Notes under the pieces: model-generated
The model's input: only the letters and a program-made list of their open reading frames with translations
Database searches by the model: none
Told to the model about the DNA's origin: nothing
NCBI GenBank assembly: GCA_030648055.1
Contig: JAUSHI010000002.1
Coordinates: forward strand, 178-64,177
Reading direction: 5' to 3'
DNA from: a bacterium
GTDB taxonomy: Bacteria; Patescibacteriota; Minisyncoccia; Sungbacterales; SURF-37
Length of the DNA stretch: 64,000 bases
Shown here: one piece after another, positions 1 to 64,000 of the stretch
Numbering within the stretch: position 1 is the first letter of the stretch
How the letters are laid out: each line of letters opens with the position of its first letter
Program-made: the position numbers and the translations under genes

Positions 1-311
1 ACTACGATATGGGATCGACCTTACTACAAATGGCCAAGGAAGCGAGAAAGATTTATGTAAACCGAAGCAGTATTGAAATGGTCGACGACAAAAAACTGCT
101 TATGTCCCTTTTATTTTCGAACTCGACGATAAATGGCAAGAAAGTTGAGATTTCATACCACAAAGCCTTCAAAATGGTCTCCGACCGAGTAATGCAGATG
201 TTGGGAGAAAAGATAGACGAAAAAAACACTTTCGAACCGCCAAAAGAGCCCGTCAATAAAGGAAAAACACCAGCTTTCGCTGATGTTAATCCTATCTGGC
301 TCCCCGGGTAG
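1..311 (+). CDS. partial CDS (3' end only); tail resembles the C-terminus of large serine recombinases
   Basis: Frame is open from base 3 (..YDMGSTLLQ), so the gene enters from the left edge (track ORF 9..311). KKLLMSLLFSNSTINGKKVEISYHKAF matches my recalled pattern for serine-recombinase tails. No catalytic domain is in the window. The stop lies 15 nt inside the convergent tRNA-Asn. Confidence 0.35.
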   Translation, partial: YDMGSTLLQMAKEARKIYVNRSSIEMVDDKKLLMSLLFSNSTINGKKVEISYHKAFKMVSDRVMQMLGEKIDEKNTFEPPKEPVNKGKTPAFADVNPIWLPG

Positions 312-371
312 GGATCGAACCTACGACCGTCGCCTTAACAGGGCGCCGCTCTACCGCTGAGCTACCGGGGA
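297..371 (-). tRNA. tRNA-Asn (anticodon GUU), CCA encoded
   Basis: The reverse complement folds as a cloverleaf: acceptor TCCCCGG/CCGGGGA, D arm GCTC-AGCGGTA-GAGC, anticodon loop CTGTTAA, T arm GTAGG-TTCGATC-CCTAC, then G-CCA. Length 75 nt. Confidence 0.9.
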
Positions 372-496
372 ATAGTATTCACTTTTCGGTAGCGAAGCGA
401 TGGTGGGCCACCGTGGAAATACTTAATATATAGTGTAGCAATTTTTATTAAAACGCAAACTGTATTATACAATCCGCAATCCACCTACGCCAAAGT

Positions 497-534
497 TTCT
501 TACTCTGATGTTCTTGAGAACATCAGAGTAAGAA
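497..534. repeat. long palindrome, family variant (ttcttactctgatgttctTGagaacatcagagtaagaa)
   Basis: 18-nt perfectly complementary arms around a TTCTTGAGAA-type centre. It lies between tRNA-Asn and the 602 ORF. Confidence 0.8.
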
Positions 535-601
535 TATAAAAGATCCTGCCCGTACTTATCCACACTTCCATAAGGCGTTCTATTTATATATACTGGGGCT
601 A

Positions 602-997
602 ATGACAGAAGAAAAACGCCCCGAATTTAAAATTGATGTCGAGCAGGATGGTATTATTCATCTTTTGCTTTCGGGCCATATTAGTTCCGAGAACCTTCAG
701 GGATTGCGCACATGGGCTGAGGATGTTAAGAAAGTTGTTCGCGAAACACACGAAAAAACTGGCCGCAAGGCTCTTGTGGTAACCGATATTAGTAAATTAG
801 AAAATTATCATCCGGAAGCACTGAGTATCCTCGCTCAAATGTTGAAAGATAACGAACCGCATGTTGATAAATCGGCAACTTTTGGCGGAGGGTATTTTAT
901 TACGGTAGCGCAAGATATTGTCACCGCGCTTTCCGGCCGGGAAAATTTTAAAGGATTCAAAACGGAAGAAGAGGCGCTTAATTGGTTAAGGGAATAA
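602..997 (+). CDS. hypothetical protein, possibly STAS/SpoIIAA-like fold
   Basis: 131-aa ORF from the track. The assignment rests only on loose resemblance to STAS-type small alpha/beta proteins. Confidence 0.55.
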   Translation: MTEEKRPEFKIDVEQDGIIHLLLSGHISSENLQGLRTWAEDVKKVVRETHEKTGRKALVVTDISKLENYHPEALSILAQMLKDNEPHVDKSATFGGGYFITVAQDIVTALSGRENFKGFKTEEEALNWLRE

Positions 998-1025
998 AGC
1001 GCACCCCAGATTATTTTAAAAGAGC

Positions 1026-1619
1026 ATGATTACACGACTCATTGGTTTTGGTTTATTCGGGGGTTCTTTAAAAAATCAGCCTGAAAAAAATGAAATACCG
1101 ACGGAGGACGTAAAAACTACCCGCGCCCGTCAGGAAGTTATTGAATCAATTGAGGCGCGTCTCGGTGCTCGTCGCACTTTCGGGGAGCGTTTTGCCGATG
1201 TCCTTGTTAAGCTGTCCGGTAATTTTAGTTTTGCGATTTTGCACATCCTGGCGTTTGCGGCCTGGATTATTATTAACCTCGGCTTTGTTCCAGATGTTCC
1301 TGCGTTTGACCCTTATCCTTTCAATCTTCTTACCATGACTGTTTCGCTTGAGGCGATATTTCTTTCCATATTCGTGCTTATCAGTCAGAATCGGGAAACA
1401 AAAACAAGCGATCTTCGCCAGGAAGTTGATTTACAGGTGAACATGATTGCCGAGCGCGAAATCACAAAGCTTATTCATCTTGTCGCTTATCTTATGAAGC
1501 ATCTTAATGTGCCCTATGAAAAGGACCCTGAACTGAAGCACATGATGAAACCGCTGGATACCGAAGAAATCCGTTCTGAACTTGAGCGTCAACTCGGTCT
1601 TCCACATCAGCAGAAATAA
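1026..1619 (+). CDS. DUF1003-family membrane protein
   Basis: FGERFADVLVKLSGNFSFAILHILAFAAWIIINL...FDPYPFNLLTMTVSLEAIFLSIFVLISQNR is the typical DUF1003 core with two TM helices. Confidence 0.75.
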   Translation: MITRLIGFGLFGGSLKNQPEKNEIPTEDVKTTRARQEVIESIEARLGARRTFGERFADVLVKLSGNFSFAILHILAFAAWIIINLGFVPDVPAFDPYPFNLLTMTVSLEAIFLSIFVLISQNRETKTSDLRQEVDLQVNMIAEREITKLIHLVAYLMKHLNVPYEKDPELKHMMKPLDTEEIRSELERQLGLPHQQK

Positions 1620-1663
1620 AATGAGAAAAATCAGCTGTATCATCTATCGGATTTTTATTACTG

Positions 1664-1697
1664 TTCATTCCAACGTTCTTAAGAACGTTGGAATGAA
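1664..1697. repeat. palindrome family copy (ttcattccaacGttcttaagaaCgttggaatgaa)
   Basis: Perfect 34-nt palindrome 45 nt after the stop of the 1026..1619 ORF. It is followed by the conserved tail ATTTGGGTTTTTTGCGTTTAAACGCGG (1701-1727), which is also found at 6612-6639. Confidence 0.85.
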
Positions 1698-1806
1698 CTA
1701 ATTTGGGTTTTTTGCGTTTAAACGCGGCTCAATTTTATATTTAATGCAAAAATTTTAGCTGACATTTTGTGGGGCGCAGAGCAAATTGAATCAATTGTTC
1801 CTTATA

Positions 1807-1832
1807 AAAGCCGACATACGTCGGCCTTTTTT
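1807..1832 (+). terminator. intrinsic terminator with no ORF upstream
   Basis: GCCGAC-ATAC-GTCGGC hairpin followed by C-TTTTTT, with an A-tract upstream. Confidence 0.7.
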
Positions 1833-1861
1833 AATTACAGAGTTAAAAGATTGTACCCCAT

Positions 1862-1897
1862 CTTCATTCCAACATTCTTAAGAATGTTGGAATGAAG
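1862..1897. repeat. palindrome family copy (cttcattccaacattcttaagaatgttggaatgaag)
   Basis: Perfect 36-nt palindrome. Confidence 0.85.
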
Positions 1898-1967
1898 ACC
1901 TTATGTGTTAAAATCTTTGCATCGCCTTTTGTTGACATAAAATATTGTTTTTTGTTACGAATGAGAT

Positions 1968-2237
1968 ATGCAAAAACCACGCCATCTTGAACGAATTGTA
2001 AAGGGATTTTCAAACCATCGTCGCATTGAGATATTGCAACTTCTAAACAAACAGCCAGAGCTTTCGCTTTTTGATATTGCCGACACGCTAGGCATTAACA
2101 CTAAGACAGCACACGAACACATACGCCGTCTTGTGATTGCGGGTCTAGTCATGAAGCGTAGCGACGGCAAGGCGGTACGTCACGCGCTTTCAGAGGTTGG
2201 TAAAACCGTCTTTAAATTTTTGACAACCCTTGATTAA
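1968..2237 (+). CDS. ArsR-family winged-helix transcriptional regulator
   Basis: 89 aa. HRRIEILQLLNKQPELSLFDIADTLGINTKTAHEHIRRLVIAGLVMKR is a typical ArsR/SmtB HTH. Confidence 0.8.
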   Translation: MQKPRHLERIVKGFSNHRRIEILQLLNKQPELSLFDIADTLGINTKTAHEHIRRLVIAGLVMKRSDGKAVRHALSEVGKTVFKFLTTLD

Positions 2238-2246
2238 GGATCAAAA

Positions 2247-2278
2247 ACATTCCAACATTCTTAAGAATGTTGGAATGT
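2247..2278. repeat. palindrome family copy (acattccaacattcttaagaatgttggaatgt)
   Basis: Perfect 32-nt palindrome 10 nt after the ArsR stop. Confidence 0.85.
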
Positions 2279-2317
2279 AATAATTATATAAATAATTTAA
2301 ATTAATTAAAAAGTTTT

Positions 2318-2956
2318 ATGGAACAAAACGCAGAAATAAATTCGGAAGCATCAAAAAGTTCGCGAATAAAAAAGATTTTATTGTGGACAGTGGCGGTTGT
2401 CGTCGGCGCATTTATTGCGTTGGTTATTTACCGTATTCCGCACGCGATTGAACAGCAAAAGACCGCCGAGGTAGTGGCAAAAATTCATGCCACCAAACTT
2501 ACGTTAGACGATGTGATGGGGAAAAATCTGCCGCCCGAACCTGATCCGGCCGTGAAGGATGCCACTCTTGAAGGAGTTGACGCAAACGGCAATGGTATCC
2601 GCGATGATGTGGAACTCGCCATTTTCAAATTGCATCCTGATTCGGCTCGTATTCGCGCGGCAGAGTTGCAGTATGTGAAAGCATTGCAAATAGAATTGAC
2701 GACGGACGTTTTCAATTCGGAAACATTGGTGGCGACGGTTTGGGAAGAAAGTCGGGGATACTTTTGTATCGATAGAGCAATGCCTAATGTTATCGATTCA
2801 GTATTTTATTCAACGGTAGAAAAAGTCAAGGCCTTCGTCCTTAATACGGAATCACGAAAAAACAAAAAAGAAGAGATTCTAAAAAAATATATGAGTTCAC
2901 ATGCAAATCCTTCAGATAAATTTTGTGACATAGCTCTTAATACACTCCCTAATTAA
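2318..2956 (+). CDS. membrane-anchored hypothetical protein
   Basis: 212 aa with an N-terminal TM helix (ILLWTVAVVVGAFIALVIY). It has a DANGNGIRDDVE Ca-binding-like loop. The stop abuts the ATG of the next gene. Confidence 0.7.
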   Translation: MEQNAEINSEASKSSRIKKILLWTVAVVVGAFIALVIYRIPHAIEQQKTAEVVAKIHATKLTLDDVMGKNLPPEPDPAVKDATLEGVDANGNGIRDDVELAIFKLHPDSARIRAAELQYVKALQIELTTDVFNSETLVATVWEESRGYFCIDRAMPNVIDSVFYSTVEKVKAFVLNTESRKNKKEEILKKYMSSHANPSDKFCDIALNTLPN

Positions 2957-5900
2957 ATGAAGTTTTTTATTATAGTTTTAGCTGCAATTTTCTTGTTTTT
3001 ACCTTTTGGGGTATTTGCCTTATGTAGCTCCGACGGTTATACAATTGTATATATTAACGGCATTCGTACAAAGAGTATAGACGATGCAAACACCGACCTC
3101 AATGAGTTGCAAAGAAAATTTATAAAATATTCGTATTTAAATGGAGTCGTATTTCATACTGGTTACAATCCTTCGCACCTTGCCGGCGCGGGTGATCTAA
3201 TTGAGTCGGCATCTCAATTATTTGATTCTTCCGTAAGCGATTATGACTTCAAAAATATTCTTCTTCAGATATATCCGGAAGTGACGACACGGAAAATTCT
3301 TCTCGTGGGGCATTCGCAAGGAACTTTCTATGCTAATAAAATCCACGATTACCTTCTCGCGAACGGCGAAGAGAAAGGGGCGGTTGGTATATATAATGTT
3401 GCGACGCCAGATAGTTCTGTTGCGGGTTATGAAAATGTTCCAAGTCAAGGGGCATATCTTACTTCTCAAAACGATAAAGTTATCAATGCCGTGCGCGCAG
3501 TAGCTTTAAAAGTCGGAGCTAAGCAGCCACTTCCGGCGAACATTGATATCGCGCTTACTCCGCAGGAGGCTGCCGACCCTAATGGTGGCCATTCTTTTAG
3601 CGGTGTATATCTCTCTAACGCTCCGGTTCGCATGGTTTCTGAGATGGAAGACGCGCTTAACAAACTTAACGTATCGGAAGCTCAAGACATACAAGATGGC
3701 GTCGGTTGTTTTATTCCACCGCCGAAAAATTTTTCTTATCGTGTGCAACAAGGACTTTTTGCCGTTGCCGATCCTATGGCGAGCGGCGCAGTTTCTGCTT
3801 ATAATGCAGAGCAGGCCATGGGAACTGCTTTGGGTAACGCGCTTGCGGGCGCCGCGAAAGAAATAAAAAATACAGCAATGGTCCTTTTGGCGTTTAGACA
3901 AAACGCGCCGCAAGCCCCACAAACCGTTTTGCCAACAAGTTTGTCTCAAGTTATTTCAACGCCAGCTCCAAAGACTTCGCAAAAGGCAAACACCAACGAA
4001 ACCCAAATATTAGCGTCAGCGGAATCAATTACGGATAATGTCGGCGGTGCGTCAGATACGGTTTTTGAAAATAATGTTCCGGCGTTAACCCCTGATCCCG
4101 AAATCGCGAATAATCCATCACCGTCGGGTGGTGGTTCTTCCGGCGGTTTTCTTGGCAGTATTTCCGCTCCGGGAGCTGGGGCCGCGCCAGATCCGGTTAA
4201 TAGTTCTGTTTCAATTCAAGAAACATCCACTTCAACTCCGCCATCTCCACCGCCCCCTCCGCCTGCGGATACGGCCGCTCCGGATATTGCTTTTTCAATC
4301 AGTGAATGCGATTCGTCGCTTTCCAGCGATATATGTTTTTTAACTAATCCGGCACTGCATTTGTCGTGGTCGTCAAGCGCAAGTGATACAGATCACTTTG
4401 AAATTGTTTGTGAAGTAAACAGCTCGCCATGCGCGGGTCTTTCTTTTGCTCCGACCAGTGCTACATCAACAGAATATAGCGTGCCAACCGAAAAACAGAC
4501 ATACATTTTCAAAGCAAAAGCGGTTGATGTTACGGGTAATGCGAGTGTGGAAGTTATTCAGACAGTATCTTTCGCCGCAACGCCTGTTGTTATCAACGAA
4601 GTTGCTTGGATGGGAACCGGTTCTAGCGCGACCACAAACAAAGATGAATGGATTGAATTGTATAATTCCACTGATTACTCCGTAAATCTTTCCGGATTTT
4701 CAATTTTATTTTTAGCACCAGGAACAACAACTCCAGCGCAAACTATTTTGCTTACCAATACAATTCCCTCAAAAGGATTTTATTTGATTGAGCGCACAAA
4801 CGATACGGCGGTGTCGGATGTTGCCGCCGATCTTGTTTTTTCATTTGGCGCGAGTGGGCTTTTAAATAGCGGCATGATTTTGCGTCTTGAAAGAGGCGGG
4901 GCGATTATTGACCGTACGCCTGATCTCTGTAGTTCAGCATGGTGCGCCGGTTCATCATCAACATATCAGACAATGGAGCGGATTGGCCCCTTGGCGTCAG
5001 GTGATGGCGCGTCAAACTGGGGAACAGCTCTTAGTGAGTTTATTTTGAATGGCAAGAATGCCGACGGGCAAAATATTAAAGGTACGCCCAAAAAACGAAA
5101 CAGTAAAAATTATTTAATTAGTCAGACCGGCACGATTGTTCAAAATAAAACGCTTACAAAAGCCGATTCGCCGTATATTATTTTACAATCTGGCTTGACC
5201 GTACAATCGGGTGTTACGCTCACGATTGATCCTGGCGTGGTTATGAAATTTGTTGTGCCGAATGAGCCGGCATTAACAGTTAACGGCGCTATTAAATCAA
5301 ATGGAACCGCCGCGGAGCCGGTGGTGTTTACTACTTTTGCCGACGATATATACGGCGGCGATATGAATGCGGACGGTGTGTGTGATTTGGGGAACGCGTC
5401 TTCAACTGCTTCTTGTCCGGCAGTGGGAAGCTGGAAACAGATATTTATCAGCGCATTGAGCGTTGGTTCGGAGTTTCATAATACTATTGTTCGCTATGGC
5501 GGGAAGTGGTTTTCCAATATGACATTTCGCGGCATGGTGGATGTTGATTCAACGCCGGTGGTATTTGACGCGGCAACTTTTGAATACGCGGAACAATACG
5601 GGTTGCAGTTGAGCGCTTCCGACTCTCAGATACAGAACAGCGTTTTTCGTAACAATAATAAGTACAGTGATTCTATTGGGCTTTATGCTGTTGGCGGTTC
5701 GCCGGTTATTTCTCAAAATACTTTCCAGCAGAATAGAACCGGCCTTCAGCTTGTGGGCTCTTTGGCGACAGTAGGCGGCAATACTTTTACTGATAATAGT
5801 TCTTATGCTGTTTATTCATCGGGATTGGCCGGCATGTTTACACAAAACTCCGGTTCGGGTAACGGAAAAAATGGTATTTTGCTTTTTGGCCAGATTGTTG

Positions 5901-6538
5901 CTGTGGGGGCCACAACAACACTGGAAGCCAATTCCATTCCATATATAATTAGCAGTTCCGATGTAACTTTGCCTGGTGGCGCCGGATTAGTAGTGAATCC
6001 AGGAACTGAATTTAGGGGTGATTATGACGCGGCTTTAAACGTGAACGGAACGATGACTCTTGGCGGTGTTAATAAAAGCGATATAATTTTCACATCTCTT
6101 AGCGATTCTGCCTCGATATGGGGAGGGTGGAAAGGAATTTTAGTGAATGCCGGAGGATTTGTTTCCGGAGGAGGGTTTACTCTTCGTTATGGCGGCGGCT
6201 CTCCATCGGTTTGTCTTTCTTCTTGCGCCGGTTTCAGGATTAATGGCGGCAGAGTTGAGCTTACAAACGCATTGATTGAAAAAAATTATACGGCGGGAAT
6301 GAGGATTATTAACAGCGCTTCAACAACCCTTTCCAATTTTGAATTTAACCAGCACCGGACTCCGAGCGGCCAGTCTACCGGTTTAATCCTTTCAGGGTCC
6401 AGCATGGCTTTGGATAGCGCTTCATTTTCTGATAACGATTTCGGCATTTCTTCTAGCGCGTCTTCTATATCTTTGATGAATGCGCCGATTTTTATTAATA
6501 ATGGGGTTAACACATCTCCGGCGAATTTGTTTCCATAG
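2957..6538 (+). CDS. giant secreted multidomain protein: lipase-like alpha/beta hydrolase, Pro-rich linker, lamin-tail (LTD) domain, right-handed beta-helix repeats
   Basis: 1193 aa with a signal peptide. It has a nucleophile elbow LLVGHSQG and a PPSPPPPPP linker. The LTD signature is VVINEVAWMGT..DEWIELYN. Many NS/GG-rich parallel beta-helix-type repeats fill the C-terminal half. Confidence 0.85.
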   Translation: MKFFIIVLAAIFLFLPFGVFALCSSDGYTIVYINGIRTKSIDDANTDLNELQRKFIKYSYLNGVVFHTGYNPSHLAGAGDLIESASQLFDSSVSDYDFKNILLQIYPEVTTRKILLVGHSQGTFYANKIHDYLLANGEEKGAVGIYNVATPDSSVAGYENVPSQGAYLTSQNDKVINAVRAVALKVGAKQPLPANIDIALTPQEAADPNGGHSFSGVYLSNAPVRMVSEMEDALNKLNVSEAQDIQDGVGCFIPPPKNFSYRVQQGLFAVADPMASGAVSAYNAEQAMGTALGNALAGAAKEIKNTAMVLLAFRQNAPQAPQTVLPTSLSQVISTPAPKTSQKANTNETQILASAESITDNVGGASDTVFENNVPALTPDPEIANNPSPSGGGSSGGFLGSISAPGAGAAPDPVNSSVSIQETSTSTPPSPPPPPPADTAAPDIAFSISECDSSLSSDICFLTNPALHLSWSSSASDTDHFEIVCEVNSSPCAGLSFAPTSATSTEYSVPTEKQTYIFKAKAVDVTGNASVEVIQTVSFAATPVVINEVAWMGTGSSATTNKDEWIELYNSTDYSVNLSGFSILFLAPGTTTPAQTILLTNTIPSKGFYLIERTNDTAVSDVAADLVFSFGASGLLNSGMILRLERGGAIIDRTPDLCSSAWCAGSSSTYQTMERIGPLASGDGASNWGTALSEFILNGKNADGQNIKGTPKKRNSKNYLISQTGTIVQNKTLTKADSPYIILQSGLTVQSGVTLTIDPGVVMKFVVPNEPALTVNGAIKSNGTAAEPVVFTTFADDIYGGDMNADGVCDLGNASSTASCPAVGSWKQIFISALSVGSEFHNTIVRYGGKWFSNMTFRGMVDVDSTPVVFDAATFEYAEQYGLQLSASDSQIQNSVFRNNNKYSDSIGLYAVGGSPVISQNTFQQNRTGLQLVGSLATVGGNTFTDNSSYAVYSSGLAGMFTQNSGSGNGKNGILLFGQIVAVGATTTLEANSIPYIISSSDVTLPGGAGLVVNPGTEFRGDYDAALNVNGTMTLGGVNKSDIIFTSLSDSASIWGGWKGILVNAGGFVSGGGFTLRYGGGSPSVCLSSCAGFRINGGRVELTNALIEKNYTAGMRIINSASTTLSNFEFNQHRTPSGQSTGLILSGSSMALDSASFSDNDFGISSSASSISLMNAPIFINNGVNTSPANLFP

Positions 6539-6576
6539 TTTTTAGGCTGCGTTAAAATCTCAAAACGCTTACAAAC

Positions 6577-6606
6577 CATTCTCAAATTCTTAAGAATTTG
6601 AGAATG
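6577..6606. repeat. palindrome family copy with different arms (cattctcaaattcttaagaatttgagaatg)
   Basis: Perfect 30-nt palindrome 39 nt after the stop of the giant ORF, followed by the same conserved tail at 6612-6639. Confidence 0.85.
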
Positions 6607-6657
6607 AATTTATTTGGGGTTTCTTGCGTTTAAGCGCGGTGTGATATAACAAAGGTA

Positions 6658-7746
6658 ATGCGGATTATTTTTCATATTGATATGGACGCGTTTTTTGCCT
6701 CCGTTGAGGAGCGGGATAAGCCATGGCTGAAGGGCAAGCCGGTTGTGGTGGGTGCGGATCCGAAGCACGGCAAAGGACGGGGCGTGGTTTCAACCGCGAA
6801 CTACAAAGCGCGGGAATATGGGATTCATTCGGCGCAACCAATATCGGTCGCGTGGAGGTTGTCGGAAAATGCGGTAAGAGAAGGAAAACCGCGGGTGTAT
6901 TTTTTGGGTGGCGATTTTCAGTCATACGGAAAAGCATCCGGCGAGATAATGGCGATATTGCGGAAGCACGGCGATAAAATAGAGCCGGCTTCAATTGATG
7001 AGGCGTATTTGGATGTAACAAGCGCGGAAAGTTTTGAGAAGGCAGAAAAGCTCGCGCAAAAAATTAAAAATGAAATAAAAAAGAAAGAGCGTCTTACCGC
7101 TTCAATCGGCATCGGCCCGAATAAGCTCATTGCCAAGATGGCCTCCGGAATGAATAAGCCCGACGGGCTTACGGTTATTCAGCCCGAAGACGTTCAAAAA
7201 TTTCTTGACTCGCAACCGGTTGAAGCAATTCCTGGTATTGGCCCTAAGAGCGGAAGAATTTTAAAATTTAAGGGCATTAAAACTATTGCCGACCTTCGTA
7301 AGATGGCGCGCGCCGAACTTATCAAAGCATTCGGTAAATGTGGCGAGGGGATGGCGGAGAGCGCGAGAGGGGTTGATGACAGCGCGGTGACCGAAGAGCG
7401 CGAAACGAAATCAATCGGCGAGCAGGAAACATTTGAAAAAGATACGCTCGATCCCGGCATACTAATAAAAGCACTTCAAGGTTTGGCTGAAAGCGTTTTT
7501 AATTCGGTGCAAAAGGGAAAATTAATTTTTAAAACCGTTTCTATTGCGGTGCGCTTTGAAGATTTTGAGACCAAAAGCCGCGCGCATACTCTCAAAAAGG
7601 CGATTAGCGATAACAAAACTTTTGAAGCCGAGGCGCTAAAATTATTTTTACCGTTTTTAGACAGGCGAGAAAACCCAAAAAAGAAATTAATCCGCCTTAT
7701 TGGCGTCAGAGCCGAACACCTTCAGCGCCAAGGCGAACTTTTTTGA
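6658..7746 (+). CDS. dinB: DNA polymerase IV (Y-family)
   Basis: MRIIFHIDMDAFFASVEERD...VSTANYKAREYGIHSAQP and the full-length 362-aa layout are typical of DinB. Confidence 0.9.
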   Translation: MRIIFHIDMDAFFASVEERDKPWLKGKPVVVGADPKHGKGRGVVSTANYKAREYGIHSAQPISVAWRLSENAVREGKPRVYFLGGDFQSYGKASGEIMAILRKHGDKIEPASIDEAYLDVTSAESFEKAEKLAQKIKNEIKKKERLTASIGIGPNKLIAKMASGMNKPDGLTVIQPEDVQKFLDSQPVEAIPGIGPKSGRILKFKGIKTIADLRKMARAELIKAFGKCGEGMAESARGVDDSAVTEERETKSIGEQETFEKDTLDPGILIKALQGLAESVFNSVQKGKLIFKTVSIAVRFEDFETKSRAHTLKKAISDNKTFEAEALKLFLPFLDRRENPKKKLIRLIGVRAEHLQRQGELF

Positions 7747-7753
7747 AAAGTTC

Positions 7754-7781
7754 ATTCCAACATTCTTAAGAATGTTGGAAT
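7754..7781. repeat. palindrome family copy (attccaacattcttaagaatgttggaat)
   Basis: Perfect 28-nt palindrome 8 nt after the dinB stop. Confidence 0.85.
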
Positions 7782-7857
7782 TATGAAGGATTTCTTGAAA
7801 AACAAAAGCCCGCAAGAGGGCGGGCAGGATATAAAAAAGAAAGAATAAGGAAGAAAG

Positions 7858-8043
7858 TTACATGCTTGGCCTGCTTTGCATCGAGGCGTGAAGTTTGATT
7901 GCATCCGCAATCTCTTTCATGGCGGCCGCTTGCGCAAGAGTTGCGTAGGCGAGTGCTAAACGCGTGTCTGCTCCGTTGTATTGTTTATAATTCGTTAATG
8001 CTTCGATGGCTTTGTCGCGAAGCTCTCGGAAACAAGACTTCAT
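7858..8043 (-). CDS. small hypothetical protein (61 aa)
   Basis: An internal ATG (MKSCFRELRD..) is preceded by AAGGAGGAAT. The longer track ORF 7858..8106 lacks an RBS. Confidence 0.5.
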   Translation of the reverse strand: MKSCFRELRDKAIEALTNYKQYNGADTRLALAYATLAQAAAMKEIADAIKLHASMQSRPSM

Positions 8044-8250
8044 GTTTTTATTCCTCCTTGGTTTATTTTTAAATAACAATTTTATTAGTTGCATTTTTTC
8101 GCGCACAAGTCAAGGGGTTGTACGGTTAACCTTATAAGGCGACAATCTTGCGTGATTGAGGCGAGCTTTTTTGAAAATTGACCGCGGAATCCGTTTTCTG
8201 CTACATTTGGGTCAAGCACCTTGAATGTAAATATTACGGAGGCAACTCGG

Positions 8251-8409
8251 ATGACTACATGCCCCATCTGCGCGAATTACCGAACGGAAGAAGTAAATTT
8301 CGTGACACGGCGATGCCCACGGTGCGATTTTTCGTGGAATCCATGGGCGTACCACTGGGCGATTGAAAAGGCGGTGCAGGCGTATTTCAGAAGGAGGGCT
8401 AACGGATGA
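8251..8409 (+). CDS. small zinc-ribbon protein (52 aa)
   Basis: CPIC...CPRC pair. The ATG at 8251 is preceded by GGAGG with 8-nt spacing. Confidence 0.5.
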   Translation: MTTCPICANYRTEEVNFVTRRCPRCDFSWNPWAYHWAIEKAVQAYFRRRANG

Positions 8410-8430
8410 TAGCGAAAAAACGGATAAATA

Positions 8431-8460
8431 AAAAATCCCTGCGAGTGCAGGGTTTTTTTC
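8431..8460. terminator. bidirectional intrinsic terminator
   Basis: AAAAAATCCCTGC-GAGT-GCAGGGTTTTTTT lies between the convergent 8251..8409 and acyl-CoA dehydrogenase genes. Confidence 0.7.
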
Positions 8461-8465
8461 TTTTT

Positions 8466-9650
8466 TTATAGTTTGACGCCGTACGGGCGCAGAAATTCGC
8501 GGGCGATGATAAGCTCCTGGATGTCGGATGTTCCTTCGTAGGTTGTGAGAACACGCGAGTCGGCAAGAATCCACGAAATTGGAGTTTCAGCCATGAAGCC
8601 CATGCCACCGTGGAGCTTTGCCGCAACTGTGGCGATTTCTTCCGCGGCCTCCGAGGCAAAGAGCTTTGCTTTTGAGGCCTTTGCCATCACGGTGTCGGGC
8701 GAGAACTCCTCGGCGTTGTCAATAACCCATGCGGCCTGGTATGTAAGAAGTTCCGCGGCTTCAATCAAGAGCGCCATCCGCGCGAGCTTTGATTGAGTCA
8801 TCTGGAAGTCGGCGATGCGCTTTCCGAACTGTTTCCGCTCAAGGGTGTATTTCATCGCTTCTTCAAAGGCGGCTTTCGCGACACCGACGCTTTGTGCCGC
8901 AATCATGGGACGTGAGGCGGTGAGCGTTGCCATCGCGATAAAAAATCCTTGTCCGATATTCCCAATGATGTTTGATCCCGGCACCCGGCAGTTTTCAAAA
9001 TAGAGGGAAGAAGTCGGCGAGCAATGGAGGCCCGTTTTGTTGAAGTCCTTTGTGATTGTGAGCGTTCCTTCGGCTCTCGCTTTATCCGCACCAACCAGTA
9101 CCATCGTGAGGTCGTTGCGGGGATGAGAGTCGTCGGTCCGAAGAAGAACGAGAATGAGGTTCGCGATTGAGCCGTTCGTGATGAACTGCTTTTCACCGGT
9201 GATGACCACATCGCCGTTTTCAGTACAAGTTCCGCGCGTGCGGATCGCGCCGACATCGGAGCCAGCTCCCGGCTCGGTTTGGGCGTATGCGGCGATGACT
9301 TCGCCTGAGGCGATTTGCGGGAGCCATCTGTTCTTCTGCTCGTTGTTTCCGAAAAGCACCAGTGGCTTTGCGACGAGTGACTGCGAAGCACCAATAGAAA
9401 GCCCGATGCCGGCATCCGCCCGGCAAAGTTCCATGGTGAGCATGGCGTAGGAAATATTGTCTAGTCCCGCGCCGCCGTATTCTTGCGGAATAATGGCGCC
9501 TGCAAATCCCGCTTCAACCATCTTCGCAAAGATATCGCGCGGGAATTCCTTTTTCCGGAGCTGTTCGCGGTGAGGCATGATTTCGCGCGTTGCGAAATCC
9601 CGCGCTTCCTGCTGGAGCATCCTCTGTTCGTCGGTTAAGCGGAAATCCAT
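8466..9650 (-). CDS. acyl-CoA dehydrogenase family protein
   Basis: MDFRLTDEQRMLQQEARDFA...AYAQTEPGAGSD...YEGTSDIQELIIAREF are typical ACAD motifs. The start at 9650 is preceded by AAGGAGGG. Visibly G+C richer than its neighbours. Confidence 0.9.
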   Translation of the reverse strand: MDFRLTDEQRMLQQEARDFATREIMPHREQLRKKEFPRDIFAKMVEAGFAGAIIPQEYGGAGLDNISYAMLTMELCRADAGIGLSIGASQSLVAKPLVLFGNNEQKNRWLPQIASGEVIAAYAQTEPGAGSDVGAIRTRGTCTENGDVVITGEKQFITNGSIANLILVLLRTDDSHPRNDLTMVLVGADKARAEGTLTITKDFNKTGLHCSPTSSLYFENCRVPGSNIIGNIGQGFFIAMATLTASRPMIAAQSVGVAKAAFEEAMKYTLERKQFGKRIADFQMTQSKLARMALLIEAAELLTYQAAWVIDNAEEFSPDTVMAKASKAKLFASEAAEEIATVAAKLHGGMGFMAETPISWILADSRVLTTYEGTSDIQELIIAREFLRPYGVKL

Positions 9651-9995
9651 CGCACCCTCCTTATATATGTAAATGTTCTGCCTTCGGTATAGCAAGGAAA
9701 TTCGTTTTCGGCAATGCGGGAAAAAATAAAAATCATCCGTTTTTATTCGGCGTTTTATAGAGATAAAACTTATCCACAGCTAGCGTTGCGCCTCGTGCCG
9801 CTTGGGATATAATAGATATGAAGCACCTTCGAGAGGAGTTTTCGCAAAGCAGGCCTCGCAGAGCAAGGCAATTCCAGAAAGCCAAGCACTCCGATTGCTT
9901 AGCAAAGACTCTTTTCACTTCACCAGCTCATTTACACCCACAACAACCAACAACCATAGGGCAGCAAACGCTGTCCTCCTTTTTTATATTTTTTG

Positions 9996-10436
9996 TTAAG
10001 GGTTTACGCTCGGGCACATGTTTGACGAAGGAAGCACTTTTGAAATTATTTTATCGGCCGTGTTTTTCAAAAATCCTTCATCGGCGTTATGGCTTTTCAG
10101 CTCTTCTAAAAGATCGGTTGTCTCTGCCGTAAGTTCAAGCGGGGTTTTTGTTCCGGCCTTATTTTGTTCTGGTGTTTTATTTTTTTGCCGGCCGTCTTCC
10201 AGTTCGTTTTGAAGAGCACCGAGGGATTCTTCTATTTTTTCAATAAGTTCAAGGCGTGTTTCCGCTGTATTTTTTCCGCCGAATAACGTTTTTGTGACCG
10301 CACCGGTAATACGGTCTTTAATTGAGCCGTCCGCTACGGCTAAGTTTTGCATATTTTTTGCCAAATCTCCCGGCAGGTTGGTAAACGCGAATGCCAGGAA
10401 AATAAGCACGATAATTGCGGCAAAAAAAGCTTTCAT
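9996..10436 (-). CDS. secreted hypothetical protein
   Basis: 146 aa with a signal peptide MKAFFAAIIVLIFLAFAF, then a charged helical region. Confidence 0.6.
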   Translation of the reverse strand: MKAFFAAIIVLIFLAFAFTNLPGDLAKNMQNLAVADGSIKDRITGAVTKTLFGGKNTAETRLELIEKIEESLGALQNELEDGRQKNKTPEQNKAGTKTPLELTAETTDLLEELKSHNADEGFLKNTADKIISKVLPSSNMCPSVNP

Positions 10437-10566
10437 ATTTTTATTATACTATATTTCAGCCGCGCGACCGCATGGAATAAGGCGGCAAGCTGGTTGAGCG
10501 GTTTGCGGTGTTAATTGTCCGGCTATTTAAAATAAGTCCTTAAATAAGGTATGCTAAAATAGAAAT

Positions 10567-11052
10567 ATGAACGATATCGGTATAAATCAGCTTTTAAAAT
10601 TTTTTGCGGTGATTACGATTATCGCGGTTTTACTTGTGGCCGGAGTGTATTTCTTTTTGAGGTGGTCGGTTAATATAGAGCCCGCACCCGATAATTCCGG
10701 TAAGGCCCCTGCTCCGGCTACTGGTGGTATGGAGGTTAAGATCAAAAGTCCGGCGGAATCCGAATTGACGCCTCAAATATTTTATGACGGGACCGGTTTC
10801 CAGCCGGCGCGTGTTACGCGCGACGGCAGCGGAAGTATCGGGTGTCTGGCGGTACTGATAAATCGTTCATTGCGTTCGCTCTCGCTGGGTGTCGGGCAGA
10901 ATGAGGCGAAGCAGGGTTATGGTACGGTAGCCGCGGGAGAAAAATTTATTTTTGACCCCCGTTTCGTCGGCATAACGGAGCTTAGGATGTATAACTTAGA
11001 TAATCCAAAACAGGAATTTTTTATTGAGCTCGGCCCTAATTGCAGAATATAA
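10567..11052 (+). CDS. membrane-anchored hypothetical protein
   Basis: 161 aa with an N-terminal TM helix. Confidence 0.6.
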   Translation: MNDIGINQLLKFFAVITIIAVLLVAGVYFFLRWSVNIEPAPDNSGKAPAPATGGMEVKIKSPAESELTPQIFYDGTGFQPARVTRDGSGSIGCLAVLINRSLRSLSLGVGQNEAKQGYGTVAAGEKFIFDPRFVGITELRMYNLDNPKQEFFIELGPNCRI

Positions 11053-11063
11053 ATTAATGTATG

Positions 11064-11369
11064 CCACCCCTCCCCAGTTTTATAAAATATGTCACAGCGA
11101 GCCGCTTCGCCCGTGGTGGGAGGTGCTATTTCACAGGGTTTACTGCTGCGGGAGCGAGCTACGCTCGCTTCCTCGCAAAACCCGTGAAAAGCTATTTAAA
11201 CGCTTTTCACCACACGCGGCCCGCAGAATATAAACTTACACATTTCTCCTCCAAGTTTTGCCTGCTATGATGGTAAAACTGGAGAGGGATGCTCACGCTT
11301 GTAGTGAAATTTATTTCGCTACACGCTTATAAATTTCAACAAGCATGGCAAAGCGCAAAGAAAAAATAG
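11064..11369 (+). promoter_or_regulatory. structured repeat element A with mini-ORF (26 codons) upstream of and overlapping the ftsK start
   Basis: Arms CCCCTCCCCAGTTTTA (11067-11082) and TAAAACTGGAGAGGGA (11274-11289) are complementary at 14/16 and enclose several hairpins. The 3' box is GGAGAGGGATGCTCAC. The mini-ORF 11289-11369 (MLTLVVKFISL..) overlaps the ftsK ATG out of frame. Confidence 0.6.
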
Positions 11370-13513
11370 TGCGGACGGTGGTTGAAAAGGGCAGGCCGAA
11401 AAAACGATGGCATGATGATATTGACCCGCATACTAAAAAAAGCATTTTCGCAGTGTTGTTTTTCGTGCTGACCGGAATCACGCTTCTTGCTTATTGGGGG
11501 AGAGCTGGAGTTTTGGGTGTATATCTGTTTGACATCCTTGATTATCTTATAGGCCGGGCTTATTTTTTGGCCCCCATAACTTTTCTTTTGATAGCGTTTT
11601 CGCTTATTTTTTCTTTTCAGAGAAAATTTTTTGCGGCAACTTTTATTGGTGGGGCCATTTTTTTAGTTTCGTCTCTTGCGCTGATTGATCTTCTGTTGAA
11701 GAACCATACTGCTGGAGCCGTGGGTTATTTTACGAATTTGCCTCTTTTTAAAATTTTTGATTTCTGGGCAAGCATGGTTATTGAAGCCGGTCTTTTGGTT
11801 GTCGGATTTTTAATTACTTTAAACATCCCGCTTTTCAAGAAAAGTGCGAGCGAGGAAGCTAAGGATATTGAAACAAGGGGGGTTGTAAAAGAGGCGGCAG
11901 AGGGATTGAAAGATTTTGCCAGTCAGATGAAAAATGTTGCAACGGAAATGAAAGAAGGCCTTGCCGGCGGAAAAGGAGAGGGCGGCAATGTTGCGGCCAC
12001 AAGTGCTGTTACGGTGGATGCCGGACGCAAGGCGCCAAAATCGGAAGAGCAGGAGACGGAGTTTAAACAGAAAAAAATTAAATCCAATTATAAAAAGCCG
12101 CCGCTTGATCTTTTGAGTGACGACCGCGGAACGCCTTCTTCCGGCGACATTCGCGCCAACGCTAACATCATCAGGCGCACTCTTCAAAATTTCGGCATTG
12201 ATGTTGAGATGGGCGAAGTATCGGTCGGGCCGACAGTTACTCAATATACACTGAAGCCAGCCGAGGGCGTGAAGCTCTCTAGGATTGAGGCCTTACATAA
12301 AGATTTGTCTTTAGCGCTCGCCGCGCATCCCATAAGAATTGAAGCGCCGATTCCGGGTAAGTCGCTTGTTGGGATTGAAATACCGAATCGGTCTATTGCT
12401 CTTGTCGGGCTTAGGAGCTTATTTGAAAATTCTATTTATCAAGAATCTGAGGCCGCCCTTCTTTTTGCTTTGGGACGCGATGTCGCGGGGGCTCCGGTTT
12501 ACGCGAATCTTGCCAAGATGCCGCATCTTCTTGTGGCCGGCTCAACCGGTTCCGGAAAATCGGTTTCAATTCACTCTATCATGATTTCTTTTCTCTATCG
12601 GAATTCTCCGGAGATGCTTAAATTTTTGGTCATAGATCCCAAGCGGGTTGAACTCGCGTCCTATTCTGGAATTCCCCATCTTTTAACCGCGCCCATCACC
12701 GATTATAAAAAAGCTATTGCCGCGCTTCGTTGGGCGGTAAGAGAAATGGAACACCGCTATGAAATTTTAGCCGGCGTTGGCGCAAGAGACCTTGTCGGCT
12801 ACAACAATATTATTTCCGGTAAAAAATCCGGAGAAGAAGAGCTGATGCCTTATATTGTTATCGTCATTGATGAGCTGGCTGATTTAATGGTTTCTTTCCC
12901 GAGAGAGGTGGAGGGCTCAATTATACGTCTTGCGCAAATGGCCAGAGCCGTCGGCATTCATCTTATTGTGTCAACGCAAAGACCGTCGGTTGAGGTTATT
13001 ACCGGACTCATTAAGGCAAACATTACTTCGCGCATTGCTTTTCAGGTTGCCTCACAAGTTGATTCGCGCACTATTCTTGATATGGGGGGCGCGGAAAAAC
13101 TTCTTGGGAATGGCGACATGCTTTTTTTGGCGGGGGATACGGCCAAGCCGCGGAGAATCCAGGGGGCTTTTGTTTCGGAAGGAGAGGTGAAAAAAGCAGT
13201 GGAATTTTTGAAAGAGCAAATGGAGGAAGAAGCGTCTTCGGGGGAAGAGATTTTTGCAAATGAACGCGCGAGCGAGTTTGATTCTGACGGAATTGGCGGA
13301 GACGGCGATGACCCTCTTTATGAGGAGGCGCGTGAACTTATAATTGAAGCTGGCAAGGCATCGGCCTCATATCTTCAGCGGAGATTGAAAGTAGGATACG
13401 CTAGGGCCGCGCGGCTTCTGGATATGCTTGAAGAGCAGGGCGTTATCGGGCCGGGTGAGGGTGCAAAACCCAGAGAGATTTTAATAGGAAAAGAGAATCA
13501 AGATTCTATTTAA
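11345..13513 (+). CDS. ftsK: DNA translocase FtsK/SpoIIIE
   Basis: N-terminal TM helices. Walker A LVAGSTGSGKSV, IVIVIDELADLM, and a C-terminal gamma winged helix ASASYLQRRLKVGYARAARLLDMLEEQGVIG. Confidence 0.9.
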   Translation: MAKRKEKIVRTVVEKGRPKKRWHDDIDPHTKKSIFAVLFFVLTGITLLAYWGRAGVLGVYLFDILDYLIGRAYFLAPITFLLIAFSLIFSFQRKFFAATFIGGAIFLVSSLALIDLLLKNHTAGAVGYFTNLPLFKIFDFWASMVIEAGLLVVGFLITLNIPLFKKSASEEAKDIETRGVVKEAAEGLKDFASQMKNVATEMKEGLAGGKGEGGNVAATSAVTVDAGRKAPKSEEQETEFKQKKIKSNYKKPPLDLLSDDRGTPSSGDIRANANIIRRTLQNFGIDVEMGEVSVGPTVTQYTLKPAEGVKLSRIEALHKDLSLALAAHPIRIEAPIPGKSLVGIEIPNRSIALVGLRSLFENSIYQESEAALLFALGRDVAGAPVYANLAKMPHLLVAGSTGSGKSVSIHSIMISFLYRNSPEMLKFLVIDPKRVELASYSGIPHLLTAPITDYKKAIAALRWAVREMEHRYEILAGVGARDLVGYNNIISGKKSGEEELMPYIVIVIDELADLMVSFPREVEGSIIRLAQMARAVGIHLIVSTQRPSVEVITGLIKANITSRIAFQVASQVDSRTILDMGGAEKLLGNGDMLFLAGDTAKPRRIQGAFVSEGEVKKAVEFLKEQMEEEASSGEEIFANERASEFDSDGIGGDGDDPLYEEARELIIEAGKASASYLQRRLKVGYARAARLLDMLEEQGVIGPGEGAKPREILIGKENQDSI

Positions 13514-13553
13514 ATCAAAAGCGGAGCTTGGTCCCGCTTTTGATTTACTTTGT

Positions 13554-14030
13554 TTATTTGCTTGGTAAATCTGGCCGTACTTGAATTGATTGTGCGCTGA
13601 TGCTTCCGTCTTGATTTGCCGTGCCGGTTACGGAAACCTGTTTTCCGATAGCGAGGTCTTGTGATGTTCCTGAAACATTTTTAGTTACAGGCGTTGTTCC
13701 CGTTAAGAAAATAATTTTTGAGCCCCCGTCGTTTAATTTTACCGTAATACTCTTGTCGTCTTTAGAAATTATTTCTCCGGCAGTGAACCCTCCGCCACCG
13801 CGCGTTGTTCCCCGCGGGCTTCCTCCTGCAAGGCCCGCGCTTCCAAATTGTTGCATGCGCGCTTGCCGCTCTTCTGGCGTAAGATTCGCTAATCCTCTGG
13901 CACCTTGAGTCGCTGCTGTATTTTGGCCGTATTTCATGCCGCCATAAAATGCCCCGCTTCCGACCACTACTGCGACCGCAATAACTATTGTAATTAGTTT
14001 GCTTGTATTGAAGGATGTTGAAGTATTCAT
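13554..14030 (-). CDS. secreted protein, DUF5666-like
   Basis: Signal/TM segment, Gly-rich region, then a beta-rich ITVKLNDGGSKIIFLTGTTPV..VSVTGTANQDGSISAQSIQV. Confidence 0.6.
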   Translation of the reverse strand: MNTSTSFNTSKLITIVIAVAVVVGSGAFYGGMKYGQNTAATQGARGLANLTPEERQARMQQFGSAGLAGGSPRGTTRGGGGFTAGEIISKDDKSITVKLNDGGSKIIFLTGTTPVTKNVSGTSQDLAIGKQVSVTGTANQDGSISAQSIQVRPDLPSK

Positions 14031-14086
14031 AAGATTTTTTAATTGATCAATTTTATTGAATCGCTCGACTAAGCAATTTATTTTTT

Positions 14087-15304
14087 TTATTCATATCTTA
14101 GTGCCTCAATCGGATTTAGTGATGCTGCACGGCGGGCCGGATAGTAGCCGAAGACAATTCCAATTGCGGCCGAGACGCCGAAAGCAAGAAGAATTGAAGA
14201 GATTGAAATGTTGGTTGCAATGCCGGCAAAACTGGAAACTGCGAAGGAAATTGTCCATCCGAGTATAACGCCGATAACACCCCCAAGAAAGGTGAGCATC
14301 ACTGCCTCCGAAAGAAACTGCAAAGAAATATCTTTTTTCTTGGCACCAATGGCCTTACGAAGACCAATCTCGCGCGTGCGCTCGGTGACAGTGGTGAGCA
14401 TCATATTCATAATTCCGATGCCGCCTACTATAAGTGAGATGCTGGCGACAGCAGCAAGAAAAATGGTGAAAGTATTTGTGACCTGCGTGAGCGTTCCGAT
14501 AATATCCGCTTGCGAGAGAATGGAAAAATCTGGGTTTTGCGGATCAACGCGATGTTTGGCGGCAAGTGCTGCGGTTGCGTCATTCTGCACTTGTGGCATA
14601 AGGTTTTTGTCTTCTACGTTTATGGCAATTGTTGAAAGAAAATCCGCGCCGGCAAGAATTTTTTGCATTGTAGTGAGCGGCACAAAAACCGTATCGTCAG
14701 GATTGAAAAATCCGGCGCTTCCTTTAGACGCAAGCACGCCAATAACTTTGAAATTTATTTTGTTAATGCGAATGGTTTTGCCTATTGAGTCTGAATCTGA
14801 GAAAAGATCGGTGGCGACTGTGGGCCCCAATACCGCCACTCGGCCCATACTGCGCAATTGGTTTTCCGCGATAAACGACCCCTGATCAACAGAAACATTT
14901 CTTACTAAAGGATACTCCGCGGTCACTCCGATAATGGTTGAGTTAGTGTTATTGCCGCCCGTAGAAGTTATCTGAAAACGCCGTTGAAGTTCCGGCGAAA
15001 TATAAGCCACGCCGGTAATCTGTTTTAAGACATCTAGATCTTCATTTTTAAGAGTTTGCGCCGCGCCACGACCGGAAGAAACAATGCCACGACCGGGTTG
15101 GATGACGCCGGGCAGTACAGTGAGAAGGTTTGAGCCAAGCCCTTCAATGCTTGATTGAATTTGCCCACTGGCGCCCTGGCCTATGGAAACCATAGCAATA
15201 ACCGATCCGATACCGATAACAATACCAAGCATCGTAAGGCCAGACCTGACCTTATTTGTCGAAAGTGCAGTATATGTTTCTTGAAATAAGTCTGAAATTA
15301 TCAT
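14087..15304 (-). CDS. ABC transporter permease, MacB/FtsX type
   Basis: 405 aa with the MacB periplasmic-domain layout and a C-terminal FtsX motif RTREIGLRKAIGAKKKDI. Confidence 0.85.
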   Translation of the reverse strand: MIISDLFQETYTALSTNKVRSGLTMLGIVIGIGSVIAMVSIGQGASGQIQSSIEGLGSNLLTVLPGVIQPGRGIVSSGRGAAQTLKNEDLDVLKQITGVAYISPELQRRFQITSTGGNNTNSTIIGVTAEYPLVRNVSVDQGSFIAENQLRSMGRVAVLGPTVATDLFSDSDSIGKTIRINKINFKVIGVLASKGSAGFFNPDDTVFVPLTTMQKILAGADFLSTIAINVEDKNLMPQVQNDATAALAAKHRVDPQNPDFSILSQADIIGTLTQVTNTFTIFLAAVASISLIVGGIGIMNMMLTTVTERTREIGLRKAIGAKKKDISLQFLSEAVMLTFLGGVIGVILGWTISFAVSSFAGIATNISISSILLAFGVSAAIGIVFGYYPARRAASLNPIEALRYE

Positions 15305-15325
15305 GTCGTTTTGTGGTTATTAACA

Positions 15326-16057
15326 TTATTCAGTATTAAGCCTGAACTTATCGAATGGCTTAATAACGCGACGATGGTGATTTGTATTATCGGTTACAAT
15401 TTCGCCATCTTTTATATGAATAATGCGCTCCGCATGTTCTGCGACATACTGCTCATGGGTAATGAGAATGATAGTTCGTCCTTGATTAGAGTGAAGTTCT
15501 TGGAAAGTGCCGAGCACCATTTCGCCAGTTTTGGTATCAAGATTACCAGTTGGTTCATCGGCCAAAATTAATGTGGGATTGTTGACAAGCGCGCGGGCAA
15601 TGGCAACCCTTTGCATCATTCCTCCGGAAAGCTGATTGGAATAATGATTCCAAAATTGCTCCGGGAATGCGGAGGCGATAAGCGCTTCTGTTGTTCGCTT
15701 TTCGCGCTCTCCTTTTTTTACTCCAGCATACACGAGCGGCAAACCTACATTGCGAAGCACTGTTGCCCGCGGCAGAAGATTATATGATTGGAATACAAAA
15801 CCTATTTTTTTCATGCGGATACTAGCCAGTTCATCATCGGAAAATGTTGAAACATCGTGTTCGTCAAGAAGATATTGACCGGAAGTTGGCGTATCAAGAC
15901 AACCCAAAATGTGCATAAGCGTTGATTTGCCGGAACCGGAAGGACCCATAATAGCCACGAATTCTCCGTTATTGATTTTAAATGAAATGTTTCTAAGTGC
16001 TTTTGTTTCAATACCGGCATTCTGATATATTTTGGCTATGTTTTTACATTCAATCAT
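15326..16057 (-). CDS. ABC transporter ATP-binding protein (MacB-type ATPase)
   Basis: Walker [10 protein letters not shown], signature [15 protein letters not shown], Walker [12 protein letters not shown]. The start is uncertain: ATG at 16057 or GTG at 16081. Confidence 0.9.
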
Positions 16058-16113
16058 GGTTCGATAGTTTGATAAGCTCACTAAACAACAAGCACACTCA
16101 CTATAAATAATAG

Positions 16114-17814
16114 TTAACGGCCGCCTCCTCCACCAAGGCCGGGTATTCTCAAACCGCTTGTTGGTTGTGTAGTGGGCGCTTTAACAGAATTCGAAATTGT
16201 TCTGACCGCAATAATATCGCCCTCCTTGAGACCATTTATTATTTCCGTAGATTCATCATTGGAAAGTCCGACTTCAACCGTTTGTTTGCGAGGAGTATTT
16301 TTTAGAACAATACCGTTTCCATTTGCAGTAGAAGCTGTAACAGCATCTTCACCTTCTATGATCTCTGCATAATGAGTGTTGCTTTGTGATTTTACCGCCG
16401 AAATTGGAATAAGCAACACATTTTGTTTTATATTGGTGATGATTGCCGCCGAAATGCTCATTGCCGTTTTAACTCTTTCGTCCTGCGTGTCAAAAGCTAT
16501 TTTAATTTTATAAGTTACCACCCCCTGCGAAACGGTTCCGATGGCATCAATTTCCGCGACTTGCCCGCTGATTGTAAGTTCGGGAATTGCGTCAAAAGTT
16601 AGTGTCGCCTTTTGGTCAATCTCTATTTTGGCAACATCCACTTCGTTTAAAGAAATTTCGGCGAGCTTTTGTTTTGTTATAAATGTTCCTATGATAGTTG
16701 CGGGTGATATCGAATCACCTTTTTCTAATTGAAGCTGGGCAACTATCCCGTTAAATGGCGCGCGGATGTAATAGTCGGCGAGCGCTTCCTCGGCGTCCCG
16801 TAAAGAATTTTCGCGTTGCTTGATGGTAAGTTTTTGGGATGTTATGTCCAAATCCGCGTTTAAGATAGCGTCCTTATCATTTTTTACGGTATTTCTTATG
16901 TTTGATAAGTTAAGAAGATGAGTGTTTGTTTTTCCGGTAAAGCCGTTCAAGCTTGATAAAAATGTAGTGGCAAGAGTATCTGGTTTCAAATTTTTTTCGG
17001 CGAACTTATCAACATAGAATTGTATTAGATTGTTTGCGCTTTTAACCGACTCTGCCACAGCTCTTGTCGTGTTGTACGATTCATTGATTAATGCCTCAAT
17101 GGTATTTTCATCGGAAGATCTGTTCGCGGCTTTGTAGTCGCCGAAGGCCTGGTCATAATTTTTTCGCGCTTCTTGATATTTGATGTAGGCATCATCTCTG
17201 AATTGCATTATTTTTTCATCATAATTTTTTGCCGCGTAAGAGAAGTAGTCTCCGTTCCATTGGCCCTTGCTGAAGTTTTCACCGTATAGCGTGTCGTGGG
17301 TGCCGCTGATAATACTCGGGAGGTCAAGAAAAGCGTTCGCGACGGTATTAAAGCCGTCCTCATAGGCCGCCTTGAGATCATCTTCCGCTTGTTTTTTATT
17401 TTTTGGTATGGCAAGGCCTTCCGGGCCGCTCAATTTTTCTAGTTGTAATTGCGCGCTTTCCAGATTTACCTTAGCGTCGCGCACTGTTTTTTTAGCGTTT
17501 CTGTCATCAAGTTGGGCGATTAGTGCACCTGCACCGATCTCTTGGCCGTTAATCACGCCGATATAAACAACATCACCAGAGACTTTCGGCTTTAGATCAA
17601 CTTGGTTGGAAGCGGATACTTGTCCGCTTCCAGTGATAGAGACAACGATTGTGTTTTTTCCGGTAGTGGCGACAATATAGCGGTTTTCAGTCGCCGTATT
17701 CCCGAATTTTTTATAGCCCCAGTATCCGCCACCGATAATTATAATAATACCAATAACTCCAAGCATTTTATGTGCTGAAGCGAATGTTTTTATTTTTTGA
17801 AAAATTTTGCGCAT
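16114..17814 (-). CDS. periplasmic adaptor (HlyD/MacA membrane-fusion family)
   Basis: N-terminal TM helix, long coiled-coil, and barrel-sandwich motifs. It is in an operon with the MacB-type genes. Confidence 0.75.
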   Translation of the reverse strand: MRKIFQKIKTFASAHKMLGVIGIIIIIGGGYWGYKKFGNTATENRYIVATTGKNTIVVSITGSGQVSASNQVDLKPKVSGDVVYIGVINGQEIGAGALIAQLDDRNAKKTVRDAKVNLESAQLQLEKLSGPEGLAIPKNKKQAEDDLKAAYEDGFNTVANAFLDLPSIISGTHDTLYGENFSKGQWNGDYFSYAAKNYDEKIMQFRDDAYIKYQEARKNYDQAFGDYKAANRSSDENTIEALINESYNTTRAVAESVKSANNLIQFYVDKFAEKNLKPDTLATTFLSSLNGFTGKTNTHLLNLSNIRNTVKNDKDAILNADLDITSQKLTIKQRENSLRDAEEALADYYIRAPFNGIVAQLQLEKGDSISPATIIGTFITKQKLAEISLNEVDVAKIEIDQKATLTFDAIPELTISGQVAEIDAIGTVSQGVVTYKIKIAFDTQDERVKTAMSISAAIITNIKQNVLLIPISAVKSQSNTHYAEIIEGEDAVTASTANGNGIVLKNTPRKQTVEVGLSNDESTEIINGLKEGDIIAVRTISNSVKAPTTQPTSGLRIPGLGGGGGR

Positions 17815-17829
17815 GTATTTTTAATAAAT

Positions 17830-18318
17830 TTATTTGGTATGTTGGTTTTTGTCCATTATCGGCTGGGGCGGATAGGGTAGGAGTCTTATGAGTTTGGCTT
17901 CAATTTGGGCGTTTTCATTCGGAGTTCCTATTATAACCGCGAATTCATCTGCTTTCATGTCTTCGGGTTTGATTGCGTCTTTTAACCGCCTAATGATTGT
18001 ATCGTCTTTAATTACAATAACTTTTTCAATATTGTCCGATCCGGCCAATATAAGTGTCGGCAGTTCTATTTTTATAATTTTTCCCATAGCTCCGTGCGCG
18101 CTGGAAAAATCCTTGTCGCGCGGCAAGTTTTCCATAAAATCTCCGTGGCGTTCGCCGAAGTTGCGATAATAGTTGTCCCCCCAGCGATAGGAAAACGCCG
18201 CTTTTCTATAGCCCACAAATATACCTGCTTGAAAAATCATAAGAATGACAATGACGCCCGCCAAACAATAAAGGGCGGTTTTAAACATTTTTGATTGCAG
18301 GAAATCTTTTATGGTCAT
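17830..18318 (-). CDS. membrane-anchored hypothetical protein
   Basis: 162 aa with one TM helix, located inside the sigma-efflux operon. Confidence 0.6.
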   Translation of the reverse strand: MTIKDFLQSKMFKTALYCLAGVIVILMIFQAGIFVGYRKAAFSYRWGDNYYRNFGERHGDFMENLPRDKDFSSAHGAMGKIIKIELPTLILAGSDNIEKVIVIKDDTIIRRLKDAIKPEDMKADEFAVIIGTPNENAQIEAKLIRLLPYPPQPIMDKNQHTK

Positions 18319-18342
18319 AAATATTATTTGATTTATTGATTA

Positions 18343-18759
18343 TTAGCTTGGTTGGGCGGGCTGGAATACATTTATCATGTTTTGCGCTGCCATTTTAATT
18401 GAGCCGAGGAGCATCAAGATTGTTGAAAGAAATATAGTAATGCTCAAAACCGGCAGTGACTCAACAAGCGACAAGAAAAATTCTTGCCAATAAACGAGTA
18501 CTGCTTCCGGGTCGGAGAATATGAGCGACACAAAGCCGGGAAGCCCTGAAGCGGTAGATTCTGTTTTTAGCATTTGATAACTTGGTATGAATGCTATGGC
18601 TGAGATTACTAAAAGTGATAAAAAGAAAAAAGTCTGTTTTTTTGCGGTTAAGCACTTTTCGGTTTCAATTTTATTTAAAATTCTTTTTAGAAGGTCCGGC
18701 GAGGGTTCGGGAGGCATAAGTCGTGGAGCCGGATTTTTGAAGTTTTTTTGTAAGGCCAT
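18343..18759 (-). CDS. membrane protein, positional candidate anti-sigma factor
   Basis: Immediately downstream of the ECF sigma gene, with TM segments. No zinc-binding anti-sigma motif was seen, so the call rests on position only. Confidence 0.35.
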   Translation of the reverse strand: MALQKNFKNPAPRLMPPEPSPDLLKRILNKIETEKCLTAKKQTFFFLSLLVISAIAFIPSYQMLKTESTASGLPGFVSLIFSDPEAVLVYWQEFFLSLVESLPVLSITIFLSTILMLLGSIKMAAQNMINVFQPAQPS

Positions 18760-18857
18760 TGTTTATTAATACGAAAAAAGGACGCATTTTGGTGCATCCT
18801 TTTTGCGGCTAGCCGGACGTAAGGTCGGAAAGTCCGGTAAGCACTCCTATTTTAGTT

Positions 18858-19436
18858 TTACGGCGCACGTTTGTCTTTTGGTGCGTTTAGCAATTTTTTT
18901 AATGCGATTAAGGCTCTCCTGTGGTGGCTTTTAACCGTATTTAGCGGTTTGCCGAGTGTTTTTCCGATTTCGTCAAAAGTAAAGTGACTATTATAGTGCA
19001 GGCGCAGCACTTTGCGGTAAGCGGGCGGCAATTGGTTTATGGTGTTTTCCAAAAATGCCCTGTCTCCGGATTGTATAGACAGCTCGTCTGGCAACGGCAC
19101 GCTGTCGGTAAGACTTTCCAGAAGCGGATTCGCGCCTTCTTCATTTTCAAAGTCCGAGAACACCAAGCTTTGTTTTTTCCGCACGCGGTCAATTGCCGTG
19201 TTTTTGGCAATGCTGAAAAGCCATGTTCTGAAGCTTGTTTCGGGTTTATACCGTTTCAGATTTTTCCATATTTTTATGAATACTTCCTGAGTGACGTCTT
19301 CCGCATCGGTTTTAGACCGGACGTATTTATAACTAAAATTATAAATAATACGAAGATACCGCGCGATCAGTTCGCGCAAGGCCGCTTCTTCGCCGCCGAG
19401 ATACGCTTTTATCAGTTCTTCATCGTTCTTGTTCAT
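18858..19436 (-). CDS. ECF-type sigma-70 family RNA polymerase sigma factor
   Basis: Region 2 DAEDVTQEVFIKIWKNLKRY and region 4 YRKVLRLHYNSHFTFDEIGKTLGKPLNTVKSHHRRAL. Confidence 0.85.
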   Translation of the reverse strand: MNKNDEELIKAYLGGEEAALRELIARYLRIIYNFSYKYVRSKTDAEDVTQEVFIKIWKNLKRYKPETSFRTWLFSIAKNTAIDRVRKKQSLVFSDFENEEGANPLLESLTDSVPLPDELSIQSGDRAFLENTINQLPPAYRKVLRLHYNSHFTFDEIGKTLGKPLNTVKSHHRRALIALKKLLNAPKDKRAP

Positions 19437-19682
19437 GATATGCCGTAATGATAGCGTATTTTTGTTAAAATTTCAATTCAGGATAAAAAAGCATGTCCAT
19501 TTTCATTTTTTGCCGGATAGTGTAGTATCAGATTTGCGTCTATGAATCCCGTAGTGAAAGTTTGAATGGGTCGCCGCTGGCGACTAAAAATGAATCATTA
19601 TGGGGGTTAAATGGACTAAGTTTTATTGAATAAGAATTATTAACAGACGCAACTGTTCTATAATTCAAACTTCCACTACGGG

Positions 19683-20318
19683 ATGACCATCGGACAAATT
19701 CTTCGCAGCGCGAGGGAAGAAATGGGTTTTTCGGAAAAAGAAGCGGCGGACGACCTGCAGATACCGCTTAAATTTATTATTTCTCTTGAGCGTGGCGAAT
19801 GGTCAAAATTGCCGGCAAGAGTATACGCAAGAGGTTTTTTAAAAAAATACGCCGATTATCTTGAACTTAAATCGGAGGAAATTGTCAAAGAGTTTGATAA
19901 AGAACTGGCGGATGTCGCGTCTTCAGAGGTTCTGGTCGGGATTCCGGAGCAGGAGAGTGGAGGGAGATGGCTTTTGTTTTTAAATCAGCAAAAAGTTGTT
20001 CTTATTATTTTTTGCGCGGCTATTATCTTTGCCGGCGCGTATTTTTTTTATGAGTTCCGTTTTGTTATCAGGCCTCCGGAACTCACAATTACTTCGCCTG
20101 CGAAAGACGAGGTCACGGCGGGGGATTCCTTCCCGATTTCCGGCGTTATTGAAAAAGAATCCACCCTGACTCTTAACGGCAGGACGGTCTATACGAATGC
20201 GGCGGGAGAATTTAGCGATTCGGCATTGCTTTCCAAGGGTTTGAATTCGCTTGAATTTGAAGTAAAAAATCGTTTCGGCAAGACAAATAAAGTGTTAAGG
20301 TATATATTGGTTAAGTAA
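19683..20318 (+). CDS. RodZ-like HTH (XRE-type) membrane protein
   Basis: N-terminal HTH IGQILRSAREEMGFSEKEAADDLQIPLKFIISLERGEW, ARGFLKKYADYL, a central TM helix and a C-terminal beta domain. Confidence 0.7.
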   Translation: MTIGQILRSAREEMGFSEKEAADDLQIPLKFIISLERGEWSKLPARVYARGFLKKYADYLELKSEEIVKEFDKELADVASSEVLVGIPEQESGGRWLLFLNQQKVVLIIFCAAIIFAGAYFFYEFRFVIRPPELTITSPAKDEVTAGDSFPISGVIEKESTLTLNGRTVYTNAAGEFSDSALLSKGLNSLEFEVKNRFGKTNKVLRYILVK

Positions 20319-20331
20319 AGGTAAGGTATTT

Positions 20332-20521
20332 CATCCCCCGCCAATTTTGCGGGGCAGTACTGGGCGAAGCGCTTCGCCCATAAAGGGCCGCGCTATTTGC
20401 GCACGCGCTTCGCGAGAGTTATACATGGGCGCTCTCTCTAAACAATCAGCCAAATTTATTAAGGCAAAATTGGAGGGGGATGCTCATGATTGTAACTAAA
20501 TTTTATTCATTAATATTCTAA
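20332..20521 (+). promoter_or_regulatory. structured repeat element B with mini-ORF (13 codons) upstream of recA
   Basis: Arms CATCCCCCGCCAATTTTGC (20332-20350) and GCAAAATTGGAGGGGGATG (20464-20482) are complementary at 18/19. The inner perfect hairpin is GGGCGAAGCGCTTCGCCC. The mini-ORF 20480-20521 (MLMIVTKFYSLIF) ends 13 nt before the recA ATG. Confidence 0.6.
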
Positions 20522-20534
20522 AATTTAGACAATC

Positions 20535-21566
20535 ATGGCAAAAGAAGAAAAACAATCAAAAAGCAAAATACTTGAAGATACCGTTAAAGCGATTCAGGAA
20601 AGGTTTGGCGAGGGCGCGATAATGAAGCTTGGGGACGTGCGAAAGGTTGATGTGGACGTTATACCTACCGGCTCGCTTGCGCTGGATTTAGCGCTTGGTG
20701 TCGGCGGTATTCCCAGGGGGCGGGTAATTGAGATTTTTGGCCCCGAGGCCTCCGGGAAAACCACGCTTGCTTTGAACATTATCGCCCAAGCGCAGAAAAA
20801 GGGGGGGCTTGCCGCGTTCATTGACGCGGAGCACGCCCTTGACCCCGACTATGCCAAGCGCATCGGAGTAAAAGTGAACGACCTTTTGATTTCCCAGCCG
20901 GATACCGGCGAGCAGGCCCTTGAAATCGTTGATTCGCTTGTCCGTTCCGCCTCGGTTGATGTCGTGGTTATTGATTCCGTTGCGGCACTTACCCCCAAGG
21001 CTGAGATAGAGGGTGATATGGGTCAGGTGCATATAGGTCTTCAGGCGCGCTTGATGTCTCACGCCTTGCGCAAGCTCACCGCGAGTGTTGCTAAAACAAA
21101 AACTACTGTTATTTTTATTAATCAGATACGCATGCAAATTGGCATAATGTTTGGGAATCCGGAAACTACTCCAGGAGGCAAGGCGCTTAAATTTTATTCT
21201 TCGGTGAGAATTGAAGTGAGAAGAGCCGCGCAGATAAAGAAAGGCGAGGAAGTTATAGGCAACCGGGTTAACGCAAAAGTAGTCAAAAACAAAGTTGCGG
21301 CACCTTTCAGGAGGGCTGAATTTGATATTTTCTTTAATGAAGGTATCTCTCCCGAAGCGGAGCTTCTGACTCTTGGCGAAAAATATGCCATTGTAAAAAA
21401 ATCCGGCGCCTCGTTTACGTATGGCAACGTGCGGCTTGGCATGGGTTTTGACAATGCGAGAGTATTTCTTAAAGAAAATCCTAAAGTAGCGGAAGAGATC
21501 ACGAAAAAGATAAAGAGCGCGGCCTCGGGCGGAGAAGTAAAAGAAGTTAAAGAAAAGGAGGCATAG
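20535..21566 (+). CDS. recA: recombinase RecA
   Basis: [19 protein letters not shown] (Walker A), [10 protein letters not shown] and VVIDSVAAL, over the full 343 aa. Confidence 0.97.
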
Positions 21567-21603
21567 TTGTTTTCTTGTCTACGGTTTTAATTGGTTTAAA
21601 TTT

Positions 21604-23016
21604 ATGAAATTTGAAGGAGCACCACAACAGCCAACGCCAGAGGACGAACTGAAAGTTGCAAAAAAAGAAACCCCGAGCTTTATTCGTGACTTTTCCCGAG
21701 AAAATAGCGCAGATGAACGGAGAGAAATGGAAGAGAAAATTCGTGGGGAGCGGAAAAAGTATTTTGAAGGCAACAAGCAACTTGAGGAGTTAGGTCATCG
21801 AGCTGAAGAACTAAATAAGACCCTTGATACATATAATGACGCCTCGTTTTTAAGAAGGGTTAAAGACTATTTCAAACTGCGTTCTCTTAAGGCAGAACTT
21901 GGCGTAGTTACCAAGCAGGAAGAAACATTAGGAGAATCTCTCAAGAAGGATGAAGTAGATCGGTCGGCAAAAGTTGATATCCAAGGTTTTTACGAACAAG
22001 AGAGAAAGAAGTGGGAAGACGCTCCTTATTCAAAAGAAGATATTCAAAATAATTTTTCTGAAAAGAATCTAGCCTCTCTTTCAATGGAAGATTATGTCTC
22101 TCTTTTGCGCCGTTTCCCATCAGAGATGGTGACCCATGTAACTCGGCAGGGCATTCGTGATCATGCAAACCTCGTGTATCACCAGGCCGGAGTCAATTTG
22201 TTACATAATGGGTTTGCTCGAATGCTTGAGGACGGGAATCTAAAGTCGCCACTCGGAGTACATTTAGCCGAAGAGAATAAACTCCAAGCTGTGGGGAAAT
22301 TTCTTGAAGGAATACACACATTTTCCGGATATCGAAAGTTCGAGACGAAACAGGAAGCGGAAACTTATCTTGACCGATTGACTTCCCATCAGACTGTCGG
22401 CACTTATGCAGATATGTCGGCAATTCATTTTGCGGCTGAAGAAGTCGCGGATGGCTACTACGGCTCTGAGCGAGGCAATGAAGTATTTGTTGCTTTTCCG
22501 GCCGCATTTGTTGCTTCACAGTATTATTTCGGGGGTTCAGGGGAATTAGCAGAGAGACCGGACGATGCACAGCATAATGATAAATGGGTTTGGACATCGG
22601 AAGAGCGCGGTATCGATCTTGATGCGGGTATTGTGTTTATTCCGAAAAATGCTCGGGTTGATTCAAAAACCGGCTCTCGTTATCAAATTGACAGCCGGGG
22701 CAACCCGATAGTCAATGCAGAAAAAAATGGCTATAAAATATCAGAGACAACAATCAGTTCACAAGAATACTGGGAAGAATATTTAAAGCAACATCCCGAT
22801 CAGAGGCCTTCAAAGATTGTATACTATGAGGGAGATAATCCAACAAAAGCACTTAATCGCTGGAGGAAGGAGCAAGGCTTAACAAAGAAATCAAAAGAAG
22901 AGAATCTTGGTTTTAGCGAGCGGCATATCTCTCCAGATTCTGAAATTGCAACAAGCGGAATGGATCGGTTCAAGAGTTTAGCACTTGAAGCAATTGACAG
23001 AAATTTTCTCGGATAG
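21604..23016 (+). CDS. hypothetical protein (470 aa), charged coiled N-terminus plus unknown globular domain
   Basis: Long ORF with no recognisable motifs. It is co-oriented with recA and starts 38 nt after it. Confidence 0.7.
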   Translation: MKFEGAPQQPTPEDELKVAKKETPSFIRDFSRENSADERREMEEKIRGERKKYFEGNKQLEELGHRAEELNKTLDTYNDASFLRRVKDYFKLRSLKAELGVVTKQEETLGESLKKDEVDRSAKVDIQGFYEQERKKWEDAPYSKEDIQNNFSEKNLASLSMEDYVSLLRRFPSEMVTHVTRQGIRDHANLVYHQAGVNLLHNGFARMLEDGNLKSPLGVHLAEENKLQAVGKFLEGIHTFSGYRKFETKQEAETYLDRLTSHQTVGTYADMSAIHFAAEEVADGYYGSERGNEVFVAFPAAFVASQYYFGGSGELAERPDDAQHNDKWVWTSEERGIDLDAGIVFIPKNARVDSKTGSRYQIDSRGNPIVNAEKNGYKISETTISSQEYWEEYLKQHPDQRPSKIVYYEGDNPTKALNRWRKEQGLTKKSKEENLGFSERHISPDSEIATSGMDRFKSLALEAIDRNFLG

Positions 23017-23033
23017 ATATTTTTAGTTTAAAT

Positions 23034-23094
23034 ATAAAAAAATCTCCCCGAAAAGGGATTTTTTGTTATCTGAGTGCGTAGGGCACGAGGCCTA
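23034..23094. repeat. direct repeat copy 1: degenerate terminator hairpin plus the last 29 nt of rpsR
   Basis: ..TTGTTATCTGAGTGCGTAGGGCACGAGGCCTA is identical to 23241-23272. Confidence 0.85.
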
Positions 23095-23145
23095 TATTAG
23101 TTTAATAAATCCTAAGTTCTACTATTTGGTACGCAAAGAGTTTAG

Positions 23146-23181
23146 CGTCGCAACATTGACCGATCGGTCAATGTTGCGACG
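23146..23181. repeat. 36-bp perfect palindrome
   Basis: CGTCGCAACATTGACCGA|TCGGTCAATGTTGCGACG lies between the two repeat copies. Confidence 0.85.
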
Positions 23182-23209
23182 GATGAAGAACGTAACGAGA
23201 AAATATAGT

Positions 23210-23272
23210 ACAAAAAATCTCCCCAGTAAGGGGAGATTTTTTGTTATCTGAGTGCGTAGGGCACGAGGCCTA
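23210..23272. repeat. direct repeat copy 2 (functional rpsR 3' end plus bidirectional terminator)
   Basis: AAAAAATCTCCCC-AGTA-AGGGGAGATTTTTT hairpin, then the true rpsR stop region. Confidence 0.85.
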
Positions 23273-23480
23273 AGTAACGGGCGCGCTTTATCGCGGTTGA
23301 GACCTTGCGCTGGTGTTTGGCGCAGACGCCGGAGCGGAAACTTCGTGCGATTTTCATCTGGCCCGACAAAAACGGCCGGAGCGATTCTGGGTTTTTGTAG
23401 TCAACGTATTTTTGGTTTTTAGTGCAGAAAACACACTGCTTTTTATCGTTCATAAGAGTCATGGTCGTATGTGGTGTCAC
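23244..23480 (-). CDS. rpsR: 30S ribosomal protein S18
   Basis: CVFCTKNQKYVDYKN...RSGVCAKHQRKVSTAIKRARYLGLVPY. Confidence 0.88.
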   Translation of the reverse strand: MTPHTTMTLMNDKKQCVFCTKNQKYVDYKNPESLRPFLSGQMKIARSFRSGVCAKHQRKVSTAIKRARYLGLVPYALR

Positions 23481-23930
23481 TTAAAAAGGTATTTCATCGG
23501 GTTTTAATTCTTCTTCGGCATCATTCGGAGGGTATTGAACGGTGGCGACTTCTTCCGGTTCCGGGGTCTGGGAACGCGCTTCTTCTCCTTCAGCACCTCC
23601 TCCTCGCTTCGGCCCCATTTGCATGGTTTCGGCGACAATTTCTGTCCAGAATTTTTTCTGTCCTTGCTGGTCTTGCCATGACCTTGTTTGGATTCTTCCC
23701 TCTATAAATACCAGCCCGCCTTTTTTGAGGTATTGGCCGCAAATCTCGCCAAGCCGCCCCCAGGCGACGATATTATGAAATTCAACTTGGGATTTTTGTT
23801 CTCCGGAAGGGCTTTTCCATACCCTATTGGTAGCAACACCAAAAGAGGCAACTGATTGTCCCGATGGAGTATGCCGGAGTTCAGGATCGCGCGTTACGTT
23901 GCCGAGAACAAAAGCTTTGTTGAAATTCAT
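23481..23930 (-). CDS. ssb: single-stranded DNA-binding protein
   Basis: MNFNKAFVLGNVTRDPELRHTPSG...FHNIVAWGRLGE and the acidic tail ..DEIPF. Confidence 0.92.
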   Translation of the reverse strand: MNFNKAFVLGNVTRDPELRHTPSGQSVASFGVATNRVWKSPSGEQKSQVEFHNIVAWGRLGEICGQYLKKGGLVFIEGRIQTRSWQDQQGQKKFWTEIVAETMQMGPKRGGGAEGEEARSQTPEPEEVATVQYPPNDAEEELKPDEIPF

Positions 23931-23973
23931 AATTTATTTTTGAGCGTTAGCCGTTAAATTTATTAGCCCCCCT

Positions 23974-24411
23974 TTATTTTCCTAAAATTTCTTCCAGCCG
24001 TTTATTGAGTTCTTCCATGTTCACTTTTTCTTCGCCCGCGGTCGGGGTCTCATCTGGTTTTGCGAGAGCCACAGGGGCTTGCGGCCGTAAAATTCTTGTT
24101 CTGACCGGCTCCTCTTCCGCCTCAACTATAAGATAGCGCATGATTGCTTTTTCAAGTTTCAATTTTTTTTCAAAATCAGCCAGGGCTTCTGGTTTTACCG
24201 TAAAACGAGTCCAACCGAAATAAGCATCGCGGGATTTGTTGATGGGGTAGGCAAGCCGTATTTGTTTAGGCTCGGCAATGTGGTCAATAAGCCCATTAGC
24301 CGTGTCTTGGATAAAACCGGTTATTTTGCCGGCCTCGCCGAAAACTTCCTCCTCCTTTGTTTTTGGGGAAATGAGATAGGCAATTTCGTATTGTTTTCCT
24401 TCAATATCCAT
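23974..24411 (-). CDS. rpsF: 30S ribosomal protein S6 (extended C-terminus)
   Basis: YEIAYLISP...IRLAYPINKSRDAYF..MRYLIV, in the rpsF-ssb-rpsR gene order. Confidence 0.85.
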   Translation of the reverse strand: MDIEGKQYEIAYLISPKTKEEEVFGEAGKITGFIQDTANGLIDHIAEPKQIRLAYPINKSRDAYFGWTRFTVKPEALADFEKKLKLEKAIMRYLIVEAEEEPVRTRILRPQAPVALAKPDETPTAGEEKVNMEELNKRLEEILGK

Positions 24412-24512
24412 ACTTCGGCAATGCTAACATATTTTATTTTCGGGCACAAGACAGATATACTCGCGCCCAAAAAGCAATTGCTGGTTATTATAGAAGCCAA
24501 GCGTAGGTCTTT

Positions 24513-25613
24513 TTAAATTCTGAATTCAACAACGTCTCCGTCCTCTACTATATACTCTTTGCCTTCAGTTTTTATCCATCCAAGTTCGCGGGCTTTCGCC
24601 ATTGAGCCCGCTTCAATAAGTTTTTGGTATGGAATTATTTCCGCACGGATGAATTTTTCTTCAAAATCCGAGTGGATGGCGCGCCCAGCTTTCGGCGCGG
24701 GCGAGCCTTTTTGTACAGTCCACGCTCTTGTCTCGTCTTCTCCGGTGGTTAGAAATGTCATTAAGTTGAGTGTTTTGTAACTCAAGCGTATAAGTTGATT
24801 GAGCCCCGATTCTTTAAGGCCGAGATCCAGCAAATATTCTTTTCTTTCTTCCGGTTCAAGCGAATTGAGCTCGTCTTCGGTTTTAGCCGAAATAAGAAGC
24901 TGTGGTTCTACGCCTATTTTTTGAAGTAGTTCGTCGTCGGGTTGCCAGTGTTCTTTGGCCTGTTTTTCGGAGCCGTTCAATATAAAAATGCGTGGTTTAG
25001 CGGTTAAAAGCGATAATTCATTTAGGAATATTTTTGATTCTTTTGTGGCAAGGTCAACACCGGTTTTTTTAAGAATTTCGGAGGCGCGCATTCCGTTTTC
25101 TAATCCCGTTTTTAATTCACCGAGAAGTTCTTTTTGCGTTATCGCGAATTTATTTCCAGCCCTCGCTTCTTTCTCAATTGAGGTAAGCCGCGAAGTCACT
25201 GTTTCAACGTCTTTGAAAATCAGTTCAAGCTCTATAATTTCAATATCGCGTACGGGGTTTATGGCGTTTTCCACATGTATTATTTCGCTGTCTTCAAACA
25301 CGCGGACGACTTCCGCGATCGCGTCTACTTCTTTAATATGCGAAAGGAATTTATTGCCGAGCCCTTCGCCTTCAGCCGCCCCCTTAACGAGTCCCGCAAT
25401 GTCAACAAATTCAACAACCGCGCTAATTTTTTTCTTTGAGCGGGAAAGTTCCGCGAGCTTATCCACCCGTTCGTCGGGAACCTCAACAATGCCGATATTC
25501 GGCTCGATGGTAACGAAAGGATAGTTATCAATATTTATTTGTTTTTTGGTGAGCGCCCTGAAGAGCGTGGATTTGCCCACATTCGGCAGGCCGACAATTC
25601 CAATTTTGAGCAT
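24513..25613 (-). CDS. ychF: ribosome-binding ATPase YchF
   Basis: [22 protein letters not shown]...[11 protein letters not shown] and the C-terminal TGS region [29 protein letters not shown]. Confidence 0.92.
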   Translation of the reverse strand: [366 protein letters not shown]

Positions 25614-25676
25614 ATGTAAATTCTAATAAAAAAGTCAGTGGCATTCCACTGACGGAGTTAGCAGGTGGGGAAGATT

Positions 25677-25961
25677 TTACCATGAACATCTGGCACCAAG
25701 GGACAATTGCTCTGTGATTTCAGTAACCAGCATTTTTACTCCATATCTAAATTCAAAACGGAAACCACAGCTTGAGCAAAAAAGTCCGGCGCGGTAAATT
25801 CCGCCATAGACCTTGTTACTGATGCGAAAATTCATCTTCGTGGGGTCCATATAACGTCCATACTCGGCTGGGTACTCCATGCAATGATGTATAGCCATCG
25901 GAATATTATCGCTTGGGAAGGCCACCTCAACCGTTCCGCTTCTGAAGTTAAATTTTTCCAT
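25677..25961 (-). CDS. small hypothetical protein (94 aa)
   Basis: The ATG at 25961 (MEKFNFRSG..) is preceded by GGAGGGGG. Four Cys residues. Confidence 0.5.
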   Translation of the reverse strand: MEKFNFRSGTVEVAFPSDNIPMAIHHCMEYPAEYGRYMDPTKMNFRISNKVYGGIYRAGLFCSSCGFRFEFRYGVKMLVTEITEQLSLGARCSW

Positions 25962-26239
25962 TTTGTTCCCCCTCCATTTGTAAAGTGAAAGTGCCACATT
26001 TAGCTTATCATTATATTTGGTGTTGTCAAACCCATGTATGCATCCAGCCCTCTCAATTTATTATTTTTATCATTTCATTCAGTCAAAATTAACCGATAGG
26101 AATTTTTTGACTGAATAGGGCGCAAAGGGTGCAAGAAGAAAACGCGGTCAACATGAATGAGAAAAAGTGGCCAACATGAGAGAGGCGGCTGTCAAAGTCA
26201 GTATATATGTTGTCGGGCAAAGTGCGGTATAATATAAAT

Positions 26240-27604
26240 ATGTCAATCAATCCCGATATTTTTAAAGCATACGATATTCGCGGTGTCGTGCCGAAACAGC
26301 TTGACACGGAAGGCGCAAAAAAAATTGGCAATGCTATTGTGGTGTTTTTAGCCCGCAAATACAAAAAACAGGCGCTTACTATTGTGGTCGGCGCGGATGT
26401 TAGGGCTTCTTCACCCATGATTAAAAAAGCTCTTATTGAGGGCATTACTCTTCATGGCAGTTCGGTTATTGATATCGGCACCGTGACGACTCCGCTTTTT
26501 TATTTTCTGCTCCAGGAGCATGCCTCTGACGGTGGAGTTATGGTGACCGCCTCACACAATCCCCCCGAATATAACGGATTTAAAATACGTGGACGAAACA
26601 CTGTTGCTATTGCGGAAAATTCCGGGCTTAAGACGATTCAGAAATTAACTGGCAAAAAAGAACTTATCCGCGGAAAGAAATTAGGGAGCATTAGTGAGAA
26701 AAAAAACGGCGCGGATAAATATATCGCCTATCTTTTAAAAAAGGTGAAGCTTGGAAAAGCGCGGGTGGTGGTGGACGCATCGGGGGGTGCCGCAACTCTT
26801 ATTCTTCCAAAACTGCTTTCCCATTTTCCGGGAGTTTTATATAAGCCTCTTTTTTTTAAACCTGACGGAAGTTTTTCGCATCACGACCCGAATCCGGTGA
26901 AACCCGAGTCGCAGGAGTTTATAAAGGAAGAGCTCGCGTCGGGCAGTTTTGATTTTGGCGTAGTATTTGACGGTGATGGCGACCGCATAGTGTTTTTTGA
27001 CGAATTCGGGCGGGAAGTCCGCGGAGATTTTATTGTGGCACTTCTTGCCGGAGAGCTTTTAAAAGAACACCCTAAAAGTTTTGTGGTTATGAACGCGACC
27101 GCGTCAAAAGCAGTGGAAGAATATATAACTTCTCTTGGAGGGAAGTTTGTGCGGACAAAACAGGGGTATGTTTATATTTCATCTGTAATGCGGGAAAAGC
27201 GGGCTATTCTCGGCGGAGAAACTTCGCATCATTTTTATTTTCGCGATTTCGGGTGCAACGAATCAAGCATGTACGCGCTTCTTAAGATGCTTGAGATCAT
27301 GGCGCGAACACCCAAAAAGCTCTCGCATCTTGTCGGGCCGTTACAAAAATATGTTACAGCGCCTGAAACAAATTTTGAGGTTGGAGATAAAGCGAGGGTT
27401 ATTCGTGCGGTGCTTAAGTATTTTAAAAAAGATGGAAAGGTGTCCCGCCTTGACGGCATTACTATTAATTTTCCCGATTGGTGGTTTATTATCCGGCCGT
27501 CAAACACCGAGCCCTTAATTCGCCTGACTGTTGAGGCTAAAACCCAGGAACTTTTTGACGAGAAGCTAAAAGAACTTTCGGAATTTATAAAAAGAGCTTC
27601 GTAA
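26240..27604 (+). CDS. phosphomannomutase/phosphoglucomutase (alpha-D-phosphohexomutase)
   Basis: FKAYDIRG, active-site loop TASHNPPEYNGFK, metal loop FDGDGDR. TATAAT lies 6 nt upstream of the ATG. Confidence 0.9.
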   Translation: MSINPDIFKAYDIRGVVPKQLDTEGAKKIGNAIVVFLARKYKKQALTIVVGADVRASSPMIKKALIEGITLHGSSVIDIGTVTTPLFYFLLQEHASDGGVMVTASHNPPEYNGFKIRGRNTVAIAENSGLKTIQKLTGKKELIRGKKLGSISEKKNGADKYIAYLLKKVKLGKARVVVDASGGAATLILPKLLSHFPGVLYKPLFFKPDGSFSHHDPNPVKPESQEFIKEELASGSFDFGVVFDGDGDRIVFFDEFGREVRGDFIVALLAGELLKEHPKSFVVMNATASKAVEEYITSLGGKFVRTKQGYVYISSVMREKRAILGGETSHHFYFRDFGCNESSMYALLKMLEIMARTPKKLSHLVGPLQKYVTAPETNFEVGDKARVIRAVLKYFKKDGKVSRLDGITINFPDWWFIIRPSNTEPLIRLTVEAKTQELFDEKLKELSEFIKRAS

Positions 27605-27670
27605 ATTTTCTGGTGTTGTTTAATTTTTTACGCGGAGTTATTGTTTTAAATTTCAATTCGGGGCAATTAC

Positions 27671-30397
27671 ATGATTGAACAGAATTTGTCGGCGCAAAAT
27701 CATATTCAGAAGGACGGACATATAAACTGGCATAGTTTATATCTTGAAGAGGTATATGAAATACTGCGGACAAAGCCGGGCGGGCTGAGCCAAGAAGATG
27801 GCAGCGGCCGGCTTTTTAAATATGGACCGAATGAATTTGAGGAATTTAAAAGAAGAGGATTATTTTCTATTTTTTTTGATCAACTCAAAGGAATTTTTAT
27901 AGTTATTCTTATTATTGCCGCGGTTATTTCATTTTTTTTAGGCGATACGCCGGACGCGGTAATTATTCTGGCTATAGTCTTGCTGAATTCCACGGTAGGT
28001 TTTGTCCAGGAATATAAAGCCGACAAAACTTTTCGCCTGCTTCAGGAATCTCTTGAAAAAAAAGCGGTTGTGATAAGAAATGGCGAAGAAATGGAAATTT
28101 TAAGGCGCTTAGTTGTTCCCGGGGACATCGCGGTTATTGAGCGCGGAAGAGTGGTGCCGGCCGACTGCCGGATAATAGAATCTAAAAATCTGCTTGTGAA
28201 CGAGTCTGTACTTACCGGGGAGTGGATGGCGGTTAAAAAGACGGCCGACGTTTTTGCAGAAGAGATGGCGCTTGCTGACAGGACAAATATGCTTTTTATG
28301 GGGACCGTTGTTGAAGATGGTTTAGCTAGAGCCGTTGTGGTTTCAACCGGACGCGATACTGAATTTGGAAAAATAGGGGAAAAAGCCCAGGCCGCTTACG
28401 ACACTAACACCCCGCTTGAAAAAGCACTGCAGAAGTTTTCGTTGTTTTTGGGTTTGTTTATTTCAGCCGTTGTGGCGCTACTTTTTGTTTTGGGTTTGAT
28501 AAAAAATGTGCCACCCCTGCAGATGTTTTTGAGTTCCGTAGCTTTGGCCGTCGCCGCAGTACCGGAAGGGCTTGCTGTCGCACTTACCATAATTCTCGCC
28601 ATAGGTATGAAGAGGATTCTTCAGCACCGGGGTTTGGTGCGGAAGCTTCTGGCCGCCGAAACTCTGGGCTCGGTATCGCTTATCGCGACGGATAAAACCG
28701 GAACCATTACAGAGGCGCGCATGCAGGTTTCGCATGTTATTACTGGTACGAAGGAGCTTTTTCGAGATGGCGATGGACGCATGCCCGCGCTTGGGTCGGC
28801 CTCAAGCGATGAATCGCACATGCTTGCCTTGAAATTTGTTGCTATAACAAGCGAGGCGGTTATTGAAAATCCTGAAGCTGAGCTTGAGGAATACAGAATT
28901 CGCGGCCGACCGACTGATCGGGCGCTTACCGAGGCCGCGCTGGAAGCTGGCTTGCGAAAAGATGATTTTGCGGCTAAAGGCGGAATCCTTGATACTTTAT
29001 CATTTGATGAAACAAGAAAGTTTAGTGCCGCGATTATCCGCGGGGAAAAAGAAAATACTCTTGCCGTGGTTGGTGCGCCCGAAAAAATTCTTGAAAATTC
29101 GCGGGAGCTTCATGTGGACGGCCACACTGCCTCACTGAAGTCGGAATATTTTCAAAAAATTAGTGAACGCTACGCATATTTGGTCCGGTCCGGATTGCGG
29201 GTTGTTGCGGTCGCGCACAAAGACACAAACGAGATAAAAATAAATCTAAAAAGCGAAACACTTATCTCTGGATTATCCTTCGTAGGTTTTATTGCTATGC
29301 GCGATCCGGTTAGAAAGGAAGTGGCCGAAGCCATAGTCGCATCCAGGGAAGCTGGCATTAAAACGGTCATTATAACGGGAGATCACGCTTCAACCGCGCG
29401 GGCCGTTGCCGCTGAAGTCGGTCTTAAAATTTCTGAAAAAGAAACAATGGAAGGAAGCGAGCTTGAAACTTTAAGCCAGGAAGCATTGCGGGAGCGAGCC
29501 GGGAGCATTATTCTTTTCGCGCGAGTCTCTCCTGAACATAAAGTTCGTATTGTTGAGGCTTTTCAAAAAAATGGCGAATCGGTGGCTATGGTCGGCGACG
29601 GAATTAATGATGCCCCGGCTTTAAAGCAGGCAGAAATCGGCGTGGTTTTGGAGAGCGGGACGGATGTCGCTAAGAGCTCCGCGGACCTGCTGCTTTTAAA
29701 TAATAGTTTCGCGACCATTATTGCCGCAATCCGCGAAGGCAGAACTATCGTTGAGAATTTGCGCAAGACGCTTGTTTTTCTTCTTTCCGACGGTTTTACC
29801 GAGGTTGTCATCGTTGCTTTGAGCATTTTGTTTCATTTTCCTCTGCCGCTTTTGCCCGCGCAGATTTTATGGATAAATCTGATTGAAGATAGCTTGCCGT
29901 CCTTGGCTTTAGCTTTTGAAAAGGGCAGTCCTGAATTAATGCGTATGGGGCCTGAAAAAAAATTAAAACTTTTAGATGGGAAATTAAGCATGCTTATAGT
30001 TTTTTTCGGGGTGATAGTCAGCGTTTCTGCTTTCGGCTTATTTTGGTGGCTATACAAGACCGGCGGCTCTATAGAATACGCGCGAACCATGGTTTTAGCG
30101 CTTGTCGGCGTAAATTCTTTATTCTATGTGTTCAGTGTTAAAAATTTGCGAGGCACAATTTTCAGCGGGCGATTATTTGATAATCTTTTTCTTATTGCTT
30201 CTCTTTTTGTCGGTTTTCTTCTTATGGCTACGGCGGTTTATGCTCCGGTTTTACAAAAACTTCTGGAAACAGTTCCGCTTCACGCTTTGGATTGGGCCGT
30301 GATTGTGGTATTTGGCGTATTTAACATTGTTTTGATTGAGATTCTGAAATTTGTTTTTCTTCGTTTCGCCCCGCGAAACGGGTTTTTTAAGATATGA
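27671..30397 (+). CDS. cation-transporting P-type ATPase (type II, Ca2+-ATPase-like)
   Basis: DKTGTITE phosphorylation site, TGDHASTA, GDGINDAPALKQAEIG, and about 10 TM helices over 908 aa. Confidence 0.9.
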   Translation: MIEQNLSAQNHIQKDGHINWHSLYLEEVYEILRTKPGGLSQEDGSGRLFKYGPNEFEEFKRRGLFSIFFDQLKGIFIVILIIAAVISFFLGDTPDAVIILAIVLLNSTVGFVQEYKADKTFRLLQESLEKKAVVIRNGEEMEILRRLVVPGDIAVIERGRVVPADCRIIESKNLLVNESVLTGEWMAVKKTADVFAEEMALADRTNMLFMGTVVEDGLARAVVVSTGRDTEFGKIGEKAQAAYDTNTPLEKALQKFSLFLGLFISAVVALLFVLGLIKNVPPLQMFLSSVALAVAAVPEGLAVALTIILAIGMKRILQHRGLVRKLLAAETLGSVSLIATDKTGTITEARMQVSHVITGTKELFRDGDGRMPALGSASSDESHMLALKFVAITSEAVIENPEAELEEYRIRGRPTDRALTEAALEAGLRKDDFAAKGGILDTLSFDETRKFSAAIIRGEKENTLAVVGAPEKILENSRELHVDGHTASLKSEYFQKISERYAYLVRSGLRVVAVAHKDTNEIKINLKSETLISGLSFVGFIAMRDPVRKEVAEAIVASREAGIKTVIITGDHASTARAVAAEVGLKISEKETMEGSELETLSQEALRERAGSIILFARVSPEHKVRIVEAFQKNGESVAMVGDGINDAPALKQAEIGVVLESGTDVAKSSADLLLLNNSFATIIAAIREGRTIVENLRKTLVFLLSDGFTEVVIVALSILFHFPLPLLPAQILWINLIEDSLPSLALAFEKGSPELMRMGPEKKLKLLDGKLSMLIVFFGVIVSVSAFGLFWWLYKTGGSIEYARTMVLALVGVNSLFYVFSVKNLRGTIFSGRLFDNLFLIASLFVGFLLMATAVYAPVLQKLLETVPLHALDWAVIVVFGVFNIVLIEILKFVFLRFAPRNGFFKI

Positions 30398-31353
30398 CGA
30401 CCACTTGGATTTTTATACTTTTTGTGTTTGGCATCGCGCTTTTGGTGCGTACCAGCGGCTGGATGGTGTCGCTTTTAACGTGGATAGCGCGCTATTTGAA
30501 GATGAGCGAATACACGGCCGCCTTTATTTTGATGGCCGCGGCCACTTCTATTCCCGAGCTTTTTGTGGGCATCAATTCGGCACTCACCGGCTTTCCCGTG
30601 CTTTCTTTTGGTAACATTCTTGGCGCAAATATTTTGAATGTAACGCTCGTGCTCGGAGTGGCCGCAATTTTTCGGGCGATTACATTGGAAGACGAACGTA
30701 TTATTCACGGCGCAAGCTTCATATTCACACTTACCTTTACTCCGCTAATCATGCTTCTTGACGGAGTTCTTTCCCGGATTGACGGAGCTCTGCTTATTCT
30801 GGTTTTCTTTGCTTATCTCAGGTATTTGTTTGTTATTTCGCACAATTTGGGACAAGCCATAAATAACATTGAGCAGACCGTGTCAACGTTCGGCGAGTTC
30901 GTTAAAAAAATTTTTCTTTTTATCGGCGGAGTGGTTATATTGCTTATCGCGAGCCGCATTGTGGTATTTGCCGCCGAGGCCTTAGCGGTCCGCTTTGGCA
31001 TTTCTGCGTTTCTTGTCGGGCTGGTTGTAATTTCTTTGGGTACCACCCTGCCCGAACTCACCTTTAGTATCCGTTCTACGCTTAGTCGCAAGGGCGCTAT
31101 GAGTTTTGGCAATGCCATCGGCAGCGTAGTATTCAATCTTTTATTCATTCTCGGGGTGGTAGCGGTAATTCAGCCTATCGTGCTTCAAGGTACAAAAACT
31201 CCGGTGTTTATGAGTTTGTTGACCGTTACCGGAATTTCTTTGCTACTTTACATAACCTCTCGTATTTTCGGGCGGATTTCACGTCTCATGGGAATTTTTC
31301 TCGTTGCGGTATACATTACGGTTGCGTTGTTTATTTTTCAACTTTCTTTTTAA
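30394..31353 (+). CDS. Ca2+/cation antiporter (CaCA/YrbG family)
   Basis: Two alpha-repeats, GNILGANILNVTLVLG and GNAIGSVVFNLLFILG. The start overlaps the ATPase stop by 4 nt. Confidence 0.8.
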   Translation: MTTTWIFILFVFGIALLVRTSGWMVSLLTWIARYLKMSEYTAAFILMAAATSIPELFVGINSALTGFPVLSFGNILGANILNVTLVLGVAAIFRAITLEDERIIHGASFIFTLTFTPLIMLLDGVLSRIDGALLILVFFAYLRYLFVISHNLGQAINNIEQTVSTFGEFVKKIFLFIGGVVILLIASRIVVFAAEALAVRFGISAFLVGLVVISLGTTLPELTFSIRSTLSRKGAMSFGNAIGSVVFNLLFILGVVAVIQPIVLQGTKTPVFMSLLTVTGISLLLYITSRIFGRISRLMGIFLVAVYITVALFIFQLSF

Positions 31354-31377
31354 CAGTAAGAATGTTAGTTTATCGGT

Positions 31378-32472
31378 ATGGAAGCGGTTTTTCTTATTAT
31401 GGTGCTTGTTATTGTTGTTGTCGGTTTTGCCGGAATTTTTTGGCTATTGTCAATGAAAAAAAATGCCCCCGGGGAATCAGAAAAATTAGGAGCGTTTATG
31501 GAACGGCTTTCACAACTTGTCGAACAAAATCGTGAATTGCGCCAGACACTTGATGCGAAACTTAGCGAAACTCATCGGGTAAATCAGCAACAATTCACTC
31601 AAGCCACTCAACTGATGCAGGGAATTTCCGGCCAATCGGCCAAACTTATTGCCGAAGTGACGGAAAAATTGACCAAGCTTGATGAGACCAATAAACAAGT
31701 TATTAATTTTTCCGGACAACTCCAAAATCTCCAGGATATTTTAAAAAATCCGAAACAGCGCGGAATTCTGGGAGAATATTATCTGGAAACGGTACTTAAA
31801 AATGTTTTACCGCCGGGGTCATATCAAATGCAATATCCGTTTTCCGATAAGGTTATCGTGGACGCGGTTGTTTTTCTTGATAAGCGCATTATTCCCATTG
31901 ATTCAAAATTCAGCCTTGAAAATTATAATCGTATTTTAGAAGCCCGCGATCCAACTGAAAAAAAGCGTTATGAGGCGGCTTTGGTCGCGGACCTTAAAAC
32001 CCGAATTGATGAAACGGCAAAATATGTTAAACCGGAAGAAAATACGACAGATTTTGCGTTTATGTTTATTCCGTCTGAAGCGGTGTATTATGACTTGCTG
32101 ATTAATAAGGTCGGCGCTGTGGAGGACAACACAAGAAATCTGATCCACTACGCGGGGCAAAAGAAGGTTATCATCGTTTCTCCAACGTCATTTTTAGCTT
32201 ATTTGCAGACCGTGCTTCAGGGTCTAAAAAATCAAAAAATTTCAGAGCAAGCTAAGGTGATTATAAAACAAGTTGAAAATTTGGGTAAACATTTAATATC
32301 TTTTGAAGACTATCTTCAGCGTATAGGGAAAAATTTAGGAACGACGGTAAGTATGTATAACAATGCGTATAAAGAATTCGGTAAAATTGATAAAGATGTG
32401 TTTAGAATTACGGGTGAGGCGCCGGGTATAGAGCCGGTTGTTATAAAAAAACCGGAAGACGTGGAGGAGTAG
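31378..32472 (+). CDS. rmuC: DNA recombination protein RmuC
   Basis: N-terminal TM helix, coiled coil and the nuclease-like core GEYYLETVL...VDAVVFLDKRIIPIDSKF. Confidence 0.85.
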   Translation: MEAVFLIMVLVIVVVGFAGIFWLLSMKKNAPGESEKLGAFMERLSQLVEQNRELRQTLDAKLSETHRVNQQQFTQATQLMQGISGQSAKLIAEVTEKLTKLDETNKQVINFSGQLQNLQDILKNPKQRGILGEYYLETVLKNVLPPGSYQMQYPFSDKVIVDAVVFLDKRIIPIDSKFSLENYNRILEARDPTEKKRYEAALVADLKTRIDETAKYVKPEENTTDFAFMFIPSEAVYYDLLINKVGAVEDNTRNLIHYAGQKKVIIVSPTSFLAYLQTVLQGLKNQKISEQAKVIIKQVENLGKHLISFEDYLQRIGKNLGTTVSMYNNAYKEFGKIDKDVFRITGEAPGIEPVVIKKPEDVEE

Positions 32473-32514
32473 GGAACTTGCAAAGATGGCGAGTTTTTGT
32501 TAAATTCGTTAGGT

Positions 32515-32829
32515 ATGTCTTTTGCAGTAATTAAAACCGGCGGGAAGCAGTACAGGGTAGAGCCGGGCCAAAAATTAAGAATAGAGAAGTGTGAGGCTGA
32601 AAAGGGCGGCGAAATTAGTTTTGATGAAGTTTTGCTTATTGTAGACGGCGATAAAGTTGAAATTGGAATGCCGCGCATAAGAAACGCTAAAGTTGAGGCC
32701 GAGGTTTTGGAGCAAGGCCGGGAAAAGAAAAAAATTGTTTTTAAATATCACGCCAAATCCCGATACCGCAAACTTAAAGGACATCGACAGCCGTTTACGG
32801 AAGTTATGATAAAAAAGATAGTCTGCTGA
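32515..32829 (+). CDS. rplU: 50S ribosomal protein L21
   Basis: MSFAVIKTGGKQYRVEPGQKL...KYHAKSRYRKLKGHRQPFTEV. Confidence 0.92.
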   Translation: MSFAVIKTGGKQYRVEPGQKLRIEKCEAEKGGEISFDEVLLIVDGDKVEIGMPRIRNAKVEAEVLEQGREKKKIVFKYHAKSRYRKLKGHRQPFTEVMIKKIVC

Positions 32830-32851
32830 TTTTTTTCAAAAGGCAAAAGTT

Positions 32852-32874
32852 AAAAGGCGCGCTTGCGCCTTTTG
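32852..32874. terminator. bidirectional intrinsic terminator
   Basis: AAAAGGCGC-GCTT-GCGCCTTTT. Confidence 0.7.
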
Positions 32875-32896
32875 TGATTTTTCAAAAAGTTAGATT

Positions 32897-33421
32897 TTAT
32901 ATTTGTTCGCGGAAGCGTAGCATCCATTCGTCGGCGATTGATGATTCACATAGCCACAGCATAATATCCTCCGCTGTGAAGTTTTTCGGTTCTTCTCGCA
33001 GATGAATGGTTTTTCCTCCGCGTTTCTCTATGATGTGGTTTTGTGGCCGTAGCGCTTCTTGCGCGCTCTTCCTTTCGGCTATAGCGACAAGCCGTTCTCC
33101 AATTTTTTCCCAGAGCGTTCCTGTTTTGGGATACCCCTGCCCCCAGATTGCTAATAGTGAGGCAAGTTGTGTTTCTTCTTTGGGATGTAAAGCGGTCCAC
33201 CGCGCGAGATGTTCTTGGAATTTATAACACAAGGAACTTATTGTATTTTCATCCGCATGTTCTGATTTATTTGGCACAAGGTCATCTCGGCTTTCCAGAT
33301 CAAAAAGGACGCCCTCAACGTAAGTTCTTTCAAAGCCGGTGCGGGTGATAATGTCGTTTTTTTTCAGGCCATCACGCCACAACGCCACAACACATTCTTT
33401 ATTGGTCGGTCTCGGCCGCAT
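32897..33421 (-). CDS. hypothetical protein with putative N-terminal HTH
   Basis: The start at 33421 (MRPRPTNKEC..) is preceded by AAAAGGAGG. It overlaps the upstream gene end by 23 nt. Confidence 0.5.
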   Translation of the reverse strand: MRPRPTNKECVVALWRDGLKKNDIITRTGFERTYVEGVLFDLESRDDLVPNKSEHADENTISSLCYKFQEHLARWTALHPKEETQLASLLAIWGQGYPKTGTLWEKIGERLVAIAERKSAQEALRPQNHIIEKRGGKTIHLREEPKNFTAEDIMLWLCESSIADEWMLRFREQI

Positions 33422-33914
33422 CGGTTGCCTCCTTTTGCTGGTAAAGTGATTTGAAGCGATTGGCGTTCGTGCCCATTTTGTCGCCATGAAGATCTAACTT
33501 CAATCCATGGGCTTTCATTTGCACGCCGTTATACGTCCGACCAAGGGCTAGGGCAATTTGTAGGATTGTCAGTTCTTTTCCGCGCGTTTCCAAGAACTCA
33601 ATCTCCCGCATGGTCCATTCCTGTCCTCGCTGCCGCGCCGAGGGCAGGGTTATTTCTTGGTGTTTTGTGTTCATTAGGCGTTGCATCTTTCTGTGCTCTT
33701 CGGGGTGGTCTTTTTTGTAGCTTTTTCTATATTTGTTTACGCGAGATCTGTTTTTGTTTATCCAGCGCTTGGACGCGGCGGCACTTGAGCCGGGGTGTCT
33801 GATATCACTTAAAACATTAGAGATGTAGCCGCGCGAAAAGCCGGTAATGGCGTGTATTTCTCCAATTGTTTCTCCTCTTCTGTGTAAGTCTTCAATCCGC
33901 GTTTTTTTGGTCAA
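33399..33914 (-). CDS. DNA-binding protein: N-terminal HTH plus GcrA/Myb-like domain
   Basis: GETIGEIHAITGFSRGYISNVL (HTH). EWTMREIEFLETRGKELTILQIALALGRTYNGVQMKAHGLKL matches the GcrA N-domain pattern W-T-x-E..L..IA..LG...N-x-V..K..RL. Confidence 0.55.
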   Translation of the reverse strand: MTKKTRIEDLHRRGETIGEIHAITGFSRGYISNVLSDIRHPGSSAAASKRWINKNRSRVNKYRKSYKKDHPEEHRKMQRLMNTKHQEITLPSARQRGQEWTMREIEFLETRGKELTILQIALALGRTYNGVQMKAHGLKLDLHGDKMGTNANRFKSLYQQKEATDAAETDQ

Positions 33915-34166
33915 CAGCGCCTCCTTTTAAGTTGGAAAAGAACACAAGTAATTTGTAGCACAATATCTGTCGCTGTCAAGGCCTTTTTAGTATGTTTAGA
34001 ATGTTCCAAATAATAAGCGGTCGCTCGCTATTTGGAACATTTATTTGCATCTTATTTTTATCGGCGGGCGATAACAGATGCCAATATTTTTAGCTTTGAC
34101 GGTGAAGGTTTATTCATGTTATGCCTTAAGCAAGGTTTATGTTCTTTTACAAAAGGAGAAAAAGAG

Positions 34167-34463
34167 ATGTTTATCCTTCTTCTTGTTTTTGCCGGATTGG
34201 TTATCGTTGTTGTTTGTGCTTTGCGTATTTTTGAAATTCGCCGTAATAGGGCAATGGATCGGCTTTCCGGAATGGTGGATTTCGGAGAAATCGAAAAGAT
34301 GCTTGTTGTATGGAAAGCCCAAAATCCAGATAAGAATTATTCGCATCCCGAAGCCCAGCGCCTGATCAGGGCATGCATCAGCGAGATAGCCCGCCACAGA
34401 AGCGACAACCCGCATGGCGACGCGGAACAACACATCTCCAAGCTCATAATGATGCTTAATTAA
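34167..34463 (+). CDS. small membrane-anchored hypothetical protein (98 aa)
   Basis: The ATG at 34167 is preceded by AAAAGGAGAAAAAGAG, and there is an N-terminal TM helix. A terminator follows at about 34470-34495. Confidence 0.5.
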   Translation: MFILLLVFAGLVIVVVCALRIFEIRRNRAMDRLSGMVDFGEIEKMLVVWKAQNPDKNYSHPEAQRLIRACISEIARHRSDNPHGDAEQHISKLIMMLN

Positions 34464-34562
34464 AAAAACCGCCACGTAGTTGTGGCTTTTTTCTTTTTTA
34501 AAAGATATTCATTGTATTTGGCACTTACTTGCTATAGCAGATAAGTGCTATAAAGAGGATTT

Positions 34563-35183
34563 TTATTTTCTGTTTGCCAGCGCGTTTACAATTGTCATTT
34601 CATCCGAGTATTCAAGTTCGGTTCCGGTGGTGAGGCCCCGGCCGAGGCGGGATATTTTAATTTCTAAAGGCCGCAGTACTCTTTCAAGATAGAGAGCGGT
34701 TGAGTCACCATCCGTAGTGGCGTTCGTCGCGAGAATTATTTCAACGTCATTTCCCGAATTTTTAAGGGTTTTCGTTCGCTCAAATAATTCTTTAATATGC
34801 AGTCGTGCTGGCGCGGATGAATCCAGTGGGTCAATGGTACCGTTTAATACGTGATACACGCCGTTGAATTTTCCAGTGCGTTCAATGTTGGCCAGATCCG
34901 CTTCTTTTTCCACCACCATAAGAACGGTTTTTGCGCGACTGCCGCCGCGGCAATGTTCGCAGAGATTGTTCGCCGGTTTTTCTGTTAACTCAATTGACTT
35001 ATAGCAGGAAGCGCAAAATCCGACTTTGCCGTGAAGATTTTTTATGGTGTCAGCCAAGCGCGTTACGGTTTCTCTGTTCTCACCCAAAAGATGGAAGGCA
35101 AAACGCGCCGCTTGGCGCGGCCCGATTCCCGGAAAACGGGTAAAGGCGTCAATTAGTTTTTGGATTGATTGGGGATAGGCCAT
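34563..35183 (-). CDS. recR: recombination protein RecR
   Basis: IQKLIDAFTRFPGIGPRQAARFAF (HhH), a C4 zinc finger CASC..CEHC, and the Toprim region. Confidence 0.9.
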   Translation of the reverse strand: MAYPQSIQKLIDAFTRFPGIGPRQAARFAFHLLGENRETVTRLADTIKNLHGKVGFCASCYKSIELTEKPANNLCEHCRGGSRAKTVLMVVEKEADLANIERTGKFNGVYHVLNGTIDPLDSSAPARLHIKELFERTKTLKNSGNDVEIILATNATTDGDSTALYLERVLRPLEIKISRLGRGLTTGTELEYSDEMTIVNALANRK

Positions 35184-35311
35184 AAAGAAATTATTCTTTT
35201 GGGACTTGACAGAAGTAAGCCATTGCGTTAGTATTATTCTATAAAGGGCTGGCCTTCGTGCCATTTACGCCCAATAGACAATGGTCGCCTTCGGGCGGCC
35301 ACTTTTTTTTA

Positions 35312-36670
35312 TTAAAACGCGCTTTCTTCAGAATTCTTCGCAAGGTCGTAAAAACTCACCGTGTTTTCATCAAATCCAAGCTCAATACTACCGGTCGGGC
35401 CGTTTCTATGTTTGGCGATAATAATTTCAGCAATGCCTTTCTTTTCCATGTTCTTTTTGGCAAGGTCGGGGCGATAAATAAACATAACCACATCGGCATC
35501 CTGTTCAATTGAGCCCGACTCTCTCAAGTCGGAAAGTTTTGGAACCGCGTCCTGGCGCATTTCTACCGCGCGCGAAAGCTGGGATATGGCAAGCACCGGC
35601 AGATTAAGCTCTTTGGCGAGGGCCTTCAGCGACCGCGATATTTCGGACACTTCCTGCACCCTGTTTTCGGAGCGGTCAGAGCCCTGTATCAGTTGAAGAT
35701 AGTCAACAATGACGAGGCCGAGCTTTTTTTCCTGCGCCTGCAGGCGGCGGGCCATTGCGCGAATTTGCATTACGGTCGGCGAGGCAACATCGTCCAAAAA
35801 GATCGGCGCTTTGGAAAGAGTGTTCATCGCTTTTTGAATTTCGCCCAAATCGTCATCGGAAAGATTTCCAGCTCTTAATTTCCACAAATCAACTCCGGCC
35901 TCGGAGGCGAGCAATCTGTCAATGAGCTGGTCTTTGGACATTTCAAGCGAAAACACGCCGACGGGGATATTATTTTTCGCGGCCCTTCGCGCGATATCAA
36001 GCGCGAGAGTTGTTTTGCCCAAGCTCGGCCGCGCGGCGAGCACCACAAGGTCGGACTTTTGAAGGCCGGACAATTTTTTATCAAGGTCAATGAAGCCCGT
36101 CTCAACTCCACGGTACTTATGTTTTCCCGATTGCATATCCTCAATTCTTAGCCAGGCGGCCTCCAGCACTTCTTTTACATGGAGAAAGGCTTGTTGCAGA
36201 GAATTTTGCGAGATGCCGAATATTTTTTGTTCAGCCTCGTCTAGTAGTTTTTCAATGTCTCCTTTTTCGTCGTAAGCGATTTCCGAAATGTGTGATGCCG
36301 CGGAAATAAGGTCGCGGTGGATGCGTTTTCTTTGCACGACTTTCGCCCAGTGGTTGACGCTGGATGACGTGGGCACGGTGTTTACAAGGGATGTGAGGTA
36401 AGTCATGCCTCCGACCGTTTCAAGTTCTTTTGTTTCTTTAAGGCGGCTCTTTACACTGACCACATCTATCGGTTCACTTTTTTCAGCGAGGTCAAGCATC
36501 GCCTTGTATATTAATTGATGGGTCGGCTTATAGAAATCAACCGGTTGGAGTAATCCAAGAATGCGGAAAATAGCTTCTTTATCAAGCATAAGCGCGCCGA
36601 GGACGGACATTTCGGCGTCTATATTTTGGGGCGGAATCCGCACCCCTATTTTTTCTAAATCTCGAGCCAT
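35312..36670 (-). CDS. dnaB: replicative DNA helicase DnaB
   Basis: PPQNIDAEMSVLGA, Walker A LAARPSLGKTTLAL, IVDYLQLI and SQLSRAVE. The start MARDLEK is at 36670. Confidence 0.92.
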   Translation of the reverse strand: MARDLEKIGVRIPPQNIDAEMSVLGALMLDKEAIFRILGLLQPVDFYKPTHQLIYKAMLDLAEKSEPIDVVSVKSRLKETKELETVGGMTYLTSLVNTVPTSSSVNHWAKVVQRKRIHRDLISAASHISEIAYDEKGDIEKLLDEAEQKIFGISQNSLQQAFLHVKEVLEAAWLRIEDMQSGKHKYRGVETGFIDLDKKLSGLQKSDLVVLAARPSLGKTTLALDIARRAAKNNIPVGVFSLEMSKDQLIDRLLASEAGVDLWKLRAGNLSDDDLGEIQKAMNTLSKAPIFLDDVASPTVMQIRAMARRLQAQEKKLGLVIVDYLQLIQGSDRSENRVQEVSEISRSLKALAKELNLPVLAISQLSRAVEMRQDAVPKLSDLRESGSIEQDADVVMFIYRPDLAKKNMEKKGIAEIIIAKHRNGPTGSIELGFDENTVSFYDLAKNSEESAF

Positions 36671-36885
36671 GAATATATTATACTCTACGTTAAGAGCGCG
36701 AATCAGCGCAAGGTTTATTGTCTGGGTATAAAGTGTGGGTGGCTTAATGTTCATATAACATCCAGTGGCTTGACTTATCATTGGCATATGCTATCCTAAT
36801 GCAAGTTCTTAAGGTACCGCACGGCTCGTCAATAAGGCGGGTTATGGATCGGTGCCACAATTAAATAAAAAGAAAGGAGTTGTTG

Positions 36886-37662
36886 ATGAATGGTTTCATG
36901 CAGTGGTTCAGGGAAAAGAAAAAGGAAACGCTCACCGCGCTTGCGTTGACGGTTTTCTTAGGCGTAACGGTGGGGCCGTTTCTTGCCGCACGTTTGTATG
37001 GTTTCGCAACCGATCTTCTCGGCACCGTAGTCGCGTTACTCGTGCTCGCCGGAATCATTGTTCTCACGCCAACCATACTTTATCGGATTTCTCTTTTGGC
37101 GTATCGCGACAAGCAGAGAGCTATTGAAAAAGATCCAACAGCGGCTCTCATGATTGATCTTAAGGGGTTTCGTGAAGATGTTGCTGAGGGCGAAAAGACA
37201 CTTAGCGCGTTTGACGGCGATATCGCCGCAATCGATGAAGTACTGCGGGTCAGGGCCAAACATTTGAGGCCTGAAGACGTTGCCTTTTTCAAAGAGCAAC
37301 AGAGGGTGTTGGTTGAGGACCGCGGAACTTTCGAGCGCGGGCTTACAGAGAATTGTCACGAGCTCGGGGAATTTGAAGCCGAAGTCGTGCGAGCCGGTGT
37401 CATGCAGGATATCGGCAATCGGATGCAGAAGGCGGCTGACCGTTTGGCGCCAACTCATAAGCGAGGTATGGAGAGCGATGAGACTCTTACTGCTCTTCGG
37501 GCTTTGGCCAGCAGGGTGGCATCCGCCCGTTCTCAGCTCAGAATAAGTCTTGAGCGGAGTACGCTTGCAGTGCTTCAGCTTCCGGCCGGAGGGAATGTTT
37601 CGGTTTTTGAACTTCCCAGTCAGAAGCCTCGGGTTCTGGTTCAGCGTAATCCAACACCGTAG
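36886..37662 (+). CDS. hypothetical 2-TM protein with helical C-terminal domain (G+C-rich island gene 1)
   Basis: The ATG is preceded by AAAGGAG. Two N-terminal TM helices, then a charged helical region of about 170 aa. Confidence 0.6.
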   Translation: MNGFMQWFREKKKETLTALALTVFLGVTVGPFLAARLYGFATDLLGTVVALLVLAGIIVLTPTILYRISLLAYRDKQRAIEKDPTAALMIDLKGFREDVAEGEKTLSAFDGDIAAIDEVLRVRAKHLRPEDVAFFKEQQRVLVEDRGTFERGLTENCHELGEFEAEVVRAGVMQDIGNRMQKAADRLAPTHKRGMESDETLTALRALASRVASARSQLRISLERSTLAVLQLPAGGNVSVFELPSQKPRVLVQRNPTP

Positions 37663-37677
37663 GAAGGAGGTGACACC

Positions 37678-37830
37678 ATGCGGCGAATCGTAGCCATTGG
37701 TATTCTCGTCTTTGTTGTTCTGGCCGGAATCGCGTTTCTTGTTCTTCGTGACGACGGTAGTTCGTCCAGTTCGCGTTCGGCGCCTTCGGCTCCTGCCGGT
37801 GGCGGGCTCAAGGACTTCCGCGTTCCGTAG
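37678..37830 (+). CDS. small single-TM protein (50 aa), not in the ORF track
   Basis: The ATG is preceded by GGAAGGAGG (7-nt spacing). MRRIVAIGILVFVVLAGIAFLVL.. The third-position G+C bias is consistent with its neighbours. Confidence 0.45.
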   Translation: MRRIVAIGILVFVVLAGIAFLVLRDDGSSSSSRSAPSAPAGGGLKDFRVP

Positions 37831-37892
37831 TTCCAAACGCGGCGCTCGGAAACGGTCTTGCAGTTAACCTCTAACAAGAAAGGGAGGAACTC

Positions 37893-38864
37893 ATGAAGCT
37901 GACGAAGATCATGTTTGTGGCGGTTCTCGCCGTGGCGATCATCTCCATCGGTTTCGCCGACGCTCAAGTTCTGACGAAGCTTCGCATGGCTTCGGGCGGA
38001 GAGGGCGGGACCTATTACGTGATGGCCAATAACATGGCCACCTACTGCGGTGAAGGTCTCGCTCTTGATGTGCAGGCAACGGGAGGTTCGGACGACAACG
38101 TCGAGCGTCTGATCAACAACAAGGCCGATGTGGCGATCGTGCAGAAGGACATTCTCTTCAAGCGGGCCAAGTTCAACAACGACGCGGCCGTGAAGAACTT
38201 TCTCGCGGTCATGCCGCTTCACTACGAGGCGATGCACGTCGTGGTGCTCGAGAAATCGGGCATCGTGAAGTTCAGCGACCTCGGCGCGATGAAAGGCCGT
38301 TTTTACGGCGGTAGTCCCGGCAAGAAAGTCGGCGCTTACGGTGGTTCCATCGAATCGGCCGAGATAGTCAAGGCGATGAGTGATGTCGCCTATGAAATCG
38401 TGGTCGTTGAAAACCAGAAAGCGGCAGTGGCTGCTCTAAATAGTGGGCAGATTGACGCAATTTTGGCGATGGGTGGCACTCCACTAAAGTGGGTCGGTGA
38501 AGAGCTGAAGCGCGGTCAGCACCGGCTTGTCCAGTTCGACGTGCCGATTGACAAGGTCGCGGGCGCCTACAGGAAGGCGAACGTCACGTACACCAGGCTC
38601 GGCGCTAACGCCGTGCCAACGATTTCGACGGACGCCGTGCTCATCACCCGCAACTTCACCACTGCGGAGAAGGTCCGGGCGGTATCGCTTCTTCGCAAGT
38701 GCGTCTGGAGCGAGCTCACCCGGATGCAGGAAGCTGACGATACCCATGGCCAGTGGCAGAATGTCCAGAAGGACACGCAGGTTGAGGGGTGGTCGTGGTT
38801 TGCAGGAATGCAGGTTCAGTGGCCGTCCGGTGGCGGAAGCGCGCCGGTTCCGAAGAGGAAGTAA
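37893..38864 (+). CDS. TAXI-family TRAP-type solute-binding protein (orphan, no permease nearby)
   Basis: Signal peptide. ASGGEGGTYYVMANNMA...ATGGSDDNVERLINNKADVAIVQKD..MPLHYEAMHVVV fits the TAXI (TIGR02122-like) signature. A strong SD AAAGGGAGG precedes the ATG. Confidence 0.75.
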   Translation: MKLTKIMFVAVLAVAIISIGFADAQVLTKLRMASGGEGGTYYVMANNMATYCGEGLALDVQATGGSDDNVERLINNKADVAIVQKDILFKRAKFNNDAAVKNFLAVMPLHYEAMHVVVLEKSGIVKFSDLGAMKGRFYGGSPGKKVGAYGGSIESAEIVKAMSDVAYEIVVVENQKAAVAALNSGQIDAILAMGGTPLKWVGEELKRGQHRLVQFDVPIDKVAGAYRKANVTYTRLGANAVPTISTDAVLITRNFTTAEKVRAVSLLRKCVWSELTRMQEADDTHGQWQNVQKDTQVEGWSWFAGMQVQWPSGGGSAPVPKRK

Positions 38865-38884
38865 TAATTCGCCGTAAACACGGC

Positions 38885-38920
38885 AAAAGCGCGTGGGGAA
38901 ACCATCCCACGCGCGTTTTT
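38885..38920 (+). terminator. intrinsic terminator closing the island
   Basis: AAAAGCGCGTGGG-GAAACCAT-CCCACGCGCGTTTTT. Confidence 0.7.
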
Positions 38921-38955
38921 ATTTCTCTATTTTTTTAGAAATTTACGGAATATAT

Positions 38956-40359
38956 TTAATTTTTATTTATTTTTGGTCCTTGCGGCGCATCTTCAATTAA
39001 AAACCCCATTTTTTTTATTTTTTCACGGATTTTGTCGGCCTCTTTCCATTTTTTTTCTTTGCGTAGCTCTTCGCGTTCGCTAACGAGATTTTGAACAGCT
39101 TCAGGAATAGTAGCTCTTGGAGATGGCCTGTTGAATTTTAGGCCGAGCACTTTATCAAAATCAAAAACAGTCTGCCGGATAAGGAGCGCTCCGCGACCGG
39201 TTAAAAGATTTTTATCAAACAAAGCATTGCCGTAGCGCAAAAGTTCGTTTAATACGGCAAGCGCTTTGGGTGTGTTAAGGTCGTCGGATACGGCCGATGA
39301 GAAATCTCTTTGAGAGGTAATGATTACCTTAAGCGTTTCGTTCTCGTCCTTGAGTGATCCTTTATAAGGGCCGCGGTCTATTCGTTCAAGCGAATTTAAA
39401 ATGCCAAGGCGGGCATGCTTTGAAGCCTCAAGCGAGGTCCATGTAAAATTAAGTTGTGTTCGGTAATGCGCGCCGAGGATTAAGTAGCGGAAATCAATCG
39501 GGTCGTAATTTTTGGCCTCAAGGGCGCGAAGCGTAAATACGTTGCCTAGCGACTTGGACATTTTTCTGCCATCTACTAGCAAGTGCTCACCTTCAATAAA
39601 ATATTTAGCAAATGGTTTTCCGGTAGCGCCTTCAGATTGGGCGATTTCGTTTTCGTGGTGGGGGAATAGCAAATCAACTCCGCCGGCGTGTATGTCAAAA
39701 GTGTTTCCAAGGTATTTCATTGACATGGACGAGCATTCAATATGCCAGCCCGGACGCCCGGCCCCGTATGGCGCTGACCATGACGGTTCTCCCGCCTTTT
39801 TTATTTTCCACAAAGCAAAATCTCGCGCCTCGTTTTTGGTATATTCATCAGCGGCAACCCTTGTTCCGGTTTTAAGCCCGCTTTTTTTAAGCCGCGAAAG
39901 TTTTCCGTAAGGCCGGAACTTAGAAATATCAAAATAAACCCCACCCTCGGTTTTATAGGCCAGCTTCTTTTTGAGGAGTAAATTAATCAGTTTTATCATG
40001 TCGGGAATATGAGCGGTGGCTTTGGGATATTTAGTTGCTGGAATCAGATTGAGCCTTTTTGTGTCTTTTAAAAATTCGCGGGCATAGAAACTTGTGAACT
40101 CTTTCAGTGTTTTTCCGGCCTTAATTGAGCCGCGGATGGTTTTATCGTCAACATCCGTCAGGTTCATGATGTGCGTAACTTTATAGCCGGAGCGTTCAAG
40201 GACTCTCCGCAATATGTCTTCAAAAATAAAAGTGCGCAGATTACCTATGTGGGCGTAGTTGTAGACCGTCGGACCGCAGGTATAAAGACCAACTCGCGCC
40301 TTGCGGATGGGCTGAAAAATTTCTTTTTTGCGGGTAAGGTAATTGTAGAGTTTTAGCAT
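38956..40359 (-). CDS. cysS: cysteine--tRNA ligase
   Basis: YTCGPTVYNYAHIGN (HIGH), KMSKSLGN (KMSKS), WHIECS. Confidence 0.96.
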   Translation of the reverse strand: MLKLYNYLTRKKEIFQPIRKARVGLYTCGPTVYNYAHIGNLRTFIFEDILRRVLERSGYKVTHIMNLTDVDDKTIRGSIKAGKTLKEFTSFYAREFLKDTKRLNLIPATKYPKATAHIPDMIKLINLLLKKKLAYKTEGGVYFDISKFRPYGKLSRLKKSGLKTGTRVAADEYTKNEARDFALWKIKKAGEPSWSAPYGAGRPGWHIECSSMSMKYLGNTFDIHAGGVDLLFPHHENEIAQSEGATGKPFAKYFIEGEHLLVDGRKMSKSLGNVFTLRALEAKNYDPIDFRYLILGAHYRTQLNFTWTSLEASKHARLGILNSLERIDRGPYKGSLKDENETLKVIITSQRDFSSAVSDDLNTPKALAVLNELLRYGNALFDKNLLTGRGALLIRQTVFDFDKVLGLKFNRPSPRATIPEAVQNLVSEREELRKEKKWKEADKIREKIKKMGFLIEDAPQGPKINKN

Positions 40360-40467
40360 GGATCACTGAACATGAAGCATAAAGCAATGAAGCATCAACA
40401 GGTGTCTTTATTTCCTCCTCCATGTCAAGCTCCATGTTTTATGTTACATGTTTCAGGCTTTAAGATG

Positions 40468-41379
40468 TTATATCCATTTTTTCTTTTTGAAAATGCCGAG
40501 AATTGTAAGCGCGGTTGTCGCGAGGATGCCGAGTATAATCCAGAAATCAGCAGGATGACCGGCAAGGGGATTTGAGACGGTGTTTGAGACAAGCAGTGTT
40601 GCTAAGACCGCCAGCGGGAATGTCATGAAAGCCATGACGGTAAGGGTTTTCATGACGTCGCTTTGTTTGATGTTCAAAAGCGTGGTGTTGGTCTCATAGA
40701 GAGCGTCAAGCGTTTCTTTGTGGTTTTCAAGAAGCCCCCAGAGTTTTTGGTATACGCCAGCCAAGTCTTCCAAAAAAGGAAGCACGTCGCTTGAGAAGAG
40801 TGATTGGGCCTGCGCGGCAAGCGATGTTAGAGTTATTTCCTGCGGTTTTAGAGAGCGGCGAAAATCAATAATGTCCCTGCCGACAACGGAAATCTCCTTG
40901 ACCACTTCACGCTCTTTTCCTGAAAATATTTCTTCTTCAATTATGGAAATTCGTTCTTGAATGTGGTCAAGCTCTCTCATGGAAAATTCGTAGAAGTTGC
41001 TGATCAGATAGTACAAAAGATGCATGGTGTTTTTTGAGGCGTAAAGTTCTTTGCACGATTTGTCTATAGCGCATTTTTTGAAAAAATCTTCCAGCGGCGG
41101 AATTGGTTCAAAAGAGACGGTTATCAGTTCCTTTTTTGTAAGTATAAAATCAATCTCGCGTGGGTAAGTTTTACGTTCCGTTTCGTCAAAAATCGGGAAG
41201 TGGAGTACGAGATAAAGATATCCGTCGTATTTTTGGACTTTCGGGCGGATGGTCGGCTTCATTAGCTCGGCAAGGACAAGTTCGTGGAAATTAAAATGCT
41301 CTCTCAACCAGTTGATGTTTTCTTTGGTGGGGCGGTAGATGTTGTGCCACACCACGGCTTTGCTTTTTATGGTTTCCAT
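40468..41379 (-). CDS. corA: CorA-family divalent cation transporter
   Basis: 303 aa with the CorA cytoplasmic domain layout and two C-terminal TM helices. The loop motif is MAFMTFP in place of the canonical YGMNF. Confidence 0.75.
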   Translation of the reverse strand: METIKSKAVVWHNIYRPTKENINWLREHFNFHELVLAELMKPTIRPKVQKYDGYLYLVLHFPIFDETERKTYPREIDFILTKKELITVSFEPIPPLEDFFKKCAIDKSCKELYASKNTMHLLYYLISNFYEFSMRELDHIQERISIIEEEIFSGKEREVVKEISVVGRDIIDFRRSLKPQEITLTSLAAQAQSLFSSDVLPFLEDLAGVYQKLWGLLENHKETLDALYETNTTLLNIKQSDVMKTLTVMAFMTFPLAVLATLLVSNTVSNPLAGHPADFWIILGILATTALTILGIFKKKKWI

Positions 41380-41530
41380 AATTCTTTAAATTTTGAGTTT
41401 AATGGACGGAAAAATAATTAAGAGGTCCATATTCAAATTTTACTATAAGGGCTATTATTCCGCAAAGAAAGTAGCGAGGCGGGCTTAAACGAAACTCCAT
41501 ATGCTGGTTTGAAGGTATCTTTAAGAGCTG

Positions 41531-41557
41531 TTAGCACTCTATTGACATGACTGCTAA
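41531..41557 (+). promoter_or_regulatory. CIRCE operator (HrcA binding site) overlapping the hrcA promoter
   Basis: TTAGCACTC-N9-GACTGCTAA versus the consensus TTAGCACTC-N9-GAGTGCTAA (1 mismatch). TTGACA (41542-47), N16, TACAAT (41564-69). Confidence 0.85.
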
Positions 41558-41590
41558 CCGGAGTACAATGGGGGAGGTATAAATTATTAC

Positions 41591-42298
41591 ATGGTTACTG
41601 AACGCCAAAAAGCCATATTAAACGCTATTGTTCGGGAGTATGTTTCCACAGCCGAGCCGGTTTCTTCAGGTGAGCTTGTAAAGAAGTATAGAATGCCTTA
41701 TAGCTCGGCAACGGTAAGAAACGAGCTTCTGTCTTTGGACAAAGAAGGCCTCACTCTTCAGCCGCATACTTCCGCAGGCCGTATTCCAACTGACAAGGGC
41801 TACAGGTTTTTTATCAGTGAAAACATTCCCGATAAAAAAGCGGATAAGAAAATTGAAAAATCGTTTCGCAATTTGCGTGAAATTGAGGACGATTTTGATT
41901 TTTTGCGCCAAGCCAGCCGTATGCTTGCGCATTTTTCAGGAGAGTTCAGTATGGCCGGTTTTTCCGGAAAGGGCATGCTTTATAAGTCAGGGATAGCTGA
42001 AGCGTTTAACGATCCTGAATTTGCCGATGGGGCCAGAATGCACGAATTCGGCGAGCTGGTGGATTTTCTTGACGAAGGATTTAAGAATTTTTTTGAACCG
42101 GAAGATATTAAGGAGCCGAGAGTATTCATAGGCGAAGAAAATCCAATTCGCGAGGCGAGGAATTATACGATGATCGTTTCAAGCGCGCCCACACCTTTCG
42201 GTGAAGACGGAATTTTCGGGATTCTCGGTCCGCGAAGAATGGATTACAATAAAAATCTTGCCCTTTTAAGAGCAATGCAAAAACTTTTTAACGATTAA
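41591..42298 (+). CDS. hrcA: heat-inducible repressor HrcA (short form, 235 aa)
   Basis: ERQKAILNAIVREYVSTAEPVSSGELVKKY..SSATVRNELLSLDKEGL..PHTSAGRIPTDKGYRFF. Confidence 0.85.
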   Translation: MVTERQKAILNAIVREYVSTAEPVSSGELVKKYRMPYSSATVRNELLSLDKEGLTLQPHTSAGRIPTDKGYRFFISENIPDKKADKKIEKSFRNLREIEDDFDFLRQASRMLAHFSGEFSMAGFSGKGMLYKSGIAEAFNDPEFADGARMHEFGELVDFLDEGFKNFFEPEDIKEPRVFIGEENPIREARNYTMIVSSAPTPFGEDGIFGILGPRRMDYNKNLALLRAMQKLFND

Positions 42299-42313
42299 TT
42301 TTTAATATATATA

Positions 42314-42847
42314 ATGAGTAAAGATAACGAAGAAAAAACAGAAATAGTTCCTGACGAGGAATTTGAAGCGGCAGACGCAATGGGTAAGGTAAAAAAACTG
42401 AAAGACGAATTGAAGAAGTGCGACGCCGAAAAGAAAGATTATCTTGACGGCTGGCAGAGGGCGAAAGCTGACCATATCAACTACCGGAAAGACGAGGGGA
42501 AGCGTTTTGAAGATATGGCGCGATTCGTAACCGCGGGATTTGCTGATGATATTCTGCCAGTGCTTGATAGTTTTGACTTAGCGCTTTCGCATGGGTTTTC
42601 ATCAGAGGCGCAAAAAGGTGTGTTAATGATACGGGCTCAATTTGGGGATGTGCTAAAGAGGCGAGGCGTCACCGAGATAAAGGTTGAAGCGGGAGAGGAA
42701 TTTAATCCCGCGCGCCATGAGAGTATCGGCGAGGTTGAATCGGAATATCCCGAGGGGCGAGTGGCCGAGGCAGTGCAGAAGGGATATTTTATCGGGGAAA
42801 GGGTTTTGCGTCCGGTAAGAGTGAGGATTGCGAAACATGGGGCATAG
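42314..42847 (+). CDS. grpE: nucleotide exchange factor GrpE
   Basis: YLDGWQRAKADHINYRKD...FNPARHESIG..GYFIGERVLRPVRV. Confidence 0.9.
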   Translation: MSKDNEEKTEIVPDEEFEAADAMGKVKKLKDELKKCDAEKKDYLDGWQRAKADHINYRKDEGKRFEDMARFVTAGFADDILPVLDSFDLALSHGFSSEAQKGVLMIRAQFGDVLKRRGVTEIKVEAGEEFNPARHESIGEVESEYPEGRVAEAVQKGYFIGERVLRPVRVRIAKHGA

Positions 42848-42899
42848 AGCATAAAACATGAATCATAAAGTATAAAAGATAATTTAAATAAAATATATT

Positions 42900-44840
42900 A
42901 TGTCTAAGATATTAGGAATAGATTTGGGGACAACAAATTCGGCGATGGCGATTATTGAAAGCGGGGAGCCGAAAATAATTGAAAATAATGAAGGCAATAG
43001 AACCACGCCTTCTATTGTCGCGACAACCAAAGTGGGAGAGCGTTTGGCGGGGCTTCTTGCCAAGCGTCAGGCGGTGACAAATCCCAAGGACACGCTTTTT
43101 TCCATAAAGCGGTTGATTGGCCGCAAATTTAATGATGCTGAAGTGAAGCGCGACAAGGCCTGGCTTCCCTATGAAATTCATGAATCCGCCAATGGCGGGG
43201 TTGAAATAAAAACAGGAGATAAGTGGTTTAGACCAGAAGAAATTTCCGCGATGGTTTTGCAAAAGTTAAAGCAGGACGCGGAAGAAAAAACCGGAGAAAA
43301 AATAACCGAGGCGGTAATCACTGTTCCGGCTTATTTTGACGACTCACAAAGGAAAGCGACGCAAGCCGCCGGAGAAATAGCAGGGCTGAAAGTCCGTAGA
43401 ATTTTGAACGAGCCCACAGCGGCCGCGCTTGCCTACGGTTTCAATAAGAAAAAAGATGAGCAGATCGTGGTATACGATTTCGGAGGCGGGACTTTTGATC
43501 TTTCTGTTCTTGAGGTTACCGCGGACACGATTGAAGTTAAGGCGGTGGGAGGCGATACGCATTTGGGTGGGGATGATTTTGACCAGCGGATTATCAAATA
43601 CATCGCCGATGAATTTAAAAAAGACCAGGGTATTGATCTCGCTAAAGATGTTTTAGCGCTTCAACGCCTTAAAGAAGCGGCCGAGAGGGCAAAGCACGAG
43701 CTTTCGTCAACGGTTGAGACGGAAATCAATATCCCTTTTATTACTTCGGATGCTTCGGGCCCAAGACATTTAGTAATGAAATTTACGCGGGCTAAATTGG
43801 AAGAACTTGTGGGCGACATGATAGAAAAATCGGTAAATATAACCAGACAAGTGGTGAAGGACTCGGGTTTTGCTCTAGCTGATATTGAAGAAGTAATTCT
43901 TGTCGGAGGGCAAACTAGAATGCCCGCAATTCAGGAAGCGGTTAAAAAACTTTTCGGCAAAGAGCCGAATAGAACCATTAACCCGGATGAAGTGGTTGCG
44001 ATGGGGGCCGCGGTGCAGGCCGGAATTTTGCAGGGTGACGTTAAAGATGTGTTGCTTCTTGACGTTACTCCTTTAAGTTTGGGCATAGAGACATTGGGGG
44101 GCGTTATGACGAGAGTTATTGAACACAATACGACAGTTCCTACAGCGAAATCGCAGATTTTTTCAACCGCGTCCGATAGCCAGCCACAGGTTGAAATTCA
44201 CGTATTGCAGGGAGAGCGCGAAATGGCAACAGATAACAAAACACTCGCCCGATTTATTTTGGATGGACTTCCTCCCTCTCCGCGAGGCGTGCCACAGATT
44301 GAGGTGACTTTTGATATTGATGTCAACGGAGTTCTTTCGGTGAAAGCCAAAGACAAAGCGACTAATCGCGAACAGTCGGTGCGTATTGAGGCCTCAGCCA
44401 GTCTTTCTAAAGAAGATATTGAGAAAATGAAAAAAGATGCCGAGTTGCATGCCGAAGAAGACAGAAAAAAGAAAGAAACGGTTGAGACCAAAAACATAGC
44501 TGACGCCATGGTTTATTCGGTTGAAAAAGCTCTTCGCGACGCGGGTGATAAAGTTCCGGCGGAAACCAAAAAAGATATTGAGGAAAAAATTGAAGCGCTT
44601 AAGAAAGTAAAAGACGGCGGCGATAATGAGGCCATAAAAAAGGCCGCCCAAGAGCTTTCGGTTGCTTCGCAAAAGATCGGTGAGCTATTATATAAGAAGT
44701 CCACCGAAGGCGGCACTAACTCTGGCGGAGAAGACACTAAAGATAAGAAAGACGAGAATGTGAAAGAGGCGGAATTTTCCGAAGAAGATGGATCCGCCTC
44801 TGGCGGAGAAGAAAAGAAAGACGACTCGGAATCCCAATAA
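42900..44840 (+). CDS. dnaK: chaperone DnaK (Hsp70)
   Basis: [28 protein letters not shown], over the full 646 aa. Confidence 0.98.
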
Positions 44841-45090
44841 AAATTTAATTCGGATTTGGACAAAATCGCCGCGCATGCTTCGCAAAATGTCGCTTAAAAA
44901 TTTAAACTCAACCGCGCCTATGGCGCGGGATTCAAACAATAAATTTTTCAGATTTTGCTCGCATGCTCTGGCTCATTGTTCACCAAATCCTCGAAATGAA
45001 TTTTTATTGGCATGCCTCGTTGGCGGGGAGATTGACGATTGGAAAAAAATAAAATAGCAGTTTTGTGTCATGCTATAGGACAGCAAGGAA

Positions 45091-45306
45091 TTAGATATCC
45101 TTGCGCTTCAACCAGATGAGCTCGGAATCCCACCCAATAGAAGCTGTGACCATGAGTTCCTCGAAAGGAACCTCAGGAAACTCTTTATTGGCGGCCATGA
45201 CTATCTCGGCGAGGGCTGGAAAGCCTCGACCATACTTGTTACTTTCCCAACGAAGTTTCTTTGGTGCCGGCAACGGGCGTGGATCCGGAGTCACTTCATA
45301 GGCCAT
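45091..45306 (-). CDS. small hypothetical protein (71 aa)
   Basis: The ATG is preceded by AAAAGGAGGATTAACC. It lies between dnaK and dnaJ on the opposite strand. Confidence 0.5.
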   Translation of the reverse strand: MAYEVTPDPRPLPAPKKLRWESNKYGRGFPALAEIVMAANKEFPEVPFEELMVTASIGWDSELIWLKRKDI

Positions 45307-45346
45307 GGTTAATCCTCCTTTTCTCGAGTTTGTGCTAAAAACAGTA

Positions 45347-46288
45347 ATGAGTCAAGCCACTTTCTATAAAGAAATAATCATCGCGGTTTTAGCGGTAGCA
45401 ACAGGAATTGCTAACGCCTATTTTTGGAAAGTTTTGATTTTTTCCGGAAGTTACTCAAGCCCCACTATTTTTTCAATTCCCGCCGCCCTGCTTTTTCTTT
45501 TCGCGATTTTCTTTTCGTTTTTAGCGCTTTTTGGCGTGAGCCGTACTTTGGGACTTATGGCAATTGCTATTGTATCCGTCGGGTCTTTTCTTTTTATAAC
45601 GGCCGGAACCGTAGCTTTTGTAGGAATCGTTTTGTCGTTTTTTGGTTTTCAGTGGGCGTATTCAAGAATCCGGAATGAAGCGAAGCTTTCGGTTTCGTTT
45701 AGTCTTTCTAAAATTCTGAGACAGGGTTTGCCACTGTTTTTTACCGCTATCGCCGTTATGGTTTCCGTGTTTTATTTTTCATCCATAAGCCAAGAAAAGA
45801 ATCAGACATTTTTGCCCAAAGCCGTATTTGAACTTTCTTTACCGCTCTTGCAGAATTCATTACAGGGCATAATTCCGGGGTTTAGGCCGGATGCCACGAT
45901 TGATCAGCTACTTATTGGGGCGGCCCAGAAACAGACCGGAAACGCGGTGGATATTTCAAAAGTCCCGAAAGACCAGCTTGAAAAATTTCTTCAGGAAGAG
46001 CGCGCGGCACTCAGTAAAGGATTGGGTGTGGCGGTTACCGGCAAAGAAAAAGCGGGCGATCTTCTTTATAATCTGGCAAATCAGAAACTGGAGGATTTTG
46101 TCGGCCCGTATAAACAATATCTTCCGTATTTAACGGCGTTTGGCTTTTTTCTGGCGGTAAAAGCGCTTACTCTGCCCTTATATTTTGTTACACTTATTCT
46201 TGTCTGGTTAGCGGTTCGGCTTCTGCTTGCCGTTAAGTTGTTAAAAAAAGAGATTGGCATGGTACAAACGGAAAAGGTGACATTGTAA
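45347..46288 (+). CDS. polytopic membrane protein, unknown function
   Basis: At least 6 predicted TM helices. I prefer the ATG at 45347 (MSQATFY..) over 45305, which would abut the divergent gene start. Confidence 0.6.
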   Translation: MSQATFYKEIIIAVLAVATGIANAYFWKVLIFSGSYSSPTIFSIPAALLFLFAIFFSFLALFGVSRTLGLMAIAIVSVGSFLFITAGTVAFVGIVLSFFGFQWAYSRIRNEAKLSVSFSLSKILRQGLPLFFTAIAVMVSVFYFSSISQEKNQTFLPKAVFELSLPLLQNSLQGIIPGFRPDATIDQLLIGAAQKQTGNAVDISKVPKDQLEKFLQEERAALSKGLGVAVTGKEKAGDLLYNLANQKLEDFVGPYKQYLPYLTAFGFFLAVKALTLPLYFVTLILVWLAVRLLLAVKLLKKEIGMVQTEKVTL

Positions 46289-46432
46289 GTTGAGGTACGG
46301 CACTTCTTTTTAGTTTTACACCCGGTAGAACGGCGGCGCGATAGTATTTGAGGGTCTGGCTATTCGCCACCGCGCGCCGCACCATGGATTACTTAATTAA
46401 TGGCGATTCATTAGTTGTACAAAAGTAGTATA

Positions 46433-46516
46433 GTAAAATTGGGGGGGATGCTCATTTTTGTAGCTACTCGCCCCATTTATAAACAAAAATGGCAAAAGAT
46501 TATTACAAAATTTTAG
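46433..46516 (+). promoter_or_regulatory. repeat element C (right half only) with mini-ORF (22 codons) overlapping the dnaJ start
   Basis: GTAAAATTGGGGGGGATGCTCAT. The mini-ORF 46448-46516 (MLIFVATRPIY..) overlaps the dnaJ ATG out of frame. I found no matching left arm. Confidence 0.5.
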
Positions 46517-47571
46517 GTGTCCCGAGGAACGCTTCTAAGGAAGATGTAAAACATGCTTATAGAAAGCTGGCGCATTTACATCACCCCGATAAAGCAGGTG
46601 GCAACGAGGCGAAGTTTAAAGAAATTAACGAGGCCTATCAGGTGCTGGGAGATGAAAAGAAGCGTTCACAGTACGACCAATTCGGGCGGGTGTTTGAGGG
46701 GGGCGGCGGAAGTCCTTTTGGCCAAGGCGGGTTTAGTTTTGGAGAAGAGTTTCGGGGTTTCGGCGATTTTGACTTTTCAGATATTTTTGAAGATGTTTTG
46801 GGCGGGATGGGTTTTGCCGGGGGGAAACGCGAGCCGCATTCAAAAAAAGGAAGAGATATACAAATTGATTTGGAAATTCCTTTTGAAGAAATGATTTTTG
46901 GTGGCAAGCACGAAGTATCGTTGCAGAAACTTGGGAAGTGCGAACGTTGCGGAGGGACAGGGGCAGAGGCCGGCTCAAAGATGGTTACGTGCAATACCTG
47001 CCATGGCTCCGGAAAGGTTGAGAAAATCCAACGGACTATTTTGGGTGTGTTTTCGCAAGTGAGCATTTGTTCAACCTGCAATGGTAAGGGCGAGGTGCCT
47101 GAAGTAACATGCAAAAATTGCGGAGGCAGGGGAGTTCTTCGCGCGGAGGATCGTATTGAAATTTTTGTGCCGGCCGGAGTTAATGGTAATGAGCTTCTGA
47201 AAGTTTCTGGAAAAGGCGAGGCGTCAGTTACTGGAGGCGTGCCGGGCGATCTTTTTGTGAAAATTCACGTGATGTCTTCAAAAATTTATAAAAGGCAGAG
47301 TAACGATGTAATTATGATGCTTTCGGTGAAATTTACCGACGCGGCTTTGGGGGCGAAGGTTGATTTGGGAACTCCTGACGGTAAAATCGTGATGAAAATT
47401 CCTGAAGGCACGGAGTCCGGAGATATTTTAAAAGTTCGCGGCAAGGGCGTTCCGCACCTTTCGGGGTACGGCAGGGGAGATCTTTTGATTGAGATTAAAG
47501 TTGAAACGCCCAAGAAACTTTCGCGCAAAGCAAAAGAGATGATTGAAAAATTAAAAGAAGAAGGAGTTTAA
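46489..47571 (+). CDS. dnaJ: chaperone DnaJ
   Basis: J domain with HPD (LAHLHHPDK), a G/F region, and four CxxCxGxG zinc motifs. Confidence 0.96.
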   Translation: MAKDYYKILGVPRNASKEDVKHAYRKLAHLHHPDKAGGNEAKFKEINEAYQVLGDEKKRSQYDQFGRVFEGGGGSPFGQGGFSFGEEFRGFGDFDFSDIFEDVLGGMGFAGGKREPHSKKGRDIQIDLEIPFEEMIFGGKHEVSLQKLGKCERCGGTGAEAGSKMVTCNTCHGSGKVEKIQRTILGVFSQVSICSTCNGKGEVPEVTCKNCGGRGVLRAEDRIEIFVPAGVNGNELLKVSGKGEASVTGGVPGDLFVKIHVMSSKIYKRQSNDVIMMLSVKFTDAALGAKVDLGTPDGKIVMKIPEGTESGDILKVRGKGVPHLSGYGRGDLLIEIKVETPKKLSRKAKEMIEKLKEEGV

Positions 47572-47650
47572 ACGTGGCTGTAAAATTCGCAAAACTCCGG
47601 CGTGTTTTGATAATTGCGCTTGCTATGGTTTTTTATTTCTTTGTAGTTTG

Positions 47651-47717
47651 TTCATTCCAACATTCTCTCTCTTTCGCGCGAGGCTTCGGACGGGCAAGGT
47701 AAGAATGTTGGAATGAA
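47651..47717. repeat. palindrome family copy with a 35-nt insertion at its centre
   Basis: The arms TTCATTCCAACATTCT (47651-66) and AGAATGTTGGAATGAA (47702-17) are separated by CTCTCTTTCGCGCGAGGCTTCGGACGGGCAAGGTA. Confidence 0.8.
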
Positions 47718-48093
47718 AAATGGGCGGGGCAGATGGTTGAGGGCGCTGTGCCGGATAACAAGAACACTCCGCAGTATTGCGGAGTGTTTTGAAATTCAGC
47801 ACCTTTCTGTCATTTCTTGTCTTATCGGATTTATTATTTTCGGCGCTTTGCTTTCCCTTTTTTTGCTTTTTTTGCCATTTTGATTTTTAGATTTAAATGA
47901 GCTAATTAATAAATTTATTCGGGAGCTATTTCCCTCGGCCTTTGGCATAAGTATACCATACTTTTATTGCAATTTTATTTTTTGCAACGCAATGTGTGGA
48001 TAACTTAAGGACGTTTGATTTTTTTCAAAAGCAAGTTATAATTGTTTTGCCCTCAGTTTTTGAAATAAAGATAAATTTTTTACGATTTTTTAC

Positions 48094-48214
48094 GCGCCCA
48101 TAGCTCAGTTGGGTGAGAATCCGTTTAAATAGGATTCTCACGGGCATTGCGAGCAGTCCCGACGTTTTGTCGGGACAGCACAGCACCATGCCCCGGAAGA
48201 GCAGCTCCCTTTTT
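48094..48214 (+). pseudogene. tRNA-Lys 5' fragment (positions 1 to 36) carrying an 86-nt hairpin-rich insertion in the D loop
   Basis: 48094-48112 equals 48536-48554, and 48199-48213 equals 48557-48571 of the intact tRNA-Lys. The insertion 48113-48198 contains GTGAGAATCC..GGATTCTCAC and GTCCCGAC-GTTTT-GTCGGGAC hairpins. Similarity stops after anticodon TTT. Confidence 0.7.
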
Positions 48215-48270
48215 CAGCCAGAGGCTGATCCGCCTTTGGCGGAAAGGAGAAGACCGATTTCAAAAAGCGT

Positions 48271-48513
48271 ATGCCCTATGTCTATGTTCTAAAAAGTTTG
48301 AAAAACGGAAAGCGTTATGTTGGTAGTAGTAATTTGGATCCTCAAGAACGGTTAAAGAAACATAATTCGGGATCAAATAAATTTACAAAAGGAAACAAAC
48401 CATTTATATTGATTTATCAAGAAGGATGCGCATCAGTTAGGAAAGCAAGGCAAAGAGAGAACTTTTTGAAATCCGGCGTTGGTAGGAATTTTCTTGATGA
48501 TATGTTTAAATAA
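48271..48513 (+). CDS. GIY-YIG nuclease domain protein (COG2827/YhbQ-like, 80 aa)
   Basis: PYVYVLKSLKNGKRYVGSSNLDPQERLKKHNSG....RENFLK is the GIY-(x)-YVG..R..H/N..E pattern. Confidence 0.8.
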   Translation: MPYVYVLKSLKNGKRYVGSSNLDPQERLKKHNSGSNKFTKGNKPFILIYQEGCASVRKARQRENFLKSGVGRNFLDDMFK

Positions 48514-48535
48514 TTTTACATTAAACTTTTATTAC

Positions 48536-48608
48536 GCGCCCATAGCTCAGTTGGTAGAGCAGCTCCCTTTTAAGGAGATGGTCGCAGGTTCGAATCCTGC
48601 TGGGCGCA
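48536..48608 (+). tRNA. tRNA-Lys (anticodon UUU), no encoded CCA
   Basis: GCGCCCA-TA-GCTC-AGTTGGTA-GAGC-A-GCTCC-CTTTTAA-GGAGA-TGGTC-GCAGG-TTCGAAT-CCTGC-TGGGCGC-A. Confidence 0.93.
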
Positions 48609-48681
48609 AACAGAGGCTGATCCGCCTTTGGCGGAAAGGAGACGCAAGTTCTGCGCCAGAGGCGCACTCGCCTCAGGCGAG

Positions 48682-48698
48682 GAATCCTGCTGGGCGCA
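48682..48698 (+). repeat. duplicated tRNA-Lys 3' end (17 nt)
   Basis: GAATCCTGCTGGGCGCA is identical to 48592-48608. A 32-nt box CAGAGGCTGATCCGCCTTTGGCGGAAAGGAGA is also duplicated (48219-48250 and 48611-48642). Confidence 0.8.
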
Positions 48699-48801
48699 TT
48701 GAGCAAAGCGAGAAAAGGAATTTTTATAGTGATTTTTTTTATGATGTTAGAATACAAACGCTAAATTTATAAAAATATCAGACGCTTATATAAGTTTTAA
48801 C

Positions 48802-48835
48802 GGGCCTATAGCATAGTGGCAGTGCAGCCGGTTTG
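48802..48835 (+). pseudogene. tRNA-Ala 5' fragment (positions 1-35) of a disrupted older copy
   Basis: GGGCCTATAGCATAGTGGCAGTGCAGCCGGTTTG is 30/34 identical to 49143-49176. Confidence 0.75.
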
Positions 48836-48857
48836 TCCCGATTTATACAAATTTAAA

Positions 48858-49103
48858 ATGTTTTATCTTTATATCTTAAAGTTGGTAAAATATGGGACAT
48901 ATTATATTGGAATTTGTAAGGATATCGGGAGTCGCTTATATCTGCACAATAATGGTAAAGTAAAATCAACAAAATTTAAGAGATCACGGGTACTTATTTG
49001 CACAAAAGAATTTAATATTTTATCTGAAGCTAGAAAATTAGAAATTAAATTGAAATCCATGAAGAAGCGTTCGTATTTAGAGAAGCTGATAAAACATTTC
49101 TAA
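48858..49103 (+). CDS. GIY-YIG nuclease domain protein (81 aa)
   Basis: MFYLYILKLVKYGTYYIGICKDIGSRLYLHNNG...EARKLEIKLK. The ATG at 48858 is preferred over the track GTG at 48816, which lies inside the tRNA fragment. Confidence 0.75.
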   Translation: MFYLYILKLVKYGTYYIGICKDIGSRLYLHNNGKVKSTKFKRSRVLICTKEFNILSEARKLEIKLKSMKKRSYLEKLIKHF

Positions 49104-49142
49104 AATTTGTATATAAATCGAGGATCCTCGTTAAATCGCGGT

Positions 49143-49213
49143 GGGCCCGTAGCATAGTGGTAGTGCATCCGGTTTGCATCCGGAGGGCGGGAGTTCGATT
49201 CTCCCCGGGTCCA
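49143..49213 (+). tRNA. tRNA-Ala (anticodon UGC) with G3:U70
   Basis: GGGCCCG-TA-GCAT-AGTGGTA-GTGC-A-TCCGG-TTTGCAT-CCGGA-GGGC-GGGAG-TTCGATT-CTCCC-CGGGTCC-A. Confidence 0.93.
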
Positions 49214-49240
49214 TTATGGGCCCACCACGATTTATCGGGA

Positions 49241-49265
49241 CATCCGGCGGGCTGGAGTTCCTCCG
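49241..49265 (+). pseudogene. tRNA-Ala 3' fragment (from anticodon position 36 into the T arm) of the disrupted copy
   Basis: CATCCGGCGGGCTGGAGTTCCTCC aligns with CATCCGGAGGGCGGGAGTTCGATTCTCC of the intact gene, with a 4-nt T-loop deletion. Its CCGGC pairs with GCCGG in the 48802 fragment. The acceptor 3' strand is missing. Confidence 0.7.
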
Positions 49266-49366
49266 ATTTTGTCTTCGCTTTGCGGAGTTACAAAATCGAG
49301 AGTCCTCGATGCGATTACCAAATTGAAAATTTGGTTCGCATCGGGAGATTCTCTCATGGTTCATTT

Positions 49367-49404
49367 CACACACAAAAACACCCGCTATGGGTGTTTTTGT
49401 GTGT
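49367..49404 (+). terminator. intrinsic terminator after the tRNA cluster
   Basis: CACACACAAAAACACCC-GCTA-TGGGTGTTTTTGTGTG. Confidence 0.7.
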
Positions 49405-49454
49405 ATAACTAAGTTTTGTTATAGATACTATTATACAATATACTAAGAGAAGTC

Positions 49455-49736
49455 ATGCCTCCGGCCGACAATTTAAAAATAAAATTTATTGCGCTTGCAA
49501 TTTTGGTCATCCTGCTTGTCGCGGCTGGTTTTTGGTATTGGTATCAAAAAAGAGCCAAAGTTCTAAAGGAAACAAGCCGGAGTGCTCAATTTTTTGGGAA
49601 AGTGCAGAATCCGATGGAAAAACTTCCCGAGACCAATCCTTTCAAGGTTCAAAGCAATCCTTTTTCAGCCGACGCTAATCCTTTGAGTAGCTCCAACCCC
49701 TTTAATGAGATCTATAAAAATCCGTTCGGTCAATAA
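49455..49736 (+). CDS. small membrane-anchored protein with NPF repeats
   Basis: 93 aa with an N-terminal TM helix. The C-terminus carries TNPF..SNPF..ANPL..SNPF..KNPF. Confidence 0.55.
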   Translation: MPPADNLKIKFIALAILVILLVAAGFWYWYQKRAKVLKETSRSAQFFGKVQNPMEKLPETNPFKVQSNPFSADANPLSSSNPFNEIYKNPFGQ

Positions 49737-49740
49737 ATTC

Positions 49741-52167
49741 ATGCCAGCCAATATTCAAAAATTACTCTTCAGAGGAATAATATTGTTTGGACTTTTTGCG
49801 GCGGCATTAATAGTGCAGGCGCAAGCGGCCCGCGTCTCTTCCATTACGCTTGAAAAAGGCAGTTCTTTCGGTCTTTTCATATTGACCGTTGCTGACCCCG
49901 ACGGCGTAAGGGAATTCTCACTGCAGCCGCCGGATAAATTCCCCTACGGCGGCGGGGTTAATTGTCCAAAGACATTTAAAAATAATAATGTAATTTTTTC
50001 TCTGGAAGATTTTACTCCGGAGATGACCGCGCATGTGCTTGATTGCAAGGACAATCGCGTTGAGTTCACCATTCTTCCTCCGAAAGACGGCGTTACTCGC
50101 GGTAGTGTAGTAGCCGCCCCTTCTTTGAAGCCAGTTTCAGTGCCAGCCAAACCGGCAGAGGAAGTTAAGAAGCCAGTTGGCGAAGATGAATTTGTTTTTC
50201 CAGTCGCGGAATTGGGAAATTGCAAGAGCGAAGACGATTGCAGAATTTATTGCGAAAGCCCGAGCCATTTCCGAGCCTGTTTAGCGTTTGCCGAAAAGTA
50301 TGACGCGATGAGTAAAGAAGAATTGACCGAGGCAAAGAAATTCGCCAAGGTAGTTGAAGACGGCGGTCCTGGCGGTTGCCGAACCGAGCTGGAATGCCAA
50401 GCGTATTGTGAAAATTCAGACCACTTTGAAGAGTGTGTTGCTTTTGCCGAAAAGTATGATTTGTTAAGTCCGGACGAATTGGCTAACGCCAAAAAGTTTC
50501 TTCCGCTTATTAAATCCGGCGAGATGCCGGGGGGCTGTAAAACCGAAAACGAATGCGAGGCGTATTGCTCGCAAAGCGCGAATTTGGAAGGATGCATTGC
50601 CTTTGCCGAGCGGCACGGCGTTATTTCTGCGAAAGAGCTGGCAGAAGCCAAGAAGTTTCTCCCACTCATTAAATCCGGCCAAACGCCGGGCGGCTGTGAT
50701 AGCAAATTAACATGTGAGACCTACTGCGCCCAGGATAAAAATATGGATGAATGTCTTGCGTTTGCCGAAGAAAATGACATATTGTCGCCCGAAGAACTCC
50801 AAATGGCAAAAAAAATGCTGCCTTTAATGAAGAGCGGCGAAACGCCTGGCGCTTGTAAGAGCCGCGCCTCGTGCGAAGAATATTGCGCAATAGGCATCAA
50901 TATTGATGAGTGTCTTTCTTTCGCGGAAAAACAGGGCCTTATGACCCCCGAAGAACTGGAAGAAGTTAAAAAAATTCTTCCGTTTATGAAATCCGGCGAA
51001 CTACCCGGAGGGTGCACATCAAAAGAGGGCTGTGAGGCGTATTGCGAAGAAGACGACAATCTTGATGAGTGCTTGGCTTTCGCTGAAAAAGCAGGGCTTA
51101 TCTCGCCGGAAGAATTGGAAATAGCCAAAAAAACAGGGGGCAAGGGCCCGGGTGATTGTCGCGGGAGAGCGTGCGCAACATTTTGCGAAGACCCCGATAA
51201 TTTTATTATTTGCCGTGAATGGGCAGAAAAAAATGGTTTTACTGACGAGCTTTCCGGTACTTTAAGCAAAGGCGGGTTTACGGGTGGTCCGGGAGGATGC
51301 AAAACTGTTGAAGAATGCCAGGCATTTTGTCAGGAGAACCCGGATAAATGCCCTGGCCCGGGAAAACAAGGCCAGCATTGTTGCATTTCCCCAATTCCGG
51401 AATTAGAGGATAATTTACCGGGTTGTATTAAGTATTGCCAGGGGAATCCGGAAAATTGTCGAAAAGCAGAAGAAGCGTGGTGCCTGGATAATCCGGAATA
51501 TTGTCCTGATGGAAAGTTTGTTCCGCAGTGTGGTAATGGCGGCTCGGGTGGCGACTCCGGAGGAGGCCCAGGCGGATGCAAATCCCCAGAGGAATGCCAA
51601 GCTTATTGTCAGGAACATCCGGCAGAATGCGGCATCGGTGGAGGCGGGGGTGCCGGTGGTGGTCCTTCAAGAGGTGGGGGTGGACCGCCGCCAAACTGCT
51701 CCTTTGAGGAATTAAATCCTGTCTGCGCAGCAGTGAGTCCAGGTAAACATCACACTTTTAATAACGAATGCTTTGCGAAAGCTTTTGGAGCCACAAACCT
51801 GCGGCCGGGAGTCTGCCCCGGAGATGTACCCTGTTCGACGGTTCGTGATCCGGTCTGTGCTGTTAAAAGCGGAGCCACTAGGAGCTATTTCAATGGGTGT
51901 GCCGCCGAAGGAGACGACGCGGGAATTCTCTATGCGGGTGAGTGTAAAACCGATGGACCGCTACCATCCGTGGTGCCTCAGTTCCCAACATCAGGAGGAC
52001 AACCACCCACCATTCCTACCCCCGCACAAATCCAGCAACAAATAGAACAGCAAATTCAACAACAAGTTGATTGTTCTCTTTTCGCTTCCGTGCCGGAATG
52101 TTCTTTTGCGGGTCCAGAAGGTTCGCAAAACTACAACCACTGCAAACAGTGTTATCCGGATAAATAA
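49741..52167 (+). CDS. secreted Cys-rich repeat protein with two C-terminal Kazal-like modules
   Basis: Signal peptide. 7 full and 2 truncated repeats of about 48 aa (PGGC-x5-C-x2-YC-x7-C-x2-FAEK..S.EEL..AKK). The Kazal-like modules are C-x7-PVC-x13-C-x14-C, twice. Gly-rich and Gln-rich tails follow. Confidence 0.8.
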   Translation: MPANIQKLLFRGIILFGLFAAALIVQAQAARVSSITLEKGSSFGLFILTVADPDGVREFSLQPPDKFPYGGGVNCPKTFKNNNVIFSLEDFTPEMTAHVLDCKDNRVEFTILPPKDGVTRGSVVAAPSLKPVSVPAKPAEEVKKPVGEDEFVFPVAELGNCKSEDDCRIYCESPSHFRACLAFAEKYDAMSKEELTEAKKFAKVVEDGGPGGCRTELECQAYCENSDHFEECVAFAEKYDLLSPDELANAKKFLPLIKSGEMPGGCKTENECEAYCSQSANLEGCIAFAERHGVISAKELAEAKKFLPLIKSGQTPGGCDSKLTCETYCAQDKNMDECLAFAEENDILSPEELQMAKKMLPLMKSGETPGACKSRASCEEYCAIGINIDECLSFAEKQGLMTPEELEEVKKILPFMKSGELPGGCTSKEGCEAYCEEDDNLDECLAFAEKAGLISPEELEIAKKTGGKGPGDCRGRACATFCEDPDNFIICREWAEKNGFTDELSGTLSKGGFTGGPGGCKTVEECQAFCQENPDKCPGPGKQGQHCCISPIPELEDNLPGCIKYCQGNPENCRKAEEAWCLDNPEYCPDGKFVPQCGNGGSGGDSGGGPGGCKSPEECQAYCQEHPAECGIGGGGGAGGGPSRGGGGPPPNCSFEELNPVCAAVSPGKHHTFNNECFAKAFGATNLRPGVCPGDVPCSTVRDPVCAVKSGATRSYFNGCAAEGDDAGILYAGECKTDGPLPSVVPQFPTSGGQPPTIPTPAQIQQQIEQQIQQQVDCSLFASVPECSFAGPEGSQNYNHCKQCYPDK

Positions 52168-52246
52168 ACGCGGCTAAAGATTGTAAAGAAAACGGCTTAC
52201 TGCCGTTTTTTGCTTTAACGGGGATTTTTTGGTTTTATAAATAGTA

Positions 52247-53395
52247 ATGACTCTGTTGCAAAGAATTATAATTCCGGCGATAAGCGTTTTTATTTTGGAG
52301 ACTTTGGCCGTTCTTTCTTTGGTCAGGACTTATCCGCAAAAAGGGCAAAGAGAATTGGAAACTCCGTCGGTTGTAACTGGAATAGCGACAACAGCAGAAA
52401 CCGCGACAACAACGCCTGCGGTTAAAACAGAAGTTGGACTCTTAGCCACGACAACAAAAACAGTTACCGAAAAACCGCGAATTGCGGAAAAAAGGGTTGC
52501 GCCACCCAAAATACTCACGCCATCCCCAGCGCTTCCTCCGCGGGCATTCCCGGAAGAAATTGCGATGACAACCCGGCCGGAGGCCGCGACAACAATACCC
52601 GCCGTTCCAGAGATCAAAGTTCCGCCGATTGATGAGGAAGAATTAATGCGGGCGGCGGTAAGAATTAGATGCGGGCGCGTATATGGTTCCGGCTTTGTTG
52701 TAACTCCGGACGGCCTTGTTCTAACCGCCGCGCATGTTCTTATGGGTGCGATTGAGTCCAATACCGCGACCTGCGACGTAATTTTTCCAAGAAAGCATCC
52801 GGAATTCGGATATTACCACGAAACGTACTATAGAACAGGAACAATACTTGACCCACAGCAGATTAAAAAGTTTTATACCGAGCAGGGTTTTGATGTCGCG
52901 GTATTAAAAGCCTCACTTCTTGAAAATGATCCGGTTTTTCAAAATGAACTTCCTTATGTAAAATATCCTTTTTGCGGTGCGGATACGTTAGACGACAAAA
53001 TTTTACTTTTCGGATACGCGGCCAATATCGGCACTTCCCCTGGTTTTCTGGGTTCAATTTTGTCGCGTTTTGGAGGCGCGGTTTTGCAATACGGCGATGT
53101 AACGGGAGTTAGAAAAGAGATATCACAGATTTATTCCGGCGGATATGACTATTTTCCTGATTTCGCATATACTTTGGACGCAACTCTTTCGCATTCAACT
53201 GTAATAATTTATAGTAATAATAATTTCGCGGGCGCATCCGGCGGACTGGTGTTTGATACTTCAAAAAATTGCATCATCGGCGCAAACAGCGCGATAGGAA
53301 CGATTGTCGGAGATCCGCGGGTATTTGGCTTTATATCCAATTTTGAGATTGGCGCGGTATCAGCATGGCGCAAAACGCTCGAGAGCGCGCAATAA
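52247..53395 (+). CDS. trypsin-like serine peptidase (S1 family), membrane-anchored
   Basis: N-terminal TM helix and a T/P-rich linker. Catalytic-triad contexts are LTAAHV (His), DVAVLK (Asp) and GASGG (Ser). Confidence 0.75.
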   Translation: MTLLQRIIIPAISVFILETLAVLSLVRTYPQKGQRELETPSVVTGIATTAETATTTPAVKTEVGLLATTTKTVTEKPRIAEKRVAPPKILTPSPALPPRAFPEEIAMTTRPEAATTIPAVPEIKVPPIDEEELMRAAVRIRCGRVYGSGFVVTPDGLVLTAAHVLMGAIESNTATCDVIFPRKHPEFGYYHETYYRTGTILDPQQIKKFYTEQGFDVAVLKASLLENDPVFQNELPYVKYPFCGADTLDDKILLFGYAANIGTSPGFLGSILSRFGGAVLQYGDVTGVRKEISQIYSGGYDYFPDFAYTLDATLSHSTVIIYSNNNFAGASGGLVFDTSKNCIIGANSAIGTIVGDPRVFGFISNFEIGAVSAWRKTLESAQ

Positions 53396-53441
53396 GGTTT
53401 AACAATAGTTTAAACGGATAATATTAAACCTCACCACGCTA

Positions 53442-53479
53442 AATACGCTTTAATATGCTATAGCATATTAAAGCGTATT
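53442..53479. repeat. 38-bp perfect palindrome upstream of ddl
   Basis: AATACGCTTTAATATGCTA|TAGCATATTAAAGCGTATT, ending 20 nt before the ddl ATG. Confidence 0.85.
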
Positions 53480-53499
53480 GTTTGCAACAATCTTCAAAT

Positions 53500-54483
53500 A
53501 TGAAGAAAAAATCTAATAAAAAAATTCGCCTCGCGGTTATTATGGGTAGTGCGTCCAGTGAGCACGAAGTATCGCTTGCGACTGGGCGCGAGGTCTTAAA
53601 GAATCTTGACCGGAAAAAATATATTCCGCGTTCAATTGTGATTTCAAAAAAGAACCGATGGTTTATCGGGAAAGCGTGGTTTAGCCCCTCCAAAGCTTTG
53701 CGCGGGGTTGATGTTGTTTTTAACGCGATGCACGGCGAATACGGTGAGGACGGCAGGGCGCAGAAACTTTTTGAATTTTACGGAGTGCCGTATACCGGCT
53801 CGGGAGTTGAGGCGTCAGTTCTCGGGATGAATAAATTCGCGAGCCGGAAGATTTTCGCGGCGCGGGGATTAATTACGCCCAAAACACTTTGCTTCACAAA
53901 AAAAGAATATCTCGCCGGTAAAAAAGTGGTAAAGGCCAAGATTTTGAAGACCTACAAAAATGGCTTGTGCGTAATTAAGCCGGTAAGTTGCGGTTCAAGT
54001 GTCGGCGTTTCCGTGGTGAATAATCCGCAAAAAATTGAAGCGGGGTTGCGCCTTGCTTTTGCGCTGGATAGCGGTGTTCTTGTTGAAGAATATCTTAACG
54101 GGCGGGAGCTTACCGTGCCTGTTTTAGAAAAGAAACGGGGTAAACCGAAGGCCTTACCTGTTATTGAAATCAGGCCGCGAAAAGGAAACTTTTTTGATTA
54201 TAAAGAAAAATATAGCGCCGGCGGAGCGGAGGAAATAGTTCCCGCGCGGCTTTCCAAGGGGGAGCGCGAAAAAGTCGTGATGGCCGCGCTTGTTGCCCAT
54301 AAAGCGCTTGAATGCCGCGGGTATTCAAGGGCGGATTTTATTCTCGTAAAAGGCGTTCCCTATATTCTTGAAATTAACACTCTACCGGGCTTAACAAGCA
54401 ATTCTCTTTTTCCAAAATCGGCGAAAAAAGCAGGCATTGCCTTTTCAAAGCTATTGGATATACTTGTTGCGAGCGCACTTTAA
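53500..54483 (+). CDS. ddl: D-alanine--D-alanine ligase
   Basis: FNAMHGEYGEDGRAQKLFEFYGVPYTGSG, the ATP-grasp core, and C-terminal ILEINTLPGLT. Confidence 0.92.
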   Translation: MKKKSNKKIRLAVIMGSASSEHEVSLATGREVLKNLDRKKYIPRSIVISKKNRWFIGKAWFSPSKALRGVDVVFNAMHGEYGEDGRAQKLFEFYGVPYTGSGVEASVLGMNKFASRKIFAARGLITPKTLCFTKKEYLAGKKVVKAKILKTYKNGLCVIKPVSCGSSVGVSVVNNPQKIEAGLRLAFALDSGVLVEEYLNGRELTVPVLEKKRGKPKALPVIEIRPRKGNFFDYKEKYSAGGAEEIVPARLSKGEREKVVMAALVAHKALECRGYSRADFILVKGVPYILEINTLPGLTSNSLFPKSAKKAGIAFSKLLDILVASAL

Positions 54484-54511
54484 AAACAAAGGCAGAAGAA
54501 GGAGGGCATAA

Positions 54512-55363
54512 ATGAAGATTCTGAAATTCCCATGGGAAGCGGGGGGCGGGGCGAAAAGCATCGGTTCAAGTTACGGGCCTGATGCGATTGAGACCCAGTT
54601 CAATAAGTACCCGTGGCGGTGTTCTGAAAGCGGAGTTCCGGCGCGTGATGTTCAGTTTTTGGATGTAAAGGCCGTGCAGAGCAGTTCAATGCATCGAGCG
54701 TTCGGGGTTGGGGTACAAGCTATTCTTAACCATGAATCTTCGCTCGCCGTGCTTTCCGGAGATAATTCGTGCAGTTTTTACACGGTAATGAACGTTGCCA
54801 AGCGCTTTCCAGACCCGCAACTTGTGGTGCTGGACGCGCATCTTGATGCTTGCGATACCAAACACGACGCGCACGCGAGCTGGGTGCGGCGGCTTTGGGA
54901 GAACGACATCGTGCGTCCGGAGAAAACCATTTTTTTTGGAATTCGCGACGCTGAAGCCGAGGAGCTCTCTTACGCGAAAGAGAAGGGGGCAATTATTTAT
55001 CTATGCCGAAATCTCTTCATCAATGCTGATATGGCGCGCATTGTTTTGGGGCTTGAGACCACCATGCGCGTTGATACGTCTTCAGCTCTTATACTGGTTG
55101 TTGATATAGATGTGGTTGACCCCTCGCAGGCGCCAGCTACTGGAGTGCTACGCGCCCCCGGCCTTGATCTTAGACAGGTCCTTTCTATTATCCGTGCCTT
55201 TGGTGAGCTTCATTTTCCAGTGAAAGTTGGCGAGATTTGCGAAGTGATTCCCGAAGAGGGGAATATGATGCGGCCGCCGTGCGACAAGCGCCCGGACCCC
55301 ACGGGACTCACTGTGCTTGCCACGGAGGCCATTCTTCGGGAAATGATTTGTTCTTTTGCTTAA
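54512..55363 (+). CDS. arginase/agmatinase/formiminoglutamase-family (ureohydrolase) protein
   Basis: DAHLDACD and VVDIDVVDP metal motifs are present. The usual GGDHS is SGDNS here. Confidence 0.7.
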   Translation: MKILKFPWEAGGGAKSIGSSYGPDAIETQFNKYPWRCSESGVPARDVQFLDVKAVQSSSMHRAFGVGVQAILNHESSLAVLSGDNSCSFYTVMNVAKRFPDPQLVVLDAHLDACDTKHDAHASWVRRLWENDIVRPEKTIFFGIRDAEAEELSYAKEKGAIIYLCRNLFINADMARIVLGLETTMRVDTSSALILVVDIDVVDPSQAPATGVLRAPGLDLRQVLSIIRAFGELHFPVKVGEICEVIPEEGNMMRPPCDKRPDPTGLTVLATEAILREMICSFA

Positions 55364-55422
55364 GTTTAGTAAGTTAGCAAGCCCTTTATATAGGGCTTTT
55401 TTAATAGAATATGCATAAATAC

Positions 55423-55450
55423 TTGACAAATTTTGTCAGTTTGCTATAAT
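55423..55450 (+). promoter_or_regulatory. near-consensus sigma-70 promoter with palindromic -35 region
   Basis: TTGACA-N16-TATAAT. TGACAAATTTTGTCA forms an imperfect palindrome over the -35 region. Confidence 0.65.
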
Positions 55451-55482
55451 GTGGTTAAAATTCGTAGCATTAGGAAGGGAGA

Positions 55483-55686
55483 GTGGAAACCGTGGAGTTG
55501 ACAATGGATGGTCATGTTGTCGGCGAGTGCGATGAGGACATTTTCGAGATCGTGGTGGCCTACTTGGCCGATGGGCGTTCGCAGGCAGATGTCGCCAAGG
55601 AGCTTCTGGCCTCCGGCGTTCCGCATGCGCTTGATGTTGTTGTGAACGCAAAGCGTGTGCTCAAGGAGCGCGGTATCCTGGTGTAA
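55483..55686 (+). CDS. small acidic hypothetical protein (67 aa), G+C-rich cassette gene 1
   Basis: GTG start preceded by AGGAAGGGAGA. High third-position G+C. Confidence 0.5.
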   Translation: METVELTMDGHVVGECDEDIFEIVVAYLADGRSQADVAKELLASGVPHALDVVVNAKRVLKERGILV

Positions 55687-55719
55687 CAACATCCACGCGA
55701 GAGAAAGGTGGTGAATGCC

Positions 55720-55929
55720 ATGCAGATTCGCAGACAGCTTCGTGCAAGTTCGGATGCGTTCGCCAAGGACCGCCGGCTCGCGGTGTGCCCCGAGGAGAAC
55801 ACGCACCGCGGACTCGGCAAGGTGTGCGGACTCGGGTACACTCATTCCAAGTATGTCCGCACGCGTTTCAAGTCCCGCGCGCGGCACCACGGGACGGCGC
55901 CACGCCACACCAAGAAGGGCGGCCAGTAG
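55720..55929 (+). CDS. small basic hypothetical protein (69 aa), G+C-rich cassette gene 2
   Basis: The ATG is preceded by AAAGGTGG. Of the three overlapping plus-strand frames, this one has the strong third-position G/C bias. Confidence 0.45.
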   Translation: MQIRRQLRASSDAFAKDRRLAVCPEENTHRGLGKVCGLGYTHSKYVRTRFKSRARHHGTAPRHTKKGGQ

Positions 55930-56304
55930 TCTGTCGCAAAAGGGGATCATGCACCCCCGGCGCTCAAAGACCAAACGGTCAATGAGCGTCATTTTTATTT
56001 ATTCGTCTAAATTTTTATAGAGTATCAAATATTCTTGTTGGTCTAATTCGCGCGAATAGTGGAATAAGACCGGATGTAAATAAAATTTAGCAACAAATAA
56101 ATAGCCCAGCCCTCTATGCTCTCAGAAATACCGCTAGTTTCTAAAAGCGCGTAAATATTTTTGCTATGTAATATTATATTGCAAACTGCTTAGAGGGCTG
56201 GGTGAACAACCGCGTATACCGCAAGCTTGTGTGATATCGCATCGCTTGCGGTGCAGTTGTTCATTGTTTCAAAAGATGTTATTTTTGTTAGGTACTCGCA
56301 ATTT

Positions 56305-57738
56305 ATGGAACGCGTTTTAATAAAAGAAACATTGGCAAAGATCGGGGAAAAAGTCCGCTTGGCGGGCTGGGTTTCGGTCAGGCGCAATCACGGAAAAATT
56401 ATTTTTATTGACCTCCGCGATCGCTCGGGGGTTTTTCAGGTTGTTTTTACGCCTAAAAATGCGGAAGTGTACGCAATTGCCGAGACGCTTCGTCCGGAAT
56501 GGGTGATTGCCGTTGAAGGAATAGTTCAAAAGAGGCCGAGCGGCATGGAAAACGCCGAACTTGAAACCGGTCAGATTGAACTTCCTGCCGAAAGTATTGA
56601 AATATTGAACAAGGCCGAAACAGTGCCTTTTGATATTCACGGCGACGGAAAAGAAATTGAAGAGGAGGTCCGCCTTAAATATCGCTATATTGACCTTCGG
56701 AGGCCGCGGTTGCAAAAGAATATGCGGAATCGCGCCAAGGCTATTAAGTTTATACGCGATTATCTTTCGCCGTTGGATTTTGTTGAAATTGAAACGCCGG
56801 TTTTATCCAAGTCCACTCCTGAAGGCGCGCGCGATTACCTTGTGCCTTCACGGGTTCACTTGGGAAAATTTTACGCTCTTCCGCAATCTCCCCAACAATA
56901 TAAACAGCTTCTAATGGTGTCTTGTTTTGAGCGGTATTTTCAGATCGCGCGTTGTTTCCGGGACGAAGATACGCGTGGAGACAGACAGCCGGAGTTTACA
57001 CAACTTGATCTGGAAATGAGTTTTGTTAAGAGGGAAGACGTGATGGACTTGATTGAAGACATGTTCATTAAGCTTGTCGGTTCACTTTATCCGGAAAAGC
57101 GCATTCAAAAAATTCCTTTCCCCCGCATTTCACACAAAGAAGCAATGGAAAAATACGGTACAGATCGGCCAGACTTGAGGGAGGATAAAAATGACCCAAA
57201 TCTTCTTGCCTTCGGGTGGGTGATTGATTTTCCGTTTTTTGAAAAAGTTGAAGATGAGCGAAGTCTAAAGCTATCTGACGATGGCTCGGCTAAATGGACA
57301 TTTACCCACAATCCTTTCTCGGCTCCCAAGCCGGAGCATATGGAGTGGCTTATAGAGAAAAAGAATATCGGTGAAATTCTTACTACGCAATATGATATCG
57401 TGCTTAACGGCTATGAAGTAGGCGGGGGAAGCATTCGTAATCATCAGCCGGAGGCGCTTAAAAAAGTTTTTGAGATTATGGGTTTTTCCGAAGAGCGGAT
57501 TATGGCCAATTTCGGGCATATGATCCAGGCGCTTGCTTTCGGGGCTCCGCCCCACGGCGGAATTGCTCCGGGAATTGATCGGCTTATTATGATATTGGAA
57601 AACGAGCCGAATATCCGCGAGGTAATCGCGTTTCCGAAAACCGGAGACGCCAGGGATCCGATGATGGACGGGCCATCGGAAGTTTCTAAGGAACAGCTGA
57701 AGGAACTCGGCATTAAGTTTGAAAAGGAGAAAAAGTAA
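56305..57738 (+). CDS. aspS: aspartate--tRNA ligase (bacterial-type core, lacks the GAD insertion)
   Basis: GWVSVRRNHGKIIFIDLRDRSG, QSPQQYKQLLM, FRDEDTRGDRQPEFTQLD, GGIAPGIDRL. RPDLR is followed almost directly by WVIDFPFFE. Confidence 0.93.
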   Translation: MERVLIKETLAKIGEKVRLAGWVSVRRNHGKIIFIDLRDRSGVFQVVFTPKNAEVYAIAETLRPEWVIAVEGIVQKRPSGMENAELETGQIELPAESIEILNKAETVPFDIHGDGKEIEEEVRLKYRYIDLRRPRLQKNMRNRAKAIKFIRDYLSPLDFVEIETPVLSKSTPEGARDYLVPSRVHLGKFYALPQSPQQYKQLLMVSCFERYFQIARCFRDEDTRGDRQPEFTQLDLEMSFVKREDVMDLIEDMFIKLVGSLYPEKRIQKIPFPRISHKEAMEKYGTDRPDLREDKNDPNLLAFGWVIDFPFFEKVEDERSLKLSDDGSAKWTFTHNPFSAPKPEHMEWLIEKKNIGEILTTQYDIVLNGYEVGGGSIRNHQPEALKKVFEIMGFSEERIMANFGHMIQALAFGAPPHGGIAPGIDRLIMILENEPNIREVIAFPKTGDARDPMMDGPSEVSKEQLKELGIKFEKEKK

Positions 57739-57745
57739 AACTCGC

Positions 57746-57777
57746 ACATTCTCACATTCTTGAGAATGTGAGAATGT
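57746..57777. repeat. palindrome family copy (acattctcacattcttGagaatgtgagaatgt)
   Basis: 32-nt palindrome 8 nt after the aspS stop. Confidence 0.85.
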
Positions 57778-57844
57778 CAGTTCTGTGTTTTTTGTTTGTT
57801 TACTTTTGGTAGTGGCGCGAATTTTAAAATAAATAACTCCAAAA

Positions 57845-58555
57845 ATGACGCACATCGTTAAGCAGGAAAAATTTGAAGGGCCGCTTGAGCTTTTACTTGA
57901 GCTTATTCAGAAAGAAAAACTTTCTATAAACGAGGTTTCTCTAGCCAGGGTTACCGATCAATATGTTTCAGAGATAGAGAAGCTTGCCCGAGAGGGCCGC
58001 ATTGATCAGGAGGCGCTGGCGGAATTTTTAGTTATTGCTGGCGAGCTTCTTTTGATAAAATCCAGGAGCCTTCTTCCTGAATACGCGCAAACTTCGGAGG
58101 AGCAGGCATCAGTTGAAGAATTGGCAAGCCGGCTTGCCGCACTCAAGCGCATACGCGATGCTTCTCAGGAGCTCGGCAAATTAGGGCGGAGGCGGCAGTT
58201 TATTTTTTCGCGGGAGCCGTATTTGGGAATTGATCCGGTTTTTTATCCGCCGGAAAAGTTTTACGTGGACAATCTTCGGGTTGCTTTCTTAAAAGTGTAT
58301 GAGGCCCTGCCTAAGCTCGAAAAGCTCGTGGAGGAAAAAATACAGCGTATTGTGTCCATGGAAGAAAAGATTAAAGAATTGCAGGAATTGTTTACGGCTA
58401 AAGTAGAGCGACTTTTTTCCGAAGTTATTAAGGGCGGGAAGGAAAAAGCCGAAATCATCGTGAGTTTTTTGGCAATTTTGGAATTAGCCAAGCAGAAGTT
58501 GTTTGAACTTGATCAGGATAAAATTTTCGGCGATATTCGTATTCGTAAAATCTGA
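57845..58555 (+). CDS. scpA: segregation and condensation protein A
   Basis: FEGPLELLLELIQKEKLSINEVSLARVTDQY. Confidence 0.85.
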   Translation: MTHIVKQEKFEGPLELLLELIQKEKLSINEVSLARVTDQYVSEIEKLAREGRIDQEALAEFLVIAGELLLIKSRSLLPEYAQTSEEQASVEELASRLAALKRIRDASQELGKLGRRRQFIFSREPYLGIDPVFYPPEKFYVDNLRVAFLKVYEALPKLEKLVEEKIQRIVSMEEKIKELQELFTAKVERLFSEVIKGGKEKAEIIVSFLAILELAKQKLFELDQDKIFGDIRIRKI

Positions 58556-58561
58556 TTTTTT

Positions 58562-59131
58562 ATGGACACAAAACAATCGCTTGAAAGCATTTTATTTTTA
58601 CAGGGTGAGCCGATTTCTGTTGAGCGGCTTTCAAAATTGACGGGCAAAAAGAAAGAGCAAATTTTAAAGTCCTTGGAAGAGCTTTGCGAGGAATACAAAG
58701 AGCGGGGGATAGTCGTTATGGAAAAAAACGGCGAGTGGCAGTTTGGAACGAACCCGGCGTGCCGTGAACTGGCGGAAAAGTTCGTAAAAAGCGAGTTTAC
58801 GGGAGAGCTGACCAAAGCCGCGCTTGAGACCATAGCCATAGTCGCTTATAAGGGGCCTTTGACGAGGGCCGAGATTGAATATATCCGAGGTGTTAATTCA
58901 TCGTTCATTGTCAGGAATCTTTTGATGCGCGGACTTGTTTCGCGCAAAGAAAACCCGAAGGACGCCAGGTCGTTTATATACGAAGTAAGTTTTGATTTTT
59001 TGAAGTATTTTGGATTGACGCGGATGGAAGATTTGCCGCAATACGCGGAACTTTCCAAAAAAGAAATAGCCATACCTGAAGCGGAAGACATAGAAGTGCC
59101 GCAAAAAAATTCTTCAAGTCAACAAGTATAA
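58562..59131 (+). CDS. scpB: segregation and condensation protein B
   Basis: LESILFLQGEPISVERL...TKAALETIAIVAYKGPLTRAEIEYIRGV. Confidence 0.85.
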   Translation: MDTKQSLESILFLQGEPISVERLSKLTGKKKEQILKSLEELCEEYKERGIVVMEKNGEWQFGTNPACRELAEKFVKSEFTGELTKAALETIAIVAYKGPLTRAEIEYIRGVNSSFIVRNLLMRGLVSRKENPKDARSFIYEVSFDFLKYFGLTRMEDLPQYAELSKKEIAIPEAEDIEVPQKNSSSQQV

Positions 59132-60102
59132 TGACATTCGCTTCGGAACACAAAAAGAGTATTTTAATCCTTCTCGTTTTGGCGGGCGTTTTTATTTTTG
59201 TCTCCGCTTTATTTGAATTCGCGCCAGCGGAGTATAAATCCAAGGCAGTTGGGGTAAGAGAGCCCAAAAAAACGCTCGCCACACTTCTGCGCATAAATTC
59301 CAATCCGCCGCCGTTCGTTTTGGCCGAATCGGTATTTGTGGAACGGCTTTTATCGCACGAAGTGATATTCGCCAAAAACGAAGATAAGACCTTCGCGCCC
59401 GCAAGCTTGGCTAAGCTTATGACCGCACTTCTATATGTTGAAGGAATGTCTTCGCTTGATTTGGTATCAATTTCGGAAGATGCAAAATCTGTCTTGCAAA
59501 GCGATGAAAAGAGATCGCGCGTAGACGCGGGGCAGGCCATTAAAAGCGAGGACCTTCTTAAGCTGATGGTCGCCGAATCCGACAATGATGCCGCTTACGC
59601 GGCCGCTGATGTCTTGGTGCAGAGAAGGGAGACGGCTTTGAAAGATGCGGATTTTGAGGCGCGCATTCATCGTTTTGTTTTTCTTATGAATCAGAGGGGT
59701 GAGGTGCTTGGCCTAAAAAATACTAATTTTACCAATCCGGCCGGCAAGGATGAGGCGGAAAATTATTCAAGCGCTCGGGATTTAGCGCGGATAGCGGAGG
59801 AAATTTTTATAAGGTCACCCCAAATTTGGGACACCTCCAGAATAATTGAAGGGGAAATTTATTCAGAAGACGGCGGGAAGTATCACTTTGAAAATACGGA
59901 TGTTTTGCTTAAAGAATTTCCCGCGCTTTTTGGCTCAAAAACCGGCTTTACGGATGAAGCCGCCGGGGCGCTGATACTGCTCTATGAACTCGCACCCCGT
60001 GATCCGATTGTCGTGGTTATTTTGAAAAGCAACGAGCGCTTTAACGATGGCCGCGCTATTTTGAGATGGCTTGATGATTCTTTTAGGATACAATCTAAGT
60101 AA
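59131..60102 (+). CDS. D-alanyl-D-alanine carboxypeptidase (S11, PBP5-like)
   Basis: SxxK (ASLAKLMT), SxN (ESDND) and KTG (GSKTGFT). Confidence 0.8.
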   Translation: MTFASEHKKSILILLVLAGVFIFVSALFEFAPAEYKSKAVGVREPKKTLATLLRINSNPPPFVLAESVFVERLLSHEVIFAKNEDKTFAPASLAKLMTALLYVEGMSSLDLVSISEDAKSVLQSDEKRSRVDAGQAIKSEDLLKLMVAESDNDAAYAAADVLVQRRETALKDADFEARIHRFVFLMNQRGEVLGLKNTNFTNPAGKDEAENYSSARDLARIAEEIFIRSPQIWDTSRIIEGEIYSEDGGKYHFENTDVLLKEFPALFGSKTGFTDEAAGALILLYELAPRDPIVVVILKSNERFNDGRAILRWLDDSFRIQSK

Positions 60103-60110
60103 AGAATAAT

Positions 60111-61181
60111 ATGAACGAGACGGAAATAATTTTAAACGTTGTTAAAGTTTTCGGCCTTGCGGCGGTGAGTTTTTTTATCGCTCTTCTTTGGACGCCGCTT
60201 TTGACGCACATTCTTTATAAATATCGCCTTTGGAGAAAAGAAGCGCGAACTACCGCACCTGACGGCTCGGCCACTCCGCTTTTTCACGAGCTTCATAAGG
60301 AGCGGGAAGTAAGGGCTCCGCGCATGGGCGGGCTTTTAATTTGGGTGACGACGATTTTTGTCGCTTTCGCGGTGTTAATTCTCGCGGATATGACCGGAAG
60401 CTCATTTCTTTCAAAGCTTAATTTTGTAAGCCGAAATCAGACATGGCTTCCGCTTTTTACGCTTTTTGCCGCCGCTATGCTCGGTCTGGTTGATGACTTT
60501 CTTCAGGTGTTCCATAGGGGCGGGTATGTCGCTGGAGGGCTGGCGTTTTGGAAACGGCTTTTTGTTGTTTTTATAATCGCCTGCGTGGGTGCTTACTGGT
60601 TTTATTTCCGGCTTGGCCAGCATTCAGTTTTTATTCCATGGTTCGGGGACATTGAAATAGGGATTTTATTTATCCCGTTTTTTATCACGACCATGTTCGC
60701 GACGTTTTCAACGGGAGTTATTGACGGGCTGGACGGCCTTGCCGGAGGCGTTTTTGCCTCCATTTTTGCCGCATACGGCGGCATTGCTTTCTTTCAAAAT
60801 CAAATTGACCTTGCGGCTTTTTCTGCCGTACTTTTGGGCTCACTTTTAGCGTTTTTATGGTTTAATATTCCGCCGGCGAGATTTTATATGGGAGAAACGG
60901 GGATATTGGGTTTGACCACAACACTTACCGTTATTGCATTTTTGACTAATTCGGTTATTGTTTTGCCGATTATCGCTATTGTTCCGGTAGTTGAGGCCAT
61001 GTCGGTAATAATTCAGCTTGGCTCAAAACGGTTTTTTGGGAGGAAAATATTTTTAATTGCACCCCTGCATCATCATTTTGAAGCCATCGGCTGGCCACAT
61101 TATAAAATCACTATGCGGTTTTGGGTCATCAGTTTCGTATTCGCAATGATGGGAATGGTTATAGCGCTCATCGGGCGCTAA
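60111..61181 (+). CDS. mraY: phospho-N-acetylmuramoyl-pentapeptide transferase
   Basis: 10-TM layout, DDFLQV, DGLDGLA, and APLHHHFE near the C-terminus. Confidence 0.93.
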   Translation: MNETEIILNVVKVFGLAAVSFFIALLWTPLLTHILYKYRLWRKEARTTAPDGSATPLFHELHKEREVRAPRMGGLLIWVTTIFVAFAVLILADMTGSSFLSKLNFVSRNQTWLPLFTLFAAAMLGLVDDFLQVFHRGGYVAGGLAFWKRLFVVFIIACVGAYWFYFRLGQHSVFIPWFGDIEIGILFIPFFITTMFATFSTGVIDGLDGLAGGVFASIFAAYGGIAFFQNQIDLAAFSAVLLGSLLAFLWFNIPPARFYMGETGILGLTTTLTVIAFLTNSVIVLPIIAIVPVVEAMSVIIQLGSKRFFGRKIFLIAPLHHHFEAIGWPHYKITMRFWVISFVFAMMGMVIALIGR

Positions 61182-61200
61182 GACACGCGGCGCGTGAAAG

Positions 61201-61228
61201 AAATATAAAAAGTGTCACAGAAAATAAG
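61201..61228 (+). repeat. direct repeat, left copy, flanking the CPBP gene
   Basis: AAATATAAAAAGTGTCACAGAAAATAAG versus 61591-61618 AAATATAAAAAGTGTCATAGGTAATAAG (25/28). Confidence 0.8.
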
Positions 61229-61229
61229 T

Positions 61230-61571
61230 ATGAAAATCATTGAAAAATGGCAAGGAGTTACTGTTAAAATAGAACCTTGGTGGACGTTGATAGGTGCGCC
61301 AGTTATACAAGAATTTATATTTAGGTTTTTGCCATTTCAGCTTTACCTTGTCTATGGAAGGTTCTACGAAATAGGTATTCTAAGCTCGCTACTATTTGTT
61401 ACAATCCACTGGTATTTCAACAAATGGTTCGTATTGTACTCATTTCTGTGGGGATTAATTCTATGGGTGGTAATGGCGAATTATGGATTCATGGCGGTTG
61501 TAGTTCTTCACGGATTATTGAATGTTATACATTTATGGTTAGGAATACTACCAAACAGAAGAAAAAGCTAA
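61230..61571 (+). CDS. CPBP-family (CAAX/Abi-like) intramembrane protease homologue, short
   Basis: QEFIFRFLPF (EExxxR-like) and HGLLNVIH motifs with 4 TM helices. Confidence 0.55.
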   Translation: MKIIEKWQGVTVKIEPWWTLIGAPVIQEFIFRFLPFQLYLVYGRFYEIGILSSLLFVTIHWYFNKWFVLYSFLWGLILWVVMANYGFMAVVVLHGLLNVIHLWLGILPNRRKS

Positions 61572-61590
61572 TCCATGTGGCGGCGGTAAT

Positions 61591-61618
61591 AAATATAAAA
61601 AGTGTCATAGGTAATAAG
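61591..61618 (+). repeat. direct repeat, right copy
   Basis: See 61201-61228. The two copies are 390 nt apart. Confidence 0.8.
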
Positions 61619-61752
61619 GATAGAAAAAACGCATAAAACCGCCGTAGCCGCGTGTTCCCCTTATGGGTTTTTTTGTTAGTATATAAAAATATATGGCTTA
61701 CGATATTGTAATTAAAAAAGACAAAAAGCTTCTGTAATTTCCAGCACCGAAT

Positions 61753-61780
61753 CAACTTGAACAACTTGAAATCAACTTGA
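61753..61780 (+). promoter_or_regulatory. three phased direct repeats CAACTTGA upstream of the AAA+ gene
   Basis: CAACTTGA at 61753, 61762 and 61773. An extended -10 TGCTACAAT (61804-12) lies 6 nt before the ATG at 61819. Confidence 0.55.
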
Positions 61781-61818
61781 TGTTTGCTTTTTATCAATAT
61801 TCATGCTACAATTAAAGC

Positions 61819-63495
61819 ATGATGTCCCCAGAAAAAATGCCACATACTCCAGAAGTAAAAACCACGCCAGAGCGTGTTCTTGAAGAGGCGGGTCAGGAAG
61901 CAGAGGCATCTAAAGAAAGGCTCTCGCCGGAGGAAATAGAGGTACGGGTAACAGAATTGGCTGATCTTTCAGCTGCCCGTCCCGAGGTCTCCAAGCATGT
62001 ACGAGAGACCTGGGGAGGACTCACCAAAAAAGAACGAGAAGAATTGAAAGCCAAAGGAGAAGAGGCTGTTATCGCACACCTCGAATCTCTCAAGATCGAC
62101 CCGGAACTCCGCGAATTTGAAGAATCGACTCTCGCCGAGACAGACGGGCGCATAAAAGAACTCGCCTCGCACCCGGACGTACTTGCTGCCTATAAAGACC
62201 GCTTCGAAACTCTAAAGGGAACTCTCGCCAAAGTTCTTGCTTTTGACCATCTGCAAAAAGAACTGCACGCCGCAGAAAACACCGAGCAAAAACTGCGGCT
62301 TTTTTATGAACAATACGGTCGCAGCCCTGGCCCGATTGAGCGCAAAAAATTGGAAGGGCTTGCCAATCGAGTAACTGAACTCAAAGGAGAACTACAAGGG
62401 TTTGAACTTGATGAAGCTACGTATAGATATGCTGGCCGGAGAGAAATCAGAGGCATGCAGCGAGACCTTGCGCGTTACAGCTTCGCTGAAACAGAATCAC
62501 GCACCGAACTCATTCGCGAAGTTCTGCCAGACCTTATGCAGGGCGCGCCAGTTCTTTTTCAGGGAGAAACCGGTTCGGGCAAGACACAGCTTGCAAAATA
62601 TATTTCTCAAAAATACCTCGGCAAAGAGCCGGCTGTCATTTCGGTAAGCGAGCAGATTAAAGAATCCCAAATTCTGGGAACGCGAGGACTTGAGGCCGGC
62701 GAGACAATTTTCAAATATTCCGAATTCGTAAAAGCGCAAAAGGAAGGCCGGCCGGTAATTCTCGATGAAGTGAACTTAATGCCCCACGAATTTGCGGGGA
62801 TTCTTCATGACTTCTTGCAAAAACGCGTGGGCGATGTCTGGATTCATCCAGTCACCGGAGAGCAAATCACTATCACCGCGCCGATTATGGCGACGGCTAA
62901 CCTCAAATCAGAACGATATAAACAACGTTACGAGCTCGATGTCGCCACCCTTCGCCGTTTCATCGGTGGAGCGGGTGCTCGAGAAATTCATTACCTTGAT
63001 ATCAATAAGAAAGATAATGGCGGCGGCTATATTGCTCCAGAGACATTGAAAATTTTGGGATCGGTGCTTGCCGATCGTCACGGAAATATTGAGTGGGGTG
63101 AGGCGGAGGCGCCCAAAAAAATGGAGGAGTTAAAAAGATTTGTGTCCGCCTGCCGAAAGATTCAGGAAGATTTCACGCTTTCCATCCGCGAAGGAGGCGA
63201 AGAATCGCTTGCGAAAACCGACCGACTCGCGTTTCGGGAGTTAGTCATCACTCTCAAAGACCAAATAGAGATCATGAAGGCCTGGAAAGCCGGGGGGTTC
63301 AAGGAGCCACTGCAACAGATTATTCTCCGCGAGTTTTTCCACAAAGCGGAGATCAGCGGCCGTGCCGCAAAAGACCGAGAAAACATGGCACGGGTGTTTA
63401 TCGCCAACAAATTCTTCAAGGACACTAAGCCGGAAGATTTCAAAATACAAGGCCTTGCCGCTCAATCTCTTCGTCAGTGGCAGGGCAAAGAATAA
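61819..63495 (+). CDS. AAA+ ATPase (AAA_5/MoxR/dynein-related type) with long coiled N-terminal region
   Basis: Walker A GETGSGKTQLA, Walker B PVILDEVNL, sensor IMATANL, and an Arg in ATLRRF. The N-terminal 230 aa are E/K-rich and helical. Confidence 0.8.
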   Translation: MMSPEKMPHTPEVKTTPERVLEEAGQEAEASKERLSPEEIEVRVTELADLSAARPEVSKHVRETWGGLTKKEREELKAKGEEAVIAHLESLKIDPELREFEESTLAETDGRIKELASHPDVLAAYKDRFETLKGTLAKVLAFDHLQKELHAAENTEQKLRLFYEQYGRSPGPIERKKLEGLANRVTELKGELQGFELDEATYRYAGRREIRGMQRDLARYSFAETESRTELIREVLPDLMQGAPVLFQGETGSGKTQLAKYISQKYLGKEPAVISVSEQIKESQILGTRGLEAGETIFKYSEFVKAQKEGRPVILDEVNLMPHEFAGILHDFLQKRVGDVWIHPVTGEQITITAPIMATANLKSERYKQRYELDVATLRRFIGGAGAREIHYLDINKKDNGGGYIAPETLKILGSVLADRHGNIEWGEAEAPKKMEELKRFVSACRKIQEDFTLSIREGGEESLAKTDRLAFRELVITLKDQIEIMKAWKAGGFKEPLQQIILREFFHKAEISGRAAKDRENMARVFIANKFFKDTKPEDFKIQGLAAQSLRQWQGKE

Positions 63496-63601
63496 TACCA
63501 TGCCATTCGAAGTTTACCCCGTGAAATAATTTTGTTTCACAAAATTAGCGCAAAGCGCTATTTCACGGGGCAGGCAAACTTTATCGAATAAATTAAACAA
63601 T

Positions 63602-64000
63602 ATGCCATTCCCAGCTTACGAACTATATCGTCCATACGAAGACCCAGACAAATACAAAACCTCCACCCAAAAGAAAGCGGAGGGTGTATTGAAAGAGGCC
63701 GATGAAATGAAGCGGGCTCAAGGCAAAGAAACGATCTCTGGCGTCGAGTTTCAAGAAGCCAGAGAGCTTTTAGGCGAAGACCTCATCGGACCGGAAGAGA
63801 TTGAAAAAACCTGGGGTGTGCGGCCGGAGGACGTCCCGGAGATTCCGTTTTCCCGTGAAGAACTCGAGCGAGCAAAAGAAATGGGACAAATGTTAGTTCT
63901 TCGAGTCGATAAAACAGAAGATGGCAAACCGATGTCGATGGAGGCGATGAACACTATTCTGGCAAAGCGCTGGGAGAAAGAGAAAAAAGGCGGGCTACTC
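63602..64000 (+). CDS. hypothetical protein, 5' part (runs off the right edge), not in the ORF track
   Basis: The ATG at 63602 opens a frame for 133 codons to the window end (MPFPAYELYRPYEDPDKYK...). It is co-oriented with the AAA+ gene. Confidence 0.55.
   Translation, partial: MPFPAYELYRPYEDPDKYKTSTQKKAEGVLKEADEMKRAQGKETISGVEFQEARELLGEDLIGPEEIEKTWGVRPEDVPEIPFSREELERAKEMGQMLVLRVDKTEDGKPMSMEAMNTILAKRWEKEKKGGLL

Follow-up and report, generated by a model that had tools for sequence, protein, structure and literature searches.

Conserved palindromes on both sides of a winged-helix gene of Patescibacteria: candidate operators of a self-repressing regulator with the ArsR/SmtB fold

The palindromes analyzed in this work are quite likely operators of an autoregulated repressor of the ArsR/SmtB fold, a winged helix-turn-helix (wHTH) protein of 89 amino acids that is encoded at 1968-2237 of the analyzed window (the whole 64,000-nucleotide stretch of bacterial DNA, in which positions are counted from the first letter). 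The ancestral conserved unit would consist of an operator, the regulator gene and a second operator, and in most members of the family the second site is written into the last codons of the regulator itself. To our knowledge, transcription factors are scarce in Patescibacteria, whose regulation is almost entirely unexplored.

Palindromes in the window

The window is chromosomal DNA with housekeeping genes for DnaJ, LysRS, ScpA and DinB, and has a G+C content of 45%. The preliminary description of this DNA listed eight palindrome copies, all of which were confirmed by reading the sequence and which exceed chance expectation by far. Seven of the eight, 28-38 nt in length, are perfectly palindromic around a centre of 0-2 nt. 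The copies, together with the features that adjoin them, are as follows.

Copy 1, 497-534: 18-nt arms and a 2-nt centre, core 502-529 (ACTCTGATGTTCT-TG-AGAACATCAGAGT); flanked by tRNA-Asn (297-371, minus strand) on one side and a STAS/SpoIIAA-like gene (602-997, plus strand) on the other, which diverge from here.
Copy 2, 1663-1698: arms of 18+18 nt, core 1667-1694, arm type CCAACG; 44 nt 3' of the stop codon of a DUF1003 gene (1026-1619).
Tail at copy 2, 1699-1727, plus strand: ATTTGGGTTTTTTGCGTTTAAACGCGG, which contains the small palindrome GCGTTTAAACGC.
Copy 3, 1861-1898: arms of 19+19 nt, core 1866-1893; candidate upstream operator of the wHTH gene.
wHTH gene, 1968-2237, plus strand: 89 aa, winged helix of the ArsR/SmtB fold, the proposed binder; between copies 3 and 4.
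Copy 4, 2247-2278: arms of 16+16 nt, core 2249-2276; 9 nt past the stop codon of the wHTH gene.
Copy 5, 6577-6606: arms of 15+15 nt, core 6578-6605, arm type TCTCAAA; 38 nt past the stop codon of a gene for a 1193-aa beta-helix protein and 51 nt ahead of dinB (6658-7746).
Tail at copy 5, 6607-6639, plus strand: AATTTATTTGGGGTTTCTTGCGTTTAAGCGCGG, common with copy 2.
Copy 6, 7751-7784: perfect part 7754-7781 with arms of 14+14 nt, a 2-nt insertion breaking the outer TTC/GAA; 7 nt past the dinB stop codon, in a convergent region.
Copy 7, 47651-47717: two perfect 16-nt arms (TTCATTCCAACATTCT and AGAATGTTGGAATGAA) with a 35-nt insert between them; 79 nt past the stop codon of dnaJ (46489-47571).
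Copy 8, 57746-57777: 15-nt arms and a 2-nt centre TG, core 57748-57775, arm type TCTCACA; 7 nt past the stop codon of lysS (56227-57738) and 67 nt ahead of scpA (57845).

The word TTCTTAAGAA occurs five times in the window, against 0.14 expected, a count that was reached in 0 of 100 shuffles; the remaining three copies, which lack it, have a TTGA centre or an insert. A 17-nt arm with at most three mismatches occurs 11 times, against 0.54 expected. All exact half-sites in the window stand in inverted pairs and none is solitary. The variable positions are symmetric in 8 of the 8 copies despite the presence of five arm types (p ~5e-5 under random pairing of the 16 arms, by our own calculation). 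An Rfam scan of the window at the gathering score detected three tRNAs only and no family covering the palindromes.

The position of most copies, originally given as 8-45 nt past the stop codon of a plus-strand gene, needs some correction: five copies are located 8-83 nt past such a codon, and copy 4 follows the stop codon of the regulator at 9 nt. The description as gene ends fails for copy 1, which is located in a divergent region, at a distance of 9 nt from a -35/-10-like pair for the minus-strand tRNA promoter (promoter scan), and for copy 3, which is located in the promoter of the regulator. Several copies have other hairpins nearby: a canonical G+C hairpin with a T-run is present ~110 nt downstream of copy 2, the minus-strand neighbour of copy 6 has its own canonical terminator at 7808-7825, and a further G+C-rich hairpin is found 3' of copy 7 (47763-47788), where the terminator scan made no plus-strand call. 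Inserts of 33-35 nt homologous to that of copy 7 separate the arms in the related loci L066 (identical to L165 at 9358) and L165 (at 2468), and the folding energy of this arrangement is -29 to -31 kcal/mol. The order lysS-site-scpA around copy 8 is also found in L062, where the site has CCAACA arms, which are different from those of the window and yet symmetric.

The tail of about 27-33 nt that follows copies 2 and 5 is, as initially noticed, common to the two, and it is found in exactly these two copies in the window and is absent from 204 of 204 related loci. This tail is a local duplication outside the conserved motif. Because the two copies have the same tail, at least some of the spread of the palindromes occurred by local copy-and-paste. 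Despite the common tail, copies 2 and 5 have different letters at every one of the four variable positions in both arms, which speaks for a concerted change of the arms. The suggestion that palindrome and tail form a composite terminator-promoter module does not hold in general: the tail is present in two copies of one genome only, and the promoter scan made no call there.

A conserved 13-2-13 motif across Patescibacteria

Alignment of the cores yields a 13-2-13 inverted repeat, ATTC-YN-A-HR-TTCT-YR-AGAA-YD-T-NR-GAAT. The pattern ATTCNNANNTTCTTRAGAANNTNNGAAT, in which only the boxes are fixed, is present in more than 120 loci among the matches listed for species-representative genomes, with ~4 chance matches expected by our own estimate. 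Nearly all of these loci belong to Patescibacteria/CPR and represent many classes, including Saccharibacteria, Paceibacterota, Doudna-, Zambryski-, Nealson-, Wolfe-, Giovannoni-, Adler- and Uhrbacteria. The module is also carried by two contigs that are labelled Planctomycetota and have a G+C content of 64-67%; in one of these (L027), the gene body has been ameliorated to 62% G+C, and the site embedded in the gene is the A+T-rich consensus (32% G+C). A motif scan of 2.9 million viral contigs gave 0 matches, and no paper describing the motif or the wHTH protein family was found in a full-text literature search.

Approximately 19 of the 28 core positions are conserved across the classes of Patescibacteria and the G+C-rich Planctomycetota contigs. 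Because these positions are kept over such distances, the original proposition that selection acts on the hairpin or on dyad symmetry and not on the sequence itself fails; moreover, the best-conserved copies, which are embedded in the regulator gene, are asymmetric at the variable positions in 84 of 90 cases. The constraint on the core is one of sequence rather than of pairing.

The wHTH protein family

The 89-aa protein matches HTH_5 and HTH_24 in Pfam (31.5 bits for HTH_5, vs a cut-off of 22) and scores below every curated NCBIfam cut-off, including that of the ArsR/SmtB metalloregulator family NF033788 (42.9 vs a cut-off of 55). The AF2 model (pLDDT 83) has the topology alpha1-alpha2-alpha3-alphaR-beta1-beta2-alpha5, with the elements H4-13, H17-28, H34-41, H45-57, E61-66, E69-74 and H76-88. 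The best PDB matches in Foldseek are YgaV, CadC, ArsR, HlyU, SmtB, CzrA and NolR (TM 0.73-0.82), and a phmmer search against PDB agrees with this assignment to the ArsR/SmtB type. In an alignment of 24 sequences, there is no conserved Cys, alpha5 (ILKFLRTLE) contains neither His nor Asp, and the conserved His residues of the family are H17, H51 and H72. In the absence of Cys and of His or Asp ligands in alpha5, the protein does not qualify as a canonical metalloregulator, so that the model is best read as that of a protein with the ArsR/SmtB fold which is not a canonical metal sensor.

At least 273 homologues with 60-78% identity were identified, annotated only as wHTH, ArsR or MarR, and a peptide-pattern scan of metagenomes gave more than 544 matches to the family. 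Searches against plasmids and phages with tblastn returned only distant metalloregulators (~35% identity) or nothing, and PADLOC reported only generic HTH similarity to Csa3/CARF regulators. An exact look-up of the window's protein among public contigs gave no record. The gene is single-copy in the window; a search of the DNA from copy 2 to copy 3 for a second, degenerate regulator gene found none, the ...FLRMLE* frame seen there being what any palindrome copy encodes.

Two-sided linkage of the motif to the wHTH gene

Among 120 loci selected by the palindrome, 29 have a wHTH homologue right at the site (tblastn), whereas none of the other genes of the window is common to more than 7 of the 120. 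Many of the motif loci contain two copies about 290-340 nt apart. In the reverse direction, 80 metagenome loci were fetched by the protein alone, using the N-terminal peptide VKGFSNHRR and the middle peptide KTASEHIRR, so that the test of linkage is unbiased as to the DNA motif. The motif is present within 250 nt upstream of the wHTH gene in 77 of the 79 protein-retrieved loci and at the 3' end of the gene in 75 of 77, where it usually ends 2 nt before the end of the stop codon. Each of the three loci obtained by exact protein look-up likewise has one copy 8-66 nt before the start codon and another over the last 30 nt. Of the possibilities that were originally listed for the palindromes, operators for a dimeric protein is the one that the evidence favors, with the wHTH protein of 1968-2237 as the candidate.

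A site embedded in the last codons of the regulator

The 3' copy is kept in 105 of the 111 family genes with enough flanking sequence, in at least five registers relative to the reading frame.

Register -2, 95 genes: the site encodes ILKFLRTLE-stop.
Register +12, 4 genes: stop codon at the palindrome centre, ...FQHS-stop.
Register +21, 4 genes: ...KTF-stop.
Register +31, 1 gene.
Register +39, 1 gene: the window (copy 4).

Since the site was kept while the register changed, it is a DNA (or RNA) element that is conserved and not merely a peptide. A comparison of the last nine codons of 74 distinct genes with the bodies of the same genes points in the same direction.

Phe: TTC in 73 of 73, gene body 27%.
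Arg: AGA in 72 of 72, gene body 25%.
Leu82: CTN in 73 of 73, gene body 57%.
Leu85: TTR in 72 of 73, gene body 43%.
Ile: ATT in 58 of 58, gene body 54%.
Glu: GAA in 69 of 73, gene body 62%.

These frozen synonymous codons are a constraint at the nucleic acid level within the open reading frame. The gene of the window departs from this pattern and contains a relic of the embedded site:

Relic of the embedded 3' site, 2208-2235, plus strand: GTCTTTAAATTTTTGACAACCCTTGATT, with 7 mismatches to the 18 fixed positions.

The relic encodes VFKFLTTLD where the family has ILKFLRTLE. Decay of the embedded copy in this genome is thus accompanied by a new, perfect copy (copy 4) in its place, just past the stop codon.

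Relation of the upstream copy to the promoter

In the window, the right arm of copy 3 holds a -35-like TTGGAA (1887-1892), which is followed by a 16-nt spacer and an extended -10 element, TGtTAAAAT (1906-1914). By its sequence, this arrangement conforms to the classical geometry of an autorepressor. Among 103 upstream copies from the related loci, -10-like hexamers (at least 5 of 6 matches to TATAAT) peak 11-18 nt past the core in 42, with a maximum at 16-17 nt, and with this phasing the -35 falls within the outer arm (TTGGAAT, TTAGAAT). Neither the opposite side of the 103 upstream copies nor a set of 158 dispersed copies shows a peak of this kind. In another group of upstream copies, the -10 is found just upstream, with the site between the -10 and the ATG.

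Arm symmetry

In the embedded copies, 84 of 90 of which are asymmetric at the variable positions, 2-4 of these positions pair poorly; the asymmetry is imposed by the codons, which hold the left arm to TC-A-AR and the right arm to YA-A-TG. The non-coding copies behave differently: in 162 of 261 (~62%), both arms are identical at all four variable positions, with ~10% expected if the arms were independent, and a count of symmetric non-coding copies gives 109 of 183, against about 18 expected from independent half-sites. Across 126 non-coding copies, 86.4% of cells pair, compared to 74.5% in shuffles, and the covariation score of 0.370 (0.168 in shuffles) was reached by 0 of 500 shuffles. Thus, the comparison with relatives for covariation that had been proposed as a check gives a clear positive result in the non-coding copies, and the compensatory variation described at the outset is real in these copies but does not extend to the embedded ones. 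The symmetry of the arms runs 3-5 nt beyond the conserved core. With respect to the direction of transcription, the TG/CA centre shows no strand bias (18 vs 21), and the upstream copies are symmetric in 6 of 11 divergent and 51 of 82 tandem contexts, numbers that are small.

Recognition by a protein, or by a homodimer in particular, requires neither the symmetry of the arms nor its extension beyond the core. Quasi-palindromes are known to mutate by homogenisation of their arms, through template switching or repair while in the hairpin state, and this mechanism most simply accounts for the perfect symmetry of the non-coding copies, in which one arm would be converted to match the other by hairpin-templated template switching or repair. 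Such homogenisation would be blocked by the coding constraint in the embedded copy. Extra selection for a hairpin or cruciform may add to the symmetry.

Dispersed copies

In most genomes, no palindromes other than the two that flank the gene are found in up to 20 kb: among 33 loci with a length of at least 10 kb, 22 lack further copies, and in loci of up to 20 kb the density of the motif elsewhere near the gene is 0.035 per kb, with a concentration within +-1.7 kb of the gene. With six extra copies (0.094 per kb), the set in the window is an expanded one, and four of the six are no more than 6 kb from the gene. According to crude longest-ORF calls, on which the gene and region counts in the related loci are based, the dispersed sites are enriched in convergent regions (37 sites in 124 regions) relative to tandem (60 in 467) and divergent ones (12 in 122), and the dispersed copies face gene 3' ends in 115 cases and 5' ends in 65. 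A search for a regulon among 65 genes whose 5' ends face dispersed copies identified no family present in more than two of them and no common function.

At least one T-tract is present at 67 of 157 sites, with about 24% expected. Of 60 sites in tandem contexts, 16 have a T-tract on the sense strand after the stem and 24 have an A-tract ahead of it (background 13%), so that the association with U-tracts is weak and the signals contradict each other. None of the plus-strand copies of the window runs into an uninterrupted T-run. The early remark that few copies are followed by a U-tract, so that they are not canonical intrinsic terminators, is upheld by both observations. Whereas a location at gene 3' ends is shared with intrinsic terminators, a U-tract after the stem is not a regular feature and the stems are A+T-rich, with 4-6 G-C pairs in 13-17, rather than G+C-rich. 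The dispersed copies could be protein roadblocks or insulators, hairpins of RNA 3' ends, decoys, or the product of neutral spread.

Proposed model and alternative explanations

The analysis establishes the motif and its conservation, a genomic association with both ends of the gene that is close to obligate, the constraint on synonymous codons, the phasing with the promoter and the fold of the protein; from these, we infer physical binding, repression, looping and any role of the dispersed copies. In the proposed model, the protein would read the ATTC and TTCT boxes, and by occupying the upstream copy (at the -35, or between the -10 and the start codon) would shut off its own transcription. 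The 3' copy probably acts as an auxiliary operator, either as a roadblock or by forming a loop with the upstream site, from which it is separated by about 280-340 bp. In the genome of the window, the decayed embedded copy would have been replaced by the external copy, and six extra copies would have spread, mostly to positions just past stop codons. Two sets of observations go against the operator model. The dispersed copies are unlike classical operators, with their bias to 3' ends and convergent regions, the lack of -10 phasing and the lack of a functional class among the neighbours, and the non-coding copies show an excess of symmetry that extends beyond the core.

The same observations can be read in other ways. 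It seems rather unlikely that the wHTH protein and the palindromes form a protein-dependent system of transcription insulation or termination in reduced genomes, in which the protein, bound to palindromes at gene 3' ends and in convergent regions, would halt read-through and bracket its own gene, the operator being "frozen" because it is written into the C-terminal codons of the factor itself; if true, however, this would account for the 3'-end bias, the missing regulon theme and the conservation throughout the superphylum, and the logic would be comparable to termination by mTERF or by roadblocks. We consider it unlikely that the copies are mainly RNA hairpins, i.e. U-tract-independent terminators or elements of 3'-end stability or processing, which the adjacent wHTH gene merely uses. 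Certainly, the palindromes form stable stems (-16 to -25 kcal/mol, with z-scores from -5 to -8), and the covariation of pairs, the symmetric extension of the arms and the preference of dispersed copies for convergent regions and gene 3' ends are what such hairpins should display, as are the A-tract/T-tract flanks of a subset elsewhere, which resemble bidirectional terminators (the T-tracts at 67 of 157 sites vs ~24%). A purely structural element, however, would not retain 19 of 28 positions across phyla, and the most conserved copies, the embedded ones, pair poorly at 2-4 variable positions. Furthermore, the centre has no strand bias, the sense U-tract is no commoner than the upstream A-tract (16 vs 24 of 60), the upstream copies overlap the -35 and hence are not in the transcript of the regulator, and many genomes have no copies within 20 kb other than the pair around the wHTH gene. 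Copies 2 and 7 are, in addition, followed by separate G+C hairpins, a canonical one with a T-run in the first case and the one at 47763-47788, uncalled as a terminator, in the second.

The retention of the flanking pair in ~95% of genomes, at fixed positions and under purifying selection at the level of codons, makes it very unlikely that the palindromes belong to a family of dispersed repeats (REP/BIME-, PATE- or MITE-like) which multiply, selfishly or neutrally, in permissive intergenic DNA, of which the two copies next to the regulator would be just a part. Families of REP and MITE are specific to a species or genus and are not conserved across a superphylum, whereas the present motif is superphylum-wide. 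The flanks in the window, as read, contain no target-site duplications, and there is no internal region and no solitary arm; none of the elements was found in the 2.9 million viral contigs or on plasmids. Dispersed repeats would nevertheless explain the accumulation at 3' ends and in convergent regions, as in REPs, the variable copy number (0.094 per kb here vs 0.035, with most loci having no extra copies), the copy-and-paste of a block of ~60 nt implied by the tail of copies 2 and 5, and the clustering near the source gene. Still another factor, e.g. LexA or a nucleoid or segregation protein, might recognize the motif, the wHTH gene being only one of its targets, which we regard as highly improbable. 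Copy 5 is located 51 nt upstream of dinB, arms of the GTTC type give GTTC-N4-GAAC, which superficially resembles SOS boxes (GAAC-N4-GTTC), and centromere binders of the AspA type have the same fold; yet the order of the half-sites is the inverse of that in the Gram-positive SOS box, there is no SOS or other functional theme among the neighbouring genes, no gene other than the wHTH gene shows a consistent link to the motif, and the many genomes with just two gene-flanking copies have the signature of an autoregulator's own operators. Interpretations as restriction sites (CTYRAG), uptake sequences, CIRCE or SOS boxes were considered and dropped, since they agree neither with the sequence and density of the sites nor with their exclusive linkage to the wHTH gene.

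Implications and comparison with known systems

The operator model turns "mysterious hairpins" into a regulatory module that can be annotated and provides a concrete protein-DNA pair for experiments in Patescibacteria, namely an unnamed family of 89-aa proteins with hundreds of members and its predicted 28-bp site. The dual coding, in which a predicted operator occupies the last nine codons of the factor with fully frozen synonymous sites, is an unusual arrangement and offers a reason for a binding site to remain unchanged over very deep divergence. The extra copies, with their bias to 3' ends, could reveal how minimal genomes delimit transcription units.

Close parallels are found in the ArsR/SmtB family, which binds 12-2-12 inverted repeats at the promoters of its members. 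The autorepressors of this family (SmtB, CzrA, CadC and the non-metal HlyU, NolR and YgaV) have the same fold and size class as the protein analyzed here and likewise have an inverted repeat of ~28 bp with a 2-bp centre and TTC/GAA-rich half-sites at their own promoters; here, the repeat at the promoter is of the 13-2-13 type (77 of 79 loci), the binding itself being predicted. Unlike these systems, the present one includes a second operator at the 3' end of the regulator's own ORF, usually within the last nine codons, conservation of both site and protein across a superphylum, and extra copies at gene 3' ends, and, unlike the metalloregulators of the family, the protein has no Cys and no His or Asp ligands in alpha5. 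A second operator inside or terminal to a coding region, several hundred bp from the promoter-proximal one, is also found in lac (O2 in lacZ) and gal (OI in galE); in contrast to these, the intragenic operator here belongs to the gene of the regulator itself, whose C-terminal peptide it dictates, and looping is predicted.

CIRCE, the site of HrcA, is likewise a long inverted repeat conserved across many phyla, and it has been reported as both a DNA operator and an mRNA element. However, CIRCE (TTAGCACTC-N9-GAGTGCTAA) has a 9-nt spacer and pertains to another protein family, and the palindromes described here are unrelated to it in sequence; furthermore, CIRCE has a heat-shock regulon and is located upstream of chaperone operons, whereas here there is no regulon theme and the dnaJ copy is downstream of the gene. 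Finally, REP/BIME elements and inverted DUS/USS pairs are also dispersed palindromes that form stable hairpins at 3' ends and in convergent regions. The arms of the present palindromes abut with a 2-nt centre, reading of the flanks revealed no direct repeats, and solitary arms are absent from the window. In contrast to REP/BIME and DUS/USS, which are species-specific and present in hundreds to thousands of copies, as well as to the lineage-specific, high-copy REP/MITE families, the palindromes here are found in many classes at 0.035-0.094 per kb, i.e. in few to tens of copies, across phyla and in association with one regulator gene.

Distribution and size of the palindrome family

The gene for the ArsR/SmtB-fold regulator proposed to bind the 28-bp palindromes is present, along with A+T-rich upstream and embedded sites, in Planctomycetota-labelled MAG contigs of 64-67% G+C:

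L027, 1221-1714, regulator gene with sites
L074, 45-376, regulator gene with sites
L025/L026, regulator gene with sites

The body of the regulator gene in these contigs is G+C-rich, and A+T-richness remains only at the sites. Thus, the module appears not to be confined to Patescibacteria. The palindrome family is also larger than counted because the pattern used for the genome scan excluded GC as the 2-nt centre, which occurs in several loci of alignment A4 (e.g. ACATTCCAACATTCTGCAGAATGTTGGAAT) and yields CTGCAG in place of CTTAAG, CTTGAG or CTCAAG.

Two other perfect long palindromes in the window have unrelated sequences and may be operators of other factors; the second stops 2 nt ahead of an ORF beginning at 53482.

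Window 23146-23181, perfect long palindrome, CGTCGCAACATTGACCGATCGGTCAATGTTGCGACG
Window 53442-53479, perfect long palindrome, AATACGCTTTAATATGCTATAGCATATTAAAGCGTATT

Split-arm palindromes

In one form of the palindrome, an insert of 33-35 nt separates the two arms:

Window 47651-47717 (copy 7), split-arm palindrome
L066, 4139-4199, split-arm palindrome, identical to L165, 9358-9418
L165, 2468-2526, second instance in this locus

The insert is homologous across distant genomes (TCCTCCTTCGCT..AAGCTACGGAYGGACA.GT vs CTCTCTTTCGCGCGAGGCTTCGGACGGGCAAGGTA in the window), and in every case a gene is located immediately upstream. These sequences form stable folds, but the inner pairing is not conserved. 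Possible readings of the split-arm form are a small structured element of RNA or DNA and a footprint left by something directed at the centre of the palindrome.

Tails, possible transcripts and start sites

Copies 2 and 5 of the palindrome share a tail that contains a small palindrome, TTGCGTTTAARCGCGG:

Window 1699-1832, tail region after copy 2
Window 1810-1832, canonical terminator, GCCGAC-ATAC-GTCGGC + T6
Window 6607-6652, tail region after copy 5

The ~130 nt 3' of copy 2 are ORF-free, close with this terminator and may represent a small transcript. The tail of copy 5 is followed by TGaTATAAC, whose position immediately before the ATG of dinB points to a leaderless arrangement. Leaderless mRNAs are likewise suggested for the regulator in many of the metagenome loci L125-L204, where a consensus TATAAT lies only ~6-8 nt 5' of the regulator ATG; several tblastn-derived regulator starts in this set are clearly 3' of the true ATG.

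Genomic context of the regulator cassette

In a single genome, the regulator cassette lies between two ORFs, one carrying the DUF4131 and Competence domains and the other the Lactamase_B domain:

L121, 8612-11157, regulator gene with two sites

Together, the flanking ORFs look like a split ComEC, which hints at a possible insertion of the cassette at this point.

Follow-up and report, generated by a model that had tools for sequence, protein, structure and literature searches.

What is the palindromic element that lies directly before ftsK in this genome, and does it belong to mobile DNA or to a structured RNA? The window (the whole 64-kb stretch of DNA analysed here, with positions counted from its first letter) belongs to a Sungbacteria-like Parcubacterium, and thus to a group about which little has been established: to our knowledge, the Parcubacteria and other members of the Candidate Phyla Radiation (CPR) are uncultured, have tiny genomes with few known regulators, and their expression control is nearly unstudied. 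An earlier note, made from the letters of the window, had described the element as a copy of one before recA, with the same arms around an unrelated interior, and had read it as either a MITE or an RNA in which only the closing stem matters. Our comparison with other genomes leads to a somewhat different answer, to which we give about an even chance of being right: the ftsK region would be one copy of a family of transcribed, structured 5′-leader cassettes that lie between the −10 box and the start of what is a leaderless gene in relatives, and the cassette would set the accessibility of the start codon. The coordinates are collected in Table 1.

Table 1. Features of the ftsK leader and of the two other copies in the window.
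Feature	Position	Strand	Remarks
−10-like box TATAAA	11048..11053	+	Overlaps the stop codon of an upstream 161-aa ORF; putative promoter element
5′ pseudo-start ATGCCA (family consensus ATGGCN)	11061..11066	+	Predicted 5′ end of the transcript
P1 5′ arm CACCCCTCCCCAGTTTTA	11065..11082	+	16/18 complementary to the 3′ arm; inverted repeat I1
Interior helix S1, 5′ strand GCGAGCCGC	11097..11105	+	Followed by conserved TTCGCCC; alignment A3
Interior hairpin GTG-CTATTT-CAC	11123..11134	+	Conserved UAUU(U/C) loop; covariation in 17 copies
75-nt insertion with nested hairpins	11136..11210	+	ftsK copy only; sole large gap in alignment A3
Interior helix S1, 3′ strand GCGGCCCGC	11216..11224	+	Pairs with 11097-11105
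Conserved segment CGCAGAATATAA	11223-11234	+	Repeats 11042-11053 (repeat D1)
Proximal 5′-arm-like sequence CTCCTCCAAGTTTTGCC	11246..11262	+	Can replace the distal arm in pairing with the 3′ arm
P1 3′ arm TAAAACTGGAGAGGGATG	11274..11291	+	Complementary to the 5′ arm; covariation in the family
26-codon mini-ORF	11289..11369	+	Incidental, outside the mechanism
Anti-start box TGCTCAC (family consensus UGC(U)CAU)	11290..11296	+	Pairs with the AUGGCA of the gene
Stem B, bulged hairpin with the ftsK start as its 3′ base	11290..11350	+	Covariance model R1 and covariation
Stem B, lower stem	11290-11302 with 11339-11350	+	
Stem B, upper stem	11305-11314 with 11329-11338	+	
ftsK, 722 aa, starting ATGGCA	11345..13513	+	Pfam FtsK_SpoIIIE, FtsK_alpha, FtsK_gamma
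recA copy	20328..20542	+	Arms 20332-20349/20466-20483; 112-nt interior; R1 85.7 bits
dnaJ copy	46298..46496	+	Third copy (position also given as 46439-46496); 111-nt interior, short stem B; R1 52.9 bits

Arms and interior of the ftsK copy

We recovered the 16-nt arm pair described earlier (11067-11082 with 11274-11289, 14/16 complementary), and the full 18-nt arms enclose 191 nt. By itself, such a pair is modestly unusual: 3 matches were found where 0.45 were expected, and 1 of 100 shuffles gave as many. The decisive support for the element comes from the comparison of the family and not from the arm pair alone. The window holds three copies, before ftsK, recA (as the earlier note had said) and dnaJ, and none was found at dinB. 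The 5′ arm of the dnaJ copy is U-rich and pairs through G-U.

The interior of about 190 nt, previously taken for unrelated sequence, instead aligns over its full length with the recA and dnaJ copies and with 14 copies from other genomes (alignment A3, 17 copies in all). It has the S1 helix and the UAUUU-loop hairpin in common with these copies, and the difference is the one 75-nt insertion at 11136-11210. These comparisons indicate that the ftsK interior is the standard domain of about 112 nt plus a unique insertion. The inner hairpins that had been pointed out were all found again: GGGAGCGAGC-TAC-GCTCGCTTCC at 11150-11172, enclosed by the GGGTTT/AAACCC pairing at 11136-11183, and GTGAAAAGC/GCTTTTCAC at 11184-11210. 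Among 140 loci, the only other match to the insertion was a contig of the same genome, and a search for similarity to anything else gave none. The segment CGCAGAATATAA after S1 also occurs in locus L042. The proximal arm-like sequence forms a slightly stronger duplex with the 3′ arm than the distal arm does (−25.3 versus −24.0 kcal/mol), and it is the proximal arm that pairs with the 3′ arm in the minimum-free-energy fold of the ftsK leader. The ftsK copy is the largest of the family and is somewhat eroded.

Across the family, P1 is 22-23 bp long with a conserved 1x1 mismatch, which the duplex folding used to locate the 5′ arms accommodates; 90.9% of its positions are paired, and 6 pairs have changed on both sides. 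S1 is 95.3% paired with compensatory changes at 5 of its 9 pairs, and all four pairs of the UAUUU/C-loop hairpin have changed on both sides (17 copies). Taken together, P1, S1 and the UAUUC hairpin hold 21 pairs changed on both sides, at 91.4% paired. In the strand test, which counts G-U against A-C, the non-pairs are dominated by misaligned short forms. In the aligned copies, the interior is a conserved, covarying three-way junction. Many copies have no interior at all, with P1 loops of 2-3 nt (L006, L018, L021 and L045, for example), at least three unrelated classes of interior occur on the same platform, and the arms stand between 2 and about 190 nt apart. The idea that only the closing stem matters is right in that this stem covaries between copies; it fails as to sole importance, since the interior junction and a hairpin at the start codon are conserved as well.

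A hairpin at the start codon

The arms of the earlier picture stand, but it missed the best-conserved part of the element, namely the 60-nt segment from the 3′ arm to the ATG, which folds into a hairpin holding the ftsK start. This hairpin, stem B, has about 21 bp, 11 in the lower stem and 10 in the upper stem, and a conserved AG/AA bulge. The covariance model R1 scores the ftsK copy at 82.5 bits (E = 7e-16, at 11280-11352). Family-wide, 97.1% of the cells of stem B are paired, compared with 33-48% in slid controls, and 10 pairs have changed on both sides (108 such cells). RNAalifold returns the same stem, including the pairing of UGC.CAU with AUGGCA. In 43-44 of 44 copies, the anti-start box pairs with the gene's AUGGCA across a one-base bulge that is itself conserved, and in diverged copies the box covaries with the start region. 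Thus, in L004_4436 the pairing is kept by compensation as GG(U)CAU with AUGCC, and in other diverged copies as GC(U)CAA with UUGGC and GC(U)GAA with UUCGC.

Four diverged copies have the real AUG outside the helix, 0-7 nt downstream; sequestration of the AUG is therefore not universal, and what holds in general is that stem B has the start codon at its foot. In the window, the initiation regions of ftsK and recA are predicted to be the two least accessible among 39 genes (unpaired probability 0.14 and 0.24), whereas the start of the dnaJ copy is predicted to be open. The predicted folds have z = −6.4 for ftsK and z = −7.4 for recA, with the recA start codon inside stem B. As regards the properties by which RNA thermometers (ROSE, fourU) are judged, the leaders have fold energies of −86 to −112 kcal/mol, and the AUG is paired, but the helices that hold it are 21-23 bp long and GC-rich at their cores. 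A further candidate, hairpin A (GTAGYGAA..TTCRCTAC), which would compete with upper stem B, could not be told apart from shuffles. A promoter inside stem B (TTGTAG as −35, TAAAAT/TATAAA as −10) was rejected: the spacers are 23-28 nt, the short type of stem B has no −10, and the scan gave one site, at chance level.

Distribution of the family

The leader family precedes about 45 genes on about 40 Parcubacteria contigs. An exact-pattern scan, with one genome per species, gave 56 loci, and 42 of the 56 have the full architecture (ACAAnnATG complementary to CATnnTTGT); the contigs are labelled as Jorgensen-, Sung-, Yanofsky-, Portnoy-, Harrison-, Lipton-, Wolfe- and Moranbacteria and Paceibacter. 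The genes behind the leader encode L27, L11, L33, S14, L22, GroEL, DnaJ, FtsZ, RecA, GyrA, GatB, EPSP synthase, peptidases and a sigma factor, a heterogeneous set of ribosomal proteins, chaperones, DNA repair and other functions that gives no hint of a signal. All 45 copies have one orientation and stand directly before an ORF starting ATGGCA, at a fixed distance from its start, and rpmA carries the element in 9 lineages. The order of parts is a −10-like box, the 5′ AUGGC, P1, the variable interior, the UGC(U)CAU box, and stem B with the AUGGCA of the gene. The mean column identity is 66%. Since GGGATGCTCA served as the search pattern, ascertainment accounts in part for its invariance in the 45 copies. 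One subfamily, 90-96% identical, stands before four different genes; in mirror-image variants, each end carries a stem-B-like hairpin, and short-form copies have stems of only 8-15 bp.

With Rfam 15, the window and 10 of the loci gave only tRNAs at the gathering score, and neither leader gave anything credible at E ≤ 10. We found no description of such a leader element in the open-access literature, and the family is apparently undescribed.

The mini-ORF that overlaps the ftsK start was correctly placed by the earlier note (26 codons, ending 25 nt into ftsK in another frame); as a conserved feature, it does not hold up. In the 45 copies, it occurs in all three frames (0, 1 and 2) relative to the gene and ends anywhere between −27 and +2172 nt from the gene ATG, in several cases as an in-frame fusion with the gene. 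Its SD sequence, GGAG, is often absent (GGCGGG, TAGAGC or TGAAGC in many copies), and its ATG becomes GTG in diverged copies. Because frame, length, start codon and SD vary across the family, the mini-ORF is incidental. Could it nevertheless be a leader peptide, translated from the ATG of GGGATGCTCA so that the ribosome melts stem B and couples to ftsK? The window copies do have GGAG 4 nt before the mini-ORF ATG and a similar N-terminus (ML[MTI][ILF]V..), and all three end near the gene start. This likeness of the peptides is fully accounted for by the nucleotides of stem B, and with neither frame, stop, GGAG nor ATG conserved, such control is highly improbable and, at the comparative level, already refuted. 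A reading frame opened by the 5′ ATG was likewise discarded, as its stops are scattered and unconserved.

An insertion-like cassette before a leaderless gene

We observed that the element is present at 2 of about 85 ftsK loci examined. In relatives, ftsK is leaderless, with a −10 box 7-8 nt before the ATG, and most genes of the window lack an SD, several of them looking leaderless. At the empty site L061, the order is TATAAATTAAGGT|ATGGCG..., 7 nt before the ATG of leaderless ftsK; at the filled site L004, it is TGTAAATTAAGGT|ATGGCA[element]ATGGCA..., with TATAAATTAAGGT before the 5′ pseudo-start. The two are identical base for base up to ATGGC. An empty site beside a filled one with ATGGC(A) on both sides matches the outcome that, according to the earlier note, would favour a mobile MITE over a dedicated regulator. 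The same ATGGC repeat is found in all copies, and it is exactly the part that pairs with UGCUCAU, so the repetition is also explained by RNA pairing with this box. The closest relative, L002, has no element at ftsK or recA. The ftsK copies of the window and L004 are not mutual nearest relatives; the one in L004 is similar to a different leader of the L004 genome. Such patchiness at ftsK is as compatible with a selfish insertion as with a regulator.

Each side of the earlier alternative, MITE or structured RNA, holds in part. A MITE would have terminal inverted repeats at both ends and many near-identical copies regardless of orientation or position; here, the left arm is terminal (after ATGGCA) while the right arm lies about 55 nt inside, and the copies are few (3 in 64 kb), diverged, and fixed in orientation and distance. 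The element is best described, on the comparative data, as an insertion-like cassette under selection for RNA structure and not as a classical MITE.

A possible two-state leader

Could the anti-start box choose between two partners? We infer the transcription start, a two-state switch and its effect on translation along the following lines. The leader RNA would begin with a mimic of the start codon, AUGGC (AUGCC in the ftsK copy), and P1 would close around the variable interior, followed by the UGC(U)CAU box and then by stem B. With the box paired to the real start, the AUG would be buried; with the box paired to the 5′ mimic as the bottom of P1, the AUG would be freed. Given these two alternative pairings, the leader would set the accessibility of the start codon and hence the initiation of ftsK translation. 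A protein, an RNase, a ligand bound by the interior domain or the ribosome itself might shift the balance. In most copies, the 5′ pseudo-start lies 3-10 nt after the −10-like hexamer and is complementary to the UGC(U)CAU box at the base of P1. The promoter role of the TATAAA before the ftsK copy is putative, as the promoter consensus scan did not call it.

The 5′ repeat keeps exactly the five bases that pair with the box, and its sixth base varies (GCA, GCU, GCG, GCC). In L033, the 5′ end is AUGAG, which is complementary to CUCAU and not identical to the real start AUGAC. In the ftsK copy, mismatches in the mimic would favour the closed form, and in the recA copy the mimic is absent (ATTTCA). 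Owing to these defects, the two-state model fits the copies unequally.

Alternative explanations

The strongest competitor is selfish or formerly mobile palindromic DNA, MITE- or REP-like, that inserts at leaderless ATGGC(A) starts, duplicates its target, and persists without a regulatory role since its compact fold spares expression. The precise filled (L004 and the window) and empty (L061) sites flanked by ATGGC(A), the low occupancy of ftsK loci, the lack of the element in L002, the fact that the two ftsK copies are not nearest relatives, the near-identical subfamily before four genes and the mirror-image variants all speak for it. Against it stand the internal right arm, the invariant orientation and start distance in 45/45 copies, the small number and divergence of the copies, the stems kept by compensatory changes (including the G-U pairs of dnaJ), the retention of just the five box-pairing bases in the 5′ repeat, the L033 end that follows the box and not the start, and the occupation of rpmA across lineages. 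On balance, we regard this explanation as unlikely. Rather unlikely, too, is a role in RNA processing, in which an RNase III-type enzyme specific for double strands would cut at or close to the AG bulge or the stem-B foot, leaving a leader of 0-7 nt and restoring a (near-)leaderless mRNA. Such processing is known for the T7 early mRNAs and the adhE leader. The two-part bulged helices (11 + 10 bp in stem B; 22-23 bp with a 1x1 mismatch in P1) would suit such an enzyme, the bulges are kept even in diverged copies, the placement of the AUG, within the helix or directly 3′ of its foot, is easier to reconcile with a positional signal than with occlusion, and leaders are otherwise lacking in the host genes. 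A 2025 survey of ribosome biogenesis factors discusses RNase III, among other ribonucleases, for this group (PMC12641178). Nevertheless, both the cut and the enzyme are putative; the stems of the short forms are just 8-15 bp; and after a cut within stem B, the AUG would still be covered by the lower stem, now an intermolecular duplex.

Translational riboswitches have a standard layout in which an aptamer is closed by a P1 that overlaps the expression platform. Accordingly laid out, the interior of about 112 nt (P1, S1 and the UAUUC hairpin) would be an aptamer whose ligand stabilises P1 and the pairing of mimic and box, opening the start. The covarying three-way junction, its conserved loop and junction nucleotides, and the P1 3′ strand that runs into the anti-start box match this layout. 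We consider it very doubtful all the same: an aptamer in all members and a coherent pathway would be expected, yet many copies have no interior, the same platform carries at least three unrelated classes, the genes have no common pathway, Rfam gives no match, and the ftsK copy tolerates 75 nt inserted next to the conserved hairpin. More speculative, and by analogy only, the 5′ AUGGC might be a leaderless ribosome-loading site, with P1 and stem B folding out a cassette of 60-300 nt so that the real AUGGCA comes to lie spatially beside the 5′ end and the ribosome is handed to it, and the mobile cassette would have spread over leaderless starts. We give this little credence; if true, bacteria would have an equivalent of ribosome shunting or bypassing, and the regulator-poor Parcubacteria a genome-wide post-transcriptional control point. 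Finally, ftsK, recA and dnaJ belong to the classical SOS or heat-shock repertoire, and the sequences before them are palindromic, as a DNA operator for a common stress regulator (a LexA/SOS box or an HrcA/CIRCE-like palindrome) would be. The comparative data make this unlikely, indeed extremely so: the family also precedes genes for L27, L11, L33, S14, L22, FtsZ, GyrA, GatB, EPSP synthase and peptidases, the half-sites covary rather than stay conserved, the arm spacing varies from 2 to about 190 nt, and dinB in the window lacks a copy. SOS, CIRCE or sigma-32 readings of GGGATGCTCA..TTGTAG are ruled out by the same gene list.

Comparison with known systems

As a start-codon switch, the cassette resembles translational leaders (riboswitches, ribosomal-protein leaders, the A/B forms of lambda cIII mRNA and the 'fold-back inhibition' of IS10) in its covarying 5′-UTR, its closing P1, a start codon held in a helix, and a switching segment, here UGCUCAU, with two possible partners. 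It differs in that it pairs the AUG and second codon and not an SD, in host genomes mostly without SD; its platform precedes dozens of unrelated genes, with an optional interior of several classes; its competitor is a start-codon mimic at the very 5′ end; and it has no Rfam family. With co-transcribed MITEs (Correia/NEMIS of Neisseria, ERIC/IRU, RUP, BOX), it has in common a size of 100-300 bp, inverted arms, the lack of coding capacity, insertion polymorphism between relatives and short direct repeats at the borders. Such MITEs are transcribed into mRNA as hairpins that are potential targets of RNase III. Unlike them, the cassette has a single orientation and position ending at the start, an internal right arm, a low copy number with diverged copies, and a covarying three-way junction, and it is kept at the same genes (such as rpmA) over class-level lineages.

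The REP/BIME palindromes (GTAG tag, RAYT-mobilised) are similarly GC-rich, and a conserved (T)GTAG opens upper stem B; in contrast to them, the cassette is neither extragenic or 3′ of genes nor high-copy, and its GTAG lies within a longer asymmetric unit. The likeness to ribosome shunting (CaMV 35S leader) and bypassing (T4 gene 60) consists of identical take-off and landing sites, AUGGCA...AUGGCA, joined by stable helices, and of a 5′-terminal AUG in an organism that apparently uses leaderless initiation. However, the gaps are 60-300 nt compared with 50 nt in gene 60, the 5′ codon is variable at its third base, and the analogy is purely structural.

Significance

The ftsK copy is a lineage-specific, partly eroded acquisition and not a conserved regulator of ftsK. 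The organisms concerned appear to translate mostly leaderless or SD-less messages, and the family offers a natural experiment on the insertion of leaders into leaderless genes; its covariation is sufficient for an Rfam entry and for use in annotation. If the proposed reading is true, one structured leader, shared by genes for ribosomal proteins, chaperones, cell division and DNA repair across many candidate phyla, would amount to a major and so far overlooked level of mRNA processing or post-transcriptional control.

Leader Copies in the Window

The inverted arms, inner hairpins and 26-codon mini-ORF that the earlier note described upstream of ftsK, and the recurrence of the arms at recA, were all recovered (see the table). 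Three base pairs differ on both sides between the ftsK and recA arms, and a third leader copy precedes a dnaJ-like gene (46439–46496). Searched with a covariance model built on the 3′ module, the 64 kb contains exactly these three copies (85.7, 82.5, and 52.9 bits); the runner-up, at 23 bits, is the recA hairpin read on its opposite strand. In the dnaJ copy, the G-run of the 3′ arm is paired mainly via G-U with a U-rich 5′ arm, a pairing that would make sense only for a sense-strand RNA.

The ftsK interior had been considered unrelated sequence; instead, this copy aligns end to end with the family. Its interior combines the common ~112-nt class (105–116 nt in 15 of the remaining long-form copies) with 75 nt of nested hairpins, a block that has no counterpart in the leader alignment or in the loci compared from other genomes. 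A second arm-like sequence can, like the distal arm, pair with the 3′ arm (−25.3 vs. −24.0 kcal/mol for the distal arm) and is used in the predicted minimum-free-energy fold. The copy deviates from the consensus at the 5′ end (AUGCC vs. AUGGC) and in the anti-start box (CAC vs. CAU). Its 12-nt repeat is partly explained by a CGC-A/G-rich-TATA segment that is conserved after the interior helix S1 in other copies. The predicted accessibility of the initiation regions was lowest for ftsK and recA among the 39 window genes tested.

Features of the window and of compared loci from other genomes or contigs (L numbers)
Feature	Position	Description
ORF, 161 aa	10567–11052	Function unassigned; upstream neighbour of the ftsK leader
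Intergenic region before ftsK	11053–11344	Between the 161-aa ORF and ftsK
ftsK	11345–13513	Pfam FtsK_SpoIIIE, alpha and gamma domains
ftsK leader arms	11065–11082, 11274–11291	16/18 complementary; spacing 191 nt
12-nt repeat	11042–11053, 11223–11234	GCAGAATATAAA
Nested-hairpin block	11136–11210
Second arm-like sequence	11246–11262
Mini-ORF	11289–11369
recA leader arms	20332–20349, 20466–20483
dnaJ copy 5′ arm	46298–46320	CUUCUUUUUAGUUUUAC
Stem-B-like hairpin	56000–56099 (− strand)	TTTGTTGCTAAATTTTA ... TAAAAATTTAGACGAA; upstream of ORF 55444–55992
Perfect palindrome	6577–6607	CATTCTCAAATTCTTAAGAATTTGAGAATG; between ORF 2957–6538 and dinB-like DNA polymerase IV gene (6658–7746)
Mirror-image variant	L012 1216–1370, L035 2051–2109, L050 2801–2882, L076 4261–4335
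recA without the leader	L002 5895–5930	TTGTAAGTTGTAAGTTACAA palindrome just before the start
Three tandem repeats	L003 1925–1975	TAATCCGCGT; upstream of ftsK, in the leader's place

Architecture and Covariation

From 5′ to 3′, the unit comprises a −10-like hexamer; after 3–10 nt, (U)AUGGCN, a start-codon mimic at the predicted transcript 5′ end; a C-rich 5′ arm; an interior that ranges from 2 to about 190 nt; a 3′ arm that has GGGA at its end and closes stem P1; the box UGC(U)CAU; and the bulged hairpin stem B (nnUUGU, AG bulge, upper stem, loop, ACAAnn), running into AUGGCA at the gene start.

Stem B was 97.1% paired in 44 distinct copies, with changes on both sides in ten pairs (108 cells), values that no shuffle attained, and sliding the partners by 1–3 columns gave 33–48% pairing. 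The search pattern fixed only the 5′ strand, which leaves the 3′ strand as independent evidence, and RNAalifold predicted the same helix with UGC.CAU on AUGGCA. This pairing accounts for GCA as the second codon in nearly all copies (43 of 45). Diverged copies are compensated: GG(U)CAU faces AUGCC (Met-Pro, EPSP synthase), and others combine GC(U)CAA/UUGGC, GC(U)GAA/UUCGC, or AC(G)CAA/UUGGU. The one-base bulge is kept in all diverged copies found by the model. In four of them, the true AUG lies 0–7 nt 3′ of the helix, which makes a start codon inside stem B or at its foot the general rule. When P1, S1, two hairpins, and stem B were scored together on 17 long-form copies, pairing was 91.4%, with 21 double-changed pairs: P1 reached 90.9% and S1 95.3% (5/9 pairs compensatory), all four pairs of the UAUUC hairpin were compensatory, and one small hairpin was weak (68% paired).

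Other hairpins were also seen. In the mirror-image variant, the 5′ arm is immediately preceded by a stem-B-like hairpin in reverse complement, together with a GGGTAAAGG box; this architecture is symmetric and more transposon-like, and the real ATG comes after the helix, not within it. The minus-strand hairpin in the window lacks the GGGATGCTCAT box (18 bits, E = 0.07) and may represent a leader remnant or a distant variant. The palindrome before the dinB-like gene is not a family member and could be a terminator or operator.

Although the mini-ORF exists at ftsK, it is not a conserved feature. In the 45 copies compared, it occurs in all three frames (0, 1, and 2) relative to the gene and ends anywhere from −27 to +2172 nt, and in several it is fused in frame with the gene. 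Its GGAG is exchanged for other sequence in many copies, and its ATG becomes GTG in diverged ones. The apparent peptide conservation is fully accounted for by nucleotide conservation of the box and stem B. ORFs from the 5′ AUG showed no conservation among the leader copies.

Distribution of the Family

Judged by its FtsK homologues, the window comes from Candidatus Sungbacteria/Sungiibacteriota (Parcubacteria, CPR). Its three copies share the core GRGRGGGATGCTCAYNNTTGTAR, which lies 41–56 nt upstream of ATGGCA. A scan for RGNGGGATGCTCAYNNTTGTAR, with each species represented by one genome, yielded 56 loci; in 42, ACAAnnATG, complementary to CATnnTTGT, occurs within 36–65 nt downstream and begins an ORF. 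The other 14 (Oscillibacter and others) lie inside coding sequence without this partner and were dismissed as chance matches. The 42 loci belong to contigs labelled Jorgensen-, Sung-, Yanofsky-, Portnoy-, Harrison-, Lipton-, Wolfe-, Moranbacteria and Paceibacter, and to several further, evidently mislabelled MAGs. The titles "Saccharibacteria", "Gammaproteobacteria", and "Bdellovibrionales" (L009, L012, L016, L034, L037, others) are likely errors: the Parcubacteria leader is present on these contigs, one of which encodes an FtsK sharing 71% identity with that of the window. One genome, CAZDKA01, holds nine exact matches and further ones by covariance model.

The downstream genes, several identified from N-terminal sequence with Pfam run on a subset only, encode ribosomal proteins L27 (9 lineages), L11, L33, L32, S14, L22, and S5, as well as GroEL, DnaJ, RecA, FtsZ, FtsK, GyrA, GreA, GatA/B, a UvrD-like helicase, ABC-F, HtrA, an ECF sigma factor, SSB, EPSP synthase, and peptidases. 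This range is not that of an SOS or heat-shock regulon.

Insertion, Loss, and Copying

Most of the 43 ORF starts surveyed in the window lack a Shine–Dalgarno (SD) sequence, and several have a −10-like hexamer 5–8 nt before the ATG (the survey includes starts 10567, 41591, 52247, and 61819), a pattern suggesting that initiation in this organism is widely leaderless or SD-independent. None of 80 metagenomic ftsK loci (49–72% identity) has the element before ftsK; most of the 13 aligned to residue 1 have a −10 box 7–8 nt before the ATG and appear to be leaderless. With a slash at the junction, L061, a locus without the element, reads TATAAATTAAGGT/ATGGCGAGGCGC; L004, which shares 71% FtsK identity with the window, reads TGTAAATTAAGGT/ATGGCA[TCCCGCC...GACAATT ATGGCA]CGTCGC; and the window reads TATAAATTAATGT/ATGCCA[...CAACAAGC ATGGCA]AAGCGC. 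These junctions place the cassette precisely between a predicted promoter and a leaderless gene's start, with ATGGC(A) on both flanks.

The closest relative, L002 (82%), has no element at ftsK or recA, and the junction there, TATAAA-C-ATG, appears to be the product of a deletion that spared the element's last base; L003, a Sungbacteria relative (69%), also lacks the element at ftsK. The window ftsK 3′ module is not nearest to that of L004, which is instead similar to a different leader within the L004 genome, and members of a recA-type subfamily, 90–96% identical, are found before recA and before the genes for an ECF sigma factor, an AAA_33 protein, and an amidohydrolase. Such absences and kinships point to leaders being gained, lost, and copied between genes.

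Possible Mechanism and Novelty

Does the ATGGC repeat reflect an original target duplication or RNA pairing? The former is possible, but we favour selection on pairing because the 5′ repeat keeps AUGGC while its sixth base varies, because the 5′ end at locus L033 is AUGAG, complementary to CUCAU and unlike the real start AUGAC, and because AUGAGC, found in many stem-B loops, is a third perfect partner of GCUCAU.

Judged from sequence, a cis-acting leader with two-way box pairing is best supported: UGCUCAU on the real AUGGCA would be the closed state and UGCUCAU on the 5′ mimic, at the base of P1, the open state; such pairing would regulate initiation where SD sequences are lacking. A processing signal is equally possible, in which the conserved two-part bulged helices would serve to regenerate a near-leaderless mRNA; a purely selfish insertion is possible. 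A search for a terminator-like site found none.

No Rfam 15 family matches the leader, and no earlier description was found in the literature, the motif as text included; within the limits of these searches, the family appears undescribed. It would be a variant of the structured translational leader, pairing the start codon itself, and also of the co-transcribed palindromic insertion. What would set it apart is this pairing of the start codon, together with the 5′ start-codon mimic, the modular interiors, and the spread over the starts of leaderless genes.

Follow-up and report, generated by a model that had tools for sequence, protein, structure and literature searches.

Homologous elements upstream of ftsK, recA and dnaJ

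The stretch of DNA analysed here (64,000 nt, termed the window) belongs to a Sungbacteria-type bacterium (Parcubacteria, CPR), a member of an ultra-small groundwater group. It carries on the forward strand the genes ftsK (11345-13513; Pfam FtsK_SpoIIIE, alpha and gamma domains), recA (20535-21566; Pfam RecA, 2.4e-135) and dnaJ (46489-47571; Pfam DnaJ, DnaJ_C and CXXCXGXG domains). These identities had been predicted from the sequence and were confirmed by the Pfam matches, and the common beginning ATGGCAAA is present in all three genes. An exact look-up of the window's RecA returned no record, although the protein P0001 is identical to it. The proposal of a repeated structured module lying directly 5' of the genes in sense orientation is supported. 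The shared box on which that proposal was built is present three times on the forward strand, at 11275-11296 (AAAACTGGAGAGGGATGCTCAC), 20466-20487 (AAAATTGGAGGGGGATGCTCAT) and 46435-46455 (AAAATTGGGGGGGATGCTCAT, one purine shorter); the start positions first given for it were 1-2 nt off. A search with its 14-mer core found the three boxes at 0-1 mismatch, with 0.86 matches expected at up to 2 mismatches. Alignments extended the homology among the three copies beyond the box to the entire spacer, and each of the three spacers is filled by a homologous element of 190-290 nt.

The recA copy (20328-20540, forward strand, as are all its parts) is of the canonical type and reaches from a decayed left core, ATTTCA, through the ATGGCA of recA, as delimited by alignments A1 and A3, nhmmer and the fold. 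Its minimum-energy fold (-86.3 kcal/mol, z = -6.9) includes the long-range stem that had been proposed, 20332-20350 with 20464-20482. In this closing stem, P1, the 5' arm CCCCCGCCAATTTTGC (20335-20350, within the 20332-20350 named previously) pairs with 20464-20479, and the 3' arm continues into the box (GCAAAATTGGAGGGGGATGCTCAT, 20464-20487; box search and pair count). Three regions are enclosed by P1: a three-way junction, a junction strand that is conserved, and a single-stranded linker that is hypervariable. In the junction (20364-20413), P3 (20364-20372/20405-20413) surrounds P4 (20376-20388) and P5 (20389-20403); other copies have insertions in the loop of P4 (L016) or of P5 (ftsK, L007, L012). 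The junction strand (20414-20433, consensus AAGAGTTATACATGNGCAT) is unpaired yet 70-80% identical among canonical copies. The linker (20434-20463) is saturated and usually opens with a CU-rich tract complementary to the box. As candidate guide or antisense sequences, 12 linkers were compared by BLAST with the window and with the relatives' loci, which gave chance matches and no local target. The palindrome GGGCGAAGCGCTTCGCCC, previously described as a perfect hairpin, is present, and comparison of the copies favours a long-range pairing of GCGAAGCGC with GCGCTTCGC over a hairpin. The second helix, P2 (20481-20540), has its 5' arm at 20481-20505, its loop at 20506-20518 and its 3' arm at 20519-20540. 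In the predicted fold P1 and P2 are stacked on the same box strand; together they make up some 45 bp of almost uninterrupted duplex in which the bulges are conserved.

The other two window copies, delimited by alignments and nhmmer, are divergent. The ftsK copy (11061-11350, forward strand; left core ATGCCA) has a P5 loop enlarged by an insertion of about 80 nt, and its P1 arms lie at 11068-11083/11273-11288 and P2 at 11290-11350. Besides the P1 arm, the box has a second, local CU-rich partner here, TCTCCTCCAAGTTTTGCC (11245-11263, forward strand), which wins the box in the minimum-energy fold. The dnaJ copy (46297-46494, forward strand; left core ACGGCA) has a short P2 (46449-46494), and its P1 (arms 46304-46319/46433-46447) consists mostly of G-U pairs and is outside its minimum-energy fold.

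A family of elements that end at start codons

Database scans and a profile search, in which the family profile was the nhmmer model of alignment A3, yielded about 14 additional copies in related MAGs. The profile gave E-values of 1.7e-60, 1.5e-46 and 8.8e-29 for the recA, ftsK and dnaJ copies of the window. By source, the window contributes 3 copies, four GTDB species 6 true hits and metagenomes 5 more distinct copies; the ssb (L022, L024) and ychF (L026) copies were found without using the box pattern. Downstream of the copies in MAGs lie recA, groEL (three times), rpmA, gyrA, genes for a sigma factor, an amidohydrolase and a kinase, ssb (twice) and ychF. The elements measure about 190-300 nt across the family, about 210 bases being typical, and fall into a canonical, a divergent (the ftsK and dnaJ copies), an ssb-type and a ychF-type subfamily.

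In all of the approximately 17 copies the element has the same orientation as the gene and its 3' limit lies exactly at the start codon. The element is therefore not a randomly scattered MITE. It also lacks the architecture of a classical MITE: the inverted sequence that pairs with the left arm lies inside the element, some 60 nt short of its right end, and the termini are unrelated. The stop codon of a co-directional upstream gene usually lies a few to a few tens of nucleotides 5' of the element; 8-9 nt separate this stop from the left core in each of the window copies, and in several other copies the gap is 3-14 nt. Some copies are internal to operons (groES-groEL, rpsF-ssb). The rpsF-ssb spacer of the window itself holds a probable remnant of the ssb type (23931-23973, reverse strand), in which a G-run and a P2-like 3' part were recognized by eye in a side-by-side comparison; its counterpart is intact in L022 and L024, and nhmmer missed the window remnant.

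No Rfam family matches the element. Rfam 15 at the gathering threshold identified 3 tRNAs in the whole window and nothing on the elements, and scans at permissive thresholds, covering the recA and ftsK copies and five copy-bearing loci, gave chance-level matches, with no element at E < 2. Group I and II introns, retrons, integron attC sites, 6S RNA and Y RNA were considered and rejected, since no model matched and the neighbouring genes or motifs that each requires were missing. The box pattern was absent from the viral contigs searched, and the peptide of the left ORF, used as a query against a set of 5.8 billion proteins in search of copies miscalled as genes, gave 0 matches. The element is best explained as belonging to a family of repeated elements with conserved structure that has not been described before, and this family is a ready candidate for a new Rfam entry.

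Covariation and selection on the fold

Comparison of the copies shows one shared predicted fold of the gene-sense strand, composed of the C-rich/G-rich closing stem P1, the junction, the linker and the AU-rich P2. RNAalifold predicted 55 pairs, 23 of which carry double changes. A direct pair count found double changes at 22 of 53 pairs, with 96.4% of the cells paired; shuffled controls had 8.6 +/- 1.8 such pairs, none of 500 reaching 22, and slid controls had 1-12. The 15 pairs counted in P1 are 98.9% paired over 12 copies, with double changes at 5 of them, which supports the long-range stem as it had been predicted. Covariation was likewise seen at 4 of 8 pairs in P3 and at all 4 in P5, while the 22 pairs of P2 are 98% paired and double changes occur at 6.

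Compensatory substitutions were also found between same-locus copies in genomes whose neutral sites are saturated; identity at four-fold sites is 0.36 for recA (window versus L002) and 0.25 for ssb (L022 versus L024). Between genomes, identity is 95-100% in the arms of the element, compared with 78-86% in the junction domain and 33-41% in the linker. In paired columns the two recA copies differ at seven positions, six of which make up three compensatory pairs. P1 is kept by compensatory changes. Between the groEL copies L009 and L016 all six paired-column differences are compensatory. Unpaired columns differ at 30-40% in same-locus comparisons. Since neutral sites are saturated and the stems are 95-100% identical or compensated, we conclude that the structure is under selection. 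The helices contain 13 G-U pairs and 14 A-C mismatches. As G-U is thus no commoner than A-C, there is no wobble asymmetry favouring RNA on the gene-sense strand; the active strand, and whether the molecule is RNA or single-stranded DNA, are matters that we infer.

Pairing of the start codon and the role of the box

The original prediction overlooked that the sequence just 3' of the box (CAYNNTTGTA...) pairs with ...TACAANNATG at the true start. In the modelled structure the last base pairs of P2 join the true AUG and codon 2 to the CAU(+UGC) of the box. In the recA copy, CAU of the box pairs with the recA AUG and UGC with codon 2 (GCA), and the probability that this AUG is unpaired is 0.00 in the predicted fold; for the main AUG of canonical copies it is generally near 0. 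The box tracks codon 2, UGCUCAU being found with AUGGCA, UUCAU with AUGAA and UGCUAU with AUGCA. GCA, the rarest alanine codon in the window (16%), is codon 2 in all 13 canonical-type copies. The 5' end of the element duplicates the gene start, as ATGGCx in the canonical and ATGAA in the ssb type. In a simple local-fold scan of AUG accessibility covering 46 genes of the window, those with an element did not stand out, so that predicted occlusion of the AUG is by itself nothing exceptional.

In the original prediction the box was instead a very strong SD sequence, sequestered by the stem and opening a conserved leader peptide, with translational coupling to main genes that would form a stress or DNA-damage regulon. 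Several observations accord with this model. P1 does bury GGAGG and the AUG of the mini-ORF in the predicted fold, and in 11 of 12 copies the A of GGAG stays unpaired, as a 1x1 mismatch. The mini-ORFs exist as described: MLMIVTKFYSLIF with its stop (20480-20521, forward strand, by ORF reading) ends 13 nt before recA, a 26-codon frame overlaps ftsK and a 22-codon frame overlaps dnaJ. Seven of eight canonical copies have a 13-codon mini-ORF stopping 13 nt before the main AUG, and genes for chaperones or DNA metabolism (recA, ssb, gyrA, ftsK, groEL, dnaJ) are frequent among the targets. However, the mini-ORF is not conserved across the family, since its length in the other copies is 8, 22, 26, 46 or 48 codons and the boxes of the ssb and ychF subfamilies have neither an AUG nor GGAGG. 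Selection on the peptide had been suggested by synonymous changes (TCA/TCG and TTA/CTA) which proved to be halves of GC/GC to AT/AT compensatory pairs at the top of P2 (alignment columns 283/296 and 284/295), and P2 pairing accounts for the variation in the peptide region. A longer relay ORF, read from the left ATG through the element, spans 9-69 codons with inconsistent stops and is not general.

The reading of GGAGG as a very strong SD fared no better. It lies only 3 nt from the mini-ORF AUG, compared with 6-7 nt in the two genuine SD genes of the window. A well-placed SD occurs in only 2 of about 46 window genes, and the lack of one before ftsK, recA and dnaJ is therefore no special trait. 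The anti-SD motif is seen in only 48% of Parcubacteria and thus undetectable in about half of them (PMC9297842). A stress or DNA-damage regulon is not supported, given the copies before rpmA, gyrA, ychF and the sigma factor, amidohydrolase and kinase genes, and the close relatives in which recA, groEL and ssb have no element. At these three genes the element has been lost repeatedly and is therefore dispensable. Taken as a whole, the sequestered-SD model appears distinctly unlikely.

Possible function and origin

CPR genomes are tiny with scant non-coding DNA, and yet structured elements of 200-300 nt are kept before recA, groEL, dnaJ, ssb, gyrA and ftsK. With a probability of roughly 0.45, we propose from these sequence comparisons that the element is a co-transcribed, structure-selected leader or intercistronic element, a putative start-codon gate that probably was once mobile DNA. 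It would be co-transcribed with the flanking genes, and its RNA structure would act in cis by occluding the downstream start codon. No sigma-70-like promoter or terminator was predicted between box and gene. An internal sigma-70 promoter in P2 was considered and dismissed, as the TAAAAT-like hexamer is unconserved (CAAAAT in L001 and L021, absent in the ssb type) and a promoter scanner predicted none in this region. As the start codon would be occluded in P2, we infer that initiation depends on the opening of P2. In the canonical subfamily, ribosomes on the short ORF, which runs through the 5' arm of P2, could open it; P1 would itself mask this ORF, and could be loosened by a ribosome that reaches the end of the upstream gene. 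Since the mini-ORF is missing from the ssb and ychF subfamilies, such opening by ribosomes cannot be general. In the other subfamilies P2 might be opened by melting of its AU-rich helix, by nucleolytic processing of the long duplexes or by a bound factor. A covarying family that pairs the start codon and codon 2 offers an entry to translation initiation and operon expression in organisms that are mostly SD-less. The downstream genes form no coherent functional set, which speaks against the proposed gate, as do the repeated losses of the element at recA, groEL and ssb and the stability of P1, which is much too high for a toggle of the ordinary riboswitch type.

The long duplexes could alternatively act on the RNA itself. 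P1 and P2 might be RNase III-type sites or exonuclease barriers which would separate the cistrons, set their relative stability and leave a very short leader for SD-independent initiation. The near-continuous duplex with its conserved bulges, the copies inside operons, the largely SD-less genome with its short leaders, and the unrelated large stem-loops in the same spacers of relatives are all consistent with such a processing or stability element. Such an element could do without the conserved three-way junction and junction strand, however, and it leaves unexplained why the box tracks codon 2; we regard it as unlikely. A leader sensing a ligand or protein, with the junction as sensor and P1/P2 as expression platform, would account for the conserved, structured, aptamer-like domain with covariation in P3, P4 and P5, for the conserved unpaired junction nucleotides, for the tolerated hairpin insertions of variable length and for the P1 3' strand running on into the initiation region. 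Nevertheless, the gene set is incoherent, with no shared pathway pointing to a ligand, P1 (16-23 near-perfect base pairs) by far exceeds known switching helices in length and stability, Rfam has no match, and copy L021 is without most of the junction. Such riboswitch-like sensing is very improbable.

With respect to its origin, the proposed leader family probably spread as mobile or duplicative DNA that landed at ATG plus 2-3 nt and rebuilt the start codon, after which single copies would have been kept by selection or deleted. If this is true, it represents an unusual strategy of harmless insertion. Canonical copies are 0.81-0.89 identical irrespective of gene or genome. Partial remains occur, the groEL locus L034 retaining only the last ~22 nt of the element, and two element-free recA sites have ATGGCNN immediately before the ATG. 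L025 has an empty rpsF/ssb site with a clean ATGA overlap, while L024 and L026 show ATGAAC...ATGAAT. A possible target-site duplication is the sequence repeated at both ends, which is ATGGCx for most canonical copies and ATGAA for the ssb type; this repeat is also part of the conserved pairing.

Much of the same evidence fits a selfish palindromic mobile element with no host function, like REP/BIME, MITE or IS200/IS605-derived elements. It would insert beside ATGGC (or ATGAA) via an internal guide, and bring a start of its own that keeps the gene alive, and its restriction to gene starts would reflect the purging of other insertions. This would agree with the multiple copies and their star-like identity at unrelated genes, the subfamily-specific direct repeats, the complementarity of the box to the end repeat, the two asymmetric ends with hairpins close by, and the left core at the normal position of an operon start, 8-9 nt past the upstream stop. 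Presence and absence also vary among relatives, where truncated remains and, in the same spacers (groEL, dnaJ, ssb, ychF), other families of long C/G-ended stems are found. However, conserved sites beside saturated linkers and loops, together with same-locus compensation, can only be explained if selection acted once the element had inserted. Terminal inverted repeats are lacking, none of the copies is near-identical and recent, and no transposase or recombinase partner was seen at the loci examined. The circle junction ...TTTAGACAATCATG joined to GCATCCCCCGCC... was absent from the relatives' loci and viral contigs searched. A purely selfish element is thus rather unlikely.

A more specific variant is a mobile leader that docks at start codons, the box being a guide complementary to ATG and codon 2. 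In this variant the 5-6 nt target of the guide would be present at both ends of the element, so that the folded strand would form a branch-migratable junction, and the box could align either the two ends of the element or its two flanks. Three options may be envisaged, namely single-strand insertion and excision that a guide directs to start codons, intron-like removal of the element from RNA, or ribosome shunting or hopping from the upstream stop or a decoy AUG to the true AUG across about 200 structured nucleotides. Each of these, if true, would represent a novel means of inhabiting the operons of an SD-less, streamlined genome harmlessly, but we consider docking quite improbable.

Comparison with known repeats and leaders

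Initiation codons also lie inside hairpins in RNA thermometers and in the uORF-opened hairpins of the secM-secA/erm type, and as in the latter the upstream short ORF of the canonical subfamily runs through one hairpin arm. P2 is AU-rich and pairs the AUG, and groEL and dnaJ are among the targets; many of the targets are not heat-shock genes. Unlike these leaders, the element is much larger, occurs at many unrelated genes in a largely SD-less host, and has a three-way junction and no conserved peptide.

IS200/IS605 miniatures (PATEs) use guide-based target recognition and insert strand-specifically next to a short target. Like them, the element has asymmetric ends with nearby hairpins and an internal sequence complementary to the target or end. 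In contrast to PATEs, its left end pairs at long range, in P1, and so forms no local hairpin, no TnpA or TnpB was seen at the element loci examined, and the target would be a start codon that the element itself regenerates. MIRU, said to have been described by Supply et al. in 1997, reportedly lie between cistrons, and the ends of their short ORF are said to abut the flanking genes, which was read as preserving translational coupling. The elements resemble them as repeats in operon spacers with short ORFs. MIRU, however, come as tandem units of 46-101 bp and have no conserved complex fold, whereas here the mini-ORF is found in some subfamilies only.

Finally, the elements share with REP/BIME, ERIC and Correia (NEMIS) repeats that they are multi-copy, intergenic, strongly structured, often in operons and variable between relatives. 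Those repeats are co-transcribed with their neighbours and can affect mRNA processing or stability. The element differs from them in having no terminal inverted repeats, one orientation and a branched three-way junction, in a 3' limit at the start codon with pairing of AUG and codon 2, and in evolving by compensation at orthologous loci. Membership in REP/BIME, which occur at 3' gene ends, in both orientations and in high copy, was rejected given the single orientation and the position at starts in all of the approximately 17 copies. P2-like hairpins preceded by GTAG also stand alone at the 3' ends of genes, and only these behave like REP sequences.

A structured element abutting start codons

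The three conserved 3' segments (boxes) which the original prediction had placed before ftsK, recA and dnaJ were found on the forward strand at 11275-11296, 20466-20487 and 46435-46455, respectively, and Pfam confirmed the identity of all three genes. The mini-ORFs of the three copies, the long-range stem of the recA copy (18/19 paired) and the ATGGCAAA start common to all three genes were likewise as described. Alignment of the spacers revealed that their homology extends beyond the box over the full length. A second hairpin had escaped notice: the sequence following the box, CAYNNTTGTA..., pairs with ...TACAANNATG, making the true start codon part of a stem. Its two N positions covary across the window copies (GA/TC, GC/GC and TT/AA). 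Rfam contains no matching family, and no description of the element was found in the literature searched. It most resembles co-transcribed palindromic repeats (REP/BIME, Correia, ERIC, MIRU) and start-site-occluding leaders, but shows the defining features of neither.

Distribution in related genomes

By its RecA homologues the window is assigned to Candidatus Sungbacteria/Sungiibacteriota (Parcubacteria, CPR). When one genome per species was scanned for the exact pattern, eight matches emerged: six true copies, distributed over four CPR MAGs, and two chance matches in high-GC genomes. A metagenome scan added five further distinct copies. Using an nhmmer profile built from the aligned copies, which did not require the box, we detected diverged members between rpsF and ssb (loci L022 and L024) and upstream of ychF (L026). 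The genes following the copies are recA (twice), ftsK, dnaJ, groEL (three times), rpmA, gyrA, ssb (twice), ychF and genes for a sigma-70-family factor, an amidohydrolase and an AAA_33 kinase; the proposed stress or DNA-damage regulon was not supported. Every copy is oriented like the downstream gene and ends at its start codon. ATGGCA terminates all 13 canonical-type copies, GCA being the rarest alanine codon in the window (16%). The canonical-type database copies were all retrieved with the box pattern, and the invariance of the box is thus partly by design.

The MAGs contributing loci L001, L002 and L008 (CAZDKA01) and L007 (CAYHJX01) are labeled as Saccharibacteria. This label is doubtful, since the CAZDKA01 RecA, about 89-90% identical to that of the window, groups among Sungbacteria RecAs.

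Covariation and selection on the fold

RNAalifold analysis of 12 distinct copies gave a closing stem P1 of 15 pairs, corresponding to the stem originally predicted, a three-way junction in which P3 encloses hairpins P4 and P5, and a hairpin P2 of 24 pairs, including UGC-GCA and CAU-AUG pairing with the first two codons of the gene. In this structure 96.4% of cells are paired. Changes on both sides occur in 22 of the 53 pairs as compared to 8.6 +/- 1.8 in column shuffles (0/500 reached 22) and 1-12 in a control with slid partners. The palindrome GGGCGAAGCGCTTCGCCC did not hold as a conserved pairing: its center is broken in L001, L003, ftsK and L007, with compensation found in the distal strand, GCGCTTCGC. 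Large insertions fall in hairpin loops, namely those of P4 (L016), P5 (ftsK, L007, L012) and P2 (L021), which is where a genuine fold should accommodate them. When canonical copies are folded at minimum energy, the box is fully paired, the left GGCAU pairs with AUGCU and lengthens P1, and the main AUG pairs with CAU at the base of P2, so that P1 and P2 stack on one strand; the unpaired probability of the main AUG is close to 0. The ssb and ychF types adopt the same fold.

Four-fold degenerate sites are saturated both in recA (window versus L002, identity 0.36) and in ssb (L022 versus L024, identity 0.25). Within the element, identity amounts to 95-100% in the P1 and P2 arms, 78-86% in the junction domain and 33-41% in the linker preceding the box. 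Six of the seven paired-column differences between the two recA-linked copies form three compensatory pairs, and all six between the groEL-linked copies L009 and L016 are compensatory, while unpaired columns differ at 30-40%. Compensated pairs beside divergent unpaired columns are the pattern left by selection that acts on base pairing at individual loci. G-U pairs and A-C mismatches are balanced (13 versus 14), and the data alone do not identify the selected molecule as RNA of this strand. A selfish palindromic element which the host simply tolerates, the main rival explanation, would account for the distribution of the copies but leaves their site-specific conservation unexplained. Our results establish a family of structured elements, new and restricted to this lineage, that docks onto start codons and has a fold maintained by selection.

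Start codons, mini-ORFs and translation

Most copies repeat the start of the gene at their 5' end. Canonical 5' ends read ATGGCA or ATGGCT, decayed in the window to ATTTCA, ATGCCA and ACGGCA; those of the ssb type read ATGAAC or ATGACC, and the ssb gene starts with ATGAAT. Between the G-run and P2, the box varies in step with the gene start (UGCUCAU, UUCAU/UCUCAC, UGCUAU), whereby complementarity to AUG and codon 2 is kept for whichever gene lies downstream. The left core at the 5' end of the window copies follows the upstream stop codon by 8, 8 and 9 nt, which is normal operon spacing here. rpsF and ssb overlap by ATGA in L025, and L024 and L026 carry ATGAAC...ATGAAT, which looks like an insertion just 3' of the original start. 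Because of this shared-repeat, shared-guide geometry, exotic options such as insertion directed to start codons by a guide, excision at the RNA level or transfer of ribosomes across the structure may be entertained.

Seven of eight canonical copies have a mini-ORF of 13 codons whose stop lies 13 nt before the main AUG; elsewhere the mini-ORF comprises 8, 22, 26, 46 or 48 codons. In the ssb and ychF subfamilies the box lacks both AUG and GGAGG. Given the variable length and the missing AUG, a leader peptide under selection was not supported; the synonymous TCA/TCG and TTA/CTA changes, which had been taken as a hint of it, make up the 5' side of double changes (GC/GC to AT/AT) in the uppermost part of P2 (columns 283/296 and 284/295). 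GGAGG, originally taken for a very strong Shine-Dalgarno sequence, ends only 3 nt from its AUG versus 6-7 nt in the two clear Shine-Dalgarno genes of the window. One observation favors a Shine-Dalgarno reading for the canonical subfamily: in 11/12 copies the A of GGAG stays unpaired, as a 1x1 mismatch. Absence of a Shine-Dalgarno sequence before the main genes is the norm here, as only about 2 of 46 window genes have a well-placed one; in many, a TATAAT-like hexamer lies near the ATG. The anti-Shine-Dalgarno motif was detected in only 48% of Parcubacteria 16S rRNAs (PMC9297842).

A consensus scanner predicted neither a sigma-70-type promoter nor an intrinsic terminator between box and gene in any window copy. 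Close to the recA copy, the sole promoter match (20280-20308) precedes the element. With neither internal promoter nor terminator predicted, a short distance to the upstream stop and positions inside groESL and rpsF-ssb-rpsR operons, co-transcription with the flanking genes is the simplest assumption. On the modeled fold, the RNA would gate downstream initiation by keeping the AUG inside P2. In the canonical subfamily, upstream translation could open P2 via the mini-ORF, itself masked by P1; in the others, opening might occur by melting, processing or a bound factor.

Gain, loss and origin

At recA, the element is missing from close relatives whose RecA is 81-92% identical. Two of them carry a 7-nt ATGGCNN immediately 5' of the true ATG; elsewhere in about 194 kb of related DNA this configuration hardly occurs. 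The complete genome CP066690.1 has a groES-groEL spacer of only 25 nt, the last ~22 of which match the element's 3' end (ATGCTCCAAAATTTAGACAATC), followed by ATGGCA. The rpsF-ssb spacer of the window looks like a remnant of an ssb-type element. Canonical copies are 0.81-0.89 identical whatever the gene or genome, and in related genomes unrelated long stem-loop families fill the same spacers (groEL, dnaJ, ssb, ychF). These empty sites, partial remains, gene-independent identity and other stem-loop families point to a mobile or duplicative origin with repeated loss. The loci examined gave no sign of a transposase, of terminal inverted repeats, of recent identical copies or of a circle junction.

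The other long-range stems occupy the rpsF-ssb spacer of L002 (~2100-2260), the ychF leader of L029 (3911-4067), and the dnaJ leader (1324-1483) and groES-groEL spacer (9833-10000) of L033; they comprise CCCCGTTAGA...TCTAACGGGG, CCCCGTTACAAC...GTTGTAACGGGG and AT-rich TTCTAAATCCTAAA... inverted repeats. Large structure in these spacers is more conserved than its sequence. Convergent genes in L008 (330-440) and L011 (430-500) carry at their 3' ends stand-alone P2-like hairpins (TTTGTAGCYAAAATTT...AAATTTTRGACAAA) within GGGTAAAGG/CCCTTTAA stems, those of L008 adjoining mini-hairpins that reuse AATTTTGC/GCAAAATT and GCGCTTCGCGC motifs. Clusters of ATTCGTA/TACGAAT motifs (e.g. ATTCGTAGATTCGTAAAAGATTCGTAATT) occur upstream of recA (L022, 9892-10000), groEL (groES-groEL spacer of L035, 4867-4966) and ssb (L026, ~5585-5690) in relatives lacking the element at these sites. 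They may represent an operator common to these genes or a further repeat family there.

Other repeats in the window

A perfect or near-perfect 30-nt palindrome, CATTCCAACATTCTTAAGAATGTTGGAATG, occurs six times, mostly right after gene ends (1666-1695, 1865-1894, 2248-2277, 6577-6606, 7753-7782 and 57747-57776), and may be a terminator-like or REP-like repeat family. The 5' half of tRNA-Ala is present as a 34-nt copy (48802-48835) with 88% identity to the complete tRNA-Ala at 49142-49214, and a small GIY-YIG-like ORF (~48890-49103) comes next; the region 48802-49214 resembles what a mobile element or intron would leave behind at a tRNA gene. For Patescibacteria, group I introns have been reported in tRNA genes (PMC13011429). 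Repeats with a 159-nt period (50362-51609) inside the ORF 49705-52167 encode Cys-rich modules (GGPGGC..EC.A.C). Two perfect intergenic direct-repeat pairs are present, of 38 nt (23057-23094 and 23235-23272) and 32 nt (48219-48250 and 48611-48642), the second 32-mer lying directly 3' of tRNA-Lys.
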